A stretch of DNA of 64,000 nt from an uncultured Nitrososphaerota archaeon. Lineage in GTDB: Archaea > Thermoproteota > Nitrososphaeria > Nitrososphaerales > CADDZS01. This document shows, in pieces, positions 1-64,000 of the stretch. The stretch covers positions 960,001 to 1,024,000 of the forward strand of contig CAWCYI010000004.1 of assembly GCA_963799845.1 (NCBI GenBank), written 5' to 3'. Below the pieces are notes generated by a model, which worked only from the letters and a program-made list of their open reading frames with translations, ran no database searches and had not been told where the DNA came from. Position 1 is the stretch's first letter; every line of letters begins with the position of its first letter. The translations under genes were made by a program, and so were the position numbers.

Positions 1-414
1 CCGAAATCCTCAAGCAGGTGCCTTGCGATCCGCAAGCGGGAATGGCCCGACGGGCTTCCGACCGGGAAGGCAATTATCACTGGTGGGGAAACTTGCGAGC
101 TGAGTACGTAATCCACACCGTAGGTCCAGTTTGTTGTGGAGGAGCGAAGGGTGAAAAAGAGAACTTCAGCTGCCTGCTACGAAAATTCTCTGCAACTCGC
201 GGCATCCAAAAATCTAGAGTCGATTTCGTTCCCAGCGATCAGTACTGATGCCTACGGATATCCCATTGATCTAGCATCAATTGTTGCTCTAAATTCGGTT
301 ATAGAAGGAATAGACAAGATCGGAAATCGTAGATTGAAAGAGATCCGTTTCGTCTTATTCACGGTTGGAGACTATGAATCGTATCTCGGCGCTGCGAAAT
401 CCAAGTTTCAATGA
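1..414 (+). CDS. Macro domain protein (O-acetyl-ADP-ribose deacetylase/YmdB-like), 5'-truncated by the window edge, with frameshifts
   Basis: Joining frames gives ...LPTGKAIITG-GNLRAEYVIHTVGPV...AACYENSLQLAASKNLESISFPAISTDAYGYP..., which contains the typical macro-domain motifs. Frame breaks occur near 18, 88 and 167. Confidence 0.85.
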
Positions 415-611
415 TGAATCATACGTGACGTCAGAATTTAGGTTTCAATTAATCTCCTGGGACATCAAGCCTGCCAAATGCATCTGAACTTCGTAATCCA
501 GAAAATTTACTGGTAATTAGTACCACGAATCCATTATGCTCTAATTACATTATATCCGAACTTGATTCTTACAGGATCAAGTCTCCATTGACAGTACGAA
601 TTAAAGGCATG

Positions 612-620
612 TTATTATAT
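612..620 (+). promoter_or_regulatory. Probable TATA box of the pilin operon
   Basis: TTATTATAT lies about 34 nt upstream of the GTG at 654. Confidence 0.4.
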
Positions 621-653
621 CACCGAAATACCGTGTCCCTAGGTAACTACAAA

Positions 654-1154
654 GTGAATCGTAAGATTCTCTCGAATATAGGAAAAGAGAGAAAAGCCAT
701 CTCTCCAATAATCGCGACGCTGCTCCTGATTTTGATCGCAATCGCGGCAGGGGTGGTAGTGTACGCTTACGTTATCGGTTTCATCGGCAATTCTACATCA
801 AACACAGGGGGCAATACCAGTGTACTTCAAGTTGAGAATTTCTGCGCCAGCATCAATACACACTGTACCGGATCAAATGTCTACTCGGTTGTAATCCAGA
901 ATACTGGCAGCGGTGCTTTTCCAACTGGTAACTTCCAAATATACTTCGTCGACATCACTGCTTCTGGTCAACCCACGGGTGTTGTGGCCACATGCAGTTC
1001 ATCGAATGTAAGTCCAGGATCCTCAGCGACTTGCTCGGGAAGCTCTTGGGCCGGAGTGCTTAGTCCAACTCCCAATGCAGGAGACACGATCACGGTTAAG
1101 GTCGTTACCCCTGACGGAGGAGAGGCGACGAGTAGCACGAAGGTCATATCTTAA
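654..1154 (+). CDS. Archaeal type IV pilin (class III signal peptide)
   Basis: KERKA|ISPIIATLLLILIAIAAGVVVYAYV is a PibD-type cleavage site followed by a hydrophobic helix, then an S/T/G-rich beta domain with 4 Cys. The GTG at 654 is preferred over the TTG at 588. Confidence 0.9.
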   Translation: MNRKILSNIGKERKAISPIIATLLLILIAIAAGVVVYAYVIGFIGNSTSNTGGNTSVLQVENFCASINTHCTGSNVYSVVIQNTGSGAFPTGNFQIYFVDITASGQPTGVVATCSSSNVSPGSSATCSGSSWAGVLSPTPNAGDTITVKVVTPDGGEATSSTKVIS

Positions 1155-1156
1155 AG

Positions 1157-1978
1157 GTGCATAGAAAATTGAACACAAACAAACTTTCAACAAGTAAGCG
1201 AGGAATCAGTCCGATAATCGCGACATTGCTTTTGATTCTTATCGCGATCGCGGCAGGAGTCGTAGTGTATGCCTACGTCATCGGGTTCGTAGGAAACAGC
1301 ACAGGAAATTCTGGAGGACAGGTTGCAAACCTCAGTATCGACCAGGTTACATTTGCAAGTGCGGCATCGTCGGTGCCAGCTCAGGTGTTTCTGAGAAATC
1401 AGGGGCCTGTCGCTGATTCATTTACTGCAAACTTCTTCGTAAAGTCCTCGATCCTGAACCAGCAATTGGGACCAGCAATCACAGTCAGCTGTTCCGGAGC
1501 TACTCCATGCTCTGGGGCGGGAACATCGTATACTATTCCTGCAGGACTCCAATTAACTGCTACAGGAAGTAACACTGTAACGGTGTCTCCGATCACTGCG
1601 ATTACTTGTGCAGGTTCCCCCAGTGCTTTGACGGTAAGCGTGTTCGGTCAAGCAGCTACAAACATTGAGACTTGCGCAGCGGGTACTGCAACGCCTGTTG
1701 TTGCCACTTTCACATTAGGTACAGGAGTCGTCGTGTCATCGAGTCTTGTGACTGCGGCCGGAGGCCCTGGGTCGAAGCAAATAATTTCTTCAGCTGCTTT
1801 GATCTATGGTGTAATCATCACTACGGGATCAATCACAGTGCCTGCGGGAACTGTCTTCCAGTTCAATCTTGCCCAACAGGGAGTTGGCACAAATCCACTC
1901 GTTTCGGGAACAACCTACACAATCTCTGTAACCGGTAACGACGGAGCATCGACAACGATCAGCGGCAAGTCCTCTTAG
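1157..1978 (+). CDS. Archaeal type IV pilin, second paralog (longer)
   Basis: SKRG|ISPIIATLLLILIAIAAGVVVYAYVIGF is identical to the mature N-terminus of the upstream pilin. The gene starts 2 nt after the first pilin's stop. Confidence 0.9.
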   Translation: MHRKLNTNKLSTSKRGISPIIATLLLILIAIAAGVVVYAYVIGFVGNSTGNSGGQVANLSIDQVTFASAASSVPAQVFLRNQGPVADSFTANFFVKSSILNQQLGPAITVSCSGATPCSGAGTSYTIPAGLQLTATGSNTVTVSPITAITCAGSPSALTVSVFGQAATNIETCAAGTATPVVATFTLGTGVVVSSSLVTAAGGPGSKQIISSAALIYGVIITTGSITVPAGTVFQFNLAQQGVGTNPLVSGTTYTISVTGNDGASTTISGKSS

Positions 1979-2015
1979 ATCGAGGGCCCGATTTCTTGGG
2001 CTTTCATCCTCCTCC

Positions 2016-2026
2016 TTTCTTTTTTT
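2016..2026 (+). terminator. Oligo-T archaeal terminator after the pilin pair
   Basis: A TTTCTTTTTTT tract lies about 40 nt after the stop, within a pyrimidine-rich stretch. Confidence 0.55.
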
Positions 2027-2080
2027 ATCGTAACGGACTAGAACGAGTTATTAGTCAAAGTACCGAATTCTCTGCCGTAG

Positions 2081-2923
2081 ATGTCATCGATTGTTACACT
2101 GGGCCTCGTCCAGATGTCGATGAGCGAGGACAGAGAGGAAAATCTCTCAAAAGCTCTCGGAATGATCGATGAGGCAGCTTCGAAGGGTTCTCAGGTCGTC
2201 TGCCTCCCAGAACTTTTTGCAACTCGGTATTTTCCCCAAACTGAAAAATCCAGTTTACAGCCGGAGAAGATTCCCGGTCCCACTAGTGAATTCCTCTCGA
2301 ACGCTGCAAGGAAAAACAACATAGTGCTTGTCGGCGGCTCAATCTACGAGATTGACGGGGACAAAAAGAAGTACAATACCAGCGTTGTCTTCGACGAGCA
2401 GGGCAAGTTGCTCGGGAAGTACAGAAAAGTGCACATCCCAGAGGACGAATCGTTTTACGAACAGGATTATTTTAGCTCGGGAAAATCGTACCCCACTTTC
2501 AAAACTTCTTACGGAAGGATCGGCTCGCTGATCTGCTTTGATCAGTGGTATCCGGAGGCCGCGAGAATTGAAAAGCTCCTCGGTGCGAACATTCTGTTTT
2601 ATCCCACTGCGATTGGAACTGTCCAGGGTATTGAGCAAACAGAGGGAAGCTGGCAGGACGCTTGGGAAGCAGTGCAGCGGGGTCATGCAGTTTCTAACAG
2701 CATGGTGGTCGCGGCAGTGAATCGGACCGGTAGAGAGGGTGAAATGAAATTCTGGGGCGGATCATTTGTCTACGACCAGTTTGGAGAACTTCTTGCACGA
2801 GCAGTGTCCAAAGAGCAGATCCTCGTCGTAGAATGCGATCTATCTCTTGGAGATGAAATCGAAAAGGGCTGGGGCTTTCTTCGAAACAGGATGCCCAAGA
2901 CATACACAAAGATAATCAAGTGA
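2081..2923 (+). CDS. aguB: N-carbamoylputrescine amidase (nitrilase/carbon-nitrogen hydrolase family)
   Basis: The catalytic triad motifs CLPELF, YRKVHIP and ICFDQWYPE are present, plus YPTAIG. The gene overlaps agmatine deiminase (GTGA). Confidence 0.85.
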   Translation: MSSIVTLGLVQMSMSEDREENLSKALGMIDEAASKGSQVVCLPELFATRYFPQTEKSSLQPEKIPGPTSEFLSNAARKNNIVLVGGSIYEIDGDKKKYNTSVVFDEQGKLLGKYRKVHIPEDESFYEQDYFSSGKSYPTFKTSYGRIGSLICFDQWYPEAARIEKLLGANILFYPTAIGTVQGIEQTEGSWQDAWEAVQRGHAVSNSMVVAAVNRTGREGEMKFWGGSFVYDQFGELLARAVSKEQILVVECDLSLGDEIEKGWGFLRNRMPKTYTKIIK

Positions 2924-3954
2924 AATTGCAAACGACGCCGTTTGAGCTCGGCTTTAGAATGCCGGCAGAGTGGGAGAGACATGAATCTACGTGGCTATCG
3001 TGGCCGAAGGATCCGCTGACTTTTCCTGACGACATCATAGATCGAGTCGAGCAGACCTACCTAGAGATGATTCAAGCCCTTCAAACGGGAGAGTGTGTAG
3101 ATCTACTTGTGGATGACCAGAAAACCGAGGACAGAGTGACTTCAATGCTCTCCTCCACGACAAACGTCCGGTTTCATCAGATAAGATCTCAGGACGTGTG
3201 GATCCGGGACTATGGCCCCATCTTCGTTCGAAGCTCAGGAGGAGTTGCCGTTACAAAATGGATCTTCAACGCGTGGGGCAGAAAGTACGATGAGCTCCTG
3301 AAAGACAACGAGACCGGAAAGGAAATCTGCAAAGAGTTAGGCGTTAGTGTGTTCGAGCCTGGTATAGTTCTAGAGGGAGGATCGATCGATGTTAACGGCT
3401 CAGGTTTGTGCCTGACGACGACGCAGTGCCTTCTAAACAAAAATAGAAATCCGCAATTGAGCAAACGTGAAATTGAGAAGTACCTACGCGACTTTCTTGG
3501 AGTCACGAATCCCATCTGGCTCGGGGAGGGAATTTCAGGCGATGACACGGACGGGCATGTCGATGATATTGCAAGGTTTGTACATTCGAATAAGATAGTT
3601 TGCATGATCGAGGATGATCCCTCTGATGAAAATTACGAGGCACTAAAGGGAAATTTGAAGACGCTCGAGAATGCGATAACCTCTGATGGAACTCCTCTGG
3701 AAGTTGTTCTTCTAAAGATGCCTGGAAAAGTCGAAAACTCCGAAGGCAAACTTCCAGCCAGCTACGCAAATTTCTACATCGGAAACGACGTCGTGCTGGT
3801 GCCGGTTTTTGGAGACAAGAATGATGCCGCAGCATTATCAACTTTAGCGGAGGTTTTTCCCCAGAGGAAAATCGTCGGAATAAACTGCAGGGAACTTGTC
3901 TCCGGCTTCGGGGCAATCCACTGCGTGACTCAGCAACAACCCGCGTTGAGTTAA
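2920..3954 (+). CDS. aguA: Agmatine deiminase
   Basis: Motifs RMPAEWE, WIRDYGP, LEGGSID, DDTDGHVD, ASYANF and GAIHCVTQQQP. Confidence 0.95.
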   Translation: MKLQTTPFELGFRMPAEWERHESTWLSWPKDPLTFPDDIIDRVEQTYLEMIQALQTGECVDLLVDDQKTEDRVTSMLSSTTNVRFHQIRSQDVWIRDYGPIFVRSSGGVAVTKWIFNAWGRKYDELLKDNETGKEICKELGVSVFEPGIVLEGGSIDVNGSGLCLTTTQCLLNKNRNPQLSKREIEKYLRDFLGVTNPIWLGEGISGDDTDGHVDDIARFVHSNKIVCMIEDDPSDENYEALKGNLKTLENAITSDGTPLEVVLLKMPGKVENSEGKLPASYANFYIGNDVVLVPVFGDKNDAAALSTLAEVFPQRKIVGINCRELVSGFGAIHCVTQQQPALS

Positions 3955-4060
3955 TGAAACTCCTAAATCATGGTTCTATGCTAATCAACTTCATTGGAAA
4001 CCTGTCCCGGCGATGGAAACAGCCGAGTCGGGCAACGGCAAGAAATAGAGTGCTCATATC

Positions 4061-5224
4061 GTGAAGATCGACTACAGCAAGCATTGGGATCGAGTGAAAT
4101 TCTGGAAGGATGTCGTAGAAAGAACCGACAGCTTCCTCGGCTCGTCGCCACCGGCGGTATTCATCGGCAGCAGTTTCTATCCCAAGGTCAACATCGGAGT
4201 TCTGTCTCCGCCTAACAGGGAGGAAAACGCGGGCATACTAGACGATCCGGAATCCTGGTACGCCCAGAGGTCGAGTCTCGGCGACATCCTAGACTACCGC
4301 AGCCGGATGATCTTCTCCCGCTCGCACGTGGACGATGTTGCAAGACCGGTCAGCAAGATTCTGGATTCGATGCAGGAGCTCGCGATTAGTTCAAAATCTC
4401 TGGACGTCGAGATCAAATTATCGAAAAAACCTTCCTTCGCCTTTGAATTCGACCAGCACGCATCCCCCATAGGAAATCCTGCGCCGGTTGAAAAGATCAG
4501 GGTCGTTGACAACGCGACAGTTCCGCGTGAGGTCGATGGGGTAATCAGTGACACGGACATGAAGACCGAAGACGCGCTGAGGTATCTCAGGGGAAATGTC
4601 CCGATATACCAGATCTCGAAGATTCTTTCCGTCGGAATGCTCGGTGTCAAAAGCGAGCGGCGCATCGTCCCGACAAGGTGGTCGATAACTGCGGTTGACA
4701 GCAACATGGGAAACCTGATTTTGAAAGAGGTGAAGGGCTACGACGAGATCGACAAGCCGCTTCTGTACCGCAACGAGTACCTTTACAACGACTACCAGAT
4801 CCTTCTCCTTCCAAGGAAATATCAGTACCAGCTCGTCGAGATAGATCTGACGGAATCTATGGACGCGCCGACGGTCGGCTCGGATCATGAACCCCACTTT
4901 GGTCGGAAGATGTACGCTAAGGAGACGGCCGGAGGTTTTTACGCGGCGAGGTTATCTGCCTTGGAAGGTCTCAGCAAAATGAGGAGGCAGGCAACCGTGC
5001 TTATTGTTCGCGAAGTAAAGCCCGAATACACTGTGCCGGTCGGAGTCTGGGAAGTCCGGGAGACCGTCAAGGGAGCCTTTGACAAACCGCCGATAAAGTT
5101 TGAAACCGAGGAGGAGGGTTTCGCGGCGATATCCCATCATGCAATAACGCGAGACCTCTGGAAGTCAAAAAGCAGTTTGTTCCACTCTCTTCGAGAGCAG
5201 ATGGAGATCCGCAAGTTCTTCTAG
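4061..5224 (+). CDS. nreA: Nre-family DNA repair protein (PCNA-interacting)
   Basis: Motifs GSSPPAVFIG, RRIVPTRWSITAVD, GGFYAARL and PVGVWEVRE, with a C-terminal PIP box QMEIRKFF. Confidence 0.9.
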   Translation: MKIDYSKHWDRVKFWKDVVERTDSFLGSSPPAVFIGSSFYPKVNIGVLSPPNREENAGILDDPESWYAQRSSLGDILDYRSRMIFSRSHVDDVARPVSKILDSMQELAISSKSLDVEIKLSKKPSFAFEFDQHASPIGNPAPVEKIRVVDNATVPREVDGVISDTDMKTEDALRYLRGNVPIYQISKILSVGMLGVKSERRIVPTRWSITAVDSNMGNLILKEVKGYDEIDKPLLYRNEYLYNDYQILLLPRKYQYQLVEIDLTESMDAPTVGSDHEPHFGRKMYAKETAGGFYAARLSALEGLSKMRRQATVLIVREVKPEYTVPVGVWEVRETVKGAFDKPPIKFETEEEGFAAISHHAITRDLWKSKSSLFHSLREQMEIRKFF

Positions 5225-5525
5225 AGATGTCCTGATTTGCCTCCAAGAGCTCGAAGATCGTTCTCGTCTCTCGAATTCAGAGCGAGCGTTTTGAAGGCAG
5301 TCTGCAATTCAGGAAGTTAGAGTCCATCTATTCCCGCCGATTATTGGGAACTAATCCTCTTGGATATGTCGCTTTGCGATATAGCATTATCAGATTTTTT
5401 TCGTAGCCGTAATTCATCTGGCTTAAATCAAACTATTCCGTTAATATTTCGAATGCAAATTTAGGAATTATTCCACCGAGGATCTTGTTAAAACAACTTT
5501 CAAGATCGTCCGCGATAATATCCTA

Positions 5526-5720
5526 GTGGCCGTTGTAATTATCCCCATTCTTTATGTCGTATTCTTTGGTGAGGTTGCAAATTTTGTTTTGGGCTCATTT
5601 TCTATCCAAATATTCGAAGACATTACAATAGGCATTTTCTTGTGGGTCATATTCTTTGGAATAGTTTTGGGTAGCCATGGCCTGGACAAGATTCAAGGAA
5701 AATTAAACAAACACCTCTAG
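5526..5720 (+). CDS. Small hypothetical membrane protein (2 TM)
   Basis: 64-aa ORF with two hydrophobic stretches in an AT-rich patch. Confidence 0.4.
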   Translation: MAVVIIPILYVVFFGEVANFVLGSFSIQIFEDITIGIFLWVIFFGIVLGSHGLDKIQGKLNKHL

Positions 5721-5831
5721 CTACAGAAAAGGATCCTTTGCGTGAAAGAGATTGTCGCGAATAGGAATATTTTTGGTTCCTAACAAAAATAAACCAAGAA
5801 TTCATCGAATACATCCTAGAGATCGGCAATC

Positions 5832-6347
5832 ATGAATCCCATTTCAAGGTGGTGGCTAGATCACCGCCAGAGGGTAGCAAGATCTTTCATCCATAACTCT
5901 GTTGTAGTTGACTGCGGTGCTCGTACTGAAAAAATCATTCCAGACGCGATAGGTTTCGACGTAGTCAAAGGCTCAGATCTCGTCGCGGATGCCTGTTATC
6001 TTCCATTCCGCAACAGCTCGATGGATACAATTGTTGCGTGCGAACTTATCGAACACATGAATTTCAAGGAAATAGAGGCCTATATCACCGAAGCCCGTCG
6101 TACCTCCAGTCACCTAGTTATCTCAACTCCGAACGCAGATTCTACGTCCTGGAATGTCTTTTGGTATTTTTGGCAGAGGACTGTTGGACGGCCCTGGCGA
6201 CACGCCCATATCGCTCTGTACTGCTCCGAGTTCCTCGATTCCTTCTTCACCCAGCACGGATGGCGAATCAACAAGTTTGTGAAGACCCGCTGGTCGCTAT
6301 TCTACGATCTGGTTTCTGACGGCAATGCCGCTATGGCGAGAAGTTAG
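5832..6347 (+). CDS. Class I SAM-dependent methyltransferase (type 11-like)
   Basis: Motifs VVDCGA, ADACYLPFRNSSMDTIVACELIEH and ISTPN. Confidence 0.8.
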   Translation: MNPISRWWLDHRQRVARSFIHNSVVVDCGARTEKIIPDAIGFDVVKGSDLVADACYLPFRNSSMDTIVACELIEHMNFKEIEAYITEARRTSSHLVISTPNADSTSWNVFWYFWQRTVGRPWRHAHIALYCSEFLDSFFTQHGWRINKFVKTRWSLFYDLVSDGNAAMARS

Positions 6348-6544
6348 CGGGAATATTCAGGAGTCAGATCAAGGGCTTCGAGGAATGCCTTGGCCTGCCG
6401 CTCTCTTACACACATCGGAAGTTTTCAATGGTCCATATCTGAGAATTTCTTTCGCGTTTTCGCAACCGCGTTATCGCTTTCACTCGATATTCACGAGTGC
6501 GACCAGCTAAAGATAGCGAAACCAAAAGGGCACAATTCTTAATA

Positions 6545-6577
6545 GTTACAGTAATATTACTGTAATATTACAGTAAT
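6545..6577. repeat. Three tandem 11-bp self-complementary units (ATTACWGTAAT)
   Basis: GTTACAGTAAT-ATTACTGTAAT-ATTACAGTAAT forms overlapping perfect palindromes of 20 and 22 bp. Confidence 0.85.
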
Positions 6578-6606
6578 ATCGCTAATCTTCATAAGAGGAT
6601 GTTGAC

Positions 6607-6873
6607 TTGTTGGCAAGACGCGTTCGCCGTCGGCGGTTGTCTAGGAAAATGGCAGGCGGGATAGCTTTCATAGTCGCGAGCCTTGTTGGTGGGTTTGTCT
6701 CAAGCGTCGGAACAGACGTGTACCATTCTCTCAGGAACGAGTTCTCCAACCAGTCTGGACTTCCTTTGAGCTTTCCACAAGTAATCTTTCTTATCATCGG
6801 CATCGCCGGGCTCGGGCTCATGCTCTCTGGATTGATGGATACCAGTAAGCCCAGGGCAAGAAGAAGGTCGTGA
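6607..6873 (+). CDS. Small hypothetical membrane protein with basic termini
   Basis: 88 aa with an Arg-rich N-terminus, two hydrophobic helices and an Arg-rich tail. GAGGA lies upstream. Confidence 0.55.
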   Translation: MLARRVRRRRLSRKMAGGIAFIVASLVGGFVSSVGTDVYHSLRNEFSNQSGLPLSFPQVIFLIIGIAGLGLMLSGLMDTSKPRARRRS

Positions 6874-6938
6874 GTGCATAGCGTATCCTTAATGCTTTAA
6901 TATTTAATTTCCTAACTGTTTTAGCTTGTTCTAATTTC

Positions 6939-8690
6939 TTGCAGTACAAATGGACGGCTTTATCAAACACGACGATCGGCGCGCTGTTGGCGTCGCTCGA
7001 CGGGACTATAGTTCTGATTTCTCTCCCCGCGATCTTTAATGGGATCAAGATCGATCCGCTCGCTCCGGGCTCCTTCCAGTATCTGCTGTGGATTTTATTC
7101 GGTTACAGCGTCGTTACCTCTACCGTCCTCGTTACCTTCGGCCGCATCTCCGACATTTTCGGAAGGGTCCGGCTGTTCAACCTGGGGTTTGCAATATTCA
7201 CCGTGGGTTCGTTTCTCTGCTTTGCCGTGCCGAGCTCGGGGACAAACGGCGCGATCGAGCTCATCATTTTCAGAATCGTTCAGGGTATTGGGGGAGCGTT
7301 CCTCTTTGCGAACGGGGCGGCGATAATCACAGACGCATTCCCGGAGAACGAACGCGGCCAGGCCCTCGGCATCAACATGGTATCCATTCTGGCCGGGTCG
7401 TTGATCGGATTGATAGCCGGCGGGATTCTCGCCACATACAACTGGCGGCTCATCTTCCTGGTCAGCGTGCCCATCGGGATTTTCGGTACCGTTTGGTCTT
7501 ACGCGAAGCTGAAGGAGGTAGGCGCGATAAGGCGAAATCAGAAACTTGACATCTGGGGTAATGCGACCTTCGGCGTCGGTCTGACGCTCCTTCTGGTCGC
7601 GGTCACGTACGGGCTCTCCCCGTACGGAAATGCGCCGACTGGCTGGGGAGATCCGTGGGTGATAGGGTGCCTCGTCGGCGGGACGGCGCTTCTACTTGGT
7701 TTCATCTTTATCGAGACAAAGACCGTCGACCCCATGTTCCGGCTCGATCTTTTCAAGAACAGACAGTTTGCCGCGTCCAACTTTGCCGGATTGCTCTCGG
7801 CAATTTCCAGGGGTGGAGTACAACTTATGTTGATCATACTCCTGCAGGGCATCTGGCTTCCCCTCCACGGTTACAGCTACGCTTCCACGCCGTTCTGGTC
7901 CGGGATCTTCCTCGTCCCGATGCTCGTGGGGTTCGTCATCATGGGGCCGATCGGGGGGCGGTTTTCAGACAAACACGGCGCCAAGCTGTTTGCGACGACC
8001 GGGATGGCAATCTCGGCAGTCAGTCTGATCGCTCTTTCGCTTCTGCCGTTCAACTTTGAATTTACAGAGTTTGCCGTGATCCTGCTGGTTTTCGGTATCG
8101 GTGCAGGGATGTTTGTCTCTCCGAACACGGCGGCGATCATGAACTCGCTGCCGCCGGAGCACCGCGGTGTCGGCTCGGGGATGAGAGCAACTCTGCAGAA
8201 CGTCGGTCAGACGATGAGCCTCGCGGTATTCTTCACGATAGTCTTGGGGGCCCTATCATCCAGTCTGCCCGGCGCGATCTCTGCCGCGCTGCAAAATGCA
8301 GGGGCTTCGCAGCTGATACCGGCGTTCAACCACCTCTCGCCCTCTTCCGCGCTCTTTGCAACATTCCTTGGATACAACCCCGTCCAGAGCTTGCTCGCGG
8401 CGCTGCCGGCATCCACTGTCGCTGCCATCCCGGCTGCGACGAAAACGCTCTTGCTTGGTACCACGTTCTTTCCAAATGCAATCGCTCCCGCTTTCATTTC
8501 CGCGCTGAGGATAGCTTTCTACATCGGAGCGGCGCTGTCTGCAATCGCGGCGGTTACTTCCTCGCTGAGGGGAGATGCAAAGCCTCGGCCGCGAATCAAG
8601 CCAATGTTGGAAGCTCCTCGGGTAAGCGCTAAACAAGCTGTTCTTCCTTCCAGCGAGCCAGCGGCTACTCAACCCGACGGAGCAAAGTGA
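6939..8690 (+). CDS. MFS drug:H+ antiporter (DHA2/EmrB-like, 14 TM)
   Basis: Motifs [24 protein letters not shown] and ERGQALG, with many TM helices. Confidence 0.92.
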
Positions 8691-8693
8691 GCA

Positions 8694-9157
8694 TTGTCAG
8701 TCAAGCGAGTCGAGTTATCGAAGGATCGAGTGGAGCTCTGGCGCGGGATATCTGATGCCTGGCGGCAGGTGCATCGCGAGGGCGAAAAAAATATCTCGAG
8801 GCTCGGGATTTGCACGACGGAGTTTCGGATTCTCCGCTTTCTTCACGAGACAGGACCGATGCCAATGGCAAAGCTCTCCGGCGATACTGGAATGAGCCAG
8901 CCCGCGATTACGGGTTTGATCGACAAGCTTGAAAGTCACGGCCTCGTCAAGAGAGACAGGGACAGCAAAGATCGTCGGATCATAAACATCGCAATTACAT
9001 CAAAGGGCGAGTCACTATTTCGGCGTGGTCTCAGGATGCACAGGCGGTTTGTCAAGGGCTCGCTGGCAGCATTGAGTGATTCGGAGCTTTTCAGCTGACT
9101 TCGATGATGAAGAAAGTTGCTGAGGCCGGTTCGATTTCGAGTCTTCGAACCGGTTGA
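8694..9157 (+). CDS. MarR family transcriptional regulator (frame break at TCAGCTGA 9091-9098)
   Basis: Winged-helix motifs ITGLIDKLESHGLV and DRRIINIAITSKG. The C-terminal helix ...TSMMKKVAEAG continues in another frame to a TGA at 9155-9157. Confidence 0.85.
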
Positions 9158-9479
9158 TGGATCGAAGGTCTGCGGGTACTGAATGAACTTGAACTATCAA
9201 GACCTGCTTTTTTGCCAAGCTACTCAAGTCAGTCGGACTTGGGTGTTACTCACCGAAGCCGCCGAAGGTGGTTGGGGCTCGCGGGCACGGCTTTTGGTCG
9301 TGAGGAGTTTGCGGTCGATGAAGCTGCGATGAATCTGATTCAGAAATTTATCCGAGCAAGTACCATATCAATGGACACTCTGCCTCATCTTGTGGGAACA
9401 TCGACATGCGACCGGGGAATACAATATCGACAACAGAAGATCCGGACGAGCTAGTCGAATCTCCATCATCGCAACTCTA

Positions 9480-10127
9480 CTAGAACCCTATAGGCTCGCG
9501 GATGAGCACTAGCGTTATCCTACCGGGACGTTCGCCGTTGATTATCAGGATCTTCCCGAGAAAGGACGGACTGTTCCTCGTTTCGTGCATTCGGGCATCC
9601 TCGAGGGGATAACTGTATGTCTCCAGTCGACGCAAACCAGTATCAAGATCCGGAACCAATTTTTGCGAGCCAACCACCCAGATCACTTTCTCGGCCGATG
9701 CCGCATAAGGACCGAGCTGGTTTCCAGAACCGGACGCTACGAGGACCTGCCCCGCCTCCGTCACGGCATGCACGCTTCCGACGATTACGTCCGGCGCAGC
9801 ACCGAGTTTCACTCTTTCTCGGAACTGTGTTTGTGGATCCATCTTGTCAAGTTCCCTTCGCAAAGATTTGTATCTCGATCCAACGCCATTGATATCTTGA
9901 TCTAAGCCAGAAAGCCTGACAGTTTCGCTCAAAGAAGTGAATACCGTCTTGTCGAGAGGAAGTATAGTGTTCACAAGTGAACGAGCTTCGGTCGACGATC
10001 CGACTATTTGGACCGTGAAGCCGCGGTGCCTCAGAGAACCAGCAGCCACCTGGATTTGTTTCTCTGTTGCCGGTTTAGAGAAACGATAATCAATAGGGAT
10101 TCCGTATTTTGTCCTAATTTCAAGCAT
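9480..10127 (-). CDS. LUD-domain (LutC/YkgG-like) protein
   Basis: Motifs GSVHAVTEAGQVLVASGSGNQL, VIWVVGSQKLVPD and KILII. The start is uncertain (ATG 10127 or an upstream TTG). Confidence 0.8.
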   Translation of the reverse strand: MLEIRTKYGIPIDYRFSKPATEKQIQVAAGSLRHRGFTVQIVGSSTEARSLVNTILPLDKTVFTSLSETVRLSGLDQDINGVGSRYKSLRRELDKMDPQTQFRERVKLGAAPDVIVGSVHAVTEAGQVLVASGSGNQLGPYAASAEKVIWVVGSQKLVPDLDTGLRRLETYSYPLEDARMHETRNSPSFLGKILIINGERPGRITLVLIREPIGF

Positions 10128-10308
10128 ATTTTCTTGATTTTCAAGGTTTTTTTCTTTTTGCGCTTGTTCTTGTTGCGTCAATTCTACACAGACAAGGTAT
10201 GTATCGGGCGAGCAATATAATAGTATTGCACGTCCAATAACCCCTTTTACTGTGGTTGGAAGATAGAAGGATGGAAGTACGATGTCTGGATCGAAATCGA
10301 ACCTCTGG

Positions 10309-11345
10309 TCATCGGCCCAAAATCCCATGAACTCGGTCTCTCAAGCCGACCGTATAGACTGTTGCAACCGATATTACTCCTCCCAGCGCTACGTCAAAAA
10401 TTCGACCTCGGCATACTCCAGTCCGGCGGGGAAAATAATGTTGAGAAGCACTATGACAAAAGGTGCAAAGAATACTTGTACCAACCCAAGGTTAACTCCT
10501 CTAGTCGCGGACATCAAGAGTGAAAAAATAAACAACATTTCAGGAGCACGTACAGATTGCTAATTTCGAGTACCACTGCCGCGCCGATTGCTGTGCCTAC
10601 TAGCGTGTCGATGACCATCATCGAAGTAAACGTCAAGGTCAAGCTTAGGGTGGGCCTGAATGTGAGAATTATAATGACGACAACCCAGAAATCTCTTGGC
10701 AATCCTAGCGCGAGCGCAATTCCGAAACCGATCGCCGATGCAATTCCAAGGGCGGCTGCGTTCAAAATTACCTCTGACCGAGGCGTTGTAGGATTGACAG
10801 GACTTCTTGTTGAAATACGATTAGTTTTGTCTGATGATTTTTTGCGCGAAACGATGAGTCGGTGAAGCTCGACACCAGCCAGTGCGAAGACCGCGCCAAG
10901 CAACGACAGATAAGATCTCTCAAACGCAGTTGAAACGGAGCCTCCAGGCAGGCCAGCTCCGACGGCGAACGAAATGGCAGTAAAAGTCGCGAGCTGAGCC
11001 CATTTTGGATCAATCCGAGCCAAGGCCGGGACGAATACACCTATACCGATTAAAGCAGGGGCAAGAAAACCAGTCGTTCCTGCGAGGGTTCCAAGTGCCC
11101 ACGCCAGAGCTTCTGTAAAACATGCGGCCAGGAGTATCCATGAAGGCAGAGTGGATCGCGGCCCCTCGGTGTTGGTTAGAAAGACAGCCCCCAGCCCAAC
11201 GAAGACCGCCCCTGGGAAGCTTGTTACAAATCCGATGACCAACGGGCAGCATGACTAAGATCGCCGATCGGAGACCAGTAGAGAAGCTGAACGCGGTCTT
11301 GTCGAGACTCATAACTCCCTTGAAGAGATTGCTCGGGCTGCTCAT
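10309..11345 (-). pseudogene. FUSC-family membrane protein with about 3 frame breaks (pseudogene or assembly errors)
   Basis: The pieces join as GLRSAILVMLP-LVIGFV...LGLPRDFWVVVIIILTFRP...DTLVGTAIG...RIFDVALGG. Breaks occur near 11245, 10540 and 10403. Confidence 0.7.
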
Positions 11346-11392
11346 CGCGGTGATCTGCAGCTCAAACCGACCCCACAGTCAACTAATAAGGA

Positions 11393-12397
11393 GTGAATCA
11401 GCATAGTGAAAGAGTTGAACTAACACTCTTGACAACCCAAGACAAAATGCGCGCCGCAGTAATTTACCGCTTCGGCGGTCCAGAGACACTTACGATTGCA
11501 ACACTTGATGTCCCCGAGATAGCACCAGATCAAGTGCTAATTCACGTCGAGTCCGCCGGAGTGGGCAAGTGGGATGCTTTTGAGCGCGAGGGAATGCTCG
11601 CCCAGATGTACGGAGGGACTCCCCACTTCCCGTATGTGCTCGGTTCCGAAGGAGCTGGCAGGATCGTTGCAATTGGCGAAAAAGTTAGGCGTTTCTACGA
11701 GGGAGACTATGTGTACGGTTTCGTGGATGCGAGAAATCCGAAGGGCGGATTCTACGCCGAGTACACCGCCGTGAACGAAGATCAGGTTTGGCCTGTCCCC
11801 GTCAAACTAACGACTGAACGGGCTGGTGCCCTGCCGATTGACGGTGGAACTGCTCTCCGCGGTCTGAGAGACGTGCTTGCCTTGAAACGAGGCGAAACTC
11901 TCATGGTCTTCGGGGCCAGCGGCGGAATGGGGCATTTGGCCCTGCAGCTAGGGAAGCGTATGGGTGCGCGGGTCTTCGCGGTTGCTTCAAGAGCAGATGG
12001 TGTCGCGTTCGCTCAGAGGCTCGGTGCCGATGCTGAAGTGGATGGTCATACGGCGGATGTAGCAGCTTCGGCGCGCGAGTTTGCCCCGGGCGGTATCGAT
12101 GCGGCGCTCCTCACGGCGGGTGGCGAGGCGGTCGAAAGAGCACTGACGGCAATGCATGACGGCGGTCGCGTAGCTTACCCCTACGGAGTCCGCCCCGAAC
12201 CAGTCGGGCGATCGGGCTTGCAAGTGAAGGGTTACAGCTCCAACTCCGACCGAGAGTTGATGGACAAGTTGAACGAGTTAATCGACCTGGACCCGTTCGA
12301 AGTGCACATCTCCCGGATGTTCTCCCTTGAGCATGTGGACGAAGCACACCTTGCGCTAAACACCCACTATCTCGGCAGACTAGCCTTGCAGCTCTGA
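11393..12397 (+). CDS. NADP-dependent oxidoreductase, MDR/quinone oxidoreductase family
   Basis: Motifs MRAAVIYRFGGPE, LGSEGAG, GFYAEY and FGASGGMG. No Zn-ligand cysteines are present. Confidence 0.88.
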   Translation: MNQHSERVELTLLTTQDKMRAAVIYRFGGPETLTIATLDVPEIAPDQVLIHVESAGVGKWDAFEREGMLAQMYGGTPHFPYVLGSEGAGRIVAIGEKVRRFYEGDYVYGFVDARNPKGGFYAEYTAVNEDQVWPVPVKLTTERAGALPIDGGTALRGLRDVLALKRGETLMVFGASGGMGHLALQLGKRMGARVFAVASRADGVAFAQRLGADAEVDGHTADVAASAREFAPGGIDAALLTAGGEAVERALTAMHDGGRVAYPYGVRPEPVGRSGLQVKGYSSNSDRELMDKLNELIDLDPFEVHISRMFSLEHVDEAHLALNTHYLGRLALQL

Positions 12398-12553
12398 GAT
12401 ACCCGGCATGAAGTATCTGTTCATTCGATACTTGCAATCATTTCAGATATCTGATTAACGTGGGTCCAAAATATCGACTGAATATTTTCATCCTGCTTTC
12501 GCTAACAACATCGTCTTAAAGGAAAAATAGATCTATAAAAAAATTCAATCGAG

Positions 12554-13549
12554 TTGAATAAACTAAAGATTAGTGTCGATGTCGGAGAAAATTACAACGA
12601 TCCTCTTCGCTTCGTCGAGTGCGCACTGGTCGCGGAAAAGTATGGTTTTGACACTATTTGGTACGGCGATCACTTCCTGCCTTGGTTTCACGGTGGAAAC
12701 AGGTCGTCATTCGTCTGGTCTGTCATGCCGGTCGCTCTAGACAGGACGAGAAAAATCAACATCGGCCCGGATGTGACCTGCCCCATTGGAGGCAGGTTTC
12801 ATCCCGCCATCATCGCTCAGGCATCCGCCACACTCGACAATATGTATCCGGGCAGATTCCTTTTGGGAGTCGGCTCCGGAGAGGCAATCAACGAGGCGCA
12901 ATTTTTTCCGAATGGCTGGCCGAACTGGAACGAGCGAATTGAAAGATTGAATGAAGCCGTGAAGCTGATGCGCCAATTGTGGGAGAAGAAGGACTACTTT
13001 ACTTTTGAAGGAAAGTACTTCACGATGAAAGATATTTTCCTTTATACCCGCCCCAAAACTCCTATCCCGATCTATTTCTCGGCCCTGGGAGTTAAGGCAG
13101 CCTCGTTTGCGGGGATGTACGGCGATCATCTGGTAACGATGGGCTCTCCCGAAAGGTGTGCCGAAGTTATTTTTCCTGCCTTCGAATCTGGCGCGAGAAA
13201 TGCCGACAAAGATCCTTCTCAGGGGGAAAAGATGGTCCTGCTCGATGTATATTTTGGAACGAAGGATGAAGGGATGAAGAGACTAAGAGAGACCGGGGAA
13301 GCGGGTTCCCTCGACATGGCGGCGTTTGGAGTTCTCGACCCACGAAAAATTGAGGAAATCGGACATGGGATCAGTGAGGAAAAGGTATCTTCTGTAAAGT
13401 GTTTTTGCCCCACGCCTGAGGATCTGATAAGAGTTATCGAGAGTTACGCTAGGATCGGAACGGACCATATCGCCATCGCGACAAACTCCTTTCCCGACAA
13501 GATTCAGATGATTGGAGAGGAAGTTCTACCACAATTTCAAAACGGATGA
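12554..13549 (+). CDS. LLM-class (luciferase-like) oxidoreductase, F420-dependent G6PDH-like clade
   Basis: Motifs DHFLPW, VTCP, HPAIIAQASATL, LGVGSGEAINE and ERLNEA. Confidence 0.88.
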   Translation: MNKLKISVDVGENYNDPLRFVECALVAEKYGFDTIWYGDHFLPWFHGGNRSSFVWSVMPVALDRTRKINIGPDVTCPIGGRFHPAIIAQASATLDNMYPGRFLLGVGSGEAINEAQFFPNGWPNWNERIERLNEAVKLMRQLWEKKDYFTFEGKYFTMKDIFLYTRPKTPIPIYFSALGVKAASFAGMYGDHLVTMGSPERCAEVIFPAFESGARNADKDPSQGEKMVLLDVYFGTKDEGMKRLRETGEAGSLDMAAFGVLDPRKIEEIGHGISEEKVSSVKCFCPTPEDLIRVIESYARIGTDHIAIATNSFPDKIQMIGEEVLPQFQNG

Positions 13550-13641
13550 TCGAGAAATCTGAGTTTGCCCTTCGTTTCATATAGAACTCTCTAAATAACT
13601 GACGATACTCCGGTCTAAATTATCGGCTGGGTGTATTTGTC

Positions 13642-15673
13642 ATAATCCTCAAGAAGAATCTGGCAATCAGTAGAAGCGTCGCGGTAGTCATCGCCATCGT
13701 CGTAATAGTGGTCGCAGCTGGAGTTGGGGGATATGCCTTACTCTCTTCTTCGTCTAGCAGCTCTACAAGCTTGCAGACTTCGTCTGCGTCATCAACATCA
13801 ACCGCGAGCACAACTTCAGCGCCAACCTTCTCCTCCAGCACTTCGACTACTTTGACTCAGAGCTCTCAGCTCGTCGTCAACCAGCTCGGTTTCAAGTACC
13901 TCTTCCTCTTCATCTACTACTTCTTCCGCTTCGTCGACTTTCCAGAACACCCTGACCATTGACGACGTATATTGGCCTGCGCCCGGTGATCTAAACCAAT
14001 TATATGCGGTAGGCGAATCGCCATGGCCCGACTGGCTCGAGGACACGGTTTACCAGCCGCTGGTTGCAGTAAACTTGACGGCAGAGTACCAGCAGGGAAT
14101 CATTCAGTACCTTCCGGGTCTAGCTTCAAACTGGACAGTCTCCGCTGATGGCGAGACTTACACCTTCACCCTGCGGCCGAACGTAACTTTCTCCAACGGA
14201 GATCCGCTGAATTCGTATCAAGTCTGGATGGAAATGTACGGATTCTATTACATATCGAGTAACAGCTCAGCCTGGCTGGAATCGTACTCCCTGTTCAACA
14301 TGAACGCTTCCAATTTTGGTCCCGCGACGATCGCCCTAATCAACCAGAGTGGTTTAATTGATCCGTCGCAGCAGGCACTTGCCATAATGTCGAACAGCTC
14401 GTGGCCGATCTACGCCCCGAGTGCAAGTCAGATCGTTTTCCAACTCGCCGCTCCCTTCAACTATTTCCCGGGCACCCTAGTGGCGTTTGAAGGATTGATA
14501 TTCGACACACAATGGCTTTTGGATAACGGCGGGTTCGGCACTCCAACCTCGTTCAACACTTACTTCAACCAGAATCCGATCCCCGGAACCGGGCCGTACG
14601 AAGTTAAGACAGTCTCAGAAAATGCGTACGTGCAGTTTATACAGAATCCAACCTACTGGGGCGACAGCCTCTCTCCAGCTCAGATCGCGATGCAGCCGAT
14701 GTTTGATCCGGGTCACGCAAAAACCGTGATTGTGAAAAACGTTCCTGACGATCTAGTGCGCTACACGGATCTTACTACTGGAGCGGCCCAAATTGTAGGG
14801 GTAGAGTCTGCGGATTGGAATTTAGTACAGGCCAATCTCGATAAGCTCTCATACTTCACCCTGCCCCCATGGGGCGCTCTAACAACCGCCGTCGCGATGA
14901 ATACCCAGATCTTCCCGACAAACAACACCGACTTCCGCCTCGCGATCGTGCACGCGATCAACTATTCGGACATCGCTAGCACGGTGTTTTTTGGTCAGAC
15001 CGCTTCCATGGTCGGCCCAGAATACCCTGCGTGGAGCCAATTTTACGATCTGGGGAATCTCGCGCCCTACACCTATAACATCACCCTTGCAGAACAATAC
15101 CTGAACGAATCCAAAATTACAAACCCCGGGACTCTAGATTTCAGCACGATTTCCGGCTGCTCGTTCTGCATTGCGATCGCACAGATAGTTCAGGGCGATC
15201 TTTCCCAGATTGGACTCAACGTCCAGATCGAGGCGAGTACGGTCGGCACCCAGCAGGCACCATACGGCAACTTTGGATACGAAATCACGAATGAAAACGA
15301 GATTGCACCGTTATCGATGCTCGGGACGGGTGACTGGGCGCCTGCAACTCTGACTCCCGCGGATTATTGGGTGTCGTTCGTCAGCAACCAATCATTGCTC
15401 GGGAACTATGCGATATACTCAAACCCGACTGTCCAAGCGTGCGTTAATGCCTTCACGAGCACATCAAACGTTGCGCAAATCCAGGGACTATGCACAAGTG
15501 CCCAGAAGCAGATCTATGACGACGCGCCCTATGCGTGGCTTGGGGTGAACAGGCTTTGGTATGTTGATGGCTCTCTCGTCTGGGAGAAGGGGGTGGTACA
15601 GAACTTCTACGTGGATCAGGTGTGGAGCGGTCAGGACCTTGCTCCTATGTTCAATACCGTCACGTTCGGCTGA
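13642..15673 (+). CDS. Family 5 (Opp/Dpp-type) ABC substrate-binding protein with Ser/Thr-rich linker (frameshift at 13867; start uncertain)
   Basis: The N-terminus KKNLA|ISRSVAVVIAIVVIVV plus an S/T linker joins the 14075 ORF (PGLASNWTVSADGETYTFTLRPNVTFSNGDP, GTGPY, FRLAIVHAIN) when one C is removed at TCAGCT. Confidence 0.85.
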
Positions 15674-16747
15674 TCATCGGGATTTTCCGCGGGCGAGGAT
15701 CGGCCAGACAACCTCGACCTCCCCATCTCGTATCCCGTAAAACTGGTTGTGCATGTTCACGGTTGTGTCCGTGTCGCTCGGATAGACCTCGACCTTGTCT
15801 CCAAGCTTGAGGCGTGTGTGGTTTGGACCGAGTTTTAGATGCGTGTGCTCGGCAGAGAGCTTCGTAACTTCGATGCCCTCCAGGCCCTTTACTTCGGGAA
15901 GTCCTTGATTGGTTGGAATCGATTTCAAGCCGGCGTCCAGGATGGCTCGATCTTCTGCGGGAACACTCGTTACTGTAGTCAAGATACTCAGCGCTAGCTC
16001 AAAATCGATCCCGCAATCGCGGTACGCGACATCCATCGTGACGTACGAACCCGCCTGCACGTCGGTGATACCTGAATAATTGCCGGTAAAGTTGTATGTT
16101 CCAGTCCCGCCCGCGCTGACAATCTCGACCGGGATACCCTTTTCTTCGATCAAGTCCTTGGTCGAAACGATGAGGTTGCAAGCTTTTTCATCCTCGACCT
16201 TTCTTTCTTTGGGATCAAGCATCAGACTGACGTGTCCCTCGTAGCCTCCCAGCCCCCTGAATTTGAGATTCTGCGACGATACAATCTTTTGGGCGAGAGC
16301 AAGAGCATCTGCGCCGGGTCTGACTCCGGCTCGATGATGGCCAATGTCCACCTCTATCACGATCCCGAGAGTTACCCCGCGAGCTCTTGCCGTGCTGGAT
16401 AGTTTTGAGACATTTTCCGCGTTGTCAACGGCGACGATGACATCCGCGTGCTTTGAAAGACCTAGGAGCCGTCCAATCTTGTCATCGGTGACAATCTGGT
16501 TCATTATCATAATGTTCTTGATCCCGGACCACGCCATAACCTCGGCCTCCTCCAGTTTTGCAACGGCGACTCCAACCGCCCCGGCGTCGATTTCTTTCAG
16601 AGCAATGATCGGCGTCTTGTGATTTTTCACGTGCGGACGCAGCTTTGCCCTTTTCCCGCTGAAATACTCCGACATTCGTCTGATGTTTTTTTCCATCAAG
16701 TCAAGATCGAGCAAAAGCGCTGGAGTTTCCAATTCTCTAAAGTTCAA
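15674..16747 (-). CDS. DSD1/D-threonine aldolase-family PLP enzyme (fold type III)
   Basis: Motifs ETPALLLD, LRPHVKNHK (PLP Lys), YEGH, GGTGT, QAGSYVTMD, DAGLKS and SAEH. Confidence 0.88.
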   Translation of the reverse strand: MNFRELETPALLLDLDLMEKNIRRMSEYFSGKRAKLRPHVKNHKTPIIALKEIDAGAVGVAVAKLEEAEVMAWSGIKNIMIMNQIVTDDKIGRLLGLSKHADVIVAVDNAENVSKLSSTARARGVTLGIVIEVDIGHHRAGVRPGADALALAQKIVSSQNLKFRGLGGYEGHVSLMLDPKERKVEDEKACNLIVSTKDLIEEKGIPVEIVSAGGTGTYNFTGNYSGITDVQAGSYVTMDVAYRDCGIDFELALSILTTVTSVPAEDRAILDAGLKSIPTNQGLPEVKGLEGIEVTKLSAEHTHLKLGPNHTRLKLGDKVEVYPSDTDTTVNMHNQFYGIRDGEVEVVWPILARGKSR

Positions 16748-17051
16748 TTTCTAGCGAAGCAGATTTTTATGCTGCACGTATTAAGGGAATACAGTTCCTT
16801 AGAGCTAGTCAAGCATGGCATCGTTTGCATAAGCCGCGAGATAGATGGAATCCCACTCGAGACAGCACATGTGATGCTGCATTAGACAGACAGAAGCCCT
16901 TGTGTCGAGGCAGATCTGGCAAATGCAAAGATCGGCTGTTACGCTATATTCGGACATCTAGGTTGACCTCCATGAAAGGAATTAGTTAGTAGGGAGTCAT
17001 GTAATGGCTAGATCTAGATAACGATTGCTTGGGATAACCAGGTAGAATAGT

Positions 17052-17621
17052 TTGAAGACGAAACTTGATCTAAAAGCGCTCTTGGGAGTCTTGAATGAAT
17101 TTGCGCGATTTTACGTTCAGGGGATCAGAGTTAGATTCTCCAATAGTATGCGGGGCGGCGAAAGTGGAAGATCAGATCTCGAGGGACGCATAATCTATCT
17201 CGCAACAAAGCAGCAGCTCAAGGCAGATTCGATCAGTCTGGGTCTATCCTACGCATATCGCATCGGACCAAAGTACAGAAGGATGAAACTGACAAGGAAT
17301 GAAATGTATTTCCTGACTCTTCTTCATGAAATTGGTCATTTCAGAATCAAGGAGAAAGTTCCCTTGAGCTACCTGATGCTCAGAGACCAACTGATCAGGA
17401 AACACGATCACCGGGTCGAGTTTGACTACATCGAGCGGAGGCTCAGACGGAGGGCCAATGAGACAGAAACTGCGTGGAAGCTCAGGCTGGCTGGTTTCGA
17501 AACCTGGCTGGTAATCGGTGAATCGATTTCCCATCACATAAAAGTGGAGAACTGGGCCATCGACGAGTTTGAAAAGAAAAGAGGAGCAATCAGGAAGAAT
17601 TTGCTGGCGACAGGTCTTTAG
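17052..17621 (+). CDS. Hypothetical protein with HExxH zincin-like motif
   Basis: FLTLLHEIGHF and a downstream VENWA helix that could supply the third metal ligand. Confidence 0.6.
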   Translation: MKTKLDLKALLGVLNEFARFYVQGIRVRFSNSMRGGESGRSDLEGRIIYLATKQQLKADSISLGLSYAYRIGPKYRRMKLTRNEMYFLTLLHEIGHFRIKEKVPLSYLMLRDQLIRKHDHRVEFDYIERRLRRRANETETAWKLRLAGFETWLVIGESISHHIKVENWAIDEFEKKRGAIRKNLLATGL

Positions 17622-17680
17622 TTAGGCGTTAATCCTTATCCCAAACAGTTTAATTGACTGGACCGGAGTGAATCGGGATT

Positions 17681-18379
17681 ATGGAAGCTAACGGGAAACC
17701 TGATTTTGAGGCTATAGTTTTCGACGCGTACGGAACTCTGTTCGATCTTGACTCCTTCGCGAGCGAAGCAAACAGGATCTATCGCGGGAGGGGAAAGACG
17801 ATTTCTCAAACAGTCAGGCAAAAGCAGCTGGAGTTTGCGATGACCCGTGACATCATGGGAAAATACACCAATTTTGAGCTGCTAACAAGAAACGCGATAG
17901 AATTTGCTCTGAAAAAATCTGGAATAAAGCGGACGGATACGGCAGTCGAAAAATTGTTTTCAAAATTTCTCAGCCTCAGGACTTTCAAGGACGTGCTACC
18001 TGCTCTAAACGACTTGGACGAACTCAACACTAGGGTGGCAATCCTGAGCAACGGGACTCAATCCATGCTCGACAAGCTGATTGAAAAAGCCGGTCTGTCG
18101 CTTCTTTCGGAGGACGTAATCAGTATCGATGAGGCAAAGGCGTACAAGCCAAATCCCAAAGCTTACCGGCACGGGATGAACGAGCTTGAAATTTTCGAGA
18201 AGGAGAAGATTCTCTACGTGTCTGGGAATTCGTGGGATGTTGCCGGAGCGAAGGCATTCGGATTCAAGGTTGGATGGGTCAACCGCACAAAGCAGCCACT
18301 GTTTGACGAAGGTTTCTACGAATTCAGACCGGACTTCGAGTTTTCAAGTCTCGCGCAGATAACCAAGCTCTTCGAGTAA
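17681..18379 (+). CDS. Haloacid dehalogenase type II (HAD)
   Basis: Motifs FDAYGTLFD, RQKQLE, ILSNG, YKPNP and VSGNSWDVAGAK. Confidence 0.92.
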   Translation: MEANGKPDFEAIVFDAYGTLFDLDSFASEANRIYRGRGKTISQTVRQKQLEFAMTRDIMGKYTNFELLTRNAIEFALKKSGIKRTDTAVEKLFSKFLSLRTFKDVLPALNDLDELNTRVAILSNGTQSMLDKLIEKAGLSLLSEDVISIDEAKAYKPNPKAYRHGMNELEIFEKEKILYVSGNSWDVAGAKAFGFKVGWVNRTKQPLFDEGFYEFRPDFEFSSLAQITKLFE

Positions 18380-18420
18380 TCTTCCGCTAAGATTATACAA
18401 AGTATATCGAAGGTATCCCG

Positions 18421-18996
18421 ATGATAACTCCATTACCTCTCGACATTTTTGGCGCTGTATCGACCGATGCCTCTCTGCTCAGTTCGATCGCAATCATTCT
18501 CGGCGCCGTTTTCGTTGTGTTCCAGCTGCGCGATGACAAGAAGCTGCTCGAAGCTTCCGTGAGGCAGGCGAATTCCTCGCAAGAGCAGGCCCGCCTTACT
18601 ACCGAACAGCTCAAGCAAAATCATGATCTTGCCACCGTAGATCTTGTAACCAAGATCTACGACCAAGCAAACAGCATAGAGGTTCAGAATTCGTGGCTGA
18701 CCGTCCTCAATTCTAAGATCACATCCCCCGACGATTTTGCCAAGGTTCCAGAATCAACGCAGCTTGCCTTCCTACAGATGGCGTCGTTGTTTGAATCGAT
18801 AGGGCTTCTCGTCGAGAAGAACTACGTCGATTCGAACTTGATCGACGACATGTTCGCGACGCAGCAGGCGTGGGAAAGTTTGAAGCCTTTTGTCATGTGG
18901 ATGCGAAAAAAATACGCGACTGAAGAATACTACTACTTTTTCGAAAAGCTCAACAACAGACTTTCGGAGAACCCTGAAAACCTAATTGTAGGATAA
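18421..18996 (+). CDS. DUF4760-like protein (N-terminal TM + helical domain)
   Basis: TM helix ending VVFQLR, then a coiled coil, FESIGLLVEKNYVD and YYFFEKL. Confidence 0.7.
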   Translation: MITPLPLDIFGAVSTDASLLSSIAIILGAVFVVFQLRDDKKLLEASVRQANSSQEQARLTTEQLKQNHDLATVDLVTKIYDQANSIEVQNSWLTVLNSKITSPDDFAKVPESTQLAFLQMASLFESIGLLVEKNYVDSNLIDDMFATQQAWESLKPFVMWMRKKYATEEYYYFFEKLNNRLSENPENLIVG

Positions 18997-19054
18997 TCAC
19001 GTCCAAAACTCCTAAATCTTGTCTGTCTGATTTTCAACTTGGTGGTAAAGAAAC

Positions 19055-19537
19055 TTGGTTGACGCGACTACTCTGATCGTGATAAGCACCTTAGTACAGA
19101 CGCTCGTGATAACGGTCACGCTGATTGTTTTTGTGATGCAATTTCGCAGTCAGGAGAAGGCGATCAAGGAGGCGTCATACCAAGGCCTCATGGGTCGGTA
19201 CAACGATTTTATCACAACAATGGTCGATAAGCCGGTGGTTGCGAAGCTTTTGATGGACGAGTCGTTGCGAGAGACAGTTTCTCCGGAAGACGCGACCATC
19301 ACTGCTCATTTGCTCCTGGCTTACGGCATTATTGAAGAAGCTTTTCTCCTTTAAGCAAAGAAGTGGATAGACGAAGACACGTGGCTGCAGTGGTCTGCGT
19401 GGCTGGTTGCATTATCCGCGCATCCACTATTCAAGGGCATCCCTGAGAAGACAGCGGGAACTTTTGACAGAAGATTTGAGGAGTATGTAAGAAAGATAAT
19501 ACGAGAAAATAGTGTCAAGGCTGCGGTTGCCGGATAG
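19055..19537 (+). pseudogene. DUF4760/DUF6082-like membrane-anchored protein with an in-frame TAA at 19352-19354
   Basis: The same frame continues past the stop: EEAFLL*AKKWIDEDTWLQWSAW...FDRRFEEYV to a TAG at 19535-19537. Confidence 0.7.
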
Positions 19538-19562
19538 AATTCGTTACGGCAAATTCGGTGCA

Positions 19563-20512
19563 TTAAAACTTTGGGAGTACGATTTCTCCGAAAAGCATCA
19601 AGGATTGTAATTCGTTGGGGCCACTGAAGCTTGTAATCAGGTACTCGATTCCCGCGTCGGCAAATTCCTCGATCTGGTCTTGGACCTGTTTTGGAGTGCC
19701 GTATATCATAGCCTCTTTCAACATCCCGGCTGGCATCATATTCGACAATTCCGCTACCTTCCGGTTTACCTCTTCTTCGTCTTTGCTGATAAGGACGCGA
19801 GTGAGCTTTGTCTTCAAGATCGAGTCATAGTCCCTTCCGGCTGCTTCGCAATGCATTCGAAGCACTGCTAATTTTTTCTTGACGGTTTCCGGCGATCCGA
19901 ACAGATTGCACGCATCTCCATACCTTGCAACCGTTCTGAGAAGGAATTTTTCTCCACTGCCGCCGATCAAGATCTTGGGAGTCGGCTTCTGGATCGGCTT
20001 TGGATTGCAGATCGCGTTTTCAATCTTGTAGTATTTTCCATTGAAATTAGTTCGGTCTTCGGTCCACATCTTTCTAACTATCTGGACTGCTTCTTCAAGA
20101 CGGGCGAGTCGTTCCCGGTCGGCGGAAACGGGATGCCATATGCCCGCGCTTCAACATCGTTCCAGGCCGCGCCGATTCCAAAGAACAGCCTACCCTTGCT
20201 CAGGACATCTAGAGTAGCCCCGATTTTTGCGAGCACTGACGGGTATCTGTAAGAGTTCCCGGTAACCATAGTTCCCAATTTTATTTCGGATGTCAGACCT
20301 GCAAGGACGGAAATAGTCATCCATCCTTCGAGCATCGGTTCCTCGGGCTTGCCAACATTCATGATCTGGTGAAAATGATCCATAACCCAGAACGAATTAA
20401 ATTTTAGATCCTCGGCGGTGTTAACAAGAGTAGAAAGCGTATCGATAATTTTAGCTCCTTCGCCATCATAACTAAAGTTGGGGTGCTGGATTCCGAATTT
20501 CATGCGAGACAA
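19563..20512 (-). CDS. LLM-class F420-dependent oxidoreductase (frameshift near 20115)
   Basis: WVMDHFHQI, LGTMVTGNSYRYPSVLAK and GIGAAW join ERLARLEEA...PKPIQKP...IGGSGEK when one G is added in a G-run. Confidence 0.88.
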
Positions 20513-20706
20513 TTTCTTTTTCTGCTCACGATTCTAGTGATACAGGGTCAATAAACAAGTCGGAGACGGTATTTCAAATTCTTCATGTTACAAAAAGTTC
20601 TGTGCGCCGATACGTATTGGGAATACGTTTGTCTTAAGTACAAATTCCGCTCTAATCGCTCTTTAGGAAAAACTCGAAGTATTCCTGATGAGAAGTTCAA
20701 ACTAAT

Positions 20707-20892
20707 ATAACAGCACATCGCGCGCCACTCAAGGAGGGAGACACGGTATATCTGCTGGATAAGAAGGTAAGAGGGAAGGTCCTCGGGAGATTGAAGTATC
20801 TGGTGCTACTTGAAATCGAGGGCACGCACGAGAAACTGAAGGAGCATCGAGGAGACCTCAAGCTCATCCACCCAAAGATGAGCAAATTCTGA
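20707..20892 (+). CDS. Small basic KOW/SH3-like protein missed by the ORF track (no canonical start)
   Basis: The open frame reads ITAHRAPLKEGDTVYLLDKKVRGKVLGRLKYLVLLEIEGTHEKLKEHRGDLKLIHPKMSKF*. Confidence 0.55.
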   Translation: MTAHRAPLKEGDTVYLLDKKVRGKVLGRLKYLVLLEIEGTHEKLKEHRGDLKLIHPKMSKF

Positions 20893-20922
20893 TTCGATGA
20901 TGAGGCTAAATCTAAAGCGTTA

Positions 20923-21882
20923 TCAGGATAGAATTTCCTTCAGCTGAGCGGGCGAAATGTTTGCTCCGCTCGTCACTATCGCGACCTTCTTTCCTTTCAA
21001 TTTCTCCTGCGATTTGATCAGCGCAGCTAGCGGAGCTGCCCCGGCTGCTTCCACCAAGTTGTGAGTTTTCTCGATCAGCAGCAAAATGGCCCTTCGAATT
21101 TCATCGTCCGACACGAGGACGAAATCATCCAGCCGCGACCGAAGAATTTCTTGTGTGAGCTCGAAACCGACGCGGGTTGCGAGACCTTCAGCAAACGTCC
21201 CCATCTTGTCTGAAACCAGTTTTCCCTCCTTCCAGGAAAGATACGCGGCCGGCGCGGCGGATGCCTGGACGCCGATAACCTTTGACGTGGAATTCATCGC
21301 TCTTGCAACGATGCATGCTCCCGAAGCCATGCTCCCTCCACCGACTGGAAGTATGATCGCGTCTACATCTGGAAGATCCTCGAAGATCTCCAGAGAGAGC
21401 GTTGCAACTCCAGCGATCAGCTTTGGCTCGTTTGCAGAGTGGACGTATCTGATGTCATGCTGAGCAGCAGTTTTTTCTGCGTACTCCCTTGATTCGTCGA
21501 AATCTTTTCCGTACTGGACAACTTCCGCGCCGAGCCTCTTGGTCGCTTCGACCTTCAGCGGGTTCGCATTGACCGGCATGATAATCGTAGCTTTTACTCC
21601 GAAAATTCGCGAGGCATACGCAATCGATTGTGCGTGATTCCCGGTGGAAGCGCTGATCACGCCCCTTGATTTTTCGCTGTCGGACAGCTGCGAGATCAGG
21701 TTTATCCCGCCGCGGACCTTGAAGGCGTTCGTCGGGAGGTGGTTTTCATGTTTAACGTAGACCTGCGCCGACACCATATCTCCAAGGCTGTCGTACTTGA
21801 TCAGCGGAGTCCTCGGGAGATAGGCCTTGATCCTTCGCTTGGCGTCGAGAACGTCTGACAGAGACGGGATGTCTTTTGCCAA
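20923..21882 (-). CDS. Threonine/serine dehydratase (catalytic domain only)
   Basis: Motifs KHENHLPTNAFKVRGG, STGNHAQ, PVGGGS and SGAN. There is no ACT domain. Confidence 0.9.
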   Translation of the reverse strand: MAKDIPSLSDVLDAKRRIKAYLPRTPLIKYDSLGDMVSAQVYVKHENHLPTNAFKVRGGINLISQLSDSEKSRGVISASTGNHAQSIAYASRIFGVKATIIMPVNANPLKVEATKRLGAEVVQYGKDFDESREYAEKTAAQHDIRYVHSANEPKLIAGVATLSLEIFEDLPDVDAIILPVGGGSMASGACIVARAMNSTSKVIGVQASAAPAAYLSWKEGKLVSDKMGTFAEGLATRVGFELTQEILRSRLDDFVLVSDDEIRRAILLLIEKTHNLVEAAGAAPLAALIKSQEKLKGKKVAIVTSGANISPAQLKEILS

Positions 21883-21927
21883 ATCAGGAATTTCGTGTCA
21901 ATAAAGCTCCATAACTCTTTCTCGGAT

Positions 21928-23496
21928 TCAAAGCAAAGGGCTGACGTGGCGGTCGATCGGGATTTCGATCAGGGAAGATTTGCCTGATTGGATTGCGTTT
22001 TGCACGGTCGAGGTTATCTGATCGGGATCGGCGACCCGCTTGAACTCGACGCCGTATCCCTTCGCCAGCCCCTCGAAATCGATTCCGGGGATGTCGAGGC
22101 CGGGCAATCCCTCTTCGTGGAGTAGTATTGCAAATGACTTGAGGATGGCGTACTCGCTGTTATTCAGGACGATGAACGTCACGGCCGTATGATAGTTTGC
22201 GGCACTCCACAGAGATTGAATCGAGTACCGAGCTGAACCGTCTCCCACTATGCAAACCACGGGCCTCTCGATCTGCGCAATTGCCCCGCCGACCGCTGCC
22301 GGCATAGCAAACCCGAGGCCTCCATTCGCGGTATGGAAGTGGCTCTTCGATCCGGTAAGATTGAGTCTCTCATATTTTTCAGAGGTTGGAGCTTCGTCAA
22401 ACACTACTGCGTTAGAAGGGATAACTTCGGCAAGCCTCTGGTAGACGTACTCGGAAGTTGGAGGGATGGAACGGTTCGCGTGGGTAGTCTTGTGGTGCAG
22501 CGGCGGTGACCCTTCCCTCTGCTTCACCAGACTCAGCAGCTGCTTGATTCCAAGAGAAACGTCTCCGACTACGCTAGTTCCGGTGACAGCGCGAGACGCC
22601 ATCATCGGATCGTTCGTAATCTGGAACACTTTGGTTCCAACATTGACGAAAGGTCCGGGGATGTAGGGGTAGTATTCGAAAACTGGAGTGCCGATGGCCA
22701 AAACGGTATCGTAAGGTGCGAGTGTATCGCTGACCGTCTTCATCGCGGATGGGAGACGACCGTGAAAAAGTTCGTGGCCAGGCGGAAAGCTCCATCGGTA
22801 GGCAACGGGCGGAAAAAATACGTGGGATCTCAAAAGCTCGGCCAGTCTTACGAGATCAGTGTTAGAACCGGAAGCGTCAACCTGCTCTCCGGCAATTAGA
22901 GCGATCTTTCCAGCCTGTGAAAGCGCCTTTGCAATCTCCTCGATCGCGCTTTTATCCGGAGCGACCCTGTAGCTGACACTTCTTATCTCAACGGTCGGGC
23001 ACTCGTCTTCGAGCCCGTCCATCGGGATGGAGACAAAAACAGGGCCCCTCGGTTCGCTCATTGCAATGTGGTAAGCTCTCTCGATCGCTTCCGGAACATC
23101 GATAGATCTCTGCGGCTCAACGCTCCACTTTACGTAGGGTTTTACAAACTCCGTCTGCCTACCCCAGAGACGTGGTTCTGTCCGGAGCTGTCTGCGATCC
23201 TGCTGACCGGCAGTTATGATGAGCGGAGCCTGCGCATGCCAAGCGGTGATGATCGCACCCATCGCGTTTCCAGTTCCGGCCGCCGTGTGGAGATTTACAA
23301 CGGTGGGTTTGTCGCTGAGGAAAGAATACCCAACGGCCATAGCTACGGCCGAGCCTTCGTGCAATCCTAGGATGTAGCTAAAATCACCGTGGAAATTTTC
23401 GAGAAACGGCAGCTCCGTAGAACCAGGATTTCCGAAAATGACAAAAAGCCCGTGGGCCTTCAAAACCTGAAAGATCCTTTCCCTCACGCTTGCCAA
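21928..23496 (-). CDS. mdlC: ThDP-dependent decarboxylase, benzoylformate decarboxylase-like
   Basis: Motifs FGNPGSTELPFL, LHEGSAV, NLHTAAGTGNAMG, GGLGFAMPAAVG and GDGS...NNSEYAILK. Confidence 0.8.
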   Translation of the reverse strand: MASVRERIFQVLKAHGLFVIFGNPGSTELPFLENFHGDFSYILGLHEGSAVAMAVGYSFLSDKPTVVNLHTAAGTGNAMGAIITAWHAQAPLIITAGQQDRRQLRTEPRLWGRQTEFVKPYVKWSVEPQRSIDVPEAIERAYHIAMSEPRGPVFVSIPMDGLEDECPTVEIRSVSYRVAPDKSAIEEIAKALSQAGKIALIAGEQVDASGSNTDLVRLAELLRSHVFFPPVAYRWSFPPGHELFHGRLPSAMKTVSDTLAPYDTVLAIGTPVFEYYPYIPGPFVNVGTKVFQITNDPMMASRAVTGTSVVGDVSLGIKQLLSLVKQREGSPPLHHKTTHANRSIPPTSEYVYQRLAEVIPSNAVVFDEAPTSEKYERLNLTGSKSHFHTANGGLGFAMPAAVGGAIAQIERPVVCIVGDGSARYSIQSLWSAANYHTAVTFIVLNNSEYAILKSFAILLHEEGLPGLDIPGIDFEGLAKGYGVEFKRVADPDQITSTVQNAIQSGKSSLIEIPIDRHVSPLL

Positions 23497-23943
23497 GATT
23501 TTCACAATTTGTCGTTTCCAGTCTCGCGATAAAGATAGTGGTAGAATCAAATTGAACTCGGTGTTTTGAACTCTGATTGAGCGGCAGATAGCTGAAACAA
23601 GCTGTTTCAATCAAACAGGGCTTGAAACGAGCTGCTAGAAAGCAATCTGCTGAGTACATACGCGCGGATGTGGAGCTCCCCGAGGGGGGGCCCCTCCATA
23701 TTTTATCAAAGGTTTGTAGGAGGCGAGATGGCGGCGCTCGATGCTATTACAATATCGTCAATCTCACTAACCAAAGATTAGCAACGAAGACTCGGTGTTC
23801 CTTTGGCGGATCGCTAAACCAGAAATGTCGATTTCCCACCACTTCGTATGCAAATTTTGCTAGTCTTTGAGAGTTCAATAGTCGTGTGACGATGGCGAAT
23901 GGCCGATCAGATACTCGTCAATGATTTTTAGCGCGTGTTTGTT

Positions 23944-24294
23944 TCAAAAATTGGTAATGCATTCACGAAAAGATTCCAAGTCCCTAATAGAACCTCTAAC
24001 GACCTTCAAGTTATGAGATTCAATCCCTTTATTTGTATCCTCGATTACTTGCTCGAAAATTTGCTTTTGTTCGTCAGTTAGTCTTATCGTATTCTGATCT
24101 AAAACAGAAGGCTCCTTCGCGGATTGAAACAGAGACTCAAAAGTTTGCAATTTGTCCCTCACAATTTCATTAGCATTAGGAAGATCCGGGGAATTGAGTT
24201 CCTCAACATACCTCTCCTTCGTTTTCATTGCACTCACGATGTTTTCTACACTTTCGATATGAGGCTGGAATCGATTTTTTGGGTTCGATTGCAT
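23944..24294 (-). CDS. Hypothetical helical protein
   Basis: 116-aa ORF with an ATG start and a charged, helical composition. Confidence 0.5.
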   Translation of the reverse strand: MQSNPKNRFQPHIESVENIVSAMKTKERYVEELNSPDLPNANEIVRDKLQTFESLFQSAKEPSVLDQNTIRLTDEQKQIFEQVIEDTNKGIESHNLKVVRGSIRDLESFRECITNF

Positions 24295-24516
24295 TATTCT
24301 AATGAAGGCTTGGAGATCCTATAATAGATTTTAGAGTATCAACTCATAACTCCCTTTTCCAAGGAAGGCAAAATGCGCCCAGTTTTGGAAGTCAGGAATC
24401 ATAGGAGAGCCTGATACCTCCTCAAAAATTGGGACATGTTTGTCTAAGCACCGAACCTAGAAAAGCCATCGGAATGTGCTCCGCTGCTTATGCAACCATG
24501 TGCGGTCAATCCAAGA

Positions 24517-24948
24517 TTAATAGATCTCCTCCGGCGTGACCACTGCAACGTATTTCTTGATTTTACTTGAAAATGGTTTGTCCCTCGTGACAAAATACTC
24601 GACACCGGATCGCAGGGCTGTAGCGAGATGGTACGCATCGTGGACAGTGATTTTGTCTTTCAAGACATGCCGGGCGGCTTCTCGGCACATGTCCTTATCG
24701 AGCGGAACGATGGAGAGGGACTGAATATCCTCAAGCGCAGAAAGAGCTCTCTCTGCTTCGATTCCATACCCGCTGGCATTCATGTCGAGCATGATTTCGA
24801 CCATGGCCACGGCAGAGGTTACGGCATACAATTTGTCTGCCTGAATCTTTCGAAGCAAGGCGGCTGAACTTGCCTCAAAGGGCGATTCCTTGTACACGAC
24901 ATTGAGGAAAATATTCGTATCCAAGTATAAAGCGACGTTATCACTCAA
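24517..24948 (-). CDS. vapC: VapC-type PIN domain toxin
   Basis: Motifs YLDTNIF, E, HDAYHLATA and VTRD (acidic PIN residues). Confidence 0.92.
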   Translation of the reverse strand: MSDNVALYLDTNIFLNVVYKESPFEASSAALLRKIQADKLYAVTSAVAMVEIMLDMNASGYGIEAERALSALEDIQSLSIVPLDKDMCREAARHVLKDKITVHDAYHLATALRSGVEYFVTRDKPFSSKIKKYVAVVTPEEIY

Positions 24949-24951
24949 AAT

Positions 24952-25212
24952 CTAGTGGCCCTTAGAACTTACTTGGCGGTCTATTTCTTTGCGGAGCTTT
25001 CGAACGCTCGCCACAGAAGACCCCTTGCGTTGGATTCTCAATAGATTTTCTAGCCTGTTAACGGGATCTTTTTCAAGGGGCCTCAGCAGGATTCCCTCTG
25101 GAGATAGCTTTGCCTTCACCACGCTATCTTCTTTAATTCCGGCAGCATCACGCAGAGCTTTCGGAAGTATAGTGACCCCCTTCCTTCTGACCTTGAGGAC
25201 GGCTTCGTTCAA
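24952..25212 (-). CDS. vapB: AbrB/MazE-fold antitoxin
   Basis: KVRRKGVTILPKALRDAAGIKEDS...GILLRP, located immediately upstream of the PIN gene. Confidence 0.88.
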   Translation of the reverse strand: MNEAVLKVRRKGVTILPKALRDAAGIKEDSVVKAKLSPEGILLRPLEKDPVNRLENLLRIQRKGSSVASVRKLRKEIDRQVSSKGH

Positions 25213-25250
25213 ACCAGACCTGTACTGGAGGTTGAACTTTTTTAAGTTTT

Positions 25251-25267
25251 GTTAAACCTGGTTTAAC
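25251..25267. promoter_or_regulatory. Inverted repeat operator upstream of vapBC
   Basis: GTTAAACC-T-GGTTTAAC has perfect 8-bp arms and lies about 40 nt upstream of the antitoxin start. Confidence 0.65.
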
Positions 25268-25415
25268 TTATTGAAAAAGCTTCACGAGGAAAAATCGTCC
25301 CGTATAATGGGTGGTGAAATTCGGGGAAATGACAGATGAGCTACGGATCGCAAGTACAGATTAAGGAATGAATTAGGAAAACGCGTAATAGGATCATCAA
25401 CCATTATCTTAGGTT

Positions 25416-25847
25416 ATGACTCTCTTTGGGAACAAACGTAAAGCAGAAGCTACCAAACAAATACAAGAGCAATCGCCCAAGAAGCTCACGCTGAAGGATC
25501 TAGTTCCAAACGATGAAAAAATGTATCTGGCAATGCAAACCTTTCTCCTTGGAGATCCAGAAAGGCAGCTTCCGATGCTTGGTAGTACCGATTCACTGCT
25601 AGCCAAGGGCGATCAAGATAAAGCGAACGGAGAAAAATTGAGGGCGCGAATGAGCTATGAGACCGCGGCAAAAATAGAAATTTACAAGCAGAACAAGGAT
25701 GGCGCTGAAAAGTGCCTCCGGCTCGCAAAAGAGGTTACAGAGAATGAAGACCGCCGCGCGTTGCTCGAGACAATGCTCGCGAACATGGATGAAGTCCTGC
25801 GCATTTCAAAGTTGTATACTAGCTCGGCAACTCATCGGAACATGTGA
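25416..25847 (+). CDS. Hypothetical protein (helical, TPR-like)
   Basis: 143-aa ORF with an ATG start and an A/Y-rich helical pattern (ARMSYETAAKIEIY). Confidence 0.65.
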   Translation: MTLFGNKRKAEATKQIQEQSPKKLTLKDLVPNDEKMYLAMQTFLLGDPERQLPMLGSTDSLLAKGDQDKANGEKLRARMSYETAAKIEIYKQNKDGAEKCLRLAKEVTENEDRRALLETMLANMDEVLRISKLYTSSATHRNM

Positions 25848-25932
25848 CGGAAACTTTTCCCCGAGCTTTAATTGGATAGTGTAGATTATGTTGGATTCTA
25901 TCGATTGATTCCCTGAATCTACGCTTATTTTT

Positions 25933-27071
25933 CTATCGGGTTATTTTGCCGGCTTTCAGCAGTGCTCTACCATCTACAGTGACATCGGCTCCTCGAAGAA
26001 GCAGCCAAGATTTGAACTCGCCCTGGGGCTGCGTTCTTCCTGCAGTCCTGTTCGATCCTCCGAGCCATTCGTTGGAGCCAATGAAAAAGGCAACCACTCC
26101 CTGCTCCTGGTCTTCAAAGAGAGGCGAGTTGCGAATCTTCGGATTTAATCCAATAGATAGTATGCCGGGGCGATCGCGGATCTCCACCAGCCTTGATGTA
26201 CATGTCGGAAAAATACTTCTCACCGCGAACGTCAGCTGTATCTTGAAAGTCTTCCATTGTTGAATGCCCAATCCCCACCGTCGCTACGCCCCCGCGAAGG
26301 ACCATGCCTTGTCGGACGATTCGCAATGAACTTTCCTTCAGCAAACTTCTCATCAACTGCGACATCAACGACGCCAGAAGGAATGTTGCTTTCTCCAAAG
26401 CCCGCCTTTACATCTGCCTCATCAACAACGCCGTCGTCGACGAAAGCCTTTCTCCCTTTCAGGCGGAGCTCCAGCTTGGTTCCATTTCGATGAGTAATCA
26501 ACACTCGATGACCGTTTTCAAATTCTTCCGCGATCTTTCTGCCGTCTCTTACCATTTGCTGGGGGTCTATCGTACTTGCTTCAAGGAGTTCTGTGATCCA
26601 GTCAGTGTAACTGATCCCATATTCTTTTGCAAGCTCTTCTGTCGCTCGGGTGAGTTCTATCCTACACCATCGCAGTCCGGTCTCCTCTGCTGTCTTGAAC
26701 CATTTATCCTCATATGCAGTTAGTTCCTTTAACGTTGAGCTAGGAAGGTTGTGCCAGCGCGTTCTGTCTGCTGGACCCCAAAAGTAGACGTATGCATCGG
26801 TCTCCCTGAGTGTCGCCCACTCCTGGGCGCCGATCACCCCAAGACTCTTTGCACGGCCATCCTCGACGTTAGCCCAGAAAGCATTGTCGCTATCGTAAAT
26901 CGCCATCGGTATAAGACCCATCTTCCTCGCTTCGATCAAAAAGGAGTCGAGCCAGGGGAGCGCACGTGTCCATGCTTCAATAGTGACTCTCTCCCCTTTT
27001 TTGAGGGCAAGAGAATTCCGAAGTACATTTCTCGCGAGCCGTGGGGCCCATGCCTTGATGTCTATTTCCAT
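25933..27071 (-). CDS. M29-like/leucyl aminopeptidase family protein (frameshift at 26232-26237)
   Basis: Motifs LKKGERVTI, GTKLEL, DDG and NIPSG, then SIGLNP and DVTVDGRALLKAGK after one G is removed (SRYSYVRGEKYF). Confidence 0.8.
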
Positions 27072-27132
27072 CTCTACTAGAACTGCTGCAAGAAAGACCA
27101 ACTGCCAGAGATTAGTAAATCTTTAGTGCAGA

Positions 27133-27151
27133 ACGTATAACCGTTATACGT
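27133..27151. promoter_or_regulatory. Palindromic operator overlapping a TATA-like element
   Basis: ACGTATAAC-C-GTTATACGT lies 15 nt upstream of the ATG at 27166. Confidence 0.7.
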
Positions 27152-27165
27152 GCTTTGACACCAAG

Positions 27166-27345
27166 ATGCCCTTCACGACCATCAGAATAGAATGGGAAAC
27201 TCGAGACAAACTTCGTGATCTGGGTCGGAAAGGAGAAACCTACGATGAAATCATCAAGCGACTTATTGAAACCACGGAGTCGCAGCGGAGGTCATCTGAA
27301 ACGCAATCCTTCAACAGACCTTCGCGCCCGAGCGACTTTGGCTAG
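27166..27345 (+). CDS. Small ribbon-helix-helix (antitoxin-like) DNA-binding protein, 59 aa, below the ORF-track cutoff
   Basis: MPFTTIRIEWETRDKLRDLGRKGETYDEIIKRLIE fits the archaeal TTIxI...L..GETYDxxIxRLI pattern. Confidence 0.8.
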   Translation: MPFTTIRIEWETRDKLRDLGRKGETYDEIIKRLIETTESQRRSSETQSFNRPSRPSDFG

Positions 27346-27479
27346 CCAGCTTCGAAAATGTTAAATGCACGCGCGCGTGCTCACAACCTTTAAGCGACAC
27401 GTATAGTACTGTATAAGAACTATAATCGCTATACGATTTCGGACAATTGATAAATAATCGTCCACTGTTGTTCAGGAAT

Positions 27480-27944
27480 ATGCAAGCCTTAATTTCCCAC
27501 GAAGAACAGCAGAGTGTGAATAGCAATGGACCAGACACTCAATCTGCCCTAAAGAATGTCAACTCACGTAGCAAGATGACGCTGTTCGTAAGAAGTAAGA
27601 AGGTAGCTGTTGCAAGTAAGACCGTAACTATCCCTGTATACGTTAATGCTCTCTCAGGTTCAAATAAGGTCTCAAAGCGAATCACAATCTACGAGAATGT
27701 TTTGGATGAGGAACAGAAGGATGCACTCGAGAACTCTGCCGCATTAGCAAAAAGTCTCGGCATAGAACTCGAAGTCAGAGATGTTGCAACGTTCAGGATA
27801 TTTACTCGAATAATTAGCTCAATCTTTCGGGACAAGTTTGTGACACGAACTCCATCGGTTTCCTTCGCCGGAGAGGCAATTACATCATTGGTAAGCGCGA
27901 GTCATCCGATCGCCGTACCAAGAAATTATAAGGTGCCAATCTAG
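27480..27944 (+). CDS. Hypothetical protein (possible thioredoxin-like fold lacking CxxC)
   Basis: Open frame containing LAKSLGIELEVRDV...TPSVSF. The start is uncertain. Confidence 0.55.
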   Translation: MQALISHEEQQSVNSNGPDTQSALKNVNSRSKMTLFVRSKKVAVASKTVTIPVYVNALSGSNKVSKRITIYENVLDEEQKDALENSAALAKSLGIELEVRDVATFRIFTRIISSIFRDKFVTRTPSVSFAGEAITSLVSASHPIAVPRNYKVPI

Positions 27945-28264
27945 ACAAAAATGTTAGTTCTCCGCATCCTTACGATTGCAACTTTCTTCGCTGCCTCAGA
28001 GATTCGCTGATTTATGGGACAGACGATGGGTATCGCAATAGTATATTTTTCTGTATAACCTATGATGATCTCTTCTAAATTTTCAAAAGTCATCATCAAA
28101 ATCAACACGGGTATCTGCGAATTCCACTTTCGAGATATCCTCCCCGTAGGAGATATCAGTCAGGGCAAATTTTCCTACAGATCAATAACAGAGCGCAAAC
28201 TTTGTTTGCGCTGTACTTAAGACTACGGGATCAAAACAGAAAAAATTCCGTGGAAGTATTCGAG

Positions 28265-29557
28265 ATGGATTCACTATCTAAAGGAGAGTCAGGAGGCAGC
28301 GTTCTTTCAAGAGACACGAAGCTGATCCTTTCGTGGGTCCTGATTAACTCGATTCCAATCGGATACATGAACGTCGTACCTCTGGTATACCTCGTCGAGG
28401 TGGGGTATAACCCGTCTCTCATAGGCGCGATCTACGCGCTCGGGGCTGTTGCTAACACGATCGGGTACATCCCCTTTGGAATGCTCGCGGACAAGTACGG
28501 GCGAAAGGTCTTCGTCATTATCGGAGGTTTCTTGCCGTTTTTCTCGTATGCGATCTTCGGTCTGACTCTGAACGCGGACTGGCTCATCTTCGCAAGCATA
28601 CTCGGTGGCATCGGCCTAGCCGGGGGCCTGGGGGTCGCGATAAACAGTACGGCTCTACTACCTCTATTGACTGAAAAGACGACCGACAAAAACAGGACTC
28701 TACTCTTCGGGATTCTTCAGGGGTTCTGGATAATTGCGATCACGATCGGCTCTCTGCTCAGCTTTCTTCCGAGCGTCCTGATCTCGAATTTTTCCTTGAG
28801 CTCGTACCAAGCTCATTCATACGCTTATTTTGTAATGTCTGCCCTAGTTGCAGTTTCAACGATCCCCATCTTGTTTGTCAAAGAGAAGAAAATAGAGAGA
28901 ACGCCGTTTCCGCGTGGGCAGACATCCCGGATTTCAAGCAGGCTGCAAATCATTTCAGGAAGGAGGATTCTGAACTTTGTGATCGTGTTTGCATTCGCAG
29001 GCCTCGGCGTCGGCGCGATAGTTCAACTCATCCCCACCTGGTACGCATTGAGATTTGGGGCGAACGAGACTACAGCTGGACTGTGGATCGCGATTGCCGA
29101 ATTTTCCGGGATCATCGCGATCCCAATCATCCCCAGGCTGGTGAAGCGCGGCGGTACCGTACTCGCTTCCTCCTCTACGATGATAATATCCTGCGTCTTT
29201 CTGGCTCTGATGCCACTGTCCACGTTCTTCCACGAAGCTGCCGCCCTTTTTGTCATTCGGGCAATTTTTACGACGATTTCGTGGCCGATCTTGCAGTCTT
29301 ACATGATGGGAATCGTCAATGAAAAGGAGAGAGCCACCACGACGGGAATAACTTACACTGCTTGGGCGCTAATGTCGTCGATCGGGACATACATCGGGGG
29401 ATATCTCTTGGGAGCGAATTTGCTGTCATTGCCATTTGTATTCGGGGTGGGTGGTTATCTTGCGTCCGCGATTTTGCTGTATGTTTTATTCAGAAAAATA
29501 AAACCGCCGGAGGAACTGGAACTCGATCTTGGTTCGAGCGAGATAAAAACCGGATGA
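28265..29557 (+). CDS. MFS transporter
   Basis: Motif A GMLADKYGRK, about 12 TM helices and ERATTTG. Confidence 0.9.
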   Translation: MDSLSKGESGGSVLSRDTKLILSWVLINSIPIGYMNVVPLVYLVEVGYNPSLIGAIYALGAVANTIGYIPFGMLADKYGRKVFVIIGGFLPFFSYAIFGLTLNADWLIFASILGGIGLAGGLGVAINSTALLPLLTEKTTDKNRTLLFGILQGFWIIAITIGSLLSFLPSVLISNFSLSSYQAHSYAYFVMSALVAVSTIPILFVKEKKIERTPFPRGQTSRISSRLQIISGRRILNFVIVFAFAGLGVGAIVQLIPTWYALRFGANETTAGLWIAIAEFSGIIAIPIIPRLVKRGGTVLASSSTMIISCVFLALMPLSTFFHEAAALFVIRAIFTTISWPILQSYMMGIVNEKERATTTGITYTAWALMSSIGTYIGGYLLGANLLSLPFVFGVGGYLASAILLYVLFRKIKPPEELELDLGSSEIKTG

Positions 29558-29644
29558 GGTTTGAACCGGGAATGCAGGAAAACGGGAGCATCGTTATGAA
29601 TTCTTAATATCTTAATAACAGATTTCACGCCGGAGATAGGTGTC

Positions 29645-30499
29645 ATGACTGCTAACCTAAAGTTCGGTTTAACTTCCCTACATGCGGGTGTGAACAGCTA
29701 CCCAGAAAAGATGATGTGTGTAGCCCAGGCCGCCGAAAGAGCGGGTTTTGATTCCCTGTGGGCGGGTGGACATCCATTTCTTTCCGAAAAACAAACACGC
29801 ATGCCATCAGCTACGCGGATGCTAGACCCAATAGTCGCTCTTGCCTTCATCGCCGGTCAGACTCGCACAATTCGGCTTGGGACAGGAATTATCCTACTCC
29901 CGCAGTTCAATCCGCTGATTCTTGCCAAGGAACTTGCCAACCTCGATGTCGTCTCCAGCGGCCGGTTGATATTCGGAATCGGTGTGGGTTGGTCGGAACA
30001 CGAGTACGAAGTACTAGGCGTCTCGTATCACGATCGTGGGAAGCGGGCAGATGAATATCTGAAAGCGATCAAGGCAATGTGGAGCGAGGACAAACCCGCC
30101 TTCCATGGTCGCTTTGTCTCATTCGATAGCTTGCAATCATATCCCCACCCCGTGCAGCAGCCGCACCCGCCAATCGTCGTTGGTGGAAACTCACCTAGAG
30201 CCTACCGGCGCGCTATTGAACAGGGAAACGGTTGGTTCGGCTACGGGCTCAATCTGGAGGAGACAGCACGCTCAATTGCTGATATACGCGAAGCTACAAA
30301 GAACCATGCTCGTCCCAAGGGCCTAGGAGAGTTAGAAATCAGTGTCGCTCCACGCGTGCCCGTTGATAGAGCAATCGCTCAACAATTCTCTGAGCTGGGC
30401 GTTCACCGATTGATTTTGATTCCGCCGCAGAATGTGGACACGCCTGCAGTGGAACAATTCATTGAGAATGTTGGAGGTACTTTAGTTGGACGAGTATGA
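29645..30499 (+). CDS. LLM-class F420-dependent oxidoreductase
   Basis: Motifs AERAGFDSLW, IRLGTGIILLPQ, LAKELANLDVVSSGRL, GIGVGW and PVQQPHPPIVVGG. Confidence 0.9.
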   Translation: MTANLKFGLTSLHAGVNSYPEKMMCVAQAAERAGFDSLWAGGHPFLSEKQTRMPSATRMLDPIVALAFIAGQTRTIRLGTGIILLPQFNPLILAKELANLDVVSSGRLIFGIGVGWSEHEYEVLGVSYHDRGKRADEYLKAIKAMWSEDKPAFHGRFVSFDSLQSYPHPVQQPHPPIVVGGNSPRAYRRAIEQGNGWFGYGLNLEETARSIADIREATKNHARPKGLGELEISVAPRVPVDRAIAQQFSELGVHRLILIPPQNVDTPAVEQFIENVGGTLVGRV

Positions 30500-30777
30500 T
30501 TTTGTGCGATGAAACTAGAGCGATCTTAGATTGACTTACAATTAGATTCGGAACGTCTGTCTAGATTAAGCAGGAAATCACGGGTGAGATCCTATATGAT
30601 TGGATCCAAATTATTGCCCTCAGTTCATAGCCCGGCTCAGTATCGAAGCAGAAAAATCTATTCTATAGCGAGTTGCTCTGTCGAGCAAAAAAAGCGAGTA
30701 GAAACCATCAGCTGAAAAGCTTCCGACGAAACTCCTAAACGATTTGAAACTTCAATGAGAGCCTTCGTCAAAACGAA

Positions 30778-32715
30778 TCAATCTACATCGGAGAAACCAA
30801 TTTTCTTCAGCAAAGACTGAAACCTTGGATCCGGGCGAAGGTCTTCGAAAGGAAAATCGCTGTTGATCGAGACAATAAAAACTGCATGTTGCGCATAGGC
30901 TCTCTCCAGCCATTCGAGCGCCTTGTCTTTTTCGCCTAGACTCGAGTAAACTCCGGCAATTATCGTTTCGGACACATGGCCTTGTTCCCTCATCCTGAGC
31001 AAATCGGCAAGAATGCCTCTTACCTCATCCATTTTTCCAGCTCTTGCGTAGGCGTATGCAAGTTCGTTTTCAAGATGTAGACCTGAATGTTCTATACTTT
31101 TTCTCATCTCCGTGAGTCCTTCTTCAACCCTTCCCTTCTGAACGTAAGCAACGCCCAAATTAGATTGGGCAAACACCGAATTCGGATCCAATTCCAAGGC
31201 ACTTTTCAGAAGCACTATGGCTTCGTCGGGTCGGCGAGAATAGAGAAAAAGAGTACCTGCAGAGGTGCAGGTCGAAGCGGAGAGAGGATCCAATTCCAAA
31301 GCACGTTTGCATTCTACGATGGCTTCGTCAAATTTTCTGATCTGACAGTACAGATGTCCGAGCTCCAAATGGGCATCCACCAAGCTAGGACTAAGTTCTA
31401 AGGCTCGTCTGAATTCGATTTCCGCACCTCGGAAATCCCACTTATCCCAAAGCAGAACCAGGCCGAGCGGGACATGAGATTCGGGAACGGACGGATCCAA
31501 CTGGATTGCCTTTTCAGCAAATCTTTCGGCCTTGGGGAAGGCTTCGCTCGATGGAAGCAATTCGAAAATACCGATTAAGGCGTAAGATCTTGCGATCTCA
31601 GCGTAGGCTTGAGCATAATAAGGATCCTCTTGAATTGCCTGCTCGCAATAATCTATAGTTTTTTTGGTGGAATCAAGAGTTCCTCGGTGCCGGTAAGATC
31701 TGCCTTTCAAGTAAAGAGTGTAAGCTTCCAAGTTCTGAGTCGGTTTCTTTCCTAATTCTATGCTTTCCTTTGGTAGAATTGTAACCTGAAGTGAATCGGC
31801 GACTTTTTGAGCGATCTCCTTCTGCAGTGAAAACAGGTTCTCGAATTTTCTATCATAATCCTCAGACCACAGATGCTCATCACTTTCCACATCGATTAGC
31901 TGAACAGTAATCCGCAGATCATCAGCGGCCTTCCGGACACTCCCCTCCAATACTGCGCCAACATTCAGTTCCTTCGCAATTTCTGAGAGACTCTTGTTAG
32001 TTTGTTTGTACCTCAGGACTGAAGTGCGGGAGATGACCTTCAGCCCACGAATTTTAGATAGCGTCGAAATAAGTTCCTCAGTCATGCCGTCTGCGAAATA
32101 TTCATCATTAGGATCAGGACTGATGTTTGAAAAAGGCAGAACCGCTATTCTACGTTTGTCTGGATTTCCTTCGTGCTCCGTTATTCTCCAAGGAAGGACT
32201 ACCTTGAACACTTCGATTGGAAGTTCTATGTTTTTCAGTTGTTTCTTGCCCAAACTGACAAATGGAAATTCGAACTTGTTTCTCACATGATCGTAAACTT
32301 GCCCCGAAATGCATATCCCACCGGGTTCGGCGAGGGGCTCTATTCTCGAGGCAACGTTCACGGCGTCGCCGTACATATCTTTCTTTACATCGTGAACGAC
32401 ATCACCGAGGTGTATTCCCATCCTGATATCAATTCTGCTGTCCGGAACGCGGGAATTGTTTCGTTCGTGCAATGCGTGCTGTATTTCGTAGCCACATCTC
32501 AAAGCTTCCAAGGCGCTTGCAAATTCTACCAGAAATCCATCGCCAATTGTCTTGATTTCCCTTCCGTCGTGCTTACGAAAGAAGGGGCGAATTAGTTTTC
32601 TGTGTTCTTCAAGCAATTCTAGTGCAAGGGCTTCATCCTTTTGAGAAAGAGAGGTGTAGCCAGTAATGTCGGTGAACATTATCGCGGCTAGTCTTCGAGC
32701 CGATCTTACTGACAT
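30778..32715 (-). CDS. Class III adenylate cyclase + TolB-like + TPR repeat protein
   Basis: Motifs RRLAAIMFTDITGY, IKTIGDG, RMGIHLGD, DMYGDAVNVASRIE and IAVLPF...YFADGMTEELI, followed by multiple TPRs. Confidence 0.92.
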   Translation of the reverse strand: MSVRSARRLAAIMFTDITGYTSLSQKDEALALELLEEHRKLIRPFFRKHDGREIKTIGDGFLVEFASALEALRCGYEIQHALHERNNSRVPDSRIDIRMGIHLGDVVHDVKKDMYGDAVNVASRIEPLAEPGGICISGQVYDHVRNKFEFPFVSLGKKQLKNIELPIEVFKVVLPWRITEHEGNPDKRRIAVLPFSNISPDPNDEYFADGMTEELISTLSKIRGLKVISRTSVLRYKQTNKSLSEIAKELNVGAVLEGSVRKAADDLRITVQLIDVESDEHLWSEDYDRKFENLFSLQKEIAQKVADSLQVTILPKESIELGKKPTQNLEAYTLYLKGRSYRHRGTLDSTKKTIDYCEQAIQEDPYYAQAYAEIARSYALIGIFELLPSSEAFPKAERFAEKAIQLDPSVPESHVPLGLVLLWDKWDFRGAEIEFRRALELSPSLVDAHLELGHLYCQIRKFDEAIVECKRALELDPLSASTCTSAGTLFLYSRRPDEAIVLLKSALELDPNSVFAQSNLGVAYVQKGRVEEGLTEMRKSIEHSGLHLENELAYAYARAGKMDEVRGILADLLRMREQGHVSETIIAGVYSSLGEKDKALEWLERAYAQHAVFIVSINSDFPFEDLRPDPRFQSLLKKIGFSDVD

Positions 32716-32926
32716 CCAGAGTTGCTCCGTCAAAGTGACGGTAAGGGAGAGATAAATTCCTTTGGCACGTTCCGAAGCGTAGCCTGAGGTAAGATATCTC
32801 AAACTGATTTCTCTTAGCTAATGAAAATCCCGCTCAACATCAAAGCAGAAAAGTCAAAATTCTACGAATAGCTGATTTTCGAGTGAAAAGAAAATTTATT
32901 AGAGCTTCACGCATTCGGCGATAAAT

Positions 32927-33295
32927 ATGCAAAGTCATGAGGTCAAGAATATGTCCACCTCTTCCGAGGTTCGAAAATTTCAGAATGCGAAGATCGAATT
33001 GGTAAACGTCGCGGGGGGCACGGTCGGTCGGTTTGTGTTGCAAAAAGGATGGAAGTGGTCGAACGATATCAAGCCCATAGTCAAAACAGAGTGGTGCGAG
33101 GCTCCGCACATCCAGTATGTAATCTCCGGCAAGTACCGTGTAAAAATGAAGGATGGAACCGAGTTTGACATCGGGCCGGGTGATGTGGCGTCAGTACCCC
33201 CAGGACACGATGCATGGGTCGTCGGCGACGAGCCCACTGTGGGGATCGAGTTTATCGGTGCGAGAATCGCCACTGAGGGGCCAAAGAAAACTTAG
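32927..33295 (+). CDS. Cupin domain protein
   Basis: Motifs GWKWSNDIKP..TEWCEAPH.QYVISG and GPGDV..VPPGHDAWVVG. Confidence 0.9.
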   Translation: MQSHEVKNMSTSSEVRKFQNAKIELVNVAGGTVGRFVLQKGWKWSNDIKPIVKTEWCEAPHIQYVISGKYRVKMKDGTEFDIGPGDVASVPPGHDAWVVGDEPTVGIEFIGARIATEGPKKT

Positions 33296-33303
33296 GCAGC
33301 CCG

Positions 33304-33906
33304 ATGGCGGTTTCGCAAAAACGTATTTCTAAGCCCCGTTCGAACGAATCCTTACGAGACTATACAAAAATGACAGACAAACCTGGTGGTAGAACGGAAC
33401 TAGATTCGTTAAAGGAATTCTTTCGATACAATTCTTATGTCAGGAAGAAATATCTTAAGGCACTGGAAAAACTGCCGCGCGAAGAACTGATGCGGGATAG
33501 AGGCGCCTCATATCCATCTATGCTTGACATTTTTGTTCACGTCCTTGGGGCGTACGAGTATTGGTTGATGAATAGGTACCCGGCTCTTCCTAAAGAGGGC
33601 TTCGAGAATGAAGTGAATACTCTCGAAGAAGCAGCGGAGGAGGAAAGGAAGCTGGATCTCCTTATCCTGAATTTTGTTGAAGGACTGGACGACGAGAAAA
33701 TTGAAACACCCTTTGAGACCGCCGATGATCAAACTAAGATTAGATGGAGATTTACAGTGAGGCAGATGCTGTGGCATCTGGTCGAAGAAGAACTGCAGCA
33801 CCGGGGAGAACTCAACGCTCTTTTTTGGCAGATGAACATTGATCCTCCGGTTACCGATTGGCTTGACTGGAAAATTGAAATCGGGGAGATAAGAAGACTA
33901 TCGTAG
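33304..33906 (+). CDS. DinB/YfiT family protein
   Basis: Motifs FRYN, SMLDIFVHVLGAYEYW and HLVEEELQHRGEL. The start may be the ATG at 33370. Confidence 0.88.
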   Translation: MAVSQKRISKPRSNESLRDYTKMTDKPGGRTELDSLKEFFRYNSYVRKKYLKALEKLPREELMRDRGASYPSMLDIFVHVLGAYEYWLMNRYPALPKEGFENEVNTLEEAAEEERKLDLLILNFVEGLDDEKIETPFETADDQTKIRWRFTVRQMLWHLVEEELQHRGELNALFWQMNIDPPVTDWLDWKIEIGEIRRLS

Positions 33907-33908
33907 TT

Positions 33909-35902
33909 CTACTTGACCAAACCAACTTTCTCGCTCTCCTTCCCAAATCCGATCTTTTCTAAGAGCGCTTGGAACCTGGGTTCTGAATGCAGATTTTGAA
34001 AAGTGAAGTCGTTAAGAATGGAAATCAAGTAACCAGAGCGTTCTTCGTAAGCTCTTTCTAGCCATTCGAGAGCATTGTCGATTTCACCCAAGTTCGAGTA
34101 GATACCTGCGATCGCCGTGGCAGCTCGAGGTTCTTTGTTTTTCTCGCGCATTTCCAGCAATTCCGACAGAACATCTCTTGCCTCCCTTATCTTTCCTGCC
34201 TTTACATACGCGTACGCAAGATCGAGCTTCTGAGCTGGGTCACTCCCATGGGAAACCTCAATTGATTTCTTGATTTCGGAAATCCCAGTGTCGAACATAC
34301 CTTTTTGCGCGAAAGCAACCCCAAGATTGTCACGGGCAAGCGTCATATCAGGATTTATTTCAAGCGCTACCTTGAAGCATTCGATAGCATCATCGTATCT
34401 GCCGGCGTATAGAAAGGATGTACCAGCGACGGAACAGGTCCTTGGAGATTTCGGATCGAGTTCAAGAGCCTTCCTTGCCTCTGAGATAGATTCTTCATAC
34501 TTTCCAATCATCATCAGTCTGACTGAAAGTGCATTGTGGCCCATCGCAAGATTTGGATTGAGCTCTACAGCGCGTCTTGATTCTGCCACGGCGTCTGCAA
34601 AGTTCCAAGAATTCGCAAGAACAATCGAAATCACAACGTGCGCCTCGGGAAGCAGGGGATCGAGAGCGAGAGCTTTTTCCGCATACTCTTTTGCGTTACG
34701 AAACGCTTCGACTGATGGATGTATTTCAAAGAATCCCAAGAACGAGTAACAAGAAGCAATCTCAGCATACGCCAGAGAGTATTTTGGATCTTTTTCGATG
34801 GCTCCTTCAAAACACCGTATCGCCTGTTCAAATCCCTCCTTGGTAACTCTTTCCCTAAAGAATAGCCCTCTTAGATACATATCGTGGGCCTCAACGTTTG
34901 AAGTAGGAATTTTTTCTGTTCTCTCCTTTTCCTTAGCAAGTAATTTTACTTTGAGAGATTCAGCTACATTCCGTGCAATTTCGCTTTGAATTGTGAAAAT
35001 ATCTTCTAGACTTGCATCATAGCTGTGTGACCAGAGATGCTTATCGTTTTCAACTTCGATTAGCTGAACGGCTACTCGAACATGATTACCGGATTTACGA
35101 ACGCTGCCTTCAATGAGACATCCAACATTCAGCTCTTTTCCAATATCTGCGACGTGTTTGCTTGTGTTCTTCTTGTATTGCATGACAGAGGTACGCGAAA
35201 TAACAGCGAGATCGCTAATTTCAGAAATGATCGAAATTAGTTCTTCGGTCATACCATCAGAAAAATATTCGTCATTTGGATCGGCACTGATGTTAGAGAA
35301 AGGAAGAACTGCAATTCTTTTCTTGTCCAGAATGAATGCCACATCCATCTTTTGCTCTCCGTCTCCTCTTTTGTTCTGCCAAGGCATGACAATCTTATAG
35401 ACTCCTGTTGAAAATTTGATATTCTTCAGCTCAGCACGCTCTAATTGTTCGAAACTATAATCCACCTTGTTTCTTATCTGGTAGTAGACTTGTTCCGATA
35501 CACAAACTCCTTCGGGTTCAGCTAACGGTTGAATCCTTGAAGCAATGTTAACCGCATCTCCCAGGATATCATTGTCGCGATGTACGACGTCGCCAAGGTG
35601 TACCCCGATTCTGAGCTTTATCTTCCAATCCTCATGGGTTGATGTATTATAGTCGTGCAGGTATTCCTGGATCTTTACGGCACAGTTCGCGGCATCCAGC
35701 GCACTTTCAAATTCCACAAGGAAAGAGTCTCCGATAGTTTTGATCTCTTTTCCGTTGTATCTGGGAAAGAACGGTTTCAGTAGCCGGTTATGTCTTTCTA
35801 GTACTTGCAGAGCTAGAGATTCATCTGATTGGTGAGAGCACTGTAACCCACAATATCAGTAAACATTATCGCAGCAAGTCTTCGAGTCGAATTCACTGAC
35901 AT
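33909..35902 (-). CDS. Class III adenylate cyclase + TolB-like + TPR protein, paralog 2 (frameshift near 35831)
   Basis: MSVNSTRRLAAIMFTDIVGYSALT joins SDESLALQVL...IKTIGDSFLVEFESALDA...DILGDAVNIASRIQ. The architecture matches the first paralog. Confidence 0.9.
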
Positions 35903-36020
35903 CTGGGACTATTCCAAAGTGAGAGTAGGGGATAGATAAATCACTTTAGTACGTTTCAGTGAAGACGGCGATCTAGAATCTGCGCATCGATTTAACTAAT
36001 CGGGTATTTTCATCTGGTTT

Positions 36021-36962
36021 ATGAAATTTGGAATAAAGACTGGACAGGGTTTAAGCGGGTACACATACGATGAGTTGTCATCGGTCTGGTATAAATCAGA
36101 AGAACTGGGATTCGAATCGGCGTGGCTGCACGATCATTTCGTTTCATCCACCAACAGATTATCTGACCAATGCCTCGAAGCCTATACGACCCTTGCGGCT
36201 CTTGCGACAGATACTAGAAATCTTCATCTCGGAGTAATGGTAACCTGCGTCGGTTATCGCAATCCGGCTTACCTCGCCAAGATCGGCGCGACAATCGATA
36301 CGATTTCCAAGGGCCGTTTCATCATGGGAATAGGGACTGGATGGTTTGAGGATGAGTTTAGATCGTACGGGTACAAATTCCCTTCGATTCCTGAAAGGTT
36401 AGGGCAATTGAGAGAGGCATTGAAGATTCTGAGACTGATGTGGACTGAGGATAACCCATCCTTCGAGGGGAAACATTACATCATTCAGAACGCCCCGTGC
36501 TATCCCAGACCAGTCCAAAGGAGCATACCCATTTGGATCGGCATCTCAAGCGGAACGAAGACTCTTCCTCGAATGTCCATAGAACTGGCCGACGGGCTCA
36601 ACACCACCGCCAAGCCAGACTTGTGCAGCAAAATCATAGCGCGAGCCGAAGAAACTCGTATTGGAATGGGCAGAGAAAGAAGCGGGATAACATACTCTGC
36701 CCAACCCATCTTGCTCGTCGGAAATGATCCAGAAATTGAGAGTATAGTCCTACAGGAGGCAAAAAGATGGGGCCTATCAGCCCAAGATTACTTGAACGGA
36801 TTGAAAGAAAAAGGTTGCATCATCGGAACGGCTGAACGATGCGCCGAGGAACTCAAAGCTTTCAGTAACGCGGGAGTGGATTATCTGATACCAACGATTA
36901 TTGGCGATAGACTTCTCTGGCCTCTGGAAAATATCAAGGACAAACTCCTTCCTCTGCTCTGA
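36021..36962 (+). CDS. LLM-class (probably F420-dependent) oxidoreductase
   Basis: Motifs WLHDHF, EAYTTLAALA, VTCVGYRNPAYLAK and GIGTGWFEDE. Confidence 0.9.
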   Translation: MKFGIKTGQGLSGYTYDELSSVWYKSEELGFESAWLHDHFVSSTNRLSDQCLEAYTTLAALATDTRNLHLGVMVTCVGYRNPAYLAKIGATIDTISKGRFIMGIGTGWFEDEFRSYGYKFPSIPERLGQLREALKILRLMWTEDNPSFEGKHYIIQNAPCYPRPVQRSIPIWIGISSGTKTLPRMSIELADGLNTTAKPDLCSKIIARAEETRIGMGRERSGITYSAQPILLVGNDPEIESIVLQEAKRWGLSAQDYLNGLKEKGCIIGTAERCAEELKAFSNAGVDYLIPTIIGDRLLWPLENIKDKLLPLL

Positions 36963-36972
36963 AAGACTTCCA

Positions 36973-37422
36973 CTAGTTTTTGCTATTTTCTTTCCATCGA
37001 CTTACGTTTGAGACTCCATTGGCGTAATTGTTGGTCAGACAGTTTTCTATTTTGAACTCAAAAAGAATGTACCGATCTTTTGGTTCGTAAGGACAAGATT
37101 GGACCGCCATGTCTCGGCAGGCTAGGTCAGTCAAGAGAAACGCTTTCCCTCCAATTTGAAATTCCCCATTAGTTCCGCGCATGTCAGTAACCAGATAATG
37201 AATCGAATACTTGCCGTTTCTCTGCAGATCCTTTCCTTTCGGCGAAGTAGGTTCCATGAATGCGAATAGTCTGCCCGAGCCCACAAAAGGAGTAAATGGA
37301 TGAATCCTTGGATAACCGTCCAGTTTTATAGTCGCGATGTACATGACGCCGTGAGCGAGTCTTTCCTGGCCAAATTTCGCCATTTCCGGTTTGACTGAAG
37401 CAAACTCTCCCCAGCTCAGCAA
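36973..37422 (-). CDS. Pyridoxamine 5'-phosphate oxidase-like split-barrel protein
   Basis: Motifs YIATIKLDGYPRIHP and SPKGKDLQRNGKYSIH. Confidence 0.85.
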   Translation of the reverse strand: MLSWGEFASVKPEMAKFGQERLAHGVMYIATIKLDGYPRIHPFTPFVGSGRLFAFMEPTSPKGKDLQRNGKYSIHYLVTDMRGTNGEFQIGGKAFLLTDLACRDMAVQSCPYEPKDRYILFEFKIENCLTNNYANGVSNVSRWKENSKN

Positions 37423-37616
37423 TTCCTAAGAATGCCCTCCTGCCCTTGTTTCATCGTGCCAGTAATAATTTGATATTGATACAATTTTTCTTTCCGCAAT
37501 CCCAGTGAAAAAAGCAAGATGGGAACGGAACTTCTGATGATTCCATTTCATCCCTTACCGGAAGAAACAAGTCTTATCTGAATGTTGGTCCCGAAATAAA
37601 AAAAGCTAGAAAGATT

Positions 37617-37967
37617 TTGTCTATTCAACCGTCGAGAAATTGCCGTTACTGCGGTCATCCCATCATCTATCCTATCGAAAGTGAATACTGTACGAACTGC
37701 GGAAAACCGATGGGGACAATGGTGGCAAATTTGGAAACCGCTACTCCCAGAAAGGAATTCTTCCCGTCCGTCACAATCATTTGCACTTTTACAGCATACA
37801 GCATATTGTCTTATTATTTCCCAGCTGATCTGCTTTACTTTACCGCGGGCTGGTTCGCGTTCGCCATACCTTTCTCGATATACGCGCTGCCATCGCGGAG
37901 GAATAACCGAAAGCTTCGGCCAAAAGATGAAACGAAGAAAAATAGGGAGCTGCAACCAACAAGTTGA
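37617..37967 (+). CDS. Zinc-ribbon membrane protein
   Basis: CRYCG...CTNCG followed by two TM helices. Confidence 0.6.
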   Translation: MSIQPSRNCRYCGHPIIYPIESEYCTNCGKPMGTMVANLETATPRKEFFPSVTIICTFTAYSILSYYFPADLLYFTAGWFAFAIPFSIYALPSRRNNRKLRPKDETKKNRELQPTS

Positions 37968-38071
37968 CTTATCCGGAGAGTACTGGGACATTTCGAGAAA
38001 TTCATTTCAAATTGGCTAAGACTGTGACAGCGAAAAGTGTTTAACGTCATTATGGACGTAGTTTTGATCGA

Positions 38072-38263
38072 ATGAATCGCTTACATTTGTTTGTTTACGT
38101 CATCGTTGCGATCTGCATTCTTGGCGCTTTATTCACGAATGGGCAAGCGCAGCAATGGTTTGAGGATCTTTTGGGTTCAGCGGTAGTCTTTATTCTCGTG
38201 GTCGAGCTTGTACCCCAATTCATAGTCGCGGATGAAAAGGAATCCGTTCAAAAGGCGCAATGA
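38072..38263 (+). CDS. Small membrane protein
   Basis: 63 aa with two hydrophobic helices, an ATG start and TTTAA upstream. Confidence 0.55.
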   Translation: MNRLHLFVYVIVAICILGALFTNGQAQQWFEDLLGSAVVFILVVELVPQFIVADEKESVQKAQ

Positions 38264-38420
38264 AAGCAACGCCGAACGTTTTGAACTGGTCTACTTCGTG
38301 AGTGTGAAACCGTTGATACTTTGACACAGCTGTCCTTCGGTCAATTCTGTCTGAAGCGATCCTATCGAACGCTTATAATCACAATTTGAAGATGGATAAT
38401 TTCTCTAGTGCTCTTCGAGT

Positions 38421-39053
38421 TTGAAACTCCGGCCGGTAGTCAAACTTTCAATTATCTACGTGGTGCTGTCCTTTGCATATAGCGCCCTCGGGTTCCTGCA
38501 CGGCCTCCCGCACGGGAATGGGTCGGAGTACACAATTTCATTCCTCATTCCTGAGATAGGTGGTCACATCCTGTTTGCCGTTGTTGCGATTTTACCGTTT
38601 CTAGATGTGCAGCTAATTTTTCTTTCAGCAGTCGTTGCAGTCTTCATTGACATGGATCACCTGCTCGGGATTTTTACTACTCTACCGTTCGTTGGCAGGC
38701 CGAATCATTCGCTTCTGTTTACCCTCGTCTCCGCTTCAATTCTTGTTTATGCAACAAGAAGGATGAACCTCTCGCAAACATCCCAAATCAAGGTCGCGTT
38801 CGTCGTCCCGGTTGCCATTTTGTCCCACCTCTCGTTCGACGTTCTGGCTGCATACGACATCTTCGGCGGAGGATCTTACGCCTTTCCACTCTTCTACCCT
38901 TTCAGTTCGACGCTGATCGCGTTTCCGCTGTACAGTTTCGTGATCCTCGAAGCCGCCGCGTTTGGAGTAGCAATTATTGGAAGTCTGATTGTCAAGAGAT
39001 ACAAGAAGCCAACTAGGACACCAATGTTACCCAGCACGAGCCCCTCGATCTGA
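38421..39053 (+). CDS. Membrane-bound metal-dependent hydrolase-like protein (YdjM-like)
   Basis: Motifs GGH, DMDH, RPNHS, SHLSFD and PLFYPF among TM helices. Confidence 0.7.
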   Translation: MKLRPVVKLSIIYVVLSFAYSALGFLHGLPHGNGSEYTISFLIPEIGGHILFAVVAILPFLDVQLIFLSAVVAVFIDMDHLLGIFTTLPFVGRPNHSLLFTLVSASILVYATRRMNLSQTSQIKVAFVVPVAILSHLSFDVLAAYDIFGGGSYAFPLFYPFSSTLIAFPLYSFVILEAAAFGVAIIGSLIVKRYKKPTRTPMLPSTSPSI

Positions 39054-39169
39054 GCATAGTCCCCTTTTTCCAAGGTGTATAGTAACTTGCTGTGATTACT
39101 CTTGGTAATTTTCCAACGAGAGTCGGGCTTAAGTTTCACAGTTGAAATTCTATCTTTTTAGAGCATTAA

Positions 39170-40166
39170 TTGGCAAACATAATTCAGGCAAAAGGTCTTA
39201 CGAAAAAATACGAAGAAAAGGTCGTAGTTGATCACGTGTCGTTTGAAATCGCAGAGGGAGAGCTGTTTGGATTTCTGGGTCCAAACGGCGCTGGCAAAAC
39301 AACAACGATCAAGATGTTGACCACGATAGCTTCCGTTAGCGAGGGTACAGCGACTGTCGTCGGACACGATGTTTCAAAAGATCCTGGCGCGGTCAGGGCT
39401 AGCATAGGAGTCGTACCGCAACAGTTCATCGCGGATGACGAGCTGAAAGGGGATCGAGAACGTGCTGCTCTCAGCCAAACTCCACCACGTTCCAAACGAA
39501 AAAGCCCGGAGGAGAGCCTCTGAACTCCTGCAGCTTGTCGATCTCCAAGGTTCAGCTGAGAAATTGGTAAAGACGTACTCAGGTGGTATGAAGAGGAGGC
39601 TTCAGCTAGCGATGGGCTTGATTCACGACCCGCTCGTCCTGTTCTTGGACGAACCCAGCCTCGGCCTCGACATCCAGACCCGGAGCAAGATGTGGGATTA
39701 CGTTCGAAAGTTGAACGTTGACAATGGGATCACGGTATTCATAACCACGCACTACCTGGAAGAGGCGGACGCCCTGTGCGATCGCGTGGCGATAATAGAC
39801 GGCGGAGTGATCAAAGTATCCGGACCCCCGGATGAGCTGAAGGCGAAATTGGGCGGCGATATACTTTCCATCAGCGTCACTGACGGCGCGGATCTGACTA
39901 ATTTTCTTGAAGAAGTGCAAGACGTAAAGGAGGTTATGAAACTCGGGCTCTCATCCTACAGGATCAAAGTCCCAAGAGTTGAAAAAGCGCTGCCCGAGAT
40001 CGTGGATGGCGTTGTCCAGAGAGGACTAAAAATCTCCGATATCTCTTTCACGAGACCAACCCTCGATCAGGTGTTCCTCCAAGTGACTGGTCGGAAGTTG
40101 AGAGACGGCGATGACGGATCCAGCGCTCCTCTTGAGGCCTCAGTTCTATTGGAACAGGTGAATTGA
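39170..40166 (+). CDS. ABC-2 exporter ATPase, DrrA-like (frameshift at 39441-39452)
   Basis: Walker A GPNGAGKTT, signature YSGGMKRR, LDEP and TTHYLEEAD. Removing one G joins the frames (DELKGIENV). Confidence 0.92.
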
Positions 40167-40167
40167 G

Positions 40168-40998
40168 ATGCTGAGTGACACACTCGCACTGAGCGGGAGA
40201 TCCTTGAGAAAATGGATTCGCAACCCCTTCTCGCTTATACCGATAGTAATCCAATCGATTGTCTGGCTCCTCTTATTCGGAAATTCGTTCAATCCCGGAA
40301 ATTCACTCCCGTCGTCAACAGGAGGATCTCTAGGATTGTTAGCGCATTCTTTCGGGGGCGCGCCTAATTACATCACCTTCCTCACTCCCGGAGTGATCGG
40401 CATGCTGGCTCTTACCGGTATGACCTTTCTCGGCGTGGACTTTGTCATGGATAGACTCAACGGATACCTCGACAAGCTAAAGACCAGCCCGATATCGCGA
40501 TCATCTATCTACTTTGGCGGCGTTTTACAGAACATTGTGAAGGCAATCGTGACATCGGCAATCACTCTGGTTGTCGCACTACTGATTCCAAACGGACTTA
40601 AGCTCGCGGGCAGCTTTGGCATTCTAGATCTTGTCGGTGTTTTCGTCGCCATCATCTTTCTTACCGCTGTCTTCGCATCTCTGTTCACCGGAATATCCAT
40701 AGCCGCGAAAAGTACTGACAGTTTCTTCGCAGTCGTCAACTTCCTCTTCTTCCCCGTTGCTTTCACGAGCACCGCGTTATTCCCGATCAGCTTCTTTCCG
40801 GCGTGGCTGGAACCCATAGCTCGCGCAAACCCCATCTCACTGGCAAGCGAAGCGATCAGACTCCTCGTGGTGAACGGAACGCTCTCGATTGCGCAACTTT
40901 GGACATTTGCAGAGTATATCGGTGGCCTGTTCGCTTACACGATCATCTTCGTCGTGTTCGGAACGTTACTGGCAAGAGATGCTTTGAAGGCCGAGTAG
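40168..40998 (+). CDS. ABC-2 type permease (DrrB-like)
   Basis: Six TM helices with YITFLTPG, DRLNGYL and WLEPIARANPIS. Confidence 0.9.
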   Translation: MLSDTLALSGRSLRKWIRNPFSLIPIVIQSIVWLLLFGNSFNPGNSLPSSTGGSLGLLAHSFGGAPNYITFLTPGVIGMLALTGMTFLGVDFVMDRLNGYLDKLKTSPISRSSIYFGGVLQNIVKAIVTSAITLVVALLIPNGLKLAGSFGILDLVGVFVAIIFLTAVFASLFTGISIAAKSTDSFFAVVNFLFFPVAFTSTALFPISFFPAWLEPIARANPISLASEAIRLLVVNGTLSIAQLWTFAEYIGGLFAYTIIFVVFGTLLARDALKAE

Positions 40999-41051
40999 TA
41001 ATCACAAAACGTGAGCGAGGCTTTTAGGCACAAGGAGCTAAATTGGGAACC

Positions 41052-42296
41052 ATGCCAGACTATCACGTCCCCCGAGGGAGCAACGCTAAGCTCGACGGAA
41101 TCGAAGGAGAGCTCAAGGTCGGGTCCAGGGCAAGAATCGAGGCAATCAGCGGAAATCTCGTCCAAGTCTCTGAAGGAGCGTACTTTGACGGGGCCGCCGA
41201 AGTCAATTGCGACTTCGAGTGCGATTCCCTCAGGGTAGGATCCGGAGGCATTCTCCACATCAACGGCAATCTGACAGTACACAAACTGCTAGACGTGAAC
41301 CACTCGATAGAAGTGAGCGGCGCCATCAAGGCAGGGCAAATCGACGTGGGGGGGAAAATCCGAGCGAAGGTTTTGAGCTGCGCGAGGATGAGGGTGGGAG
41401 GACAGGTGGAGGCCGAAGAGCTGCTTGAAGTCGAATCCATCAACGTAGGCGGTAAAATCGAAGCTCCAGGAACCGTGATGATTGGAGACTTTGAAGTCGG
41501 AGGGGCCGCCGTGATCGGAGGAGGGAAAATCTCCGGCAAAATAAGAGTTGGTGGAAAATTCGAAGCTCGGTCGAGACTTGAGTTCGGAGATCTCCAGGTC
41601 TACGGCAAAACCAGCCTCTCAGCCGACAGCAAGGGCAGCAAGATCTCAACTACCGGACAACTTTCCGTTTCGGGAGATATCGATTGCGATGAAATCTCTG
41701 TTTTTGGGAGGACGGAGATCCATGGTAGTTGCAAATCCAAGCAGATCAAAGTAAACGGGAGTCTCGAAGTTTCCGGTTCGCTGATGACGGCCGACTTGCT
41801 CGAGATCTATGGATCAACCGAAGTTGATGAAGATTTTGAAGGAACGGATGTTCGGGTAGGAGGGAAATTTGAGGCAAGGAAGATACTGATCAGGAATGAA
41901 ATAGATGTTACCGGGCGGGTCGAAGCCGGCCAGGGACTGAAAGCAAAAACCGTCAGAGTTGGAAGCGGATCTCGAGTGGAGGGAGTAATCGTCGCTCAAA
42001 ACGTCGATGTCGGCGGAAGCTTCGAAATCGTAAACTGGCAGAAAAATTGGATGGGACAAATTGCCCGAGCCAGGCTCGTGGGAAAATTGACAAGAGTGGA
42101 CGACATCTACGCAGACGAGGTACGACTAGGAAGGAACTCAAGGAGCGAAAGAATTTTTGCAAGAATCGTGGAAGTGGAAGACGATTGCACCGCCGGGGAG
42201 ATCACCTATACGTATGATTTGAGGGGCGACCTTGAACGCGTTCATATTGAAAAACCGCCTGTAAAAGTTTCCAGACTACCGGAGCCACCGATCTGA
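41052..42296 (+). CDS. Long bactofilin-like (polymer-forming cytoskeletal) beta-helix protein
   Basis: A G/V/I-rich pseudo-repeat of about 16-17 aa (IDVGGKI, MRVGGQV, INVGGKI, FEVGGAA, IRVGGKF, VRVGGKF) runs through most of the protein. No signal peptide is evident. Confidence 0.7.
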   Translation: MPDYHVPRGSNAKLDGIEGELKVGSRARIEAISGNLVQVSEGAYFDGAAEVNCDFECDSLRVGSGGILHINGNLTVHKLLDVNHSIEVSGAIKAGQIDVGGKIRAKVLSCARMRVGGQVEAEELLEVESINVGGKIEAPGTVMIGDFEVGGAAVIGGGKISGKIRVGGKFEARSRLEFGDLQVYGKTSLSADSKGSKISTTGQLSVSGDIDCDEISVFGRTEIHGSCKSKQIKVNGSLEVSGSLMTADLLEIYGSTEVDEDFEGTDVRVGGKFEARKILIRNEIDVTGRVEAGQGLKAKTVRVGSGSRVEGVIVAQNVDVGGSFEIVNWQKNWMGQIARARLVGKLTRVDDIYADEVRLGRNSRSERIFARIVEVEDDCTAGEITYTYDLRGDLERVHIEKPPVKVSRLPEPPI

Positions 42297-42327
42297 AAAG
42301 CAAATCTGCGAGGCGCGGCACACACCG

Positions 42328-42639
42328 ATGAAAAGCAAGAGTTCCAAGAGATCACGAGTGGAATTGTACGCGACAGTCCTAGAGGTTATCAAGCGCTACC
42401 CCGAAGGTTCGCGGATTACCAAAATGTCATACGGAGTGGGGATGCCGATCGACAGGCTGAAGACAATCCTCGTCGATCTGACGTCCTTTGGACTCGTCCA
42501 GACCATAACCGACGAAGAAGAGGAAGGAATTTTTTACACTCTGACGCCGAGAGCTTTTGATTTCCTGGAGACCTACTGGAAGATGAAAAGTTATCTCGAA
42601 ACATTCGGAAATTCTGGGAGCAATTCTTTCACTTTCTAA
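42328..42639 (+). CDS. Winged helix-turn-helix transcriptional regulator (archaeal)
   Basis: KRSRVELYATVL, RITKMSYGVGM and YTLTPRAFDFLE. Confidence 0.8.
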   Translation: MKSKSSKRSRVELYATVLEVIKRYPEGSRITKMSYGVGMPIDRLKTILVDLTSFGLVQTITDEEEEGIFYTLTPRAFDFLETYWKMKSYLETFGNSGSNSFTF

Positions 42640-42738
42640 TCGGTGCCATAAGAGGAAAATCCGATCACACCAATTTTATCCGATTCATCTATCATCATTG
42701 AGGCCTATACTTAACATTCCAGTTACGCTTATATTGAC

Positions 42739-42754
42739 TATCCAATATTGGATA
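42739..42754. promoter_or_regulatory. Perfect 16-bp palindrome between the TATA box and the Rieske gene start
   Basis: TATCCAATATTGGATA, with TTATAT at about 42729-42734 and ATG at 42764. Confidence 0.65.
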
Positions 42755-42763
42755 TGCGATGTT

Positions 42764-43165
42764 ATGAACTCCAGAGAAGTAGCTAAACTCAGCGAAATCC
42801 CGATGGGAAAGATGAAACACGTAAAGGCGTTTGACGAGGACATTTTGCTCTCCAATGTGAATGGCACGATTTATGCAACCACGAATCGTTGCGGACACCA
42901 GAACGCGTCACTTGCAAAAGGAACTCTCAACGGAGATGTTGTTACCTGTCCTCTCCACGCGGCAACTTTCGACGTCAGGACCGGGAAAAATCTCACAGGC
43001 CCACAGCTGATGATGCCGCCGGAAGTAATGCAAAAACTTCCCCCGGAGATGCTCGTGATGTTCAAGAAGACCGGGGAAATTCTCTCGGAAATAGAAGTCC
43101 AGCCTCTGAAGACCTTTGCCGTCGATGTCAAGGGCGATTCAATTTTCGTGAGCCGGCCCGAGTGA
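42764..43165 (+). CDS. Rieske [2Fe-2S] ferredoxin
   Basis: CGH...CPLH ligands, with a Met/Pro-rich insertion before the last strands. Confidence 0.92.
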   Translation: MNSREVAKLSEIPMGKMKHVKAFDEDILLSNVNGTIYATTNRCGHQNASLAKGTLNGDVVTCPLHAATFDVRTGKNLTGPQLMMPPEVMQKLPPEMLVMFKKTGEILSEIEVQPLKTFAVDVKGDSIFVSRPE

Positions 43166-43353
43166 GATGGTAAATTCCACGATTACTTGTCAGTCTCAAG
43201 TAGTCGGAGGATGTTTCTCTTTCGTAACGTCATCCATATATGCCCAATACTTTAGATTGCTAACGTAAGATTGCGTAACGCTTAAAGTATGTCGTGGCTA
43301 ACAAAGTTATATGCATCTAAATTTCGCAGATTGAAAATCAGTAGTGAACAAGC

Positions 43354-44367
43354 TTGACGGAAATTATCAATGTTAAAGATCTCGTGTTAACCTATGCCGA
43401 CGGTACGAAGGCTGTCCAGGGAATTAGTTTCTCTGTAAACGAGGGAGAGTTTTTCGGCTTCCTTGGTCCCAACGGTGCAGGAAAAAGTACTACAATCAAG
43501 ATTCTAACGACGCTTCTTCACAAGACTTCAGGAACTGCATCAGTTTTGGGCTATGATGTTGAAAAGCAGGCGGGAGAGATTAGAAAGTTGATGGGCGTCC
43601 AGAGCCAGGAAAGCTCCGTTGATCCAGAACTAACCGGTCGTGAAAACATGATCCTCGAGGGAAATCTTCAGCAGATGCACGGCAAGGAGCTTGAGGAGAG
43701 GGTGGATTCTCTTTTGGAAATAGTTGGACTAAAGGATGCTGCCAACAAGCGGGCGGGTAGGTACTCTGGTGGAATGAAAAAAAGACTGGATCTCGCTTCA
43801 ACTCTGGTTCACAAACCGAAGATTTTGTTTCTGGACGAGCCGACGACGGGACTCGATCCTCAATCCAGGGCGACCGTGTGGGATTACATGGAGGAATTGA
43901 ACAAGAAGGAGGAGATCACGATTTTCTTGACCACCCAGTACCTCGAAGAGGCAGACAGGTTATGCCAGCGCCTCTGCATTGTGGACGTAGGAAAAATAGT
44001 TGCTCAGGGCTCGCCTGCTGAGTTAAAGGCGGAGATCGGAGCCGACGCGATCACAATCACGATGAAAGACCCCCAGGGCAAGAGCGATGAATCTGTCCGC
44101 GCCGCTGGTAGGCAGTTAGTCTCGACTCTTCCGAACGTCGTGAACGTCGTGGATTCCGGCGACGGACTAACAATTTATGCAAAAGATGGAGGGTACTTCA
44201 TCCCGGACCTTGTCAGAGCATTTGACAAATCCAACATCAAACTCGTTTCGATTAACCTCTCATCGCCAACACTTGATGACGTTTTCCTGAGACACACCGG
44301 CAAGAGAATCAGAGTGGAGGAGCTGCAGAAAGCCGTGCCTACTATGTTTGCGAGGGGACGGAGGTAG
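43354..44367 (+). CDS. ABC-2 exporter ATPase, DrrA-like
   Basis: Motifs GPNGAGKST, YSGGMKKR and LDEPTTGLDP. The H-loop reads TTQYLEEAD. Confidence 0.93.
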   Translation: MTEIINVKDLVLTYADGTKAVQGISFSVNEGEFFGFLGPNGAGKSTTIKILTTLLHKTSGTASVLGYDVEKQAGEIRKLMGVQSQESSVDPELTGRENMILEGNLQQMHGKELEERVDSLLEIVGLKDAANKRAGRYSGGMKKRLDLASTLVHKPKILFLDEPTTGLDPQSRATVWDYMEELNKKEEITIFLTTQYLEEADRLCQRLCIVDVGKIVAQGSPAELKAEIGADAITITMKDPQGKSDESVRAAGRQLVSTLPNVVNVVDSGDGLTIYAKDGGYFIPDLVRAFDKSNIKLVSINLSSPTLDDVFLRHTGKRIRVEELQKAVPTMFARGRR

Positions 44368-44374
44368 AAAGAAA

Positions 44375-45148
44375 ATGACGCTTCTATTCGACACTCGAAA
44401 CCTGTTCATAAGGGCATTGAAGAAGCTGACCCGAAATCCGATCTTGATATTCTTCTCGCTTTTTCAACCCATAATATTCCTCGTCTTGTTCACCCAGCTG
44501 TTTCATTCGTTCAATCTCTTACCTGGTTTCCCAAAGGGCGTGTCTTACCTTCAGTATGCGGCGGCGGGTATTCTTTTACAGAATGCGTTCAGCAGTGCGC
44601 TTCAAGCGGGAACTTCGATTGTAGACGATATTAACTACGGCTTTTTATCGAAGATGCTTGTAACGCAGGTAAGTCGACCAGCGATTTTGCTTGGAAGGCT
44701 TTCGAGCGACGCGTTCAGGGTCACGGTACAGTCGATCATAATTCTCGTGCTGGCGTACCTTCTAGGATTCAGAGTAGCTACTGGTTTGCCCGGAATCCTA
44801 TTGATGATTTTCATAATCGCGTACTTCGGACTGGCCTGGTCTGGCATTTCCCTCGCGCTGGGGATGAAGACGAAGAGCTCGGAGACCGTGTTTGCAATCG
44901 GCGGGTTCCTGACATTCCCCCTGCTATTCGCGAGTACTGCTCTGGTGCCAGTCAGTTTTATGCCGCAATGGATGCAGGACGTTTCCATGGTTAATCCGAT
45001 AAGTTATGCGGTTAATGCCGTGAGAGATCTTTCGCTCCCGGGCTACTTCTCGGCCAGTGCCGAATTAACTTCCTTAGGAGTCATTACGCTCATCGCGGCT
45101 ATCACATTGTCAGCGACGCTCTACCTTTTCAGGAAAGTCGTTTCCTGA
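44375..45148 (+). CDS. ABC-2 type permease
   Basis: Motifs SLFQPIIFL, FPLLFAS and MPQWMQ..S.VNPISYAV. Confidence 0.9.
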   Translation: MTLLFDTRNLFIRALKKLTRNPILIFFSLFQPIIFLVLFTQLFHSFNLLPGFPKGVSYLQYAAAGILLQNAFSSALQAGTSIVDDINYGFLSKMLVTQVSRPAILLGRLSSDAFRVTVQSIIILVLAYLLGFRVATGLPGILLMIFIIAYFGLAWSGISLALGMKTKSSETVFAIGGFLTFPLLFASTALVPVSFMPQWMQDVSMVNPISYAVNAVRDLSLPGYFSASAELTSLGVITLIAAITLSATLYLFRKVVS

Positions 45149-45205
45149 GCTTTCTGACCAAAGATTAGATCGGTCTATCCGTTGGAAGAAAAGCCCCGAG
45201 TGGTC

Positions 45206-46735
45206 CTAAAGGAGGAATCGTGCCACTTTACCCAGTGGAGACGGGAGAAAATCTTCCAAGTAACGCTTGTCGTCTTCATCTAAAAGTCCGAAGGCGCGCA
45301 CGCACATCAGAACTACTGCCTCCCCGATTAGAGCGTACGGGATCAGGGTTATCGTGCTATCTGATACAAACGTGGACAGTGAATACAACACAGCGAACAT
45401 GATGAATGAAATAACAAACACCTTGGCGTAGAATCCATAGTCAGCCACGCCTTTCAGATAGTACTTTGTCAAGTATACAGCCATAAGAAATCCTACGATA
45501 TCAACAAGGATTCGGCTAGCTGTTGCTCCCAGTAAACCAAGACTGGGAACCATCAACACGGACAAAACAATATCCAACACTACAGTCACGATTCCTATTA
45601 GCAGAACTTGGGTTGTTTTCCCGGTTGAAAGAAGTAGTGAAGTGGGTATTCCCTGCATCGCAACAAAAATAAAGAAGACAGACATCAGCTGCAAGGAGAA
45701 ATTGGCAGCAAGATAACTTACGCCTCCTCCAGTAAACAAATTAATCATTTGAGTAGAGAGAGCCGCAAGCGCAAAGGACACGGGAATCAGAGCAAGTAGG
45801 GAGTACCTGAAAGCTAGCCTCAAACCGGTGGAGAGCTGCTTGTGATCTCCCGAGCTTGACGAAGTTTCTGGTAAGAATGCTGTATTGAGTGGCGTAAAGA
45901 ACACCACACCAAGACCACCTACAATAGAAATCACGGCGTTGTACGCCCCCAGTTGGGTTTCGTTTAGCAACCCACCCACAACTAGTGGATCAGCCGCACC
46001 AGTAGCGACTGTAACAATTCCTGCAATACCAAGAGGGATAGAGTACCTAAGCACTTGCCTGAATGCCTGTTCCTGTGTTTTCGTGGAATCCGCTGGCAAA
46101 AGGCCCTTGCGAGTGATCGCTAGAGACCAAATACAAATCACAGCACCATATACGACCCAAGCAATGATGGGAACAATTACACTTTGAAACTCGAGCAGTC
46201 CGAGTACTGTGAGACCAACCATCGCCAGACTCGCACTCATGAGAATCTTTGCGAGAGAACCATATTTCTTCATCCCCTGGACGAGACCCTGAAATATCCC
46301 TGAAATTGTACTGGAGAAAATCCAGGCCCCTGACGTCGCAAAGATCCAAGCTGAGCCTGTACTTTTTGTAAAATAGAAAGAAAGTGTTGGCGAGAGCAGC
46401 AAAACCACAATCGTAGCGGCAGAAGAGAAGATCAATGAAAGAACTAGTATTGACCTTGAAATCATTCTAGACTCTCCTTCATTGTACGCCATAAATGCAA
46501 CGAACCTTGTCGCAGCAATTTGCAGCCCAAATGAAGCAACGGATGATCCAATCAAAGTTACGAGCACAACTCCAGAATAAAGACCGAACGCGGAAGGCGA
46601 CAAGATATGAAGGAGCAAAGCAAGGAAGGCAGAGCTAAGAATACTATTGACTACATTCTGAATCGTTAGAGATCTGATACCGGAGACGATGTTCTTTGCC
46701 CTTTCTGATGTGGTCACAACACTCTGTCCGGACAA
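45206..46735 (-). CDS. Oligosaccharide flippase (Wzx/MurJ-like polysaccharide transporter)
   Basis: About 14 TM helices with LSPSAFGLY, FGLQIAATRF, YSIPL, LGAYNA and GLLGA. Confidence 0.85.
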   Translation of the reverse strand: MSGQSVVTTSERAKNIVSGIRSLTIQNVVNSILSSAFLALLLHILSPSAFGLYSGVVLVTLIGSSVASFGLQIAATRFVAFMAYNEGESRMISRSILVLSLIFSSAATIVVLLLSPTLSFYFTKSTGSAWIFATSGAWIFSSTISGIFQGLVQGMKKYGSLAKILMSASLAMVGLTVLGLLEFQSVIVPIIAWVVYGAVICIWSLAITRKGLLPADSTKTQEQAFRQVLRYSIPLGIAGIVTVATGAADPLVVGGLLNETQLGAYNAVISIVGGLGVVFFTPLNTAFLPETSSSSGDHKQLSTGLRLAFRYSLLALIPVSFALAALSTQMINLFTGGGVSYLAANFSLQLMSVFFIFVAMQGIPTSLLLSTGKTTQVLLIGIVTVVLDIVLSVLMVPSLGLLGATASRILVDIVGFLMAVYLTKYYLKGVADYGFYAKVFVISFIMFAVLYSLSTFVSDSTITLIPYALIGEAVVLMCVRAFGLLDEDDKRYLEDFLPSPLGKVARFLL

Positions 46736-46994
46736 AGAATTCGCTGTTCCGACAGGTGCGCCAGAGTCAAGATATATGTTATCTCATTCCCACCGGTAAC
46801 TTGGGATCTGGGGCGTCGAATTGTCGTGGAGACCAAAACAGCATAAAACGGCTATAAGGAAACTGGGTTACGTGACCACGGAAAGCGATGTCATGATAGG
46901 CAAGACTACCGCTAACGATGCGATATGGCCATCCAGAAAGTACCGGCCAAAATAGGGAGTAGTTAATAGTGTATCCAGTGGAGTTAATACCAGA

Positions 46995-48504
46995 GTGCCA
47001 TTACACAAGCTGTTGATTATCGGAATCGACGCTGCAGATTTTCAGTTAACACAAAGTTTCATGGATAGCGGAGAGTTGCCGCGACTTTCTACTATCCGGG
47101 ATAAGAGTAACTTTTCATGTTTGAAGTCGGTTATCCCTCCGAACACGGCTCCCGGATGGACGTCAATTACCACCGGTGTGAACCCCGGCAAGCATGGAAT
47201 ATACTATTTCTATAATTTTTCAACTTCTCCGCTCACGATAACTAACGCCACCCATACTTCTACTCCAAGGATCTGGAATTACGTTGAAGCTCTTGACGAA
47301 AGATCAGTAGTTGTCAACGTTCCGGTCACTTATCCAGTGCACGAGATCGCAGGCTCTATGGTGACAGGGATCCCTCCCTGGTACATCGACCAAAGATCCG
47401 TTTACCCCGATGATCTTCTGAAGAAGTTGAAAAGCGCGGATTACGAAATCGATACTCCGATGAGCAGAGGCCTCGAAAAACGACCCGACGCCCTGGTCTC
47501 TCGTCTTTTGGCGACGGAAGAAAAAAGAGTGGATGTTTTCCTCGATTTGCTCAGGGAAAAAGAATGGTCGTTTGGCATGATAGTTCTAACCGCTCTGGAT
47601 CGGCTTCAGCACAAACTGGTCGGGAAGGGGGAGATTGAAAGTAAAGCCGTCAGGCGCGGCTATCATGAAATCGATGGGCTGGTCGGAAAAATTATTGATT
47701 CATTGGGAGGCGAAATCAATGTTCTTGTAGTTTCGGATCATGGTTTTAATTCAACGCCAATTGCATTTTATCCGAATGCGTGGTTGCACGAGCAAGGTTT
47801 GTTGCAGAGGAAGTCTTCTCTTCGCTACCGTACCTCAAAGGTTTTGCATGATTTGTTTGACGGACACCTGCTTTGGTTACCTCAAAGCATGACAAAGAGA
47901 TTTCAGGGAGCAGCAGTAGTCGTGCAGACTATCGACGCTGTGGATCTTGCAAAATCGCGGGCCTTCGTGCCGGGTACTGACGGAATAATCGTCGTGAAAT
48001 CGAAGGAGGATGAAAAGTCAATCATTTCAGGTCTTTCGGAACTGAAGGACGAATCTGGAAGGAAAATTTGCAGCATTTACACCCGAGATCAGGTCTTCAA
48101 AGGAGCTGAGACTCGATTCCGCTCCTGAATTGCTGATTGTTCCACGCGACGATGTCAACATTAGATCCGATCCATTCAACGACAAGGTTGTCTCCGGCCT
48201 TGGAAATTTCCCAAAGGGAAATCATGGGCCGAATGGAATATTTCTAGCAACAGGCCCGAGTATCAGGAAATCTGCAAGCCTTGAAGTTTATCTGGAAGAC
48301 GTGGCTCCTACGTCGCTTACATTAATGGGAATAAAACCGCCAGATTCCATGGATGGGCACGCTCTTCAAGATATCATGGTTGCGCTGAATTATTCTGACT
48401 CTCTCAAGCCAGCGAAGGTTATCGGTGACGATCGCGACTTTGCATTCTCGGAGAAGGATGAAAAAAACGTTATGGACAACTTGAGGCGTCTTGGTTATAC
48501 GTGA
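46995..48504 (+). CDS. Alkaline phosphatase superfamily (nucleotide pyrophosphatase-like) protein (frameshift at 48104-48109)
   Basis: Motifs IIGIDAA, PPNTAPGWTSITTGVNPGKHG, DRLQH and VSDHGF, then GNHGPNGIF, DVAPT and LRRLGY after one G is removed. Confidence 0.88.
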
Positions 48505-48534
48505 TGCCGGAAAGATCATGGAGGCAAGATAGAT

Positions 48535-49734
48535 TTGCGGAAAGATAGCTCCACGCTCAAGCCGGAATTTCTCGGGAAGAAACTAGATCATGTTCGAAAA
48601 GAGATGGAAGATTCGGACATCGATCTCTGGATTACATTTACAAGAGAAGGAAATCCTGATCCCGTATCGACCGATCTCGGGCTGGAAAACGCAGTCTGGA
48701 AAGCGGCAGCGCTTCTCGATGCCCGGGGAGGAATGAATGCAATTGTGGGCGGTCTGGACTCCGAAGCTGTGCGTCAGAGGGGAATCTATGATCAGGTCTA
48801 CGGTTACGGGAAGGAAGGACACGCCCCCAAACTCGTGGAGTTTTTGAAGAAATCAAAAGCGAAGAAAATTGCGATTAATACTAGCGACGATTTCGGTTTC
48901 TCAGACGGCCTCACTCCCGGAATGCTCAGCTACCTGAAAAAATGTGTCCTAAGAGCAGGCGGGAAAAGAAAGCTTGTCTCTGCGGAAGATCTGATTATCA
49001 CGTTGCGTGCCCGTTTGATTCCCGAGGAAGTCGATCTCATGAGAAAGGCGGTGGAGCAGTGCGAGGCAGTTTTCGACGTCGCGGAGAAAGATATTATCAA
49101 GGCGGGGAGGACCGATAAGCAGATCCACGAGATGTTTCAAGTGGAAGTGAGAAACAGGGGCCTCGAGCTTTCATGGGGAGAGGATCACTGCCCGGCGGTG
49201 GTTGTCGGGAACGATGTCTTCGGACATTCGGGATTTTCAGGGCGTACTCTTGAAGACGGTGATTTGATTCACTTCGACTTTGGTGTGAAATATGAGGGAT
49301 ATTGTAGCGATCTTCAGCGGGTTTACTTCGTTGGAAAGAGTTCTCCTACCGAATCAGTCCGAAAGCTGTTCAAGGCAACGAAAGATGCGACAGATGCGGG
49401 AGTGGACGCGATTAGGGCATGGGTCAAAGGATACATTGTTGACAAAGCTGCCCGTGATTCTGTGATAGCATCGGGGTACCCGGAGTACCTTCACGGGACG
49501 GGTCACCCGATCGCTCGCGCGACCCACGAAATAGGTCCAAATATCGGCCCGAGGTGGCGAGAAAGGTACGGCAGGTCCATGGAGAAAAAACTCGCTCCAG
49601 GCATGATTTTCACGGTCGAGCCATCTGTCGTGGGAGATGACGGGACGATGAACATTGAACGAGAAATTCTGGTAACAGAGAACTGGAAGGAATCATTTTC
49701 GACGGCGGAAGAGGAACTCTACCTGCTGGGCTAG
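48535..49734 (+). CDS. Xaa-Pro (M24) peptidase
   Basis: Motifs DFGVKYEGYCSD, HGTGH, HE, TVEP and NIE. Confidence 0.9.
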   Translation: MRKDSSTLKPEFLGKKLDHVRKEMEDSDIDLWITFTREGNPDPVSTDLGLENAVWKAAALLDARGGMNAIVGGLDSEAVRQRGIYDQVYGYGKEGHAPKLVEFLKKSKAKKIAINTSDDFGFSDGLTPGMLSYLKKCVLRAGGKRKLVSAEDLIITLRARLIPEEVDLMRKAVEQCEAVFDVAEKDIIKAGRTDKQIHEMFQVEVRNRGLELSWGEDHCPAVVVGNDVFGHSGFSGRTLEDGDLIHFDFGVKYEGYCSDLQRVYFVGKSSPTESVRKLFKATKDATDAGVDAIRAWVKGYIVDKAARDSVIASGYPEYLHGTGHPIARATHEIGPNIGPRWRERYGRSMEKKLAPGMIFTVEPSVVGDDGTMNIEREILVTENWKESFSTAEEELYLLG

Positions 49735-49820
49735 ATCAAAGTTTTTCTTATTACATACGAAGATGAAAGACGTCCCACCTTACTTTATTTATGGAACTGC
49801 GGGATTGAGCTTTCAAAGAA

Positions 49821-51842
49821 ATGTTCGAAAGACTTTTCTCGCCGATCGAAATCGGTCCGATCAGAGTAAAAAATCGGATTCAGCTTCCGCCGCACTCGCT
49901 CCACTATTTTGAGAATGGACTTCCAACCGACACTTTTCTCGAATATTATCTGGAGAGGGCCAGGGGCGGAGCCGGTCTGCTTGAAGTGTCGCAAATTTAC
50001 ATCAAATCTCCTACCGGAGTATTCTACCCGGAATGGGAGTACGACAACAAAAAAACGTGGCCGATGGTAAACAAACCGGAAATTGTGCAGAGCCTCAAGA
50101 AGCTCGCGGATGCCGTTCACGAGTTCGAGTCCAAGATTTTCATGGAGGTTTCTGCGTGGACTTTTCTTTACGGACCGGTTTCGAGCGTCCCCTTCGAAAC
50201 TGGCGTTAACCTGAACGAACTTACAATCTCGGATATTCACGAGATCGAGGAGGGATTTGCCGAAGCCTCTGGGTATGTGAAACAGAGTGGATTCGATGGA
50301 GTAGATCTGCATGGAACACACGGTGCCATGATCGAGCACTTTTATTCGCCAGTGATGAATCGGCGTGATGATCGATACGGTGGAAGTTTCGAAAACCGGA
50401 TGCGCTTTCTTCTTGAGTTGATCGAGATTGTAAAGGGGACAATCGGAGACTCCGTGGCTCTCGGAATGCGGCTCTGTGCCGATGAACAAATCCAAGATGG
50501 GGTGACTCCTGATTATGCCGCGAAGATAGCCGAAGTATTGGATGGACGCCTCGACTTCATCAACGTGGATCGAGGGTCGATGTACAACTACGATGTTCTT
50601 GATCAGAACGCACTCCAGACCGAACCGTTATACTCTCCCATCGGCTACGGAACTTACTTGTCCGAACCTATCAAGGCGAAGGTTAAGGAGACCAAAATCG
50701 GCCTCGCCGGAAGAATAACCGATGCCCTAATTGCTGATACGATCCTGGAAAGAGGTCAGGCGGATTTCGTTGGAATGACGAGAGCACTGATAGCGGATCC
50801 GTATTTCCCGAAGAAAGTCTTGGAGGGCAGAGTGCAGGACGTGAGGTCGTGCATTGGAACGCTTGAGGGATGCTGGGGAAGATCAGCAGCCCACGACTAC
50901 CCGATGAGATGCTCAGTGAATGCCGCAGTCGGGAGGGAATCTGAAAGAGGAGAAATGAAGATTCGACAGACTACAGTCCGGAAAAAAGTTCTTGTGATCG
51001 GCGCGGGCCCCGCAGGACTTGAAGCTGCACGCGTGTGCGCTCTCAGAGGACACGAGGTCGTCGTCTACGAGAAAGAATCGAAAGCTGGAGGACAGGTGAA
51101 TATCGGAAAGCTCATTCCGGGTAGATCAGACATTAGCTCGCTAGTCACTTGGCTAGAAAACCAGCTAAGATCTCTGAACGTCCGGATAGAGTACAATCGA
51201 GAAGTCCCTCCGTCGGAGGAGGTCGTGAAGTTTCTCGTTGAAGAGGAGGAGAAGCCCGACGTGATCATTCTCGCGACCGGTTCAACTCCGATCAAGAGCG
51301 GTATCCAGATGATTTCATTCCAGGAAGTTCCTGGATGGAAGGAGGCTGATGTTCACTCCGTCGATGAGCTTCTCTCAAGGCAAGTCCAGATTTCGGGAAG
51401 GAGGTTCTTAGTTGCTGACAGCACTCCGTACCTTCAGGGCCCGGGCGCTTGTCAGATGCTCGCACGAAACGGAGCTTCAGAAATTACCTTCGTAACTCCC
51501 CAGACGGAGATTTCCCCAGAGATGAACGACTATAACCAACTAATATACACAGTCAGAAGCTTGCGAGAAAATCATGTGCGCGTCCTAACATATTCCTGGA
51601 TCAGAAGAATAAACACTGACGGTGATAAGAAGGTCCTTGTTTACGACATTCCCACGGGCCAGGAAACAGAAGTACTGGTTGACGAGGTAATATTCTATAC
51701 GGGTCGAAAGCAGAACAATTCTCTTCACTCGATGTTCAAGAGTCTCGTCGAAGAGGTCTACGAAGTCGGAGACTGCCACATCGCTGGGGGCAAAATCCTG
51801 TCTGCGATAGACGAAGGGTTCAGCGTTGCAATGAAAATATGA
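49821..51842 (+). CDS. FadH/TMADH-type multidomain Old Yellow Enzyme oxidoreductase
   Basis: TIM-barrel motifs RARGGAGL, NRRDDRYGGSFENRMRF and RALIADP, an Fe-S segment, VIGAGPAGLEAA and VGDC. Confidence 0.9.
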   Translation: MFERLFSPIEIGPIRVKNRIQLPPHSLHYFENGLPTDTFLEYYLERARGGAGLLEVSQIYIKSPTGVFYPEWEYDNKKTWPMVNKPEIVQSLKKLADAVHEFESKIFMEVSAWTFLYGPVSSVPFETGVNLNELTISDIHEIEEGFAEASGYVKQSGFDGVDLHGTHGAMIEHFYSPVMNRRDDRYGGSFENRMRFLLELIEIVKGTIGDSVALGMRLCADEQIQDGVTPDYAAKIAEVLDGRLDFINVDRGSMYNYDVLDQNALQTEPLYSPIGYGTYLSEPIKAKVKETKIGLAGRITDALIADTILERGQADFVGMTRALIADPYFPKKVLEGRVQDVRSCIGTLEGCWGRSAAHDYPMRCSVNAAVGRESERGEMKIRQTTVRKKVLVIGAGPAGLEAARVCALRGHEVVVYEKESKAGGQVNIGKLIPGRSDISSLVTWLENQLRSLNVRIEYNREVPPSEEVVKFLVEEEEKPDVIILATGSTPIKSGIQMISFQEVPGWKEADVHSVDELLSRQVQISGRRFLVADSTPYLQGPGACQMLARNGASEITFVTPQTEISPEMNDYNQLIYTVRSLRENHVRVLTYSWIRRINTDGDKKVLVYDIPTGQETEVLVDEVIFYTGRKQNNSLHSMFKSLVEEVYEVGDCHIAGGKILSAIDEGFSVAMKI

Positions 51843-51904
51843 TTCTACGATAGACTCGCAATTTTCTTATTGAAGTCTCGAACGTTAAAAAAAATTCTAA
51901 TTTC

Positions 51905-52711
51905 ATGGAGTCTGAAAGGGTTATCAATCAGGCTGAGGTGGGCGGTAAACAAATGAGAGACTTTTCGGGAAAAACCGTTCTTGTGACCGGTGGATCGAGA
52001 GGAATAGGCAGGGCGTGCGTTATCGCCTTTGCCCGCAACGGGGCCGACGTTGCGATAAATTATAACAAGAACGAGGGAGAGGCGCAGAAAGTTCTCGGAG
52101 AGGCGCGGGCTCTGGATGTAAGATCAGAGATTTTTAGGGCAGATACCTCAAAGTCGGACGAAGTCAACAAAATGGTTAAGGATGTGGTAGAATATTTTGG
52201 AAAAATTAACATCCTGGTCAACAATGCAGGGGTCCTTAGAAGGACTCCGTTTCTCCAGATCACCGAAAGCGAGTGGGACTGGGTGCTCGACATAAACCTC
52301 AAAGGATATTTTCTCGTGGGACAGGCGGTCGCAAAGCAGATGGTCGAGCAAAACACGGGAGGGGCAATCGTGAACATTTCGAGCAACAACCAAGAGAGGG
52401 CGGCAGCTCTCTTGACTCATTACAACGTATCCAAAGCAGGAGTCGCGATGCTGACCAAGACGATGGCCAATGAACTCGCTCCGTACCGGATACGAGTGAA
52501 CAACGTAACTCCAGGCCTAACTGAAACCGACATCAACCGGAAGGACATTGCAAATAAAGAGTGGAGAGATGCGCGAATGGCGAGGATTCCCTTAAAGATA
52601 ATCGCTACGCCCGAAGATATTTCCAGCGCCGTGCTCTTTCTTGCTTCTGAGGATGCAAAGTTGGCTACAGGTACGACTGTCTGGATGGATGCGGGCGCGA
52701 CGATAAGCTGA
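51905..52711 (+). CDS. Short-chain dehydrogenase/reductase (FabG-like)
   Basis: Motifs TGGSRGIG, NNAG and YNVSK. Confidence 0.92.
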   Translation: MESERVINQAEVGGKQMRDFSGKTVLVTGGSRGIGRACVIAFARNGADVAINYNKNEGEAQKVLGEARALDVRSEIFRADTSKSDEVNKMVKDVVEYFGKINILVNNAGVLRRTPFLQITESEWDWVLDINLKGYFLVGQAVAKQMVEQNTGGAIVNISSNNQERAAALLTHYNVSKAGVAMLTKTMANELAPYRIRVNNVTPGLTETDINRKDIANKEWRDARMARIPLKIIATPEDISSAVLFLASEDAKLATGTTVWMDAGATIS

Positions 52712-53211
52712 TGCAATAATTCTATTCATTCGACTCACAGATTTCTACAACCCTTTGTCGAAGCAGAGACCTTTGACTATTATTGTGAGGTCATTGTGTT
52801 GGAGAAAGGAGTAACTGGAGCTCAGAAGCCGGAAGAGTAGAACTTATATCGCTCGGATTCAAGGCCTTACCAGTCTGGTTCTCCAGAAAGGGCGTTAATT
52901 CAATTCTACGGTAGATTCCTCAGGACTCTTTTCCTGTTTCTTGGATTCCTCACTATCGTTTGAAGCCTCAAGCAACTCGCGTCTCATTTTTATCAACCTG
53001 TATCTATTTCCTGCATTCAATTTTGTTCACTGAAGAAATAATGATTCGATGGCATCGTTGAAAAGAGTTTTCATCCACAAATGAAAACTCACGATGCAAG
53101 GTTGGAAACTCCAGATCCAGAGTACGGTTTGAGACGTACATTAATTACAAACTCGAAAAGTAGAGTGCAAATTTGGAAAAATGTCAATCTAGAATATTTT
53201 TGTTCGGCCCA

Positions 53212-53490
53212 TCAAAGGGCTCTTAACGATGAATTTCCGTTGATATTGTTGGATCTGCCTTTTTGTTTGAGATACTCTCTTCTTGCGAACAGATAAAATC
53301 CAATATCGACCAGACCGGTACCGCCAAATATTATTGCTGCACCGTTCAAATACGAAGTATAAGCGCCGAAGAGGTTAATTCTGAAAGAGAAAAGTGCGAA
53401 GGCAGCAATCCCTAGAGAAAGGACTGTCGAGAAAAGATAACCTCTAGTCCTTTTCTCGGCTAATTTGAGTTCTCCCTCCTGAGCTAACAT
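53212..53490 (-). CDS. Small membrane protein
   Basis: 92 aa with two TM helices and an ATG start. Confidence 0.5.
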   Translation of the reverse strand: MLAQEGELKLAEKRTRGYLFSTVLSLGIAAFALFSFRINLFGAYTSYLNGAAIIFGGTGLVDIGFYLFARREYLKQKGRSNNINGNSSLRAL

Positions 53491-53660
53491 TAAGGATTTG
53501 ATGTGAAAGGTAGGATTTAGACTTTCTTAGTTTGGAGTATACTTCGGTAAGAGAGCGCAATGGATCTCAAAGGTCGATCCTGTTGATTTTCAAATCACCT
53601 GGAGAACCAATATCACCGCTATTGCCCAGCCCGCAGCAGATCGGGTGGAAGCTCTCATAT

Positions 53661-55937
53661 CTACGTGAGAGCCGCGAAGTACTCTATCGTCCCGAATATT
53701 CCAGGGTTGTAAGTCAGTCCGTGGACGTTGGATGTGACCGGCTGGAAGAACTCTGGATAGTTAGTCCAAAGATACATGACTAACTGGTTTCCGAGTGAGT
53801 TCATTGCGTCACTCGCCCTAACTACGCCTGTGATATTGCCTGTTGCCGTAGCTTCCACGGCTTGGTTGTAGAGATTCCCCATCTGTGCGAGATTCCATCC
53901 GGCCGGGAAGGTGAATACGTTGTTGGGAGCGAAGAGCGGTCCCAAGAAATCGATTGACCAAGGATAGTCTGCAACGGCGAACGACTTCCACATGTAGAGG
54001 TAGCTAGAGAACCCGTCGATCGTCAGCTGTCCCAGCGGAATCGGAACTACCGTCACCGTGAGACCCATGTTGTACGTCGCGCTAACGTTGTTGACCGCGG
54101 TCGCGATATCTTCCATTACTGCCTGATCGACTAGGTCCCCTGCGGGGAAATCAATCGCGAATGTCTGCGAAACCGGTTTGGTGCACGTCCCTCCATGTGA
54201 GGTCAGTGCAGCCGAAGAGCATCCGAAGGTATTGTTAAACAGTCCCGCCGGAGCTGCAGTTCCGTTCTCAAAATTAAATTGAGTAATGGGCGTCTCCATC
54301 GCGCTAACCAGCAGATCCTGAACCGCCGTCAGATTGAAGCTGTACCGAGGAACTATGGACGTGTTGTAAGTCCCCGGTGGCGGGAATCCGGGCGGCATTC
54401 CGTTGATGGCCACCTGCCCTAAATTATTGTTCTCGTTGATGTTGATACTAGTCATATTGACCGCATCCGCAAATGCGAGCCTGAAGCGCAGGTCTGCGAA
54501 CGGCTGGAACTGGTAAAATGAACCCGTTGCTGGATTTGTTACGTTCGTCGCAAACAAATTCAGGTTGGTCTGGTACCCGGTGTACGGTCCGTAGAGGGTG
54601 ACGCCAGGGATAGTCGAGACCAGAGTACCGTTGTCCAGCCAGGCGTTTCTGCTCGCTACGTCGTACAGGTTTGTGTTAGGAACGTCCACGCTCATAGCCT
54701 GGCCAGACCTCGCAGCGGCCTGGAGGTCTACTTCCCTCGTCGTTAGACTGGACACGACGCTGATGTCAACGGTTGTGAATGTAGGACTTATCTTCGCGCC
54801 ACCATCGAACTGGTAGGGTCCGCCCCAATATGTCGGGTTAACCTGCAGGACGATGTCATTTGTAGAAGGGCTCACGCTCTGGATTGTGTATGGGCCAGTT
54901 CCGGCGAGCGATCCTTGATACGAGCCGTCCAGGTATGTCGTCCCGCACCCGCTCGGAGTCGCGCCATTGTCGCACGTCGCTATTTCATCATACAGGTACT
55001 GGTTGATCATCGTGGTAGCGTTTCCGCTGAACGCAGCATAAGGAAGGGTGTACCCATTGCTGGACTGATTCCATAAAGCGAGGTCATGCTGCATTACGAA
55101 ATCAGGTGCGACAAGCGCAGACCACTGGTTCGCGAAAAGATACGGAAAGGCCGCGTTTGGATTCTGTATGTGCAACGTGAAAGTCAGAGGCCCCGTTATC
55201 TGCACGAAATTTTGCGCCAGCACTTCCTGCGCATACTGCTGGGTGTACTTGTGGGGTCCCGTCAAAACGTAGCTGAGACTTGTGTTGAGCAGTTGCTGTA
55301 CGATCCACGAAGCCTGAGTACCGTGGCTGCCGGGAGCACTGTTATCCTCAATCAGCAGTTTGTTTAATGCAAAGTAGACATCGGTCGAGTTCAAAGTCTC
55401 GCCATCTGCGAACTTTATTCCACTTCTCAAGGTAAAATTAGCCGTCTCGCCGTTCGCGGAGAGTGTGTAGTTTTGTGCAAGCCAAGGAATTACGGTTGTG
55501 CCGTTAGTCCCAGTGTACCACAGGAGCGTTTCGTAGACGTTTTGCATGACGTTGTAATCGTAAGCCGCGTAAGAGACCTGAGGATCGAGTTGGCGCGGGG
55601 TATTAACCGTCTCCCAAGTAAAAGTCGTCGGAGTTGCAGCGGTCGAGGAAGTGGATGTTGTCGAACTCGAGGTCGTAGAAGTAGTTGACGAAGTCGAAGT
55701 TAGGCTGCTGGTGGAAGAAGTTGGCGATGTTGTCGGAGAACTGGTACTTGTCGTAAAAGACGAGGTTGAAGTAGGAGGGATTGTCGGAGAGGAAGTGGAT
55801 GTTGTGGTAGGGGATGTAATGCTTGTGGTCGAAGACCGAGTGGCAATGTAAGCTCCGGCCGCTATGAGAACGATGATAACAACTACAACAACTATGATTA
55901 AGCTTCGAGCTAGCGCCCGCTTGAACGACTTTGACAT
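53661..55937 (-). CDS. Family 5 ABC substrate-binding protein with Ser/Thr-rich linker
   Basis: FKRA|LARSLIIVVVVV N-terminus, an S/T linker of about 70 aa, LDPQ, YETL, PWLA, LRSGIKFADG, GTGPY and FRLAFADA. Confidence 0.88.
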   Translation of the reverse strand: MSKSFKRALARSLIIVVVVVIIVLIAAGAYIATRSSTTSITSPTTTSTSSPTIPPTSTSSFTTSTSSPTTSPTSSTSSLTSTSSTTSTTSSSTTSTSSTAATPTTFTWETVNTPRQLDPQVSYAAYDYNVMQNVYETLLWYTGTNGTTVIPWLAQNYTLSANGETANFTLRSGIKFADGETLNSTDVYFALNKLLIEDNSAPGSHGTQASWIVQQLLNTSLSYVLTGPHKYTQQYAQEVLAQNFVQITGPLTFTLHIQNPNAAFPYLFANQWSALVAPDFVMQHDLALWNQSSNGYTLPYAAFSGNATTMINQYLYDEIATCDNGATPSGCGTTYLDGSYQGSLAGTGPYTIQSVSPSTNDIVLQVNPTYWGGPYQFDGGAKISPTFTTVDISVVSSLTTREVDLQAAARSGQAMSVDVPNTNLYDVASRNAWLDNGTLVSTIPGVTLYGPYTGYQTNLNLFATNVTNPATGSFYQFQPFADLRFRLAFADAVNMTSININENNNLGQVAINGMPPGFPPPGTYNTSIVPRYSFNLTAVQDLLVSAMETPITQFNFENGTAAPAGLFNNTFGCSSAALTSHGGTCTKPVSQTFAIDFPAGDLVDQAVMEDIATAVNNVSATYNMGLTVTVVPIPLGQLTIDGFSSYLYMWKSFAVADYPWSIDFLGPLFAPNNVFTFPAGWNLAQMGNLYNQAVEATATGNITGVVRASDAMNSLGNQLVMYLWTNYPEFFQPVTSNVHGLTYNPGIFGTIEYFAALT

Positions 55938-56247
55938 AAAGGTTGACTGCTAAAGTATCAGATATAAGCGTAGTTACCAGCGCTGATGTTGCGCCTTCTT
56001 CGAAAATTCGAATTCCTATTTCGAAAGAACTAAGAAATTGCGTGTTCTACTTTTCTGGATTATTGAGGATCTAACCAAATGGATGAGGGTGGCTTTTTAC
56101 GAAAAGTCGCTATCGAACGTTTCGATACTGCTCTAACTGTGGGGATCCTCGGGGTAATCGACTCTCAGACCTATGACTCATATCTTCAATAGTATATTCC
56201 GTCTTTCTTGAAGACTGAAGAGATCCTGAAGCTTATCAACCTGGCTC

Positions 56248-56460
56248 TTATCTCATCAAGATCGTGACTGGAAAAAGCTCGTAATCATTTTCTTTCGGAC
56301 GACGAGAGAGAATCACACGCAATACATACGTCATGTAATCAGTGGCTGATATGAAGCCTCCTTGAGTAATTACTAATTTTTCAATCCGTCGCATCAAGGG
56401 AACTGGAATGTTGACAGCGACGTACTTGGCTTGAGCATTCATCGGGTTCATCTGGCTCAA
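56248..56460 (-). CDS. CopG/ribbon-helix-helix regulator (3' end probably frameshifted; true end near 56200 or lower)
   Basis: KYVAVNIPVPLMRRIEKL...GFISATDYMTYVLR. An alternate frame continues HDLDEIRARLIS. Confidence 0.7.
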   Translation of the reverse strand: MSQMNPMNAQAKYVAVNIPVPLMRRIEKLVITQGGFISATDYMTYVLRVILSRRPKENDYELFPVTILMR

Positions 56461-56474
56461 GTCAAGTTCCGAGT

Positions 56475-57317
56475 CTAGTTTGTGAACTGGTTGATTAATC
56501 CACGCTTTGACCTTACGCTGTCCTCAAGTCGCTGGAAAACGAGCCTATCAGCCACAAAGCCGATCACGAATATTACGATCATCGTTGCGATAACCTGATT
56601 CATCTCCGCGAATTCGCTTCCGTAGTAGAGCAATTCACCTAGACCGACGGAGATACCGAACAGCATCTCGGCTCCGATTAGGGCGTGCCAGGAGAAGGAC
56701 CAGGTCTGTCTGAGCGCAGTGACCATCTGCGGCATCGACGCTGGGAGCATAACGCTTCTCAGCAGAGAAACTCTCCTGACCCCCATGTTCTTTGCAACCT
56801 TGAGATATATCGGCGGGATGTTCCGGACGCTGTTGTAGGTCGAGATCATCATCGAAAAGACCGAGCTCATTATCATGACGAAAAGGAGTCCAAAGTCGTT
56901 TAGACCTATTATCAGGATTGCGAACGGAACCCAAGCTATGCTCGGGAATGATTGCAAGCCCAGACAGAATGAGCTCATAGTTTTTCCGAACCGGCGAAAA
57001 TTGGCCATCAGAAGACCGACCAGCGTGCCCAGGATCACCGAGAGACCAAACCCTGCAACCAGTCTTTCAAGGGTGGCGCTGATCGCAAGGGCGAGCGCTC
57101 CGTCTTCAGCCAGAGTCAGTAACCTAGCGAACGCCATCGCCGGAGACGGGAGCAGAAACGACGGGTAGAACTTTAGGTCGAATACTAGCTGCCAGAGTCC
57201 GAGAAATATCCCGATCGCTATCGCGATGTCGAGATACGTCGTGTAGCTGCGTTTCTTCTTCTGACTAGACTGTGATTCTGACTGGACTATTTTCTGTTGG
57301 CTGTGATTTCTCCCCAT
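56475..57317 (-). CDS. Nitrate/sulfonate/taurine ABC permease (SsuC/TauC-like)
   Basis: Motifs LLPSP, LQSFPSIAWVP and WHALIGAEM. Confidence 0.9.
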   Translation of the reverse strand: MGRNHSQQKIVQSESQSSQKKKRSYTTYLDIAIAIGIFLGLWQLVFDLKFYPSFLLPSPAMAFARLLTLAEDGALALAISATLERLVAGFGLSVILGTLVGLLMANFRRFGKTMSSFCLGLQSFPSIAWVPFAILIIGLNDFGLLFVMIMSSVFSMMISTYNSVRNIPPIYLKVAKNMGVRRVSLLRSVMLPASMPQMVTALRQTWSFSWHALIGAEMLFGISVGLGELLYYGSEFAEMNQVIATMIVIFVIGFVADRLVFQRLEDSVRSKRGLINQFTN

Positions 57318-58110
57318 CAAGGGCGATCTCCTCCTTAATTTCTCTCATTATCGAATTGATTATTCCAATAAGCGCCGGATCCTCAGAGTCCCGCGGTCTT
57401 GGCAGATCAACTATGTACTGCTGCTTTATTCTGGCGGGCCTGTGAGTAAAGACGATTACCCGGTCGCCAAGAGAAACTGCTTCCCGAACGTCGTGGGTAA
57501 CAAACAGTATTGTTTTCTTTGTTTTTTCATGAATCTCCTGAACCTCGTTCTGCAGGATCTGTCGAGTGCGCGCGTCAAGCGCTCCGAACGGCTCGTCCAT
57601 CAAGAGAATTCTGGGATTCAGGGCGAGCCCCCTGGCAATTGCAACCCTCTGCTTCATCCCTCCCGATAACTGGTGTACTCTGGACTGGGCGAAAGGCGTC
57701 AATTCTACCAGTTCGATGTACTCGCTCGCGATCCTCTTTCGCTCCTCCTTGGAGATACCTTTTTGTTTCAGACCGAACTCGACATTTTCTTCGACGGTTA
57801 ACCAAGGGAAGAGAGACTCCTCCTGAAAGATTATGACAATGTCTGGACCGGTTGATCCGATCCTGTGACCCTTTACCACAATGTCTCCGGAGTCGTAGCT
57901 CTCCAGACCGGCGATAATGCTGAGGAGGGTGCTTTTGCCACAACCCGAAGGACCGATGATTGTGACAAACTCTCCTTCCTTGACGTCGAAGCTCACGTTA
58001 TCGATCACCGTGAGGTCCTCCTTGTTCGCTCCGTCGTGATTCGGATGGCTCTTTCGGAGCTTATCCACCTCGAGTATCTTGTCGGACTTTTCACTCAGCG
58101 TATACGCCAA
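57265..58110 (-). CDS. Nitrate/sulfonate/taurine ABC ATPase (SsuB/TauB-like)
   Basis: Motifs GPSGCGKST, LFPWLTV, LSGGMKQR, MDEPFGALD and VTHD. Confidence 0.93.
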   Translation of the reverse strand: MAYTLSEKSDKILEVDKLRKSHPNHDGANKEDLTVIDNVSFDVKEGEFVTIIGPSGCGKSTLLSIIAGLESYDSGDIVVKGHRIGSTGPDIVIIFQEESLFPWLTVEENVEFGLKQKGISKEERKRIASEYIELVELTPFAQSRVHQLSGGMKQRVAIARGLALNPRILLMDEPFGALDARTRQILQNEVQEIHEKTKKTILFVTHDVREAVSLGDRVIVFTHRPARIKQQYIVDLPRPRDSEDPALIGIINSIMREIKEEIALDGEKSQPTENSPVRITV

Positions 58111-58127
58111 TCTTGTTGCGCCTCCGT

Positions 58128-59363
58128 CTAACTCGTGATCTGTGGAAGTCCGTCCTGTTGCAGTACTTGATTCAGCAATGTCAGGTCGAACAGGCCGTTC
58201 AAGTTAGGCGCTGAAGTGCCCAGGAATCCCAGTTCGTAAGCATTCTGAGCTTGCTGTGTCACTGAGGCTTCCAGTGGATCGTAGGTGAACGTGAGATACT
58301 GGGTTGCGTTGTTGAATATGGTGGAGTTTGTCGGTGTGGTAGTTGTGAGGTTCGCGATCCTATTGTCGATAAGTGTAGCTGCCTGCACGGGGTTCTTTGT
58401 GATCCACATAGTGTCGTTGACATCAGCTTCGATGATTTTCTTCACGACGTCTGGGTGAGCATTCAGGAACGATGTGCTCACAACGAGTTCAGCGGTCGAA
58501 AAGTTTCCTCCAGGCCACAGACTCCTTTCGTCAAGGAATACATGGCAGTTTGCCTCAAAGATTAGCTGTGAGGCAGTTGGCTCCGGCACCCAGGCTCCAT
58601 CGAGCTGACCTTTTTCCATCAAAGTCAAGATGTTCGAGTTTGAGGTGTCCACTACCGAGACGTTGGTTCCCACGACGTAGTGATTTCGAAGCAAGAACGA
58701 CCTCAGAGCGATATCTTGGGTGTTGCCTAACTGTGGTGCTGCGAATGTCTTTCCAGTGAAATTCGCGACAGAGGTAATTCCATCGTTGTTCCTTACGACG
58801 AATACTGCTCCCCCGTTTGAAACTCCTGCGACAATCCTTAGCGCGGTACCGTTGGACTGGATGAATGCATTAACCGCAGGACTTGGTCCTACGTAAGCCA
58901 TGTCAAGTTGGCCTGCCAATAGGGCTGTCATCTCGGTCGGTCCTGCTGTGAACAGAGTTGTCTTGATTGTAGTTGTAGGTCCTAGATACGCCTGAAAGTC
59001 ACCATCAGAAAGGCCGACGATTGCCGGTGCGTGATTCAGGTTAGCAAAGTAACCTATCCTAACGAGATTAATGGAATTTGTTGCATTAGAACTTGAACTA
59101 GTCGTTGACGAGGTTGATGATACTGTGGTTGTGACTGGAACGAGAGACGTTGTTGTCGCCGTTGAGATGAGAGATTGTGTGCTAACTAGGGATGTTGTAG
59201 AAACTAGAGAGGTTGTACTCACCAACGTATTCGTTGTGGTGAGCGTCACCGTGCTTGCTTGTTCTGTTGTAGTCTTAGATCCGATACTTGACGCGGCGTA
59301 CGCTCCGCCAGCGATCAGCGCGATAATTATTACCGCGACTATAGCTATCATTGAGCTTTTCAA
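58128..59363 (-). CDS. Sulfonate/sulfate-type ABC substrate-binding protein (SsuA-like) with S/T linker
   Basis: Motifs RIGYFANLNHAPA, YVGPSPA, PQLGNTQD and AWVPEP. Confidence 0.9.
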   Translation of the reverse strand: MKSSMIAIVAVIIIALIAGGAYAASSIGSKTTTEQASTVTLTTTNTLVSTTSLVSTTSLVSTQSLISTATTTSLVPVTTTVSSTSSTTSSSSNATNSINLVRIGYFANLNHAPAIVGLSDGDFQAYLGPTTTIKTTLFTAGPTEMTALLAGQLDMAYVGPSPAVNAFIQSNGTALRIVAGVSNGGAVFVVRNNDGITSVANFTGKTFAAPQLGNTQDIALRSFLLRNHYVVGTNVSVVDTSNSNILTLMEKGQLDGAWVPEPTASQLIFEANCHVFLDERSLWPGGNFSTAELVVSTSFLNAHPDVVKKIIEADVNDTMWITKNPVQAATLIDNRIANLTTTTPTNSTIFNNATQYLTFTYDPLEASVTQQAQNAYELGFLGTSAPNLNGLFDLTLLNQVLQQDGLPQITS

Positions 59364-59639
59364 AACTTATCACGTAATAGAAATCCAATTCGTTTTCACA
59401 GTAATTATACATAATTAAATCCGTAACTGAAATGCACTTATTGCGTGTATTATGGAGGGATTTGGCCATCCTTTACGTATAATTGGGCCTTTATTTCGAC
59501 CATCGATATGGCCCCTGAAAAATCATTTTGTAACCGTTTTTAGAGACTTTCGAGGGATATATCGAAAGTCTAGTATTGTAAAGGGCAACGACACTTCTCT
59601 CGATTGCCCTAATTTGAAATTAAGTATCTTGTTTATTTT

Positions 59640-60116
59640 TTATCTGACAGTATTCTCAAGCTCTTGTCCTTCGTCGACCCTGAGCTGGCAGAAGCTGTAG
59701 AGAGCATCATAGAGCGGAAACTGAAGATTCATGTTTTCTTTGTCGTCTGGCGCGATCATCCTGAACCCGGTCGCAGCCGCTTCGAGTCCCGCAGATTCGG
59801 GAGCCGAATCAGTTGGCCCGGTTACTCTGGCATCCGCACCCCTGACTATTTTTGCAAGCTCCAGCAGAGGTTTATCTTTCAAATTGTACTTTTTTATTAG
59901 CGCGTCGAAGGTCACATGCTCCATGCCGTTGTCAAAATAATGAGACAATTCGACTCCCGGAACGTCGAAGGGAATCGCTCCCTCGTTCTTCGCAATCTCC
60001 AGGACTTTTTCCTTCGGGGCGAAGATGAATTGAGCATCCTTGTCTATGAATTTCCTGATCAGCCACGGACAGGCAATACGGTCAACCTTCGCTTTCTCTC
60101 TGGTAACCCATCTCAT
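59640..60116 (-). CDS. chrB: Chromate resistance protein ChrB (stand-alone C-terminal domain type)
   Basis: Motifs WVTREKAKVDRIACPWLIRKFID, PFD, IVRGAD, APESAGL and YDALY. Confidence 0.88.
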   Translation of the reverse strand: MRWVTREKAKVDRIACPWLIRKFIDKDAQFIFAPKEKVLEIAKNEGAIPFDVPGVELSHYFDNGMEHVTFDALIKKYNLKDKPLLELAKIVRGADARVTGPTDSAPESAGLEAAATGFRMIAPDDKENMNLQFPLYDALYSFCQLRVDEGQELENTVR

Positions 60117-60217
60117 CGTCGAATAAACCTAGTGCGCTCGGTCTAAGCGGCTGTTCTCATAAGATTATTGAAAGAGTTCTAATCCTGAGTAGGCATTCCA
60201 GTCATCGAGTCTGGTAA

Positions 60218-60541
60218 TCAGAGTTCAATCATCAAGATGATGGTTGCATTTTCTTTCACGACCGAGCCGCCTTGGGAAACACTGGAGTACACCGAATCTT
60301 CATTCACAAAGAAGACGAAGCCAACGTCGTCACACCATTGTTTTGAATCAGAAACAATTCGTTTCATATCGTCAGGCTGAACGTCTTTGAAAGAAATCAG
60401 GACCGTATCTGGATCGAGATCTTGAGCTGGAGTATCGACTTTCAGATCTCCCTTTTCAATTAGATGTTTCAGAAGATCAACAGCTTGCGCATCAGATTCT
60501 CTCGGTTGAACAATAATGTAGATCGATGTCAATTTGATCAA
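60218..60541 (-). CDS. Hypothetical acidic protein
   Basis: 107-aa ORF with an alternating alpha/beta pattern. Confidence 0.5.
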   Translation of the reverse strand: MIKLTSIYIIVQPRESDAQAVDLLKHLIEKGDLKVDTPAQDLDPDTVLISFKDVQPDDMKRIVSDSKQWCDDVGFVFFVNEDSVYSSVSQGGSVVKENATIILMIEL

Positions 60542-60822
60542 TTGGGTAATTCAGTCCTCATTTACGCTTTTCATCCAAGAAAAATTTGGATAGGTCTCGA
60601 CAAGCGCAATTCGAACTCTCAATCGCTTCTTGTTCAGCTTCAAAAAAAAGCTCAGATGCGATTTGCTCGCAAGCTTGGTCCAGGCATCGATTCCTTGACA
60701 TTACATCGCAACAATGATCGGATTGATAGAGGGTTGATGGGAGTTTGCCCAGATTCTCAGAGATGATAAACGTCTCCCCAATTTAATATCGTCTTTCGAG
60801 TAAAATAGTACGTGAAAAAGTT

Positions 60823-62616
60823 ATGACGCAAGATAATAATCATTCTAATGAATCACCATCCAAGAACGGCAAAGGAGTCTCGAGAAGACAATTTCTCGTT
60901 GGCGCCGGAGCCGGCCTGGTAGTCGGAGCTGCGGTCGGTGCGGGGATCGGATCCCTAGGTTTCCCTCAAACCATTACAAAGAACCAGACTGAGACGACGA
61001 CGCAGACGACTGAGGTGCAGCCTTGGATTCCCGCGAGCTGGGATCAAACGGCTGACGTCGTGGTGCTCGGATATGGAGGCGCTGGCGCGATAACCGCAAT
61101 TACAGCGCATGATGCTGGGGCAAACGTGCTGATCTTGGAGAAGACTCCGAGTCTTGCCTCGCTCGCTGTTGCTGGCGCAAATATTTCCGGCGGTGGTGGT
61201 AACACTCACATAAATGGAGGACTCGTGGTCATTCCGGTTGACGCTACTAACGGGGCTACCGATGCTTACTCCCTTTGCTGGGGTACCACGCCCATGCCGG
61301 TTTGCCAAGCTTGGGCAAATGGCGCCGTCAACATCCCAGCCTACCTTGACGGATTGGGTCTTACTTACACTACGGCGCAGAATGCCGCTGAGCTCCCGAA
61401 TCTTCCCGGAGCTTCAACGATAACCGCGGCGACGATTAGCGGTGGAGGCACCGCTCTGTTCCATGCCCTCGATCAGGCTGTCCAGAGCAGGAAAATTAAC
61501 GTTCTTTTCAATACCCCAGCTACTGGTTTGATTCAAGATCCGGTCTCGAAAGAGATTCTGGGGGTCACTGCAATATCTAATCCCCCTCCCTCGACATCTT
61601 CGACATCATGGTGGACGGAGCCCGTAAGCGGAGGCACGGTAATTAACGTCAAGGCGAACAAGGCAATCGTTCTTTGCACTGGCGGGTTCGAATACGATGA
61701 CCAGATGAAGGCAAGTTATCTCAAAATGTATCCGGTCCATTTCTATGGCTGGCAGTACAACACTGGAGATGGGCTGCGTATGGCCACAAGAGCTGGTGCT
61801 AGTCTCTGGCACCTGAACATGTTCTCCGGGAGGTGCGTGCCGTGGTTTCCAGATCACGATATGGCGTATGGCTATTTCATTAACGCCGCCGGGACCCCGA
61901 TGATACTGGTTGACAAACACGGCAACCGTTATGCAGACGAAAGCTCAACGGCCGCCGGGCATAACTGGTGGGTGCTGCTCGATGATTTCGACATCAAAGT
62001 TCCAGAGTATACTCGCATCCCGACATTCATGATTTTTGATGGAGCAAGATTGAAGGCAGGTCCCATCAGTAGCTATGGAGGCGTCGCTTTACCGACCCAG
62101 CTTGGAGGTCTCACATGGAGCTCCGACAACAGTGCCGAGATTTCAAAGGGATGGATACTACAGGGCAGTACACCCGCAGATCTTGCTGCAGCTATAAACA
62201 GCACCACATTCGTAGGTTGGAATACCGACGATTCGGTACAAGTTCCGGAAGGCATCAACGTAAACATAGACGCGACAGAGTTGACAACAACCATTACCAA
62301 TTACAACAACTACTGTGCTGCCGCAAGCGATCCCGACTTTGGGAGAAATCCCAAGACATTGCTACCGTTTCAAACTCCACCATTTTATGCACTCGCGCTT
62401 TGGCCCGGAGGCCCTAATTCACAGGGAGGCCCCGTCAGAAACGAAAACGCGCAAGTCCTCGACACCGCAGGCAACCCCATCCCTCGCTTGTACAGTTGCG
62501 GCGAGCTGGGTTCCATGTGGGCCCTTTATCCGACGGGCGGGGGTAACAACAGCGAGCTTATCGTATTCGGCCAAATTGCCGGCAAGAATGCGGCAGCGGA
62601 GACCTCACAGTCTTGA
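60823..62616 (+). CDS. Tat-exported FAD-binding oxidoreductase (fumarate reductase flavoprotein/3-ketosteroid dehydrogenase superfamily)
   Basis: SRRQFL twin-arginine signal, DVVVLGYGGAG, LCTGGF, NTGDG, DPDFGR, QGGP and PIPRLYSCGE. Confidence 0.9.
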   Translation: MTQDNNHSNESPSKNGKGVSRRQFLVGAGAGLVVGAAVGAGIGSLGFPQTITKNQTETTTQTTEVQPWIPASWDQTADVVVLGYGGAGAITAITAHDAGANVLILEKTPSLASLAVAGANISGGGGNTHINGGLVVIPVDATNGATDAYSLCWGTTPMPVCQAWANGAVNIPAYLDGLGLTYTTAQNAAELPNLPGASTITAATISGGGTALFHALDQAVQSRKINVLFNTPATGLIQDPVSKEILGVTAISNPPPSTSSTSWWTEPVSGGTVINVKANKAIVLCTGGFEYDDQMKASYLKMYPVHFYGWQYNTGDGLRMATRAGASLWHLNMFSGRCVPWFPDHDMAYGYFINAAGTPMILVDKHGNRYADESSTAAGHNWWVLLDDFDIKVPEYTRIPTFMIFDGARLKAGPISSYGGVALPTQLGGLTWSSDNSAEISKGWILQGSTPADLAAAINSTTFVGWNTDDSVQVPEGINVNIDATELTTTITNYNNYCAAASDPDFGRNPKTLLPFQTPPFYALALWPGGPNSQGGPVRNENAQVLDTAGNPIPRLYSCGELGSMWALYPTGGGNNSELIVFGQIAGKNAAAETSQS

Positions 62617-62656
62617 ATGGTAAAGACTGCTCGGGCAGAAGGGAGATAACCGCAAA

Positions 62657-63587
62657 ATGTCAACCAAAGGATTTTCATTCTTTTTCAGGCGTTCATTAGC
62701 TGTTTGCTTAGCCCTAATTTTTCTGGCCAATCTAATCCTGTTTGTGCCTGCAAGTGAAGCAGCGACAACTATCACCGTGTACCAATCCCAGCATCCGGTA
62801 GTACTTGACGGCATTGTACAGCCCGGTGAATGGACCGACACGCCAATCATTACCGATTCCGGTTCCGGGTTAACTTACGCGTTCAAGCAGAACGGAACCG
62901 GGCTGCTTTTCCTGATGATTTGGAGCGAACCGACTCCCTGTCCAACGTGCTTTGGCGGGATTGAACTTGGCCATCTCAACAACACGGCGCCGATGGGAAG
63001 TTCATCAACTCCTACCATCATGATTCTTTCAAGTCCGTCGTTCAAAGGCAACGTCGATGAATTTATCTCGACGGGAGAATTCACGCCGACTTCGGTCGAG
63101 CAGGACGGTTACAAAACGCAATCCACATGCGGGGTCACTTACGCAAACGGCCAGTATACCGCAGAGTGCTATCGTCCGTTCAAGCTAACGGATGCATCGC
63201 CATATGACTTTCCGAATCTAACCGTTGGGTCTACTATCGAAATCGCGTTCGCAGTTGGACTCTTCAATCAACCAGGAAATCATCTGGCTACAGATATGTC
63301 AACATACGTCCTGACAATAACAAACCAGACTTATACGTCCACCGCGACGAGTACTTCCTCTCAGCTCCACATCATCAAGCCAAGTCTCAACTTCTACAAG
63401 CTCAAGTGGATCATTTTCTCCGACATCTACGTCCTCCAATAGTTCAACGTCGGTTTCAACATCAACGCAATCATCATCGGTGTCCACGACAGCGCAGGCG
63501 AATTACTACGCCGAGGAACTTCTAGTAATCATGGTGGGATTCAGTGTACTTACCATAATTGTGCTCATAAGATACGAAGGAAGTTGA
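62657..63587 (+). CDS. Secreted DOMON-like (putative heme b) protein with S/T linker and C-terminal TM anchor (frameshift at 63362)
   Basis: Signal peptide, LDG..QPGEW, G...PMGS, ECYRPF and IAFAVG...NH. Removing one C restores an S/T linker and the anchor LLVIMVGFSVLTIIVLIR. Confidence 0.7.
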
Positions 63588-63595
63588 GAACATAA

Positions 63596-64000
63596 ATGAT
63601 CGAAGTCTTCGGGATACCTATTTCGGTTGTACACGGTCTCTTCGTGGAGTTACATACCGGAGTCGCAGTCTTCGCATTTCTTGCACTGGTGGCGATGCTT
63701 CTGACAGACCTATCTTTGAGAGGAAAGCCTGCGACCACAAGTGTAGAGATCATCAGACGTGATGCCGACGCTATCGCCTATATCGGCGCCATCGTCGCCG
63801 TTTTCTTTCTCATTTTGTCCGGAATAACTGGATATCTGATCGAGCCGTATTCGACAATGGCTACTACTCCACTGCTCTTGAACAAAAGCCTGACCGCTCT
63901 CAGCTGCTCTCTACTTCTGGGCTGCCTATGCTTTCGTAAGATACTGGTGTGGGCCTGGATTGTGGCGAAAGGCAGGATTGTACGCGCTTGCATTCATCAC
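63596..64000 (+). CDS. Multi-pass membrane protein with His residues in the first helix (DUF2231/cytochrome b-like), runs off the window
   Basis: MIEVFGIPISVVHGLFVELHTGVAVFAFL...LILSGITGY...NKSLTAL. The start lies 8 nt after the DOMON gene stop. Confidence 0.7.
   Translation, partial: MIEVFGIPISVVHGLFVELHTGVAVFAFLALVAMLLTDLSLRGKPATTSVEIIRRDADAIAYIGAIVAVFFLILSGITGYLIEPYSTMATTPLLLNKSLTALSCSLLLGCLCFRKILVWAWIVAKGRIVRACIHH

What the first reader, a model, noticed from the sequence alone, without database searches (positions are those of the whole stretch)
60823..64000. Putative extracellular electron-transfer module: Tat flavoprotein + anchored DOMON heme protein + His-containing membrane protein
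Seen: three closely spaced co-directional genes (gaps of 40 and 8 nt). The first is a twin-arginine FAD enzyme with GPNSQGG where fumarate reductases have HHTMGG. The second is a secreted protein with DOMON-like motifs, candidate Met (PMGS) and His (GNH) ligands, a CPTC, an S/T stalk and a C-terminal anchor. The third is a membrane protein with HxxxxxxH in its first helix. None of the visible sequences has a CxxCH motif. Known: bacterial flavoproteins of this superfamily usually pair with c-type cytochromes, and DOMON domains bind heme b via Met/His and pair with cytochrome b561. Inference: this may be a heme-b-based archaeal analogue of flavocytochrome c that links oxidation or reduction of an unknown external organic substrate to the quinone pool.
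Basis: partly seen in the sequence, partly recalled or inferred. Interest (0 to 1): 0.8.

Follow-up and report, generated by a model that had tools for sequence, protein, structure and literature searches.

The report
Archaeal surface flavoenzyme–haem-b–membrane partner module
Three adjacent genes of a soil archaeon most likely encode an outward-facing flavin enzyme, a surface-anchored haem-b carrier and a small membrane partner that together pass electrons between an unknown outside substrate and the cell membrane.

Summary
Three co-directional genes (gaps 40 and 8 nt) encode a twin-arginine FAD_binding_2 enzyme, a secreted S/T-stalked, C-terminally anchored protein, and a 5-helix membrane protein.

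- **Frameshifts:** both apparent frameshifts (genes 2 and 3) are single extra bases that short-read contigs lack, so these are not pseudogenes.
- **Gene 2:** it models (pLDDT 92) closest to the haem-b subunits EbdC (Z 19.0) and NxrC (Z 18.2), ahead of CBM9 (Z 14-15). It keeps near-invariant Met113 and His209.
- **Gene 1:** the four fumarate-binding residues are replaced, and it passes no curated family cut-off.
- **Gene 3:** no known family or fold (sub-threshold DUF2231 hits only in distant relatives). His13 is kept across the wider family; His20 is not.
- **Synteny across 73 loci:** a FAD_binding_2 gene lies nearby in 23 of 26 loci with enough flank. Gene-2 copies with the Y-x-E-E-L…GF anchor are followed by gene 3 in 32 of 32 cases. 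Two other anchor types are followed by cytochromes b (9 of 9, 5 of 5). NiFe hydrogenase lies alongside in 7 of 26.
- **Gene 2–gene 3 complex prediction:** weak support.

Haem binding, substrate, electron direction and any quinone link are inferred, not shown. This is a new variant of flavoenzyme–cytochrome modules.

The parts
60823..62616 (+). Gene 1: Tat-exported FAD-dependent oxidoreductase of the soluble fumarate reductase / KstD superfamily, 597 aa, substrate unknown
   Evidence: PF00890 at E 5.5e-36. The best NCBIfam hits are all far below their cut-offs (TIGR01813 128.5 vs 285.45; PRK12844 118.1 vs 789). PDB sequence matches: Fcc3 at E 2e-24, urocanate reductase, KstD, cyclohexanone dehydrogenase 8am3.
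60880..60900 (+). Twin-arginine motif S-R-R-Q-F-L-V, followed by a long G/A/V-rich h-region and a T/Q-rich linker
   Evidence: Seen directly in the sequence. An RR motif occurs in 78 of the 120 listed homologues; many of the others are N-terminally truncated. TatC is present in the genome at 143.6 bits.
62410..62430 (+). GPNSQGG motif where flavocytochrome c3 has the substrate-binding HHTMGG
   Evidence: HMMER alignments to 1d4c and 1qo8.
62657..63587 (+). Gene 2: secreted, surface-anchored putative haem-b protein, 309 aa once the extra base at about 63362 is removed
   Evidence: ORFs. The base at 63362 is absent from contigs of 3 of 3 covering runs. 118 homologues, none with a Pfam domain.
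62762..63334 (+). EB_dh/NxrC-like beta-sandwich domain (residues 36-226) with C95/C98, C158/C171, M113 (62993-62995), H209 (63281-63283) and M214
   Evidence: AF2 pLDDT 92.3. VIA-align: 2ivf_C Z 19.0, rmsd 2.3 over 174 residues; 7b04_C Z 18.2. Foldseek: 7b04_O at E 4.5e-8. Conservation. Weak family hits: EB_dh E 0.0036, CbsA TIGR03154 E 8.6e-6.
63501..63584 (+). C-terminal membrane anchor NYYAEELLVIMVGFSVLTIIVLIRYEGS (class A anchor)
   Evidence: Y, E and G are invariant in 66 of 66 class-A homologues. Copies with this anchor are followed by gene 3 in 32 of 32 cases.
63596..64000 (+). Gene 3 (continues to 64226 beyond the window): 5-helix membrane protein, N-terminus outside, 209 aa once the extra base at about 63890-63901 is removed. 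H13 lies at 63632-63634, H20 at 63653-63655, N96-K97 at 63881-63886
   Evidence: ORFs. Intact identical protein P0245. One base left out at 63901 in a short-read contig. AF2 of the G006 orthologue: pLDDT 90.5, five long helices. No fold or family match. Conservation.

Best explanation
The three genes encode one outward-facing redox complex of a soil or peat Nitrososphaerales archaeon.

- **Gene 1** is folded with FAD in the cytoplasm, exported by the Tat system, and works on an unidentified organic substrate outside the membrane. The substrate is not fumarate.
- **Gene 2** is a Sec-exported beta-sandwich of the EB_dh/NxrC/CbsA kind. It is held above the membrane on a glycosylation-type S/T stalk, and most likely carries one haem b ligated by Met113 and His209.
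- **Gene 3** is a 5-helix membrane protein. It packs against the conserved Y-x-E-E-L…G-F anchor of gene 2. It has a conserved polar cluster (His13, Asn96-Lys97) at the outer end of its four-helix bundle, which I take to be a cofactor or quinone site.

I commit to the dehydrogenase direction: substrate -> FAD -> haem b (gene 2) -> gene 3 -> membrane electron-transport chain. My reason is that Met-ligated b haems of this fold are high-potential electron sinks.

Shown here: gene order, export signals, fold, conserved residues, conserved synteny, and the specific pairing of anchor type with membrane partner.

Inferred: haem binding, the ligands, any cofactor in gene 3, the link to quinone, the direction, and the substrate.
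For: **Fold and ligands of gene 2**
- The model has pLDDT 92.3. It is nearest to the haem-b subunits EbdC (Z 19.0, rmsd 2.3 over 174) and NxrC (Z 18.2). CBM9 follows at Z 14.2-14.7 and the CDH cytochrome at about 10.5. Foldseek put NxrC first at E 4.5e-8.
- M113, H209, M214 and four Cys are invariant or near-invariant. PGxH is present in 115 of 118 homologues.
- The Met-His spacing is 96. This resembles the ligand spacings I recall for EbdC (Met108/Lys201) and CDH (Met65/His163); those numbers are recalled and come from no call.
- hhalign to a true EB_dh protein of the same genome aligns the His209 loop (E 1.5e-4, probability 51%).
- A language-model look-up put EB_dh gamma subunits nearest at 0.90, which is a lead only.

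**Synteny**
- A FAD_binding_2 homologue lies in 14 of 15 genome loci and in 23 of 26 loci with enough flank.
- The intact trio is present in same-genus genome G006.
- The partner enzymes are only 26-76% identical to the G006 enzyme, so the haem protein serves many paralogues.

**Anchor type predicts the next gene**
- Class A is followed by gene 3 in 32 of 32 cases.
- Class B is followed by a hydrogenase-operon-type cytochrome b in 9 of 9.
- Class C is followed by a PF01292 cytochrome b in 5 of 5 (E 3.5e-15).
- Class D is followed by none of these in 9 of 9, and unclassified anchors by none in 4 of 4.
- So gene 3 occupies the place that cytochromes b of hydrogenase/formate-dehydrogenase type (PF01292) take elsewhere.

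**Topology of gene 3**
- K/R counts in the loops (12 inside, 2 outside, read from the sequence with the helices) put the N-terminus and His13 on the outer side.

**Complex prediction for gene 2 plus gene 3** (G006 pair, two haems riding along)
- Weak support: ipSAE median 0.56 (runs 0.56, 0.74, 0.01), best control 0.00.
- In the tool's calibration the mark was reached by 58 of 80 solved complexes and 2 of 110 mismatched pairs. At 0.60 or under it was reached by only 7 of those 80 and by both mismatches.
- The runs agree in at least 42% of contacts, and partner pLDDT is at least 68.

**Other**
- TatC is present in the genome.
- Both frameshifts are assembly errors.
Against: - No haem, flavin, substrate or quinone was measured.
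- Gene 2 misses the Pfam EB_dh cut-off (17.8 vs 33.3 bits). Its G006 orthologue has no hit at all. A profile search of PDB sequences found nothing.
- CBM9 sugar-binding modules share the fold at Z 14-15. The Met-His geometry in the model could not be read.
- Gene 3 has no recognisable redox-protein family or fold. Only one His is conserved family-wide.
- The complex prediction is only weak, and one of three runs scored 0.01.
- Against the chosen direction: the exported members of this flavoenzyme superfamily whose function I know are reductases (Fcc3, urocanate reductase, Cgr2; passages of PMC5953540 read; the rest recalled).
- Also against the direction: an uptake-type NiFe hydrogenase lies beside the cluster in 6 of 15 genome loci and 7 of 26 loci with enough flank. 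That fits a donor-plus-acceptor pair.
- Loci are not independent; several contigs are near-identical.
Confidence: 0.4

Rival explanations
1. Same three-part complex, run in reverse as a terminal respiratory reductase. Electrons from H2 (via the neighbouring NiFe hydrogenase and its cytochrome b) or from other donors enter the quinone pool. They pass through gene 3 and the gene-2 haem to the exported flavoenzyme. The flavoenzyme reduces an external organic acceptor such as an unsaturated acid. This would be an archaeal, c-cytochrome-free counterpart of Fcc3, urocanate reductase or Cgr1/Cgr2.
For: - NiFe hydrogenase subunits lie beside the cluster in 6 of 15 genome loci (L009, L010, L011, L013, L014, L015) and in 7 of 26 loci with enough flank. 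In G006 the hydrogenase is immediately upstream, on the opposite strand.
- Cgr2 is a Tat-exported PF00890 reductase paired with a membrane cytochrome (PMC5953540, passages).
- Large families of respiratory flavin reductases are described in gut bacteria (10.1101/2022.12.26.521950; only the search listing and the start of the abstract were seen).
- The runs holding the sequence are labelled soil and peat metagenomes. That such sites are often anoxic is my own knowledge.
Against: - The window's own genome has no NiFe hydrogenase found with PF00374, at 86.68% completeness.
- A Met-ligated haem b is usually too high in potential to feed FAD (established chemistry, not measured here).
- The Ni_hydr_CYTB-type cytochromes b that replace gene 3 in other loci normally take electrons in from periplasmic dehydrogenases. 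This is recalled; PhsC is an exception.
- The catalytic Arg and His residues of fumarate-type reductases are all replaced.
Confidence: 0.3
2. Gene 2 carries no haem. It is a CBM9-like binding or spacer module that holds the flavoenzyme or its polymeric substrate at the cell surface, and gene 3 is merely its membrane dock. The flavoenzyme then uses O2 or a soluble acceptor.
For: - CBM9 modules match the model at Z 14.2-14.7, and 1i82 at Foldseek E 1.3e-6.
- No Pfam haem family passes its cut-off.
- Two outlying homologues (P0235, P0236) lack the His.
Against: - Haem-b subunits match 4 Z units better.
- Met and His are near-invariant, at the spacing I recall for haem ligands in this fold.
- Other members of the family are followed by bona fide cytochromes b in 14 of 14 class B and C cases. 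A sugar binder would have no reason to be.
- No glycoside hydrolase lies nearby.
Confidence: 0.1
3. Gene 2 is a cytochrome-c substitute that hands electrons to blue copper proteins or a terminal oxidase on the outer face, as CbsA is thought to do in Sulfolobus. Gene 3 then has no redox role and there is no link to quinone.
For: - Architecture like CbsA (recalled): signal peptide, haem-b domain, S/T stalk, C-terminal anchor, followed by a hydrophobic partner gene.
- A weak TIGR03154 hit at E 8.6e-6.
- Class D copies have no membrane partner gene (0 of 9).
- No CxxCH in any of the three proteins.
- Gene 3 has no detectable redox family.
Against: - The strict pairing of anchor classes B and C with Ni_hydr_CYTB-family (PF01292) or hydrogenase-operon-type cytochromes b.
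- Conserved polar residues at the outer end of the gene-3 bundle.
- Gene 3 has no hit to any NCBIfam model at E up to 1, so it is not a detectable CbsB.
Confidence: 0.12

Closest known systems
Gamma (haem b) subunits of type II DMSO-reductase-family enzymes: EbdC of ethylbenzene dehydrogenase (2ivf_C), NxrC of Kuenenia nitrite oxidoreductase (7b04), steroid C25 dehydrogenase gamma
   Same: Best structural matches of the gene-2 domain: Z 19.0 and 18.2. Exported single-haem-b beta-sandwich with a Met ligand. Weak PF09459 hit.
   Different: The partner is a FAD_binding_2 flavoenzyme, not a Mo-bisPGD/FeS alpha-beta pair. The second ligand position holds His, not Lys (position inferred). It has an S/T stalk and membrane anchor, plus a dedicated membrane partner. 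It scores below the Pfam cut-off.
Sulfolobus cytochrome b558/566, CbsA with CbsB
   Same: Archaeal, extracellular, stalked and C-terminally anchored haem-b protein followed by a hydrophobic partner gene (recalled). Weak TIGR03154 hit at E 8.6e-6 over residues 157-236.
   Different: 24.8 bits against a cut-off of 468.4. Gene 3 has no NCBIfam hit at E up to 1. The genomic partner here is a flavoenzyme rather than the SoxL/SoxN Rieske-cytochrome b genes (recalled).
Exported flavoenzyme plus membrane cytochrome pairs: Shewanella flavocytochrome c3, urocanate reductase, Eggerthella Cgr1/Cgr2
   Same: Tat or periplasmic PF00890 enzyme coupled to a haem carrier that connects it to the membrane (PMC5953540 passages). 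Best PDB sequence matches of gene 1.
   Different: The carrier here is a putative haem b beta-sandwich, not a multihaem c-type cytochrome; none of the three proteins has CxxCH. The fumarate-binding residues are replaced. The organism is an archaeon. The direction is unknown.
Fungal cellobiose dehydrogenase (flavin dehydrogenase plus Met/His cytochrome b domain)
   Same: Extracellular flavoenzyme feeding a Met/His haem b in a DOMON-like beta-sandwich. The fold matches at Z about 10.5.
   Different: The flavin domain is GMC-type and fused in one chain. There is no membrane anchor or partner. It is a more distant structural match than EbdC or NxrC.
DUF2231 (PF09990) predicted membrane proteins
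   Same: Sub-threshold, near full-length hits in 6 of 67 distant relatives of gene 3 (E 3.5e-5 to 7.5e-3). An atlas lead at 0.87.
   Different: Gene 3 and its orthologue have no hit themselves. DUF2231 has no known function; one full-text search returned a single database paper.

Membership tests
Flavocytochrome c3 / soluble fumarate reductase (TIGR01813) | Score above the curated family cut-off | tested here: not met
   128.5 bits against 285.45.
Flavocytochrome c3 / soluble fumarate reductase (TIGR01813) | Fumarate-binding and catalytic His365, Arg402, His504, Arg545 (numbering recalled) | tested here: not met
   In the HMMER alignments to 1d4c and 1qo8 the aligned residues are Pro, Ala, Asn and Pro; HHTMGG becomes GPNSQGG. 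The alignment in the middle domain is weak.
Flavocytochrome c3 / soluble fumarate reductase (TIGR01813) | c-type haem domain or partner (CxxCH) | tested here: not met
   No CxxCH in any of the three products.
FAD_binding_2 superfamily (PF00890) | Full-length domain above cut-off | tested here: met
   125.1 bits against 20.4, residues 78-573.
3-ketosteroid delta-1-dehydrogenase / cyclohexanone dehydrogenase | Family cut-off; catalytic Tyr residues | tested here: not met
   PRK12844 118.1 bits against 789; PRK07843 88.7 against 788. The catalytic tyrosines were not examined.
Tat substrates | S/T-R-R-x-F-L motif before a hydrophobic stretch, and a Tat translocase in the genome | tested here: met
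   SRRQFLV at residues 20-26. TatC at 143.6 bits. The RR motif occurs in 78 of 120 homologues. Export itself was not tested.
EB_dh (PF09459) haem-b gamma subunits | Pfam gathering score | tested here: not met
   17.8 bits against 33.3 for the window protein. No hit for the G006 orthologue.
EB_dh (PF09459) haem-b gamma subunits | Fold | tested here: met
   2ivf_C: Z 19.0, rmsd 2.3, 174 aligned. 7b04_C: Z 18.2.
EB_dh (PF09459) haem-b gamma subunits | Axial Met and Lys ligands binding haem b | tested here: inconclusive
   Met113 is conserved. His209 sits in the loop that aligns within a few residues of a Lys in a true EB_dh protein.
EB_dh (PF09459) haem-b gamma subunits | Encoded with Mo-bisPGD alpha and FeS beta subunits | tested here: not met
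   The neighbours are FAD_binding_2 genes, cytochromes b and hydrogenase.
CbsA (TIGR03154) / CbsB | Equivalog cut-offs | tested here: not met
   24.8 bits against 468.4. Gene 3 has no NCBIfam hit at E up to 1.
DOMON (PF03351) with cytochrome b561 partner | DOMON profile match and a b561 membrane partner | tested here: not met
   No DOMON hit at E up to 0.1. The fold is related at Z 10-12. Gene 3 has no b561 or Ni_hydr_CYTB hit, and hhalign probability is 0.1.
CBM9 carbohydrate-binding modules | Fold and sugar-clamping aromatic residues | tested here: inconclusive
   The fold is shared at Z 14.2-14.7, below the haem proteins. The sugar-binding residues were not compared.
DUF2231 (PF09990) | Pfam gathering score | tested here: inconclusive
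   No hit for gene 3. 6 of 67 distant relatives score 16.8-24.3 bits against a cut-off of 26.4.

The most novel reading that the evidence does not exclude
Group I.1c-type soil and peat Nitrososphaerales, which lack c-type cytochromes, have evolved a modular family of stalked surface haem-b 'wires'. Interchangeable transmembrane anchors plug these wires into at least three different membrane partners: the gene-3 family and two cytochrome b types. Through them, a diversified set of exported flavoenzymes and an uptake hydrogenase are wired into a respiration on external organic compounds. In the boldest form this is H2-driven reduction of soil organic acceptors, an archaeal counterpart of bacterial flavin-reductase respiration. 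Gene 3 would then be a new kind of haem- or quinone-binding membrane subunit using His13 and Lys97.
Probability: 0.3. Interest if true: 0.8.

Novelty: new variant of a known kind. Interest (0 to 1): 0.62.

Why it matters
The relatives that carry names are non-ammonia-oxidising Nitrososphaerales of acidic soils and peat. One locus record is titled Candidatus Gagatemarchaeum. These organisms are abundant but uncultured, and their energy metabolism is known only from genome inference. A term search of the main genomic study of that family found no mention of a flavoprotein, fumarate reductase or hydrogenase (PMC10640624).

A conserved, outward-facing flavoenzyme–haem b–membrane module, often next to an uptake hydrogenase, gives a concrete and testable route by which these archaea could oxidise or respire external organic matter without c-type cytochromes.

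It also widens the known use of the EB_dh/NxrC haem-b fold from molybdoenzymes to flavoenzymes. And it assigns a first context to a small membrane protein family with no known function.

Tried and rejected
- **PDB profile search with the gene-2 alignment:** 0 matches at E up to 10.
- **Fold searches for gene 3:** Foldseek best E was 0.36. The VIA-align wide search gave only generic helical bundles at Z 12.1 or less, below the level the tool calls meaningful for helical proteins.
- **Gene 3 against a cytochrome b:** hhalign against the L017 Ni_hydr_CYTB protein gave probability 0.1.
- **Pseudogene reading of genes 2 and 3:** rejected, because short-read contigs lack the extra bases.
- **Fumarate or urocanate reductase reading of gene 1:** rejected on the replaced substrate-binding residues and the family cut-offs.
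- **Distribution among relatives:** the gene-2 query found a match in only 1 of 60 relatives' genomes, a same-genus one. This means not found in those searched with this query, and many of those genomes are incomplete.
- **Earlier findings of this scan:** nothing by place or by sequence. The look-up by words failed on a bad word and was not repeated.
- **Literature:**
  - 'DUF2231' returned one unrelated database paper.
  - 'ethylbenzene dehydrogenase' + 'heme b' + Lys201 + Met108 returned none, so the ligand numbers stay recalled.
  - DOMON / ethylbenzene dehydrogenase / archaea / FAD / cytochrome b returned 9 papers. Judged from titles and abstract starts only, none is about such an archaeal module.
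  - No print description of this trio was found in those searches. Subscription papers and supplements were not searched.
- **RNA evidence:** one 162-nt contig of a peat metatranscriptome run (X5) is identical over 63115-63254. DNA carry-over cannot be excluded, so transcription is not shown.
- **Not attempted:** a reference tree of gene 1 with KstD, TcuA, UrdA and Fcc, because no reference sequences could be brought in.

Full report
**What is in the sequence**

Gene 1 runs 60823-62616 (+) and encodes 597 aa. Gene 2 starts 40 nt later at 62657. Gene 3 starts at 63596, 8 nt after the stop at 63587.

In the window gene 2 reads 261 aa in one frame, then continues in the +1 frame (63321-63587) through an S/T-rich stalk and a hydrophobic C-terminus. 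Gene 3 likewise changes frame near 63890-63901 and ends at 64226, beyond the window.

Laying public contigs on 62600-64000 showed that all three DNA runs covering 63362 (X1, X2, X3, one study) lack one base there. One contig (X1) lacks one base at 63901. There were no other differences. An intact 209-aa protein identical to both halves of gene 3 is in the protein collection (P0245).

Both breaks are therefore single-base insertions of this assembly. Other genes downstream are split in the same way (NicO, a molybdopterin oxidoreductase). The runs may include the sample the window was assembled from, so this is a different assembly rather than an independent population.

**Gene 1**

- It carries S-R-R-Q-F-L-V at residues 20-26, then a long G/A/V-rich stretch and a T/Q-rich linker.
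- It holds a full-length FAD_binding_2 domain (E 5.5e-36).
- Every curated NCBIfam model is missed by a wide margin. Flavocytochrome c scores 128.5 against 285.45, KstD 118.1 against 789, and TcuA 99.1 against 369.
- The best solved relatives by sequence are Shewanella flavocytochromes c3 (E 2e-24), urocanate reductase, KstD-type dehydrogenases, and cyclohexanone dehydrogenase 8am3 (identified through the listing of PMC10966990).
- In the printed alignments the four residues that bind and protonate fumarate in Fcc3 (His365, Arg402, His504, Arg545; numbering recalled) align with Pro, Ala, Asn and Pro. HHTMGG becomes GPNSQGG.
- None of the three products has CxxCH.
- The genome has TatC.
- The RR motif occurs in 78 of the 120 listed homologues. 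Many of the rest start inside the hydrophobic stretch.

So gene 1 is an exported flavoenzyme of a new subfamily. Its substrate is unknown and is not fumarate.

**Gene 2**

Sequence searches:
- Single-sequence searches give only weak hints: EB_dh at E 0.0036 and Sulfolobus CbsA TIGR03154 at E 8.6e-6, both far below their cut-offs.
- The G006 orthologue gives no hit.
- 118 homologues were found. None carries a Pfam domain, and the few that are named are all from Nitrososphaerales.

Conservation:
- C95, C98, C158, C171, M113, H209 and M214 are invariant or near-invariant.
- PGxH is present in 115 of 118 homologues.

Structure:
- An AlphaFold2 model built on 70 sequences has pLDDT 92.3.
- Foldseek places NxrC first (E 4.5e-8).
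- VIA-align gives EbdC at Z 19.0 (rmsd 2.3 over 174 residues), NxrC at Z 18.2, CBM9 at 14.2-14.7, the DOMON domain of dopamine beta-hydroxylase at 11.8, and cellobiose dehydrogenase cytochrome domains at about 10.5.
- The Met-His spacing of 96 resembles the ligand spacings I recall for EbdC (Met108/Lys201) and CDH (Met65/His163). A literature search did not retrieve those numbers.
- hhalign against a true EB_dh protein of the same genome aligns the C-terminal strands and puts His209 within a few residues of that protein's Lys (E 1.5e-4, probability 51%).
- A language-model look-up listed steroid C25 dehydrogenase gamma subunits first at 0.90, which is only a lead.

I could not read the model's coordinates, so the ligand geometry is untested.

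**Gene 3**

- The orthologue from G006 models at pLDDT 90.5 as five long helices: 9-41, 47-82, 92-118, 126-153 and 179-203.
- Counting K and R in the loops gives 12 on the side of loops 1 and 3 and the C-terminus, and 2 on the other side. So the N-terminus and the start of helix 1 face outward (read from the sequence).
- No family or fold was recognised.
- A profile search of 1.84 billion representatives found 109 proteins at E up to 0.001.
- 6 of the 67 that I scanned have sub-threshold, near full-length DUF2231 hits.
- Conservation:
  - In 69 distant members His13 is kept in 66, Asn96 in 67 and Lys97 in 67.
  - Trp108, Arg115 and Trp123 are also kept in most of them.
  - His20 is kept in only 27 of the 69.
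  - In the close family both His residues are kept in 35 of 35 sequences that cover them.
- One orthologue (L007) has Pro at position 20.

**Context in other genomes**

The same-genus genome G006 has the intact trio in the same order. An uptake-type NiFe hydrogenase operon (small subunit, cytochrome b, large subunit) lies immediately upstream on the other strand.

I examined fifteen genome loci and 58 metagenome loci holding a gene-2 relative.

- A FAD_binding_2 homologue is present in 14 of 15 genome loci, and in 23 of 26 loci with at least 2.5 kb upstream or 3 kb downstream.
- These enzymes are only 26-76% identical to the G006 enzyme, so the haem protein accompanies many paralogues.
- Gene-2 relatives fall into anchor classes.

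| Anchor class | Followed by | Count |
|---|---|---|
| A (Y-x-E-E-L…G-F…R-Y-x-R-S, as in the window) | gene 3 | 32 of 32 (1 further copy had too little flank) |
| B (…LGIGVALRAKK) | cytochrome b, 39-50% identical by tblastn to the one inside the hydrogenase operons | 9 of 9 (2 too short) |
| C (GPYLP…HF…W) | PF01292 cytochrome b (E 3.5e-15) | 5 of 5 (2 too short) |
| D (extra domain) | none of these | 0 of 9 |
| Unclassified | none of these | 0 of 4 |

Supporting calls for the table are 43, 70, 72 and 88.

- Hydrogenase subunits lie beside the cluster in 6 of 15 genome loci and in 7 of 26 loci with enough flank.
- Several contigs are near-identical, so these counts overstate independence.
- The window's own genome (86.68% complete) has one copy each of genes 2 and 3, and no hydrogenase was found. 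However, NikR and a nickel transporter lie directly downstream of gene 3.

**Complex prediction**

I folded the G006 gene-2 and gene-3 proteins together with their alignments and two haems riding along. The verdict was weak support.

- ipSAE was 0.56, 0.74 and 0.01 (median 0.56), and the best of three controls was 0.00.
- In the tool's calibration the mark was reached by 58 of 80 solved complexes and 2 of 110 mismatched pairs. At 0.60 or under it was reached by only 7 of the 80 and by both mismatches.
- The runs agree in at least 42% of contacts, and partner pLDDT is at least 68.
- The calibration held no riding ligand and did not use my own alignments.

**Reading**

The simplest account is one outward-facing complex of three parts:
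- a Tat-exported flavoenzyme;
- a stalked haem-b carrier;
- a membrane partner that recognises the carrier's anchor.

Gene 3 sits exactly where cytochromes b of the hydrogenase/formate-dehydrogenase type (PF01292) sit for other anchor classes. That is the main reason to think it connects the carrier to the membrane electron-transport chain.

The direction is open.
- For substrate oxidation: Met-ligated b haems of this fold are high-potential acceptors in EbdC, NxrC and CDH. HyaC/FdnI-type cytochromes b usually take electrons into the quinone pool. Both points are established knowledge, recalled.
- For substrate reduction: exported relatives of known function are reductases (Cgr2 with Cgr1; passages of PMC5953540). 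A hydrogenase is often adjacent.
- I put 0.40 on the dehydrogenase form and 0.30 on the reductase form. The remainder goes to a haem-free gene 2 or a redox-inert gene 3.

**Comparison and novelty**

The parts resemble known things: EB_dh-type gamma subunits, CbsA/CbsB, flavocytochrome c3, Cgr1/Cgr2 and cellobiose dehydrogenase. No family membership test is passed beyond FAD_binding_2, the Tat signal and the EB_dh fold.

I found no description of an EB_dh-fold haem protein serving a flavoenzyme, or of the anchor-specific partner system. This rests on three things:
- the literature searches;
- the term search of the family's main genomic paper;
- earlier notes of this scan.

Supplements and subscription journals were not searched. 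I rate it a new variant of a known kind: flavoenzyme–cytochrome modules on the outer face of the membrane.

Noticed in passing
L002 4901-5966 (= window coordinates 64901-65966, beyond the window); L002 7678-10195; L021 900-2199: Several other genes of this assembly are split by apparent frameshifts: the NicO nickel transporter, a molybdopterin-binding aldehyde oxidase/xanthine dehydrogenase-type subunit, and an EB_dh protein. The two breaks I could test were single extra bases that short-read contigs lack. Gene calls in this genome therefore need indel-aware reading.
   Followed up: partly
L002 4326-4733 (-) and 4901-5966 (+), just downstream of gene 3: NikR (NikR_C at E 4.2e-23) and a NicO nickel transporter lie next to the trio. 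In relatives the trio lies next to a NiFe hydrogenase, but PF00374 found no hydrogenase in this 86.68%-complete genome. This could be a remnant of a hydrogenase neighbourhood, or the hydrogenase may simply be unassembled.
   Followed up: partly
G000:C7:92244-93009 (L021 900-2199): A second protein of the genome is a bona fide EB_dh-domain protein (36.1 and 34.3 bits, over the cut-off). It also has an S/T stalk and a C-terminal membrane anchor, so it is CbsA-like. Its neighbours were not studied.
   Followed up: partly
Proteins P0121, P0122 (and P0129); P0193, P0227, P0232: Some gene-2 relatives carry two tandem putative haem domains in one chain. Others carry an extra C-terminal domain of about 150-200 aa before a different anchor (class D).
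   Followed up: no
L009 1-6004; L010 1-9690; L011; L013; L015: In several genomes the order is hydrogenase small subunit, cytochrome b, large subunit, gene 2 (class A), gene 3, gene 2 (class D), then one or two FAD enzymes. In L009 a class D copy follows the hydrogenase operon directly.
   Followed up: partly
window 63115-63254: A 162-nt contig of a peat metatranscriptome run (X5, a study other than the DNA runs) is identical over 140 nt of gene 2, with adapter letters at both ends. This is a hint of transcription in peat, but DNA carry-over is not excluded.
   Followed up: no
window 58128-59363 (-): The NMT1-like ABC substrate-binding protein carries a long S/T-rich stretch after its N-terminal hydrophobic segment. 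This is the same stalk style as gene 2, and suggests that such stalks are a general surface-protein feature of this organism.
   Followed up: no
window 59640-60116 (-): A stand-alone ChrB_C domain protein (E 3.8e-44) lies upstream on the opposite strand. No chromate transporter was seen in the stretch examined.
   Followed up: no
window 49821-51842 (+): An Oxidored_FMN plus Pyr_redox_2 fusion (2,4-dienoyl-CoA reductase-like) followed by a short-chain dehydrogenase. This fits a heterotrophic lifestyle.
   Followed up: no
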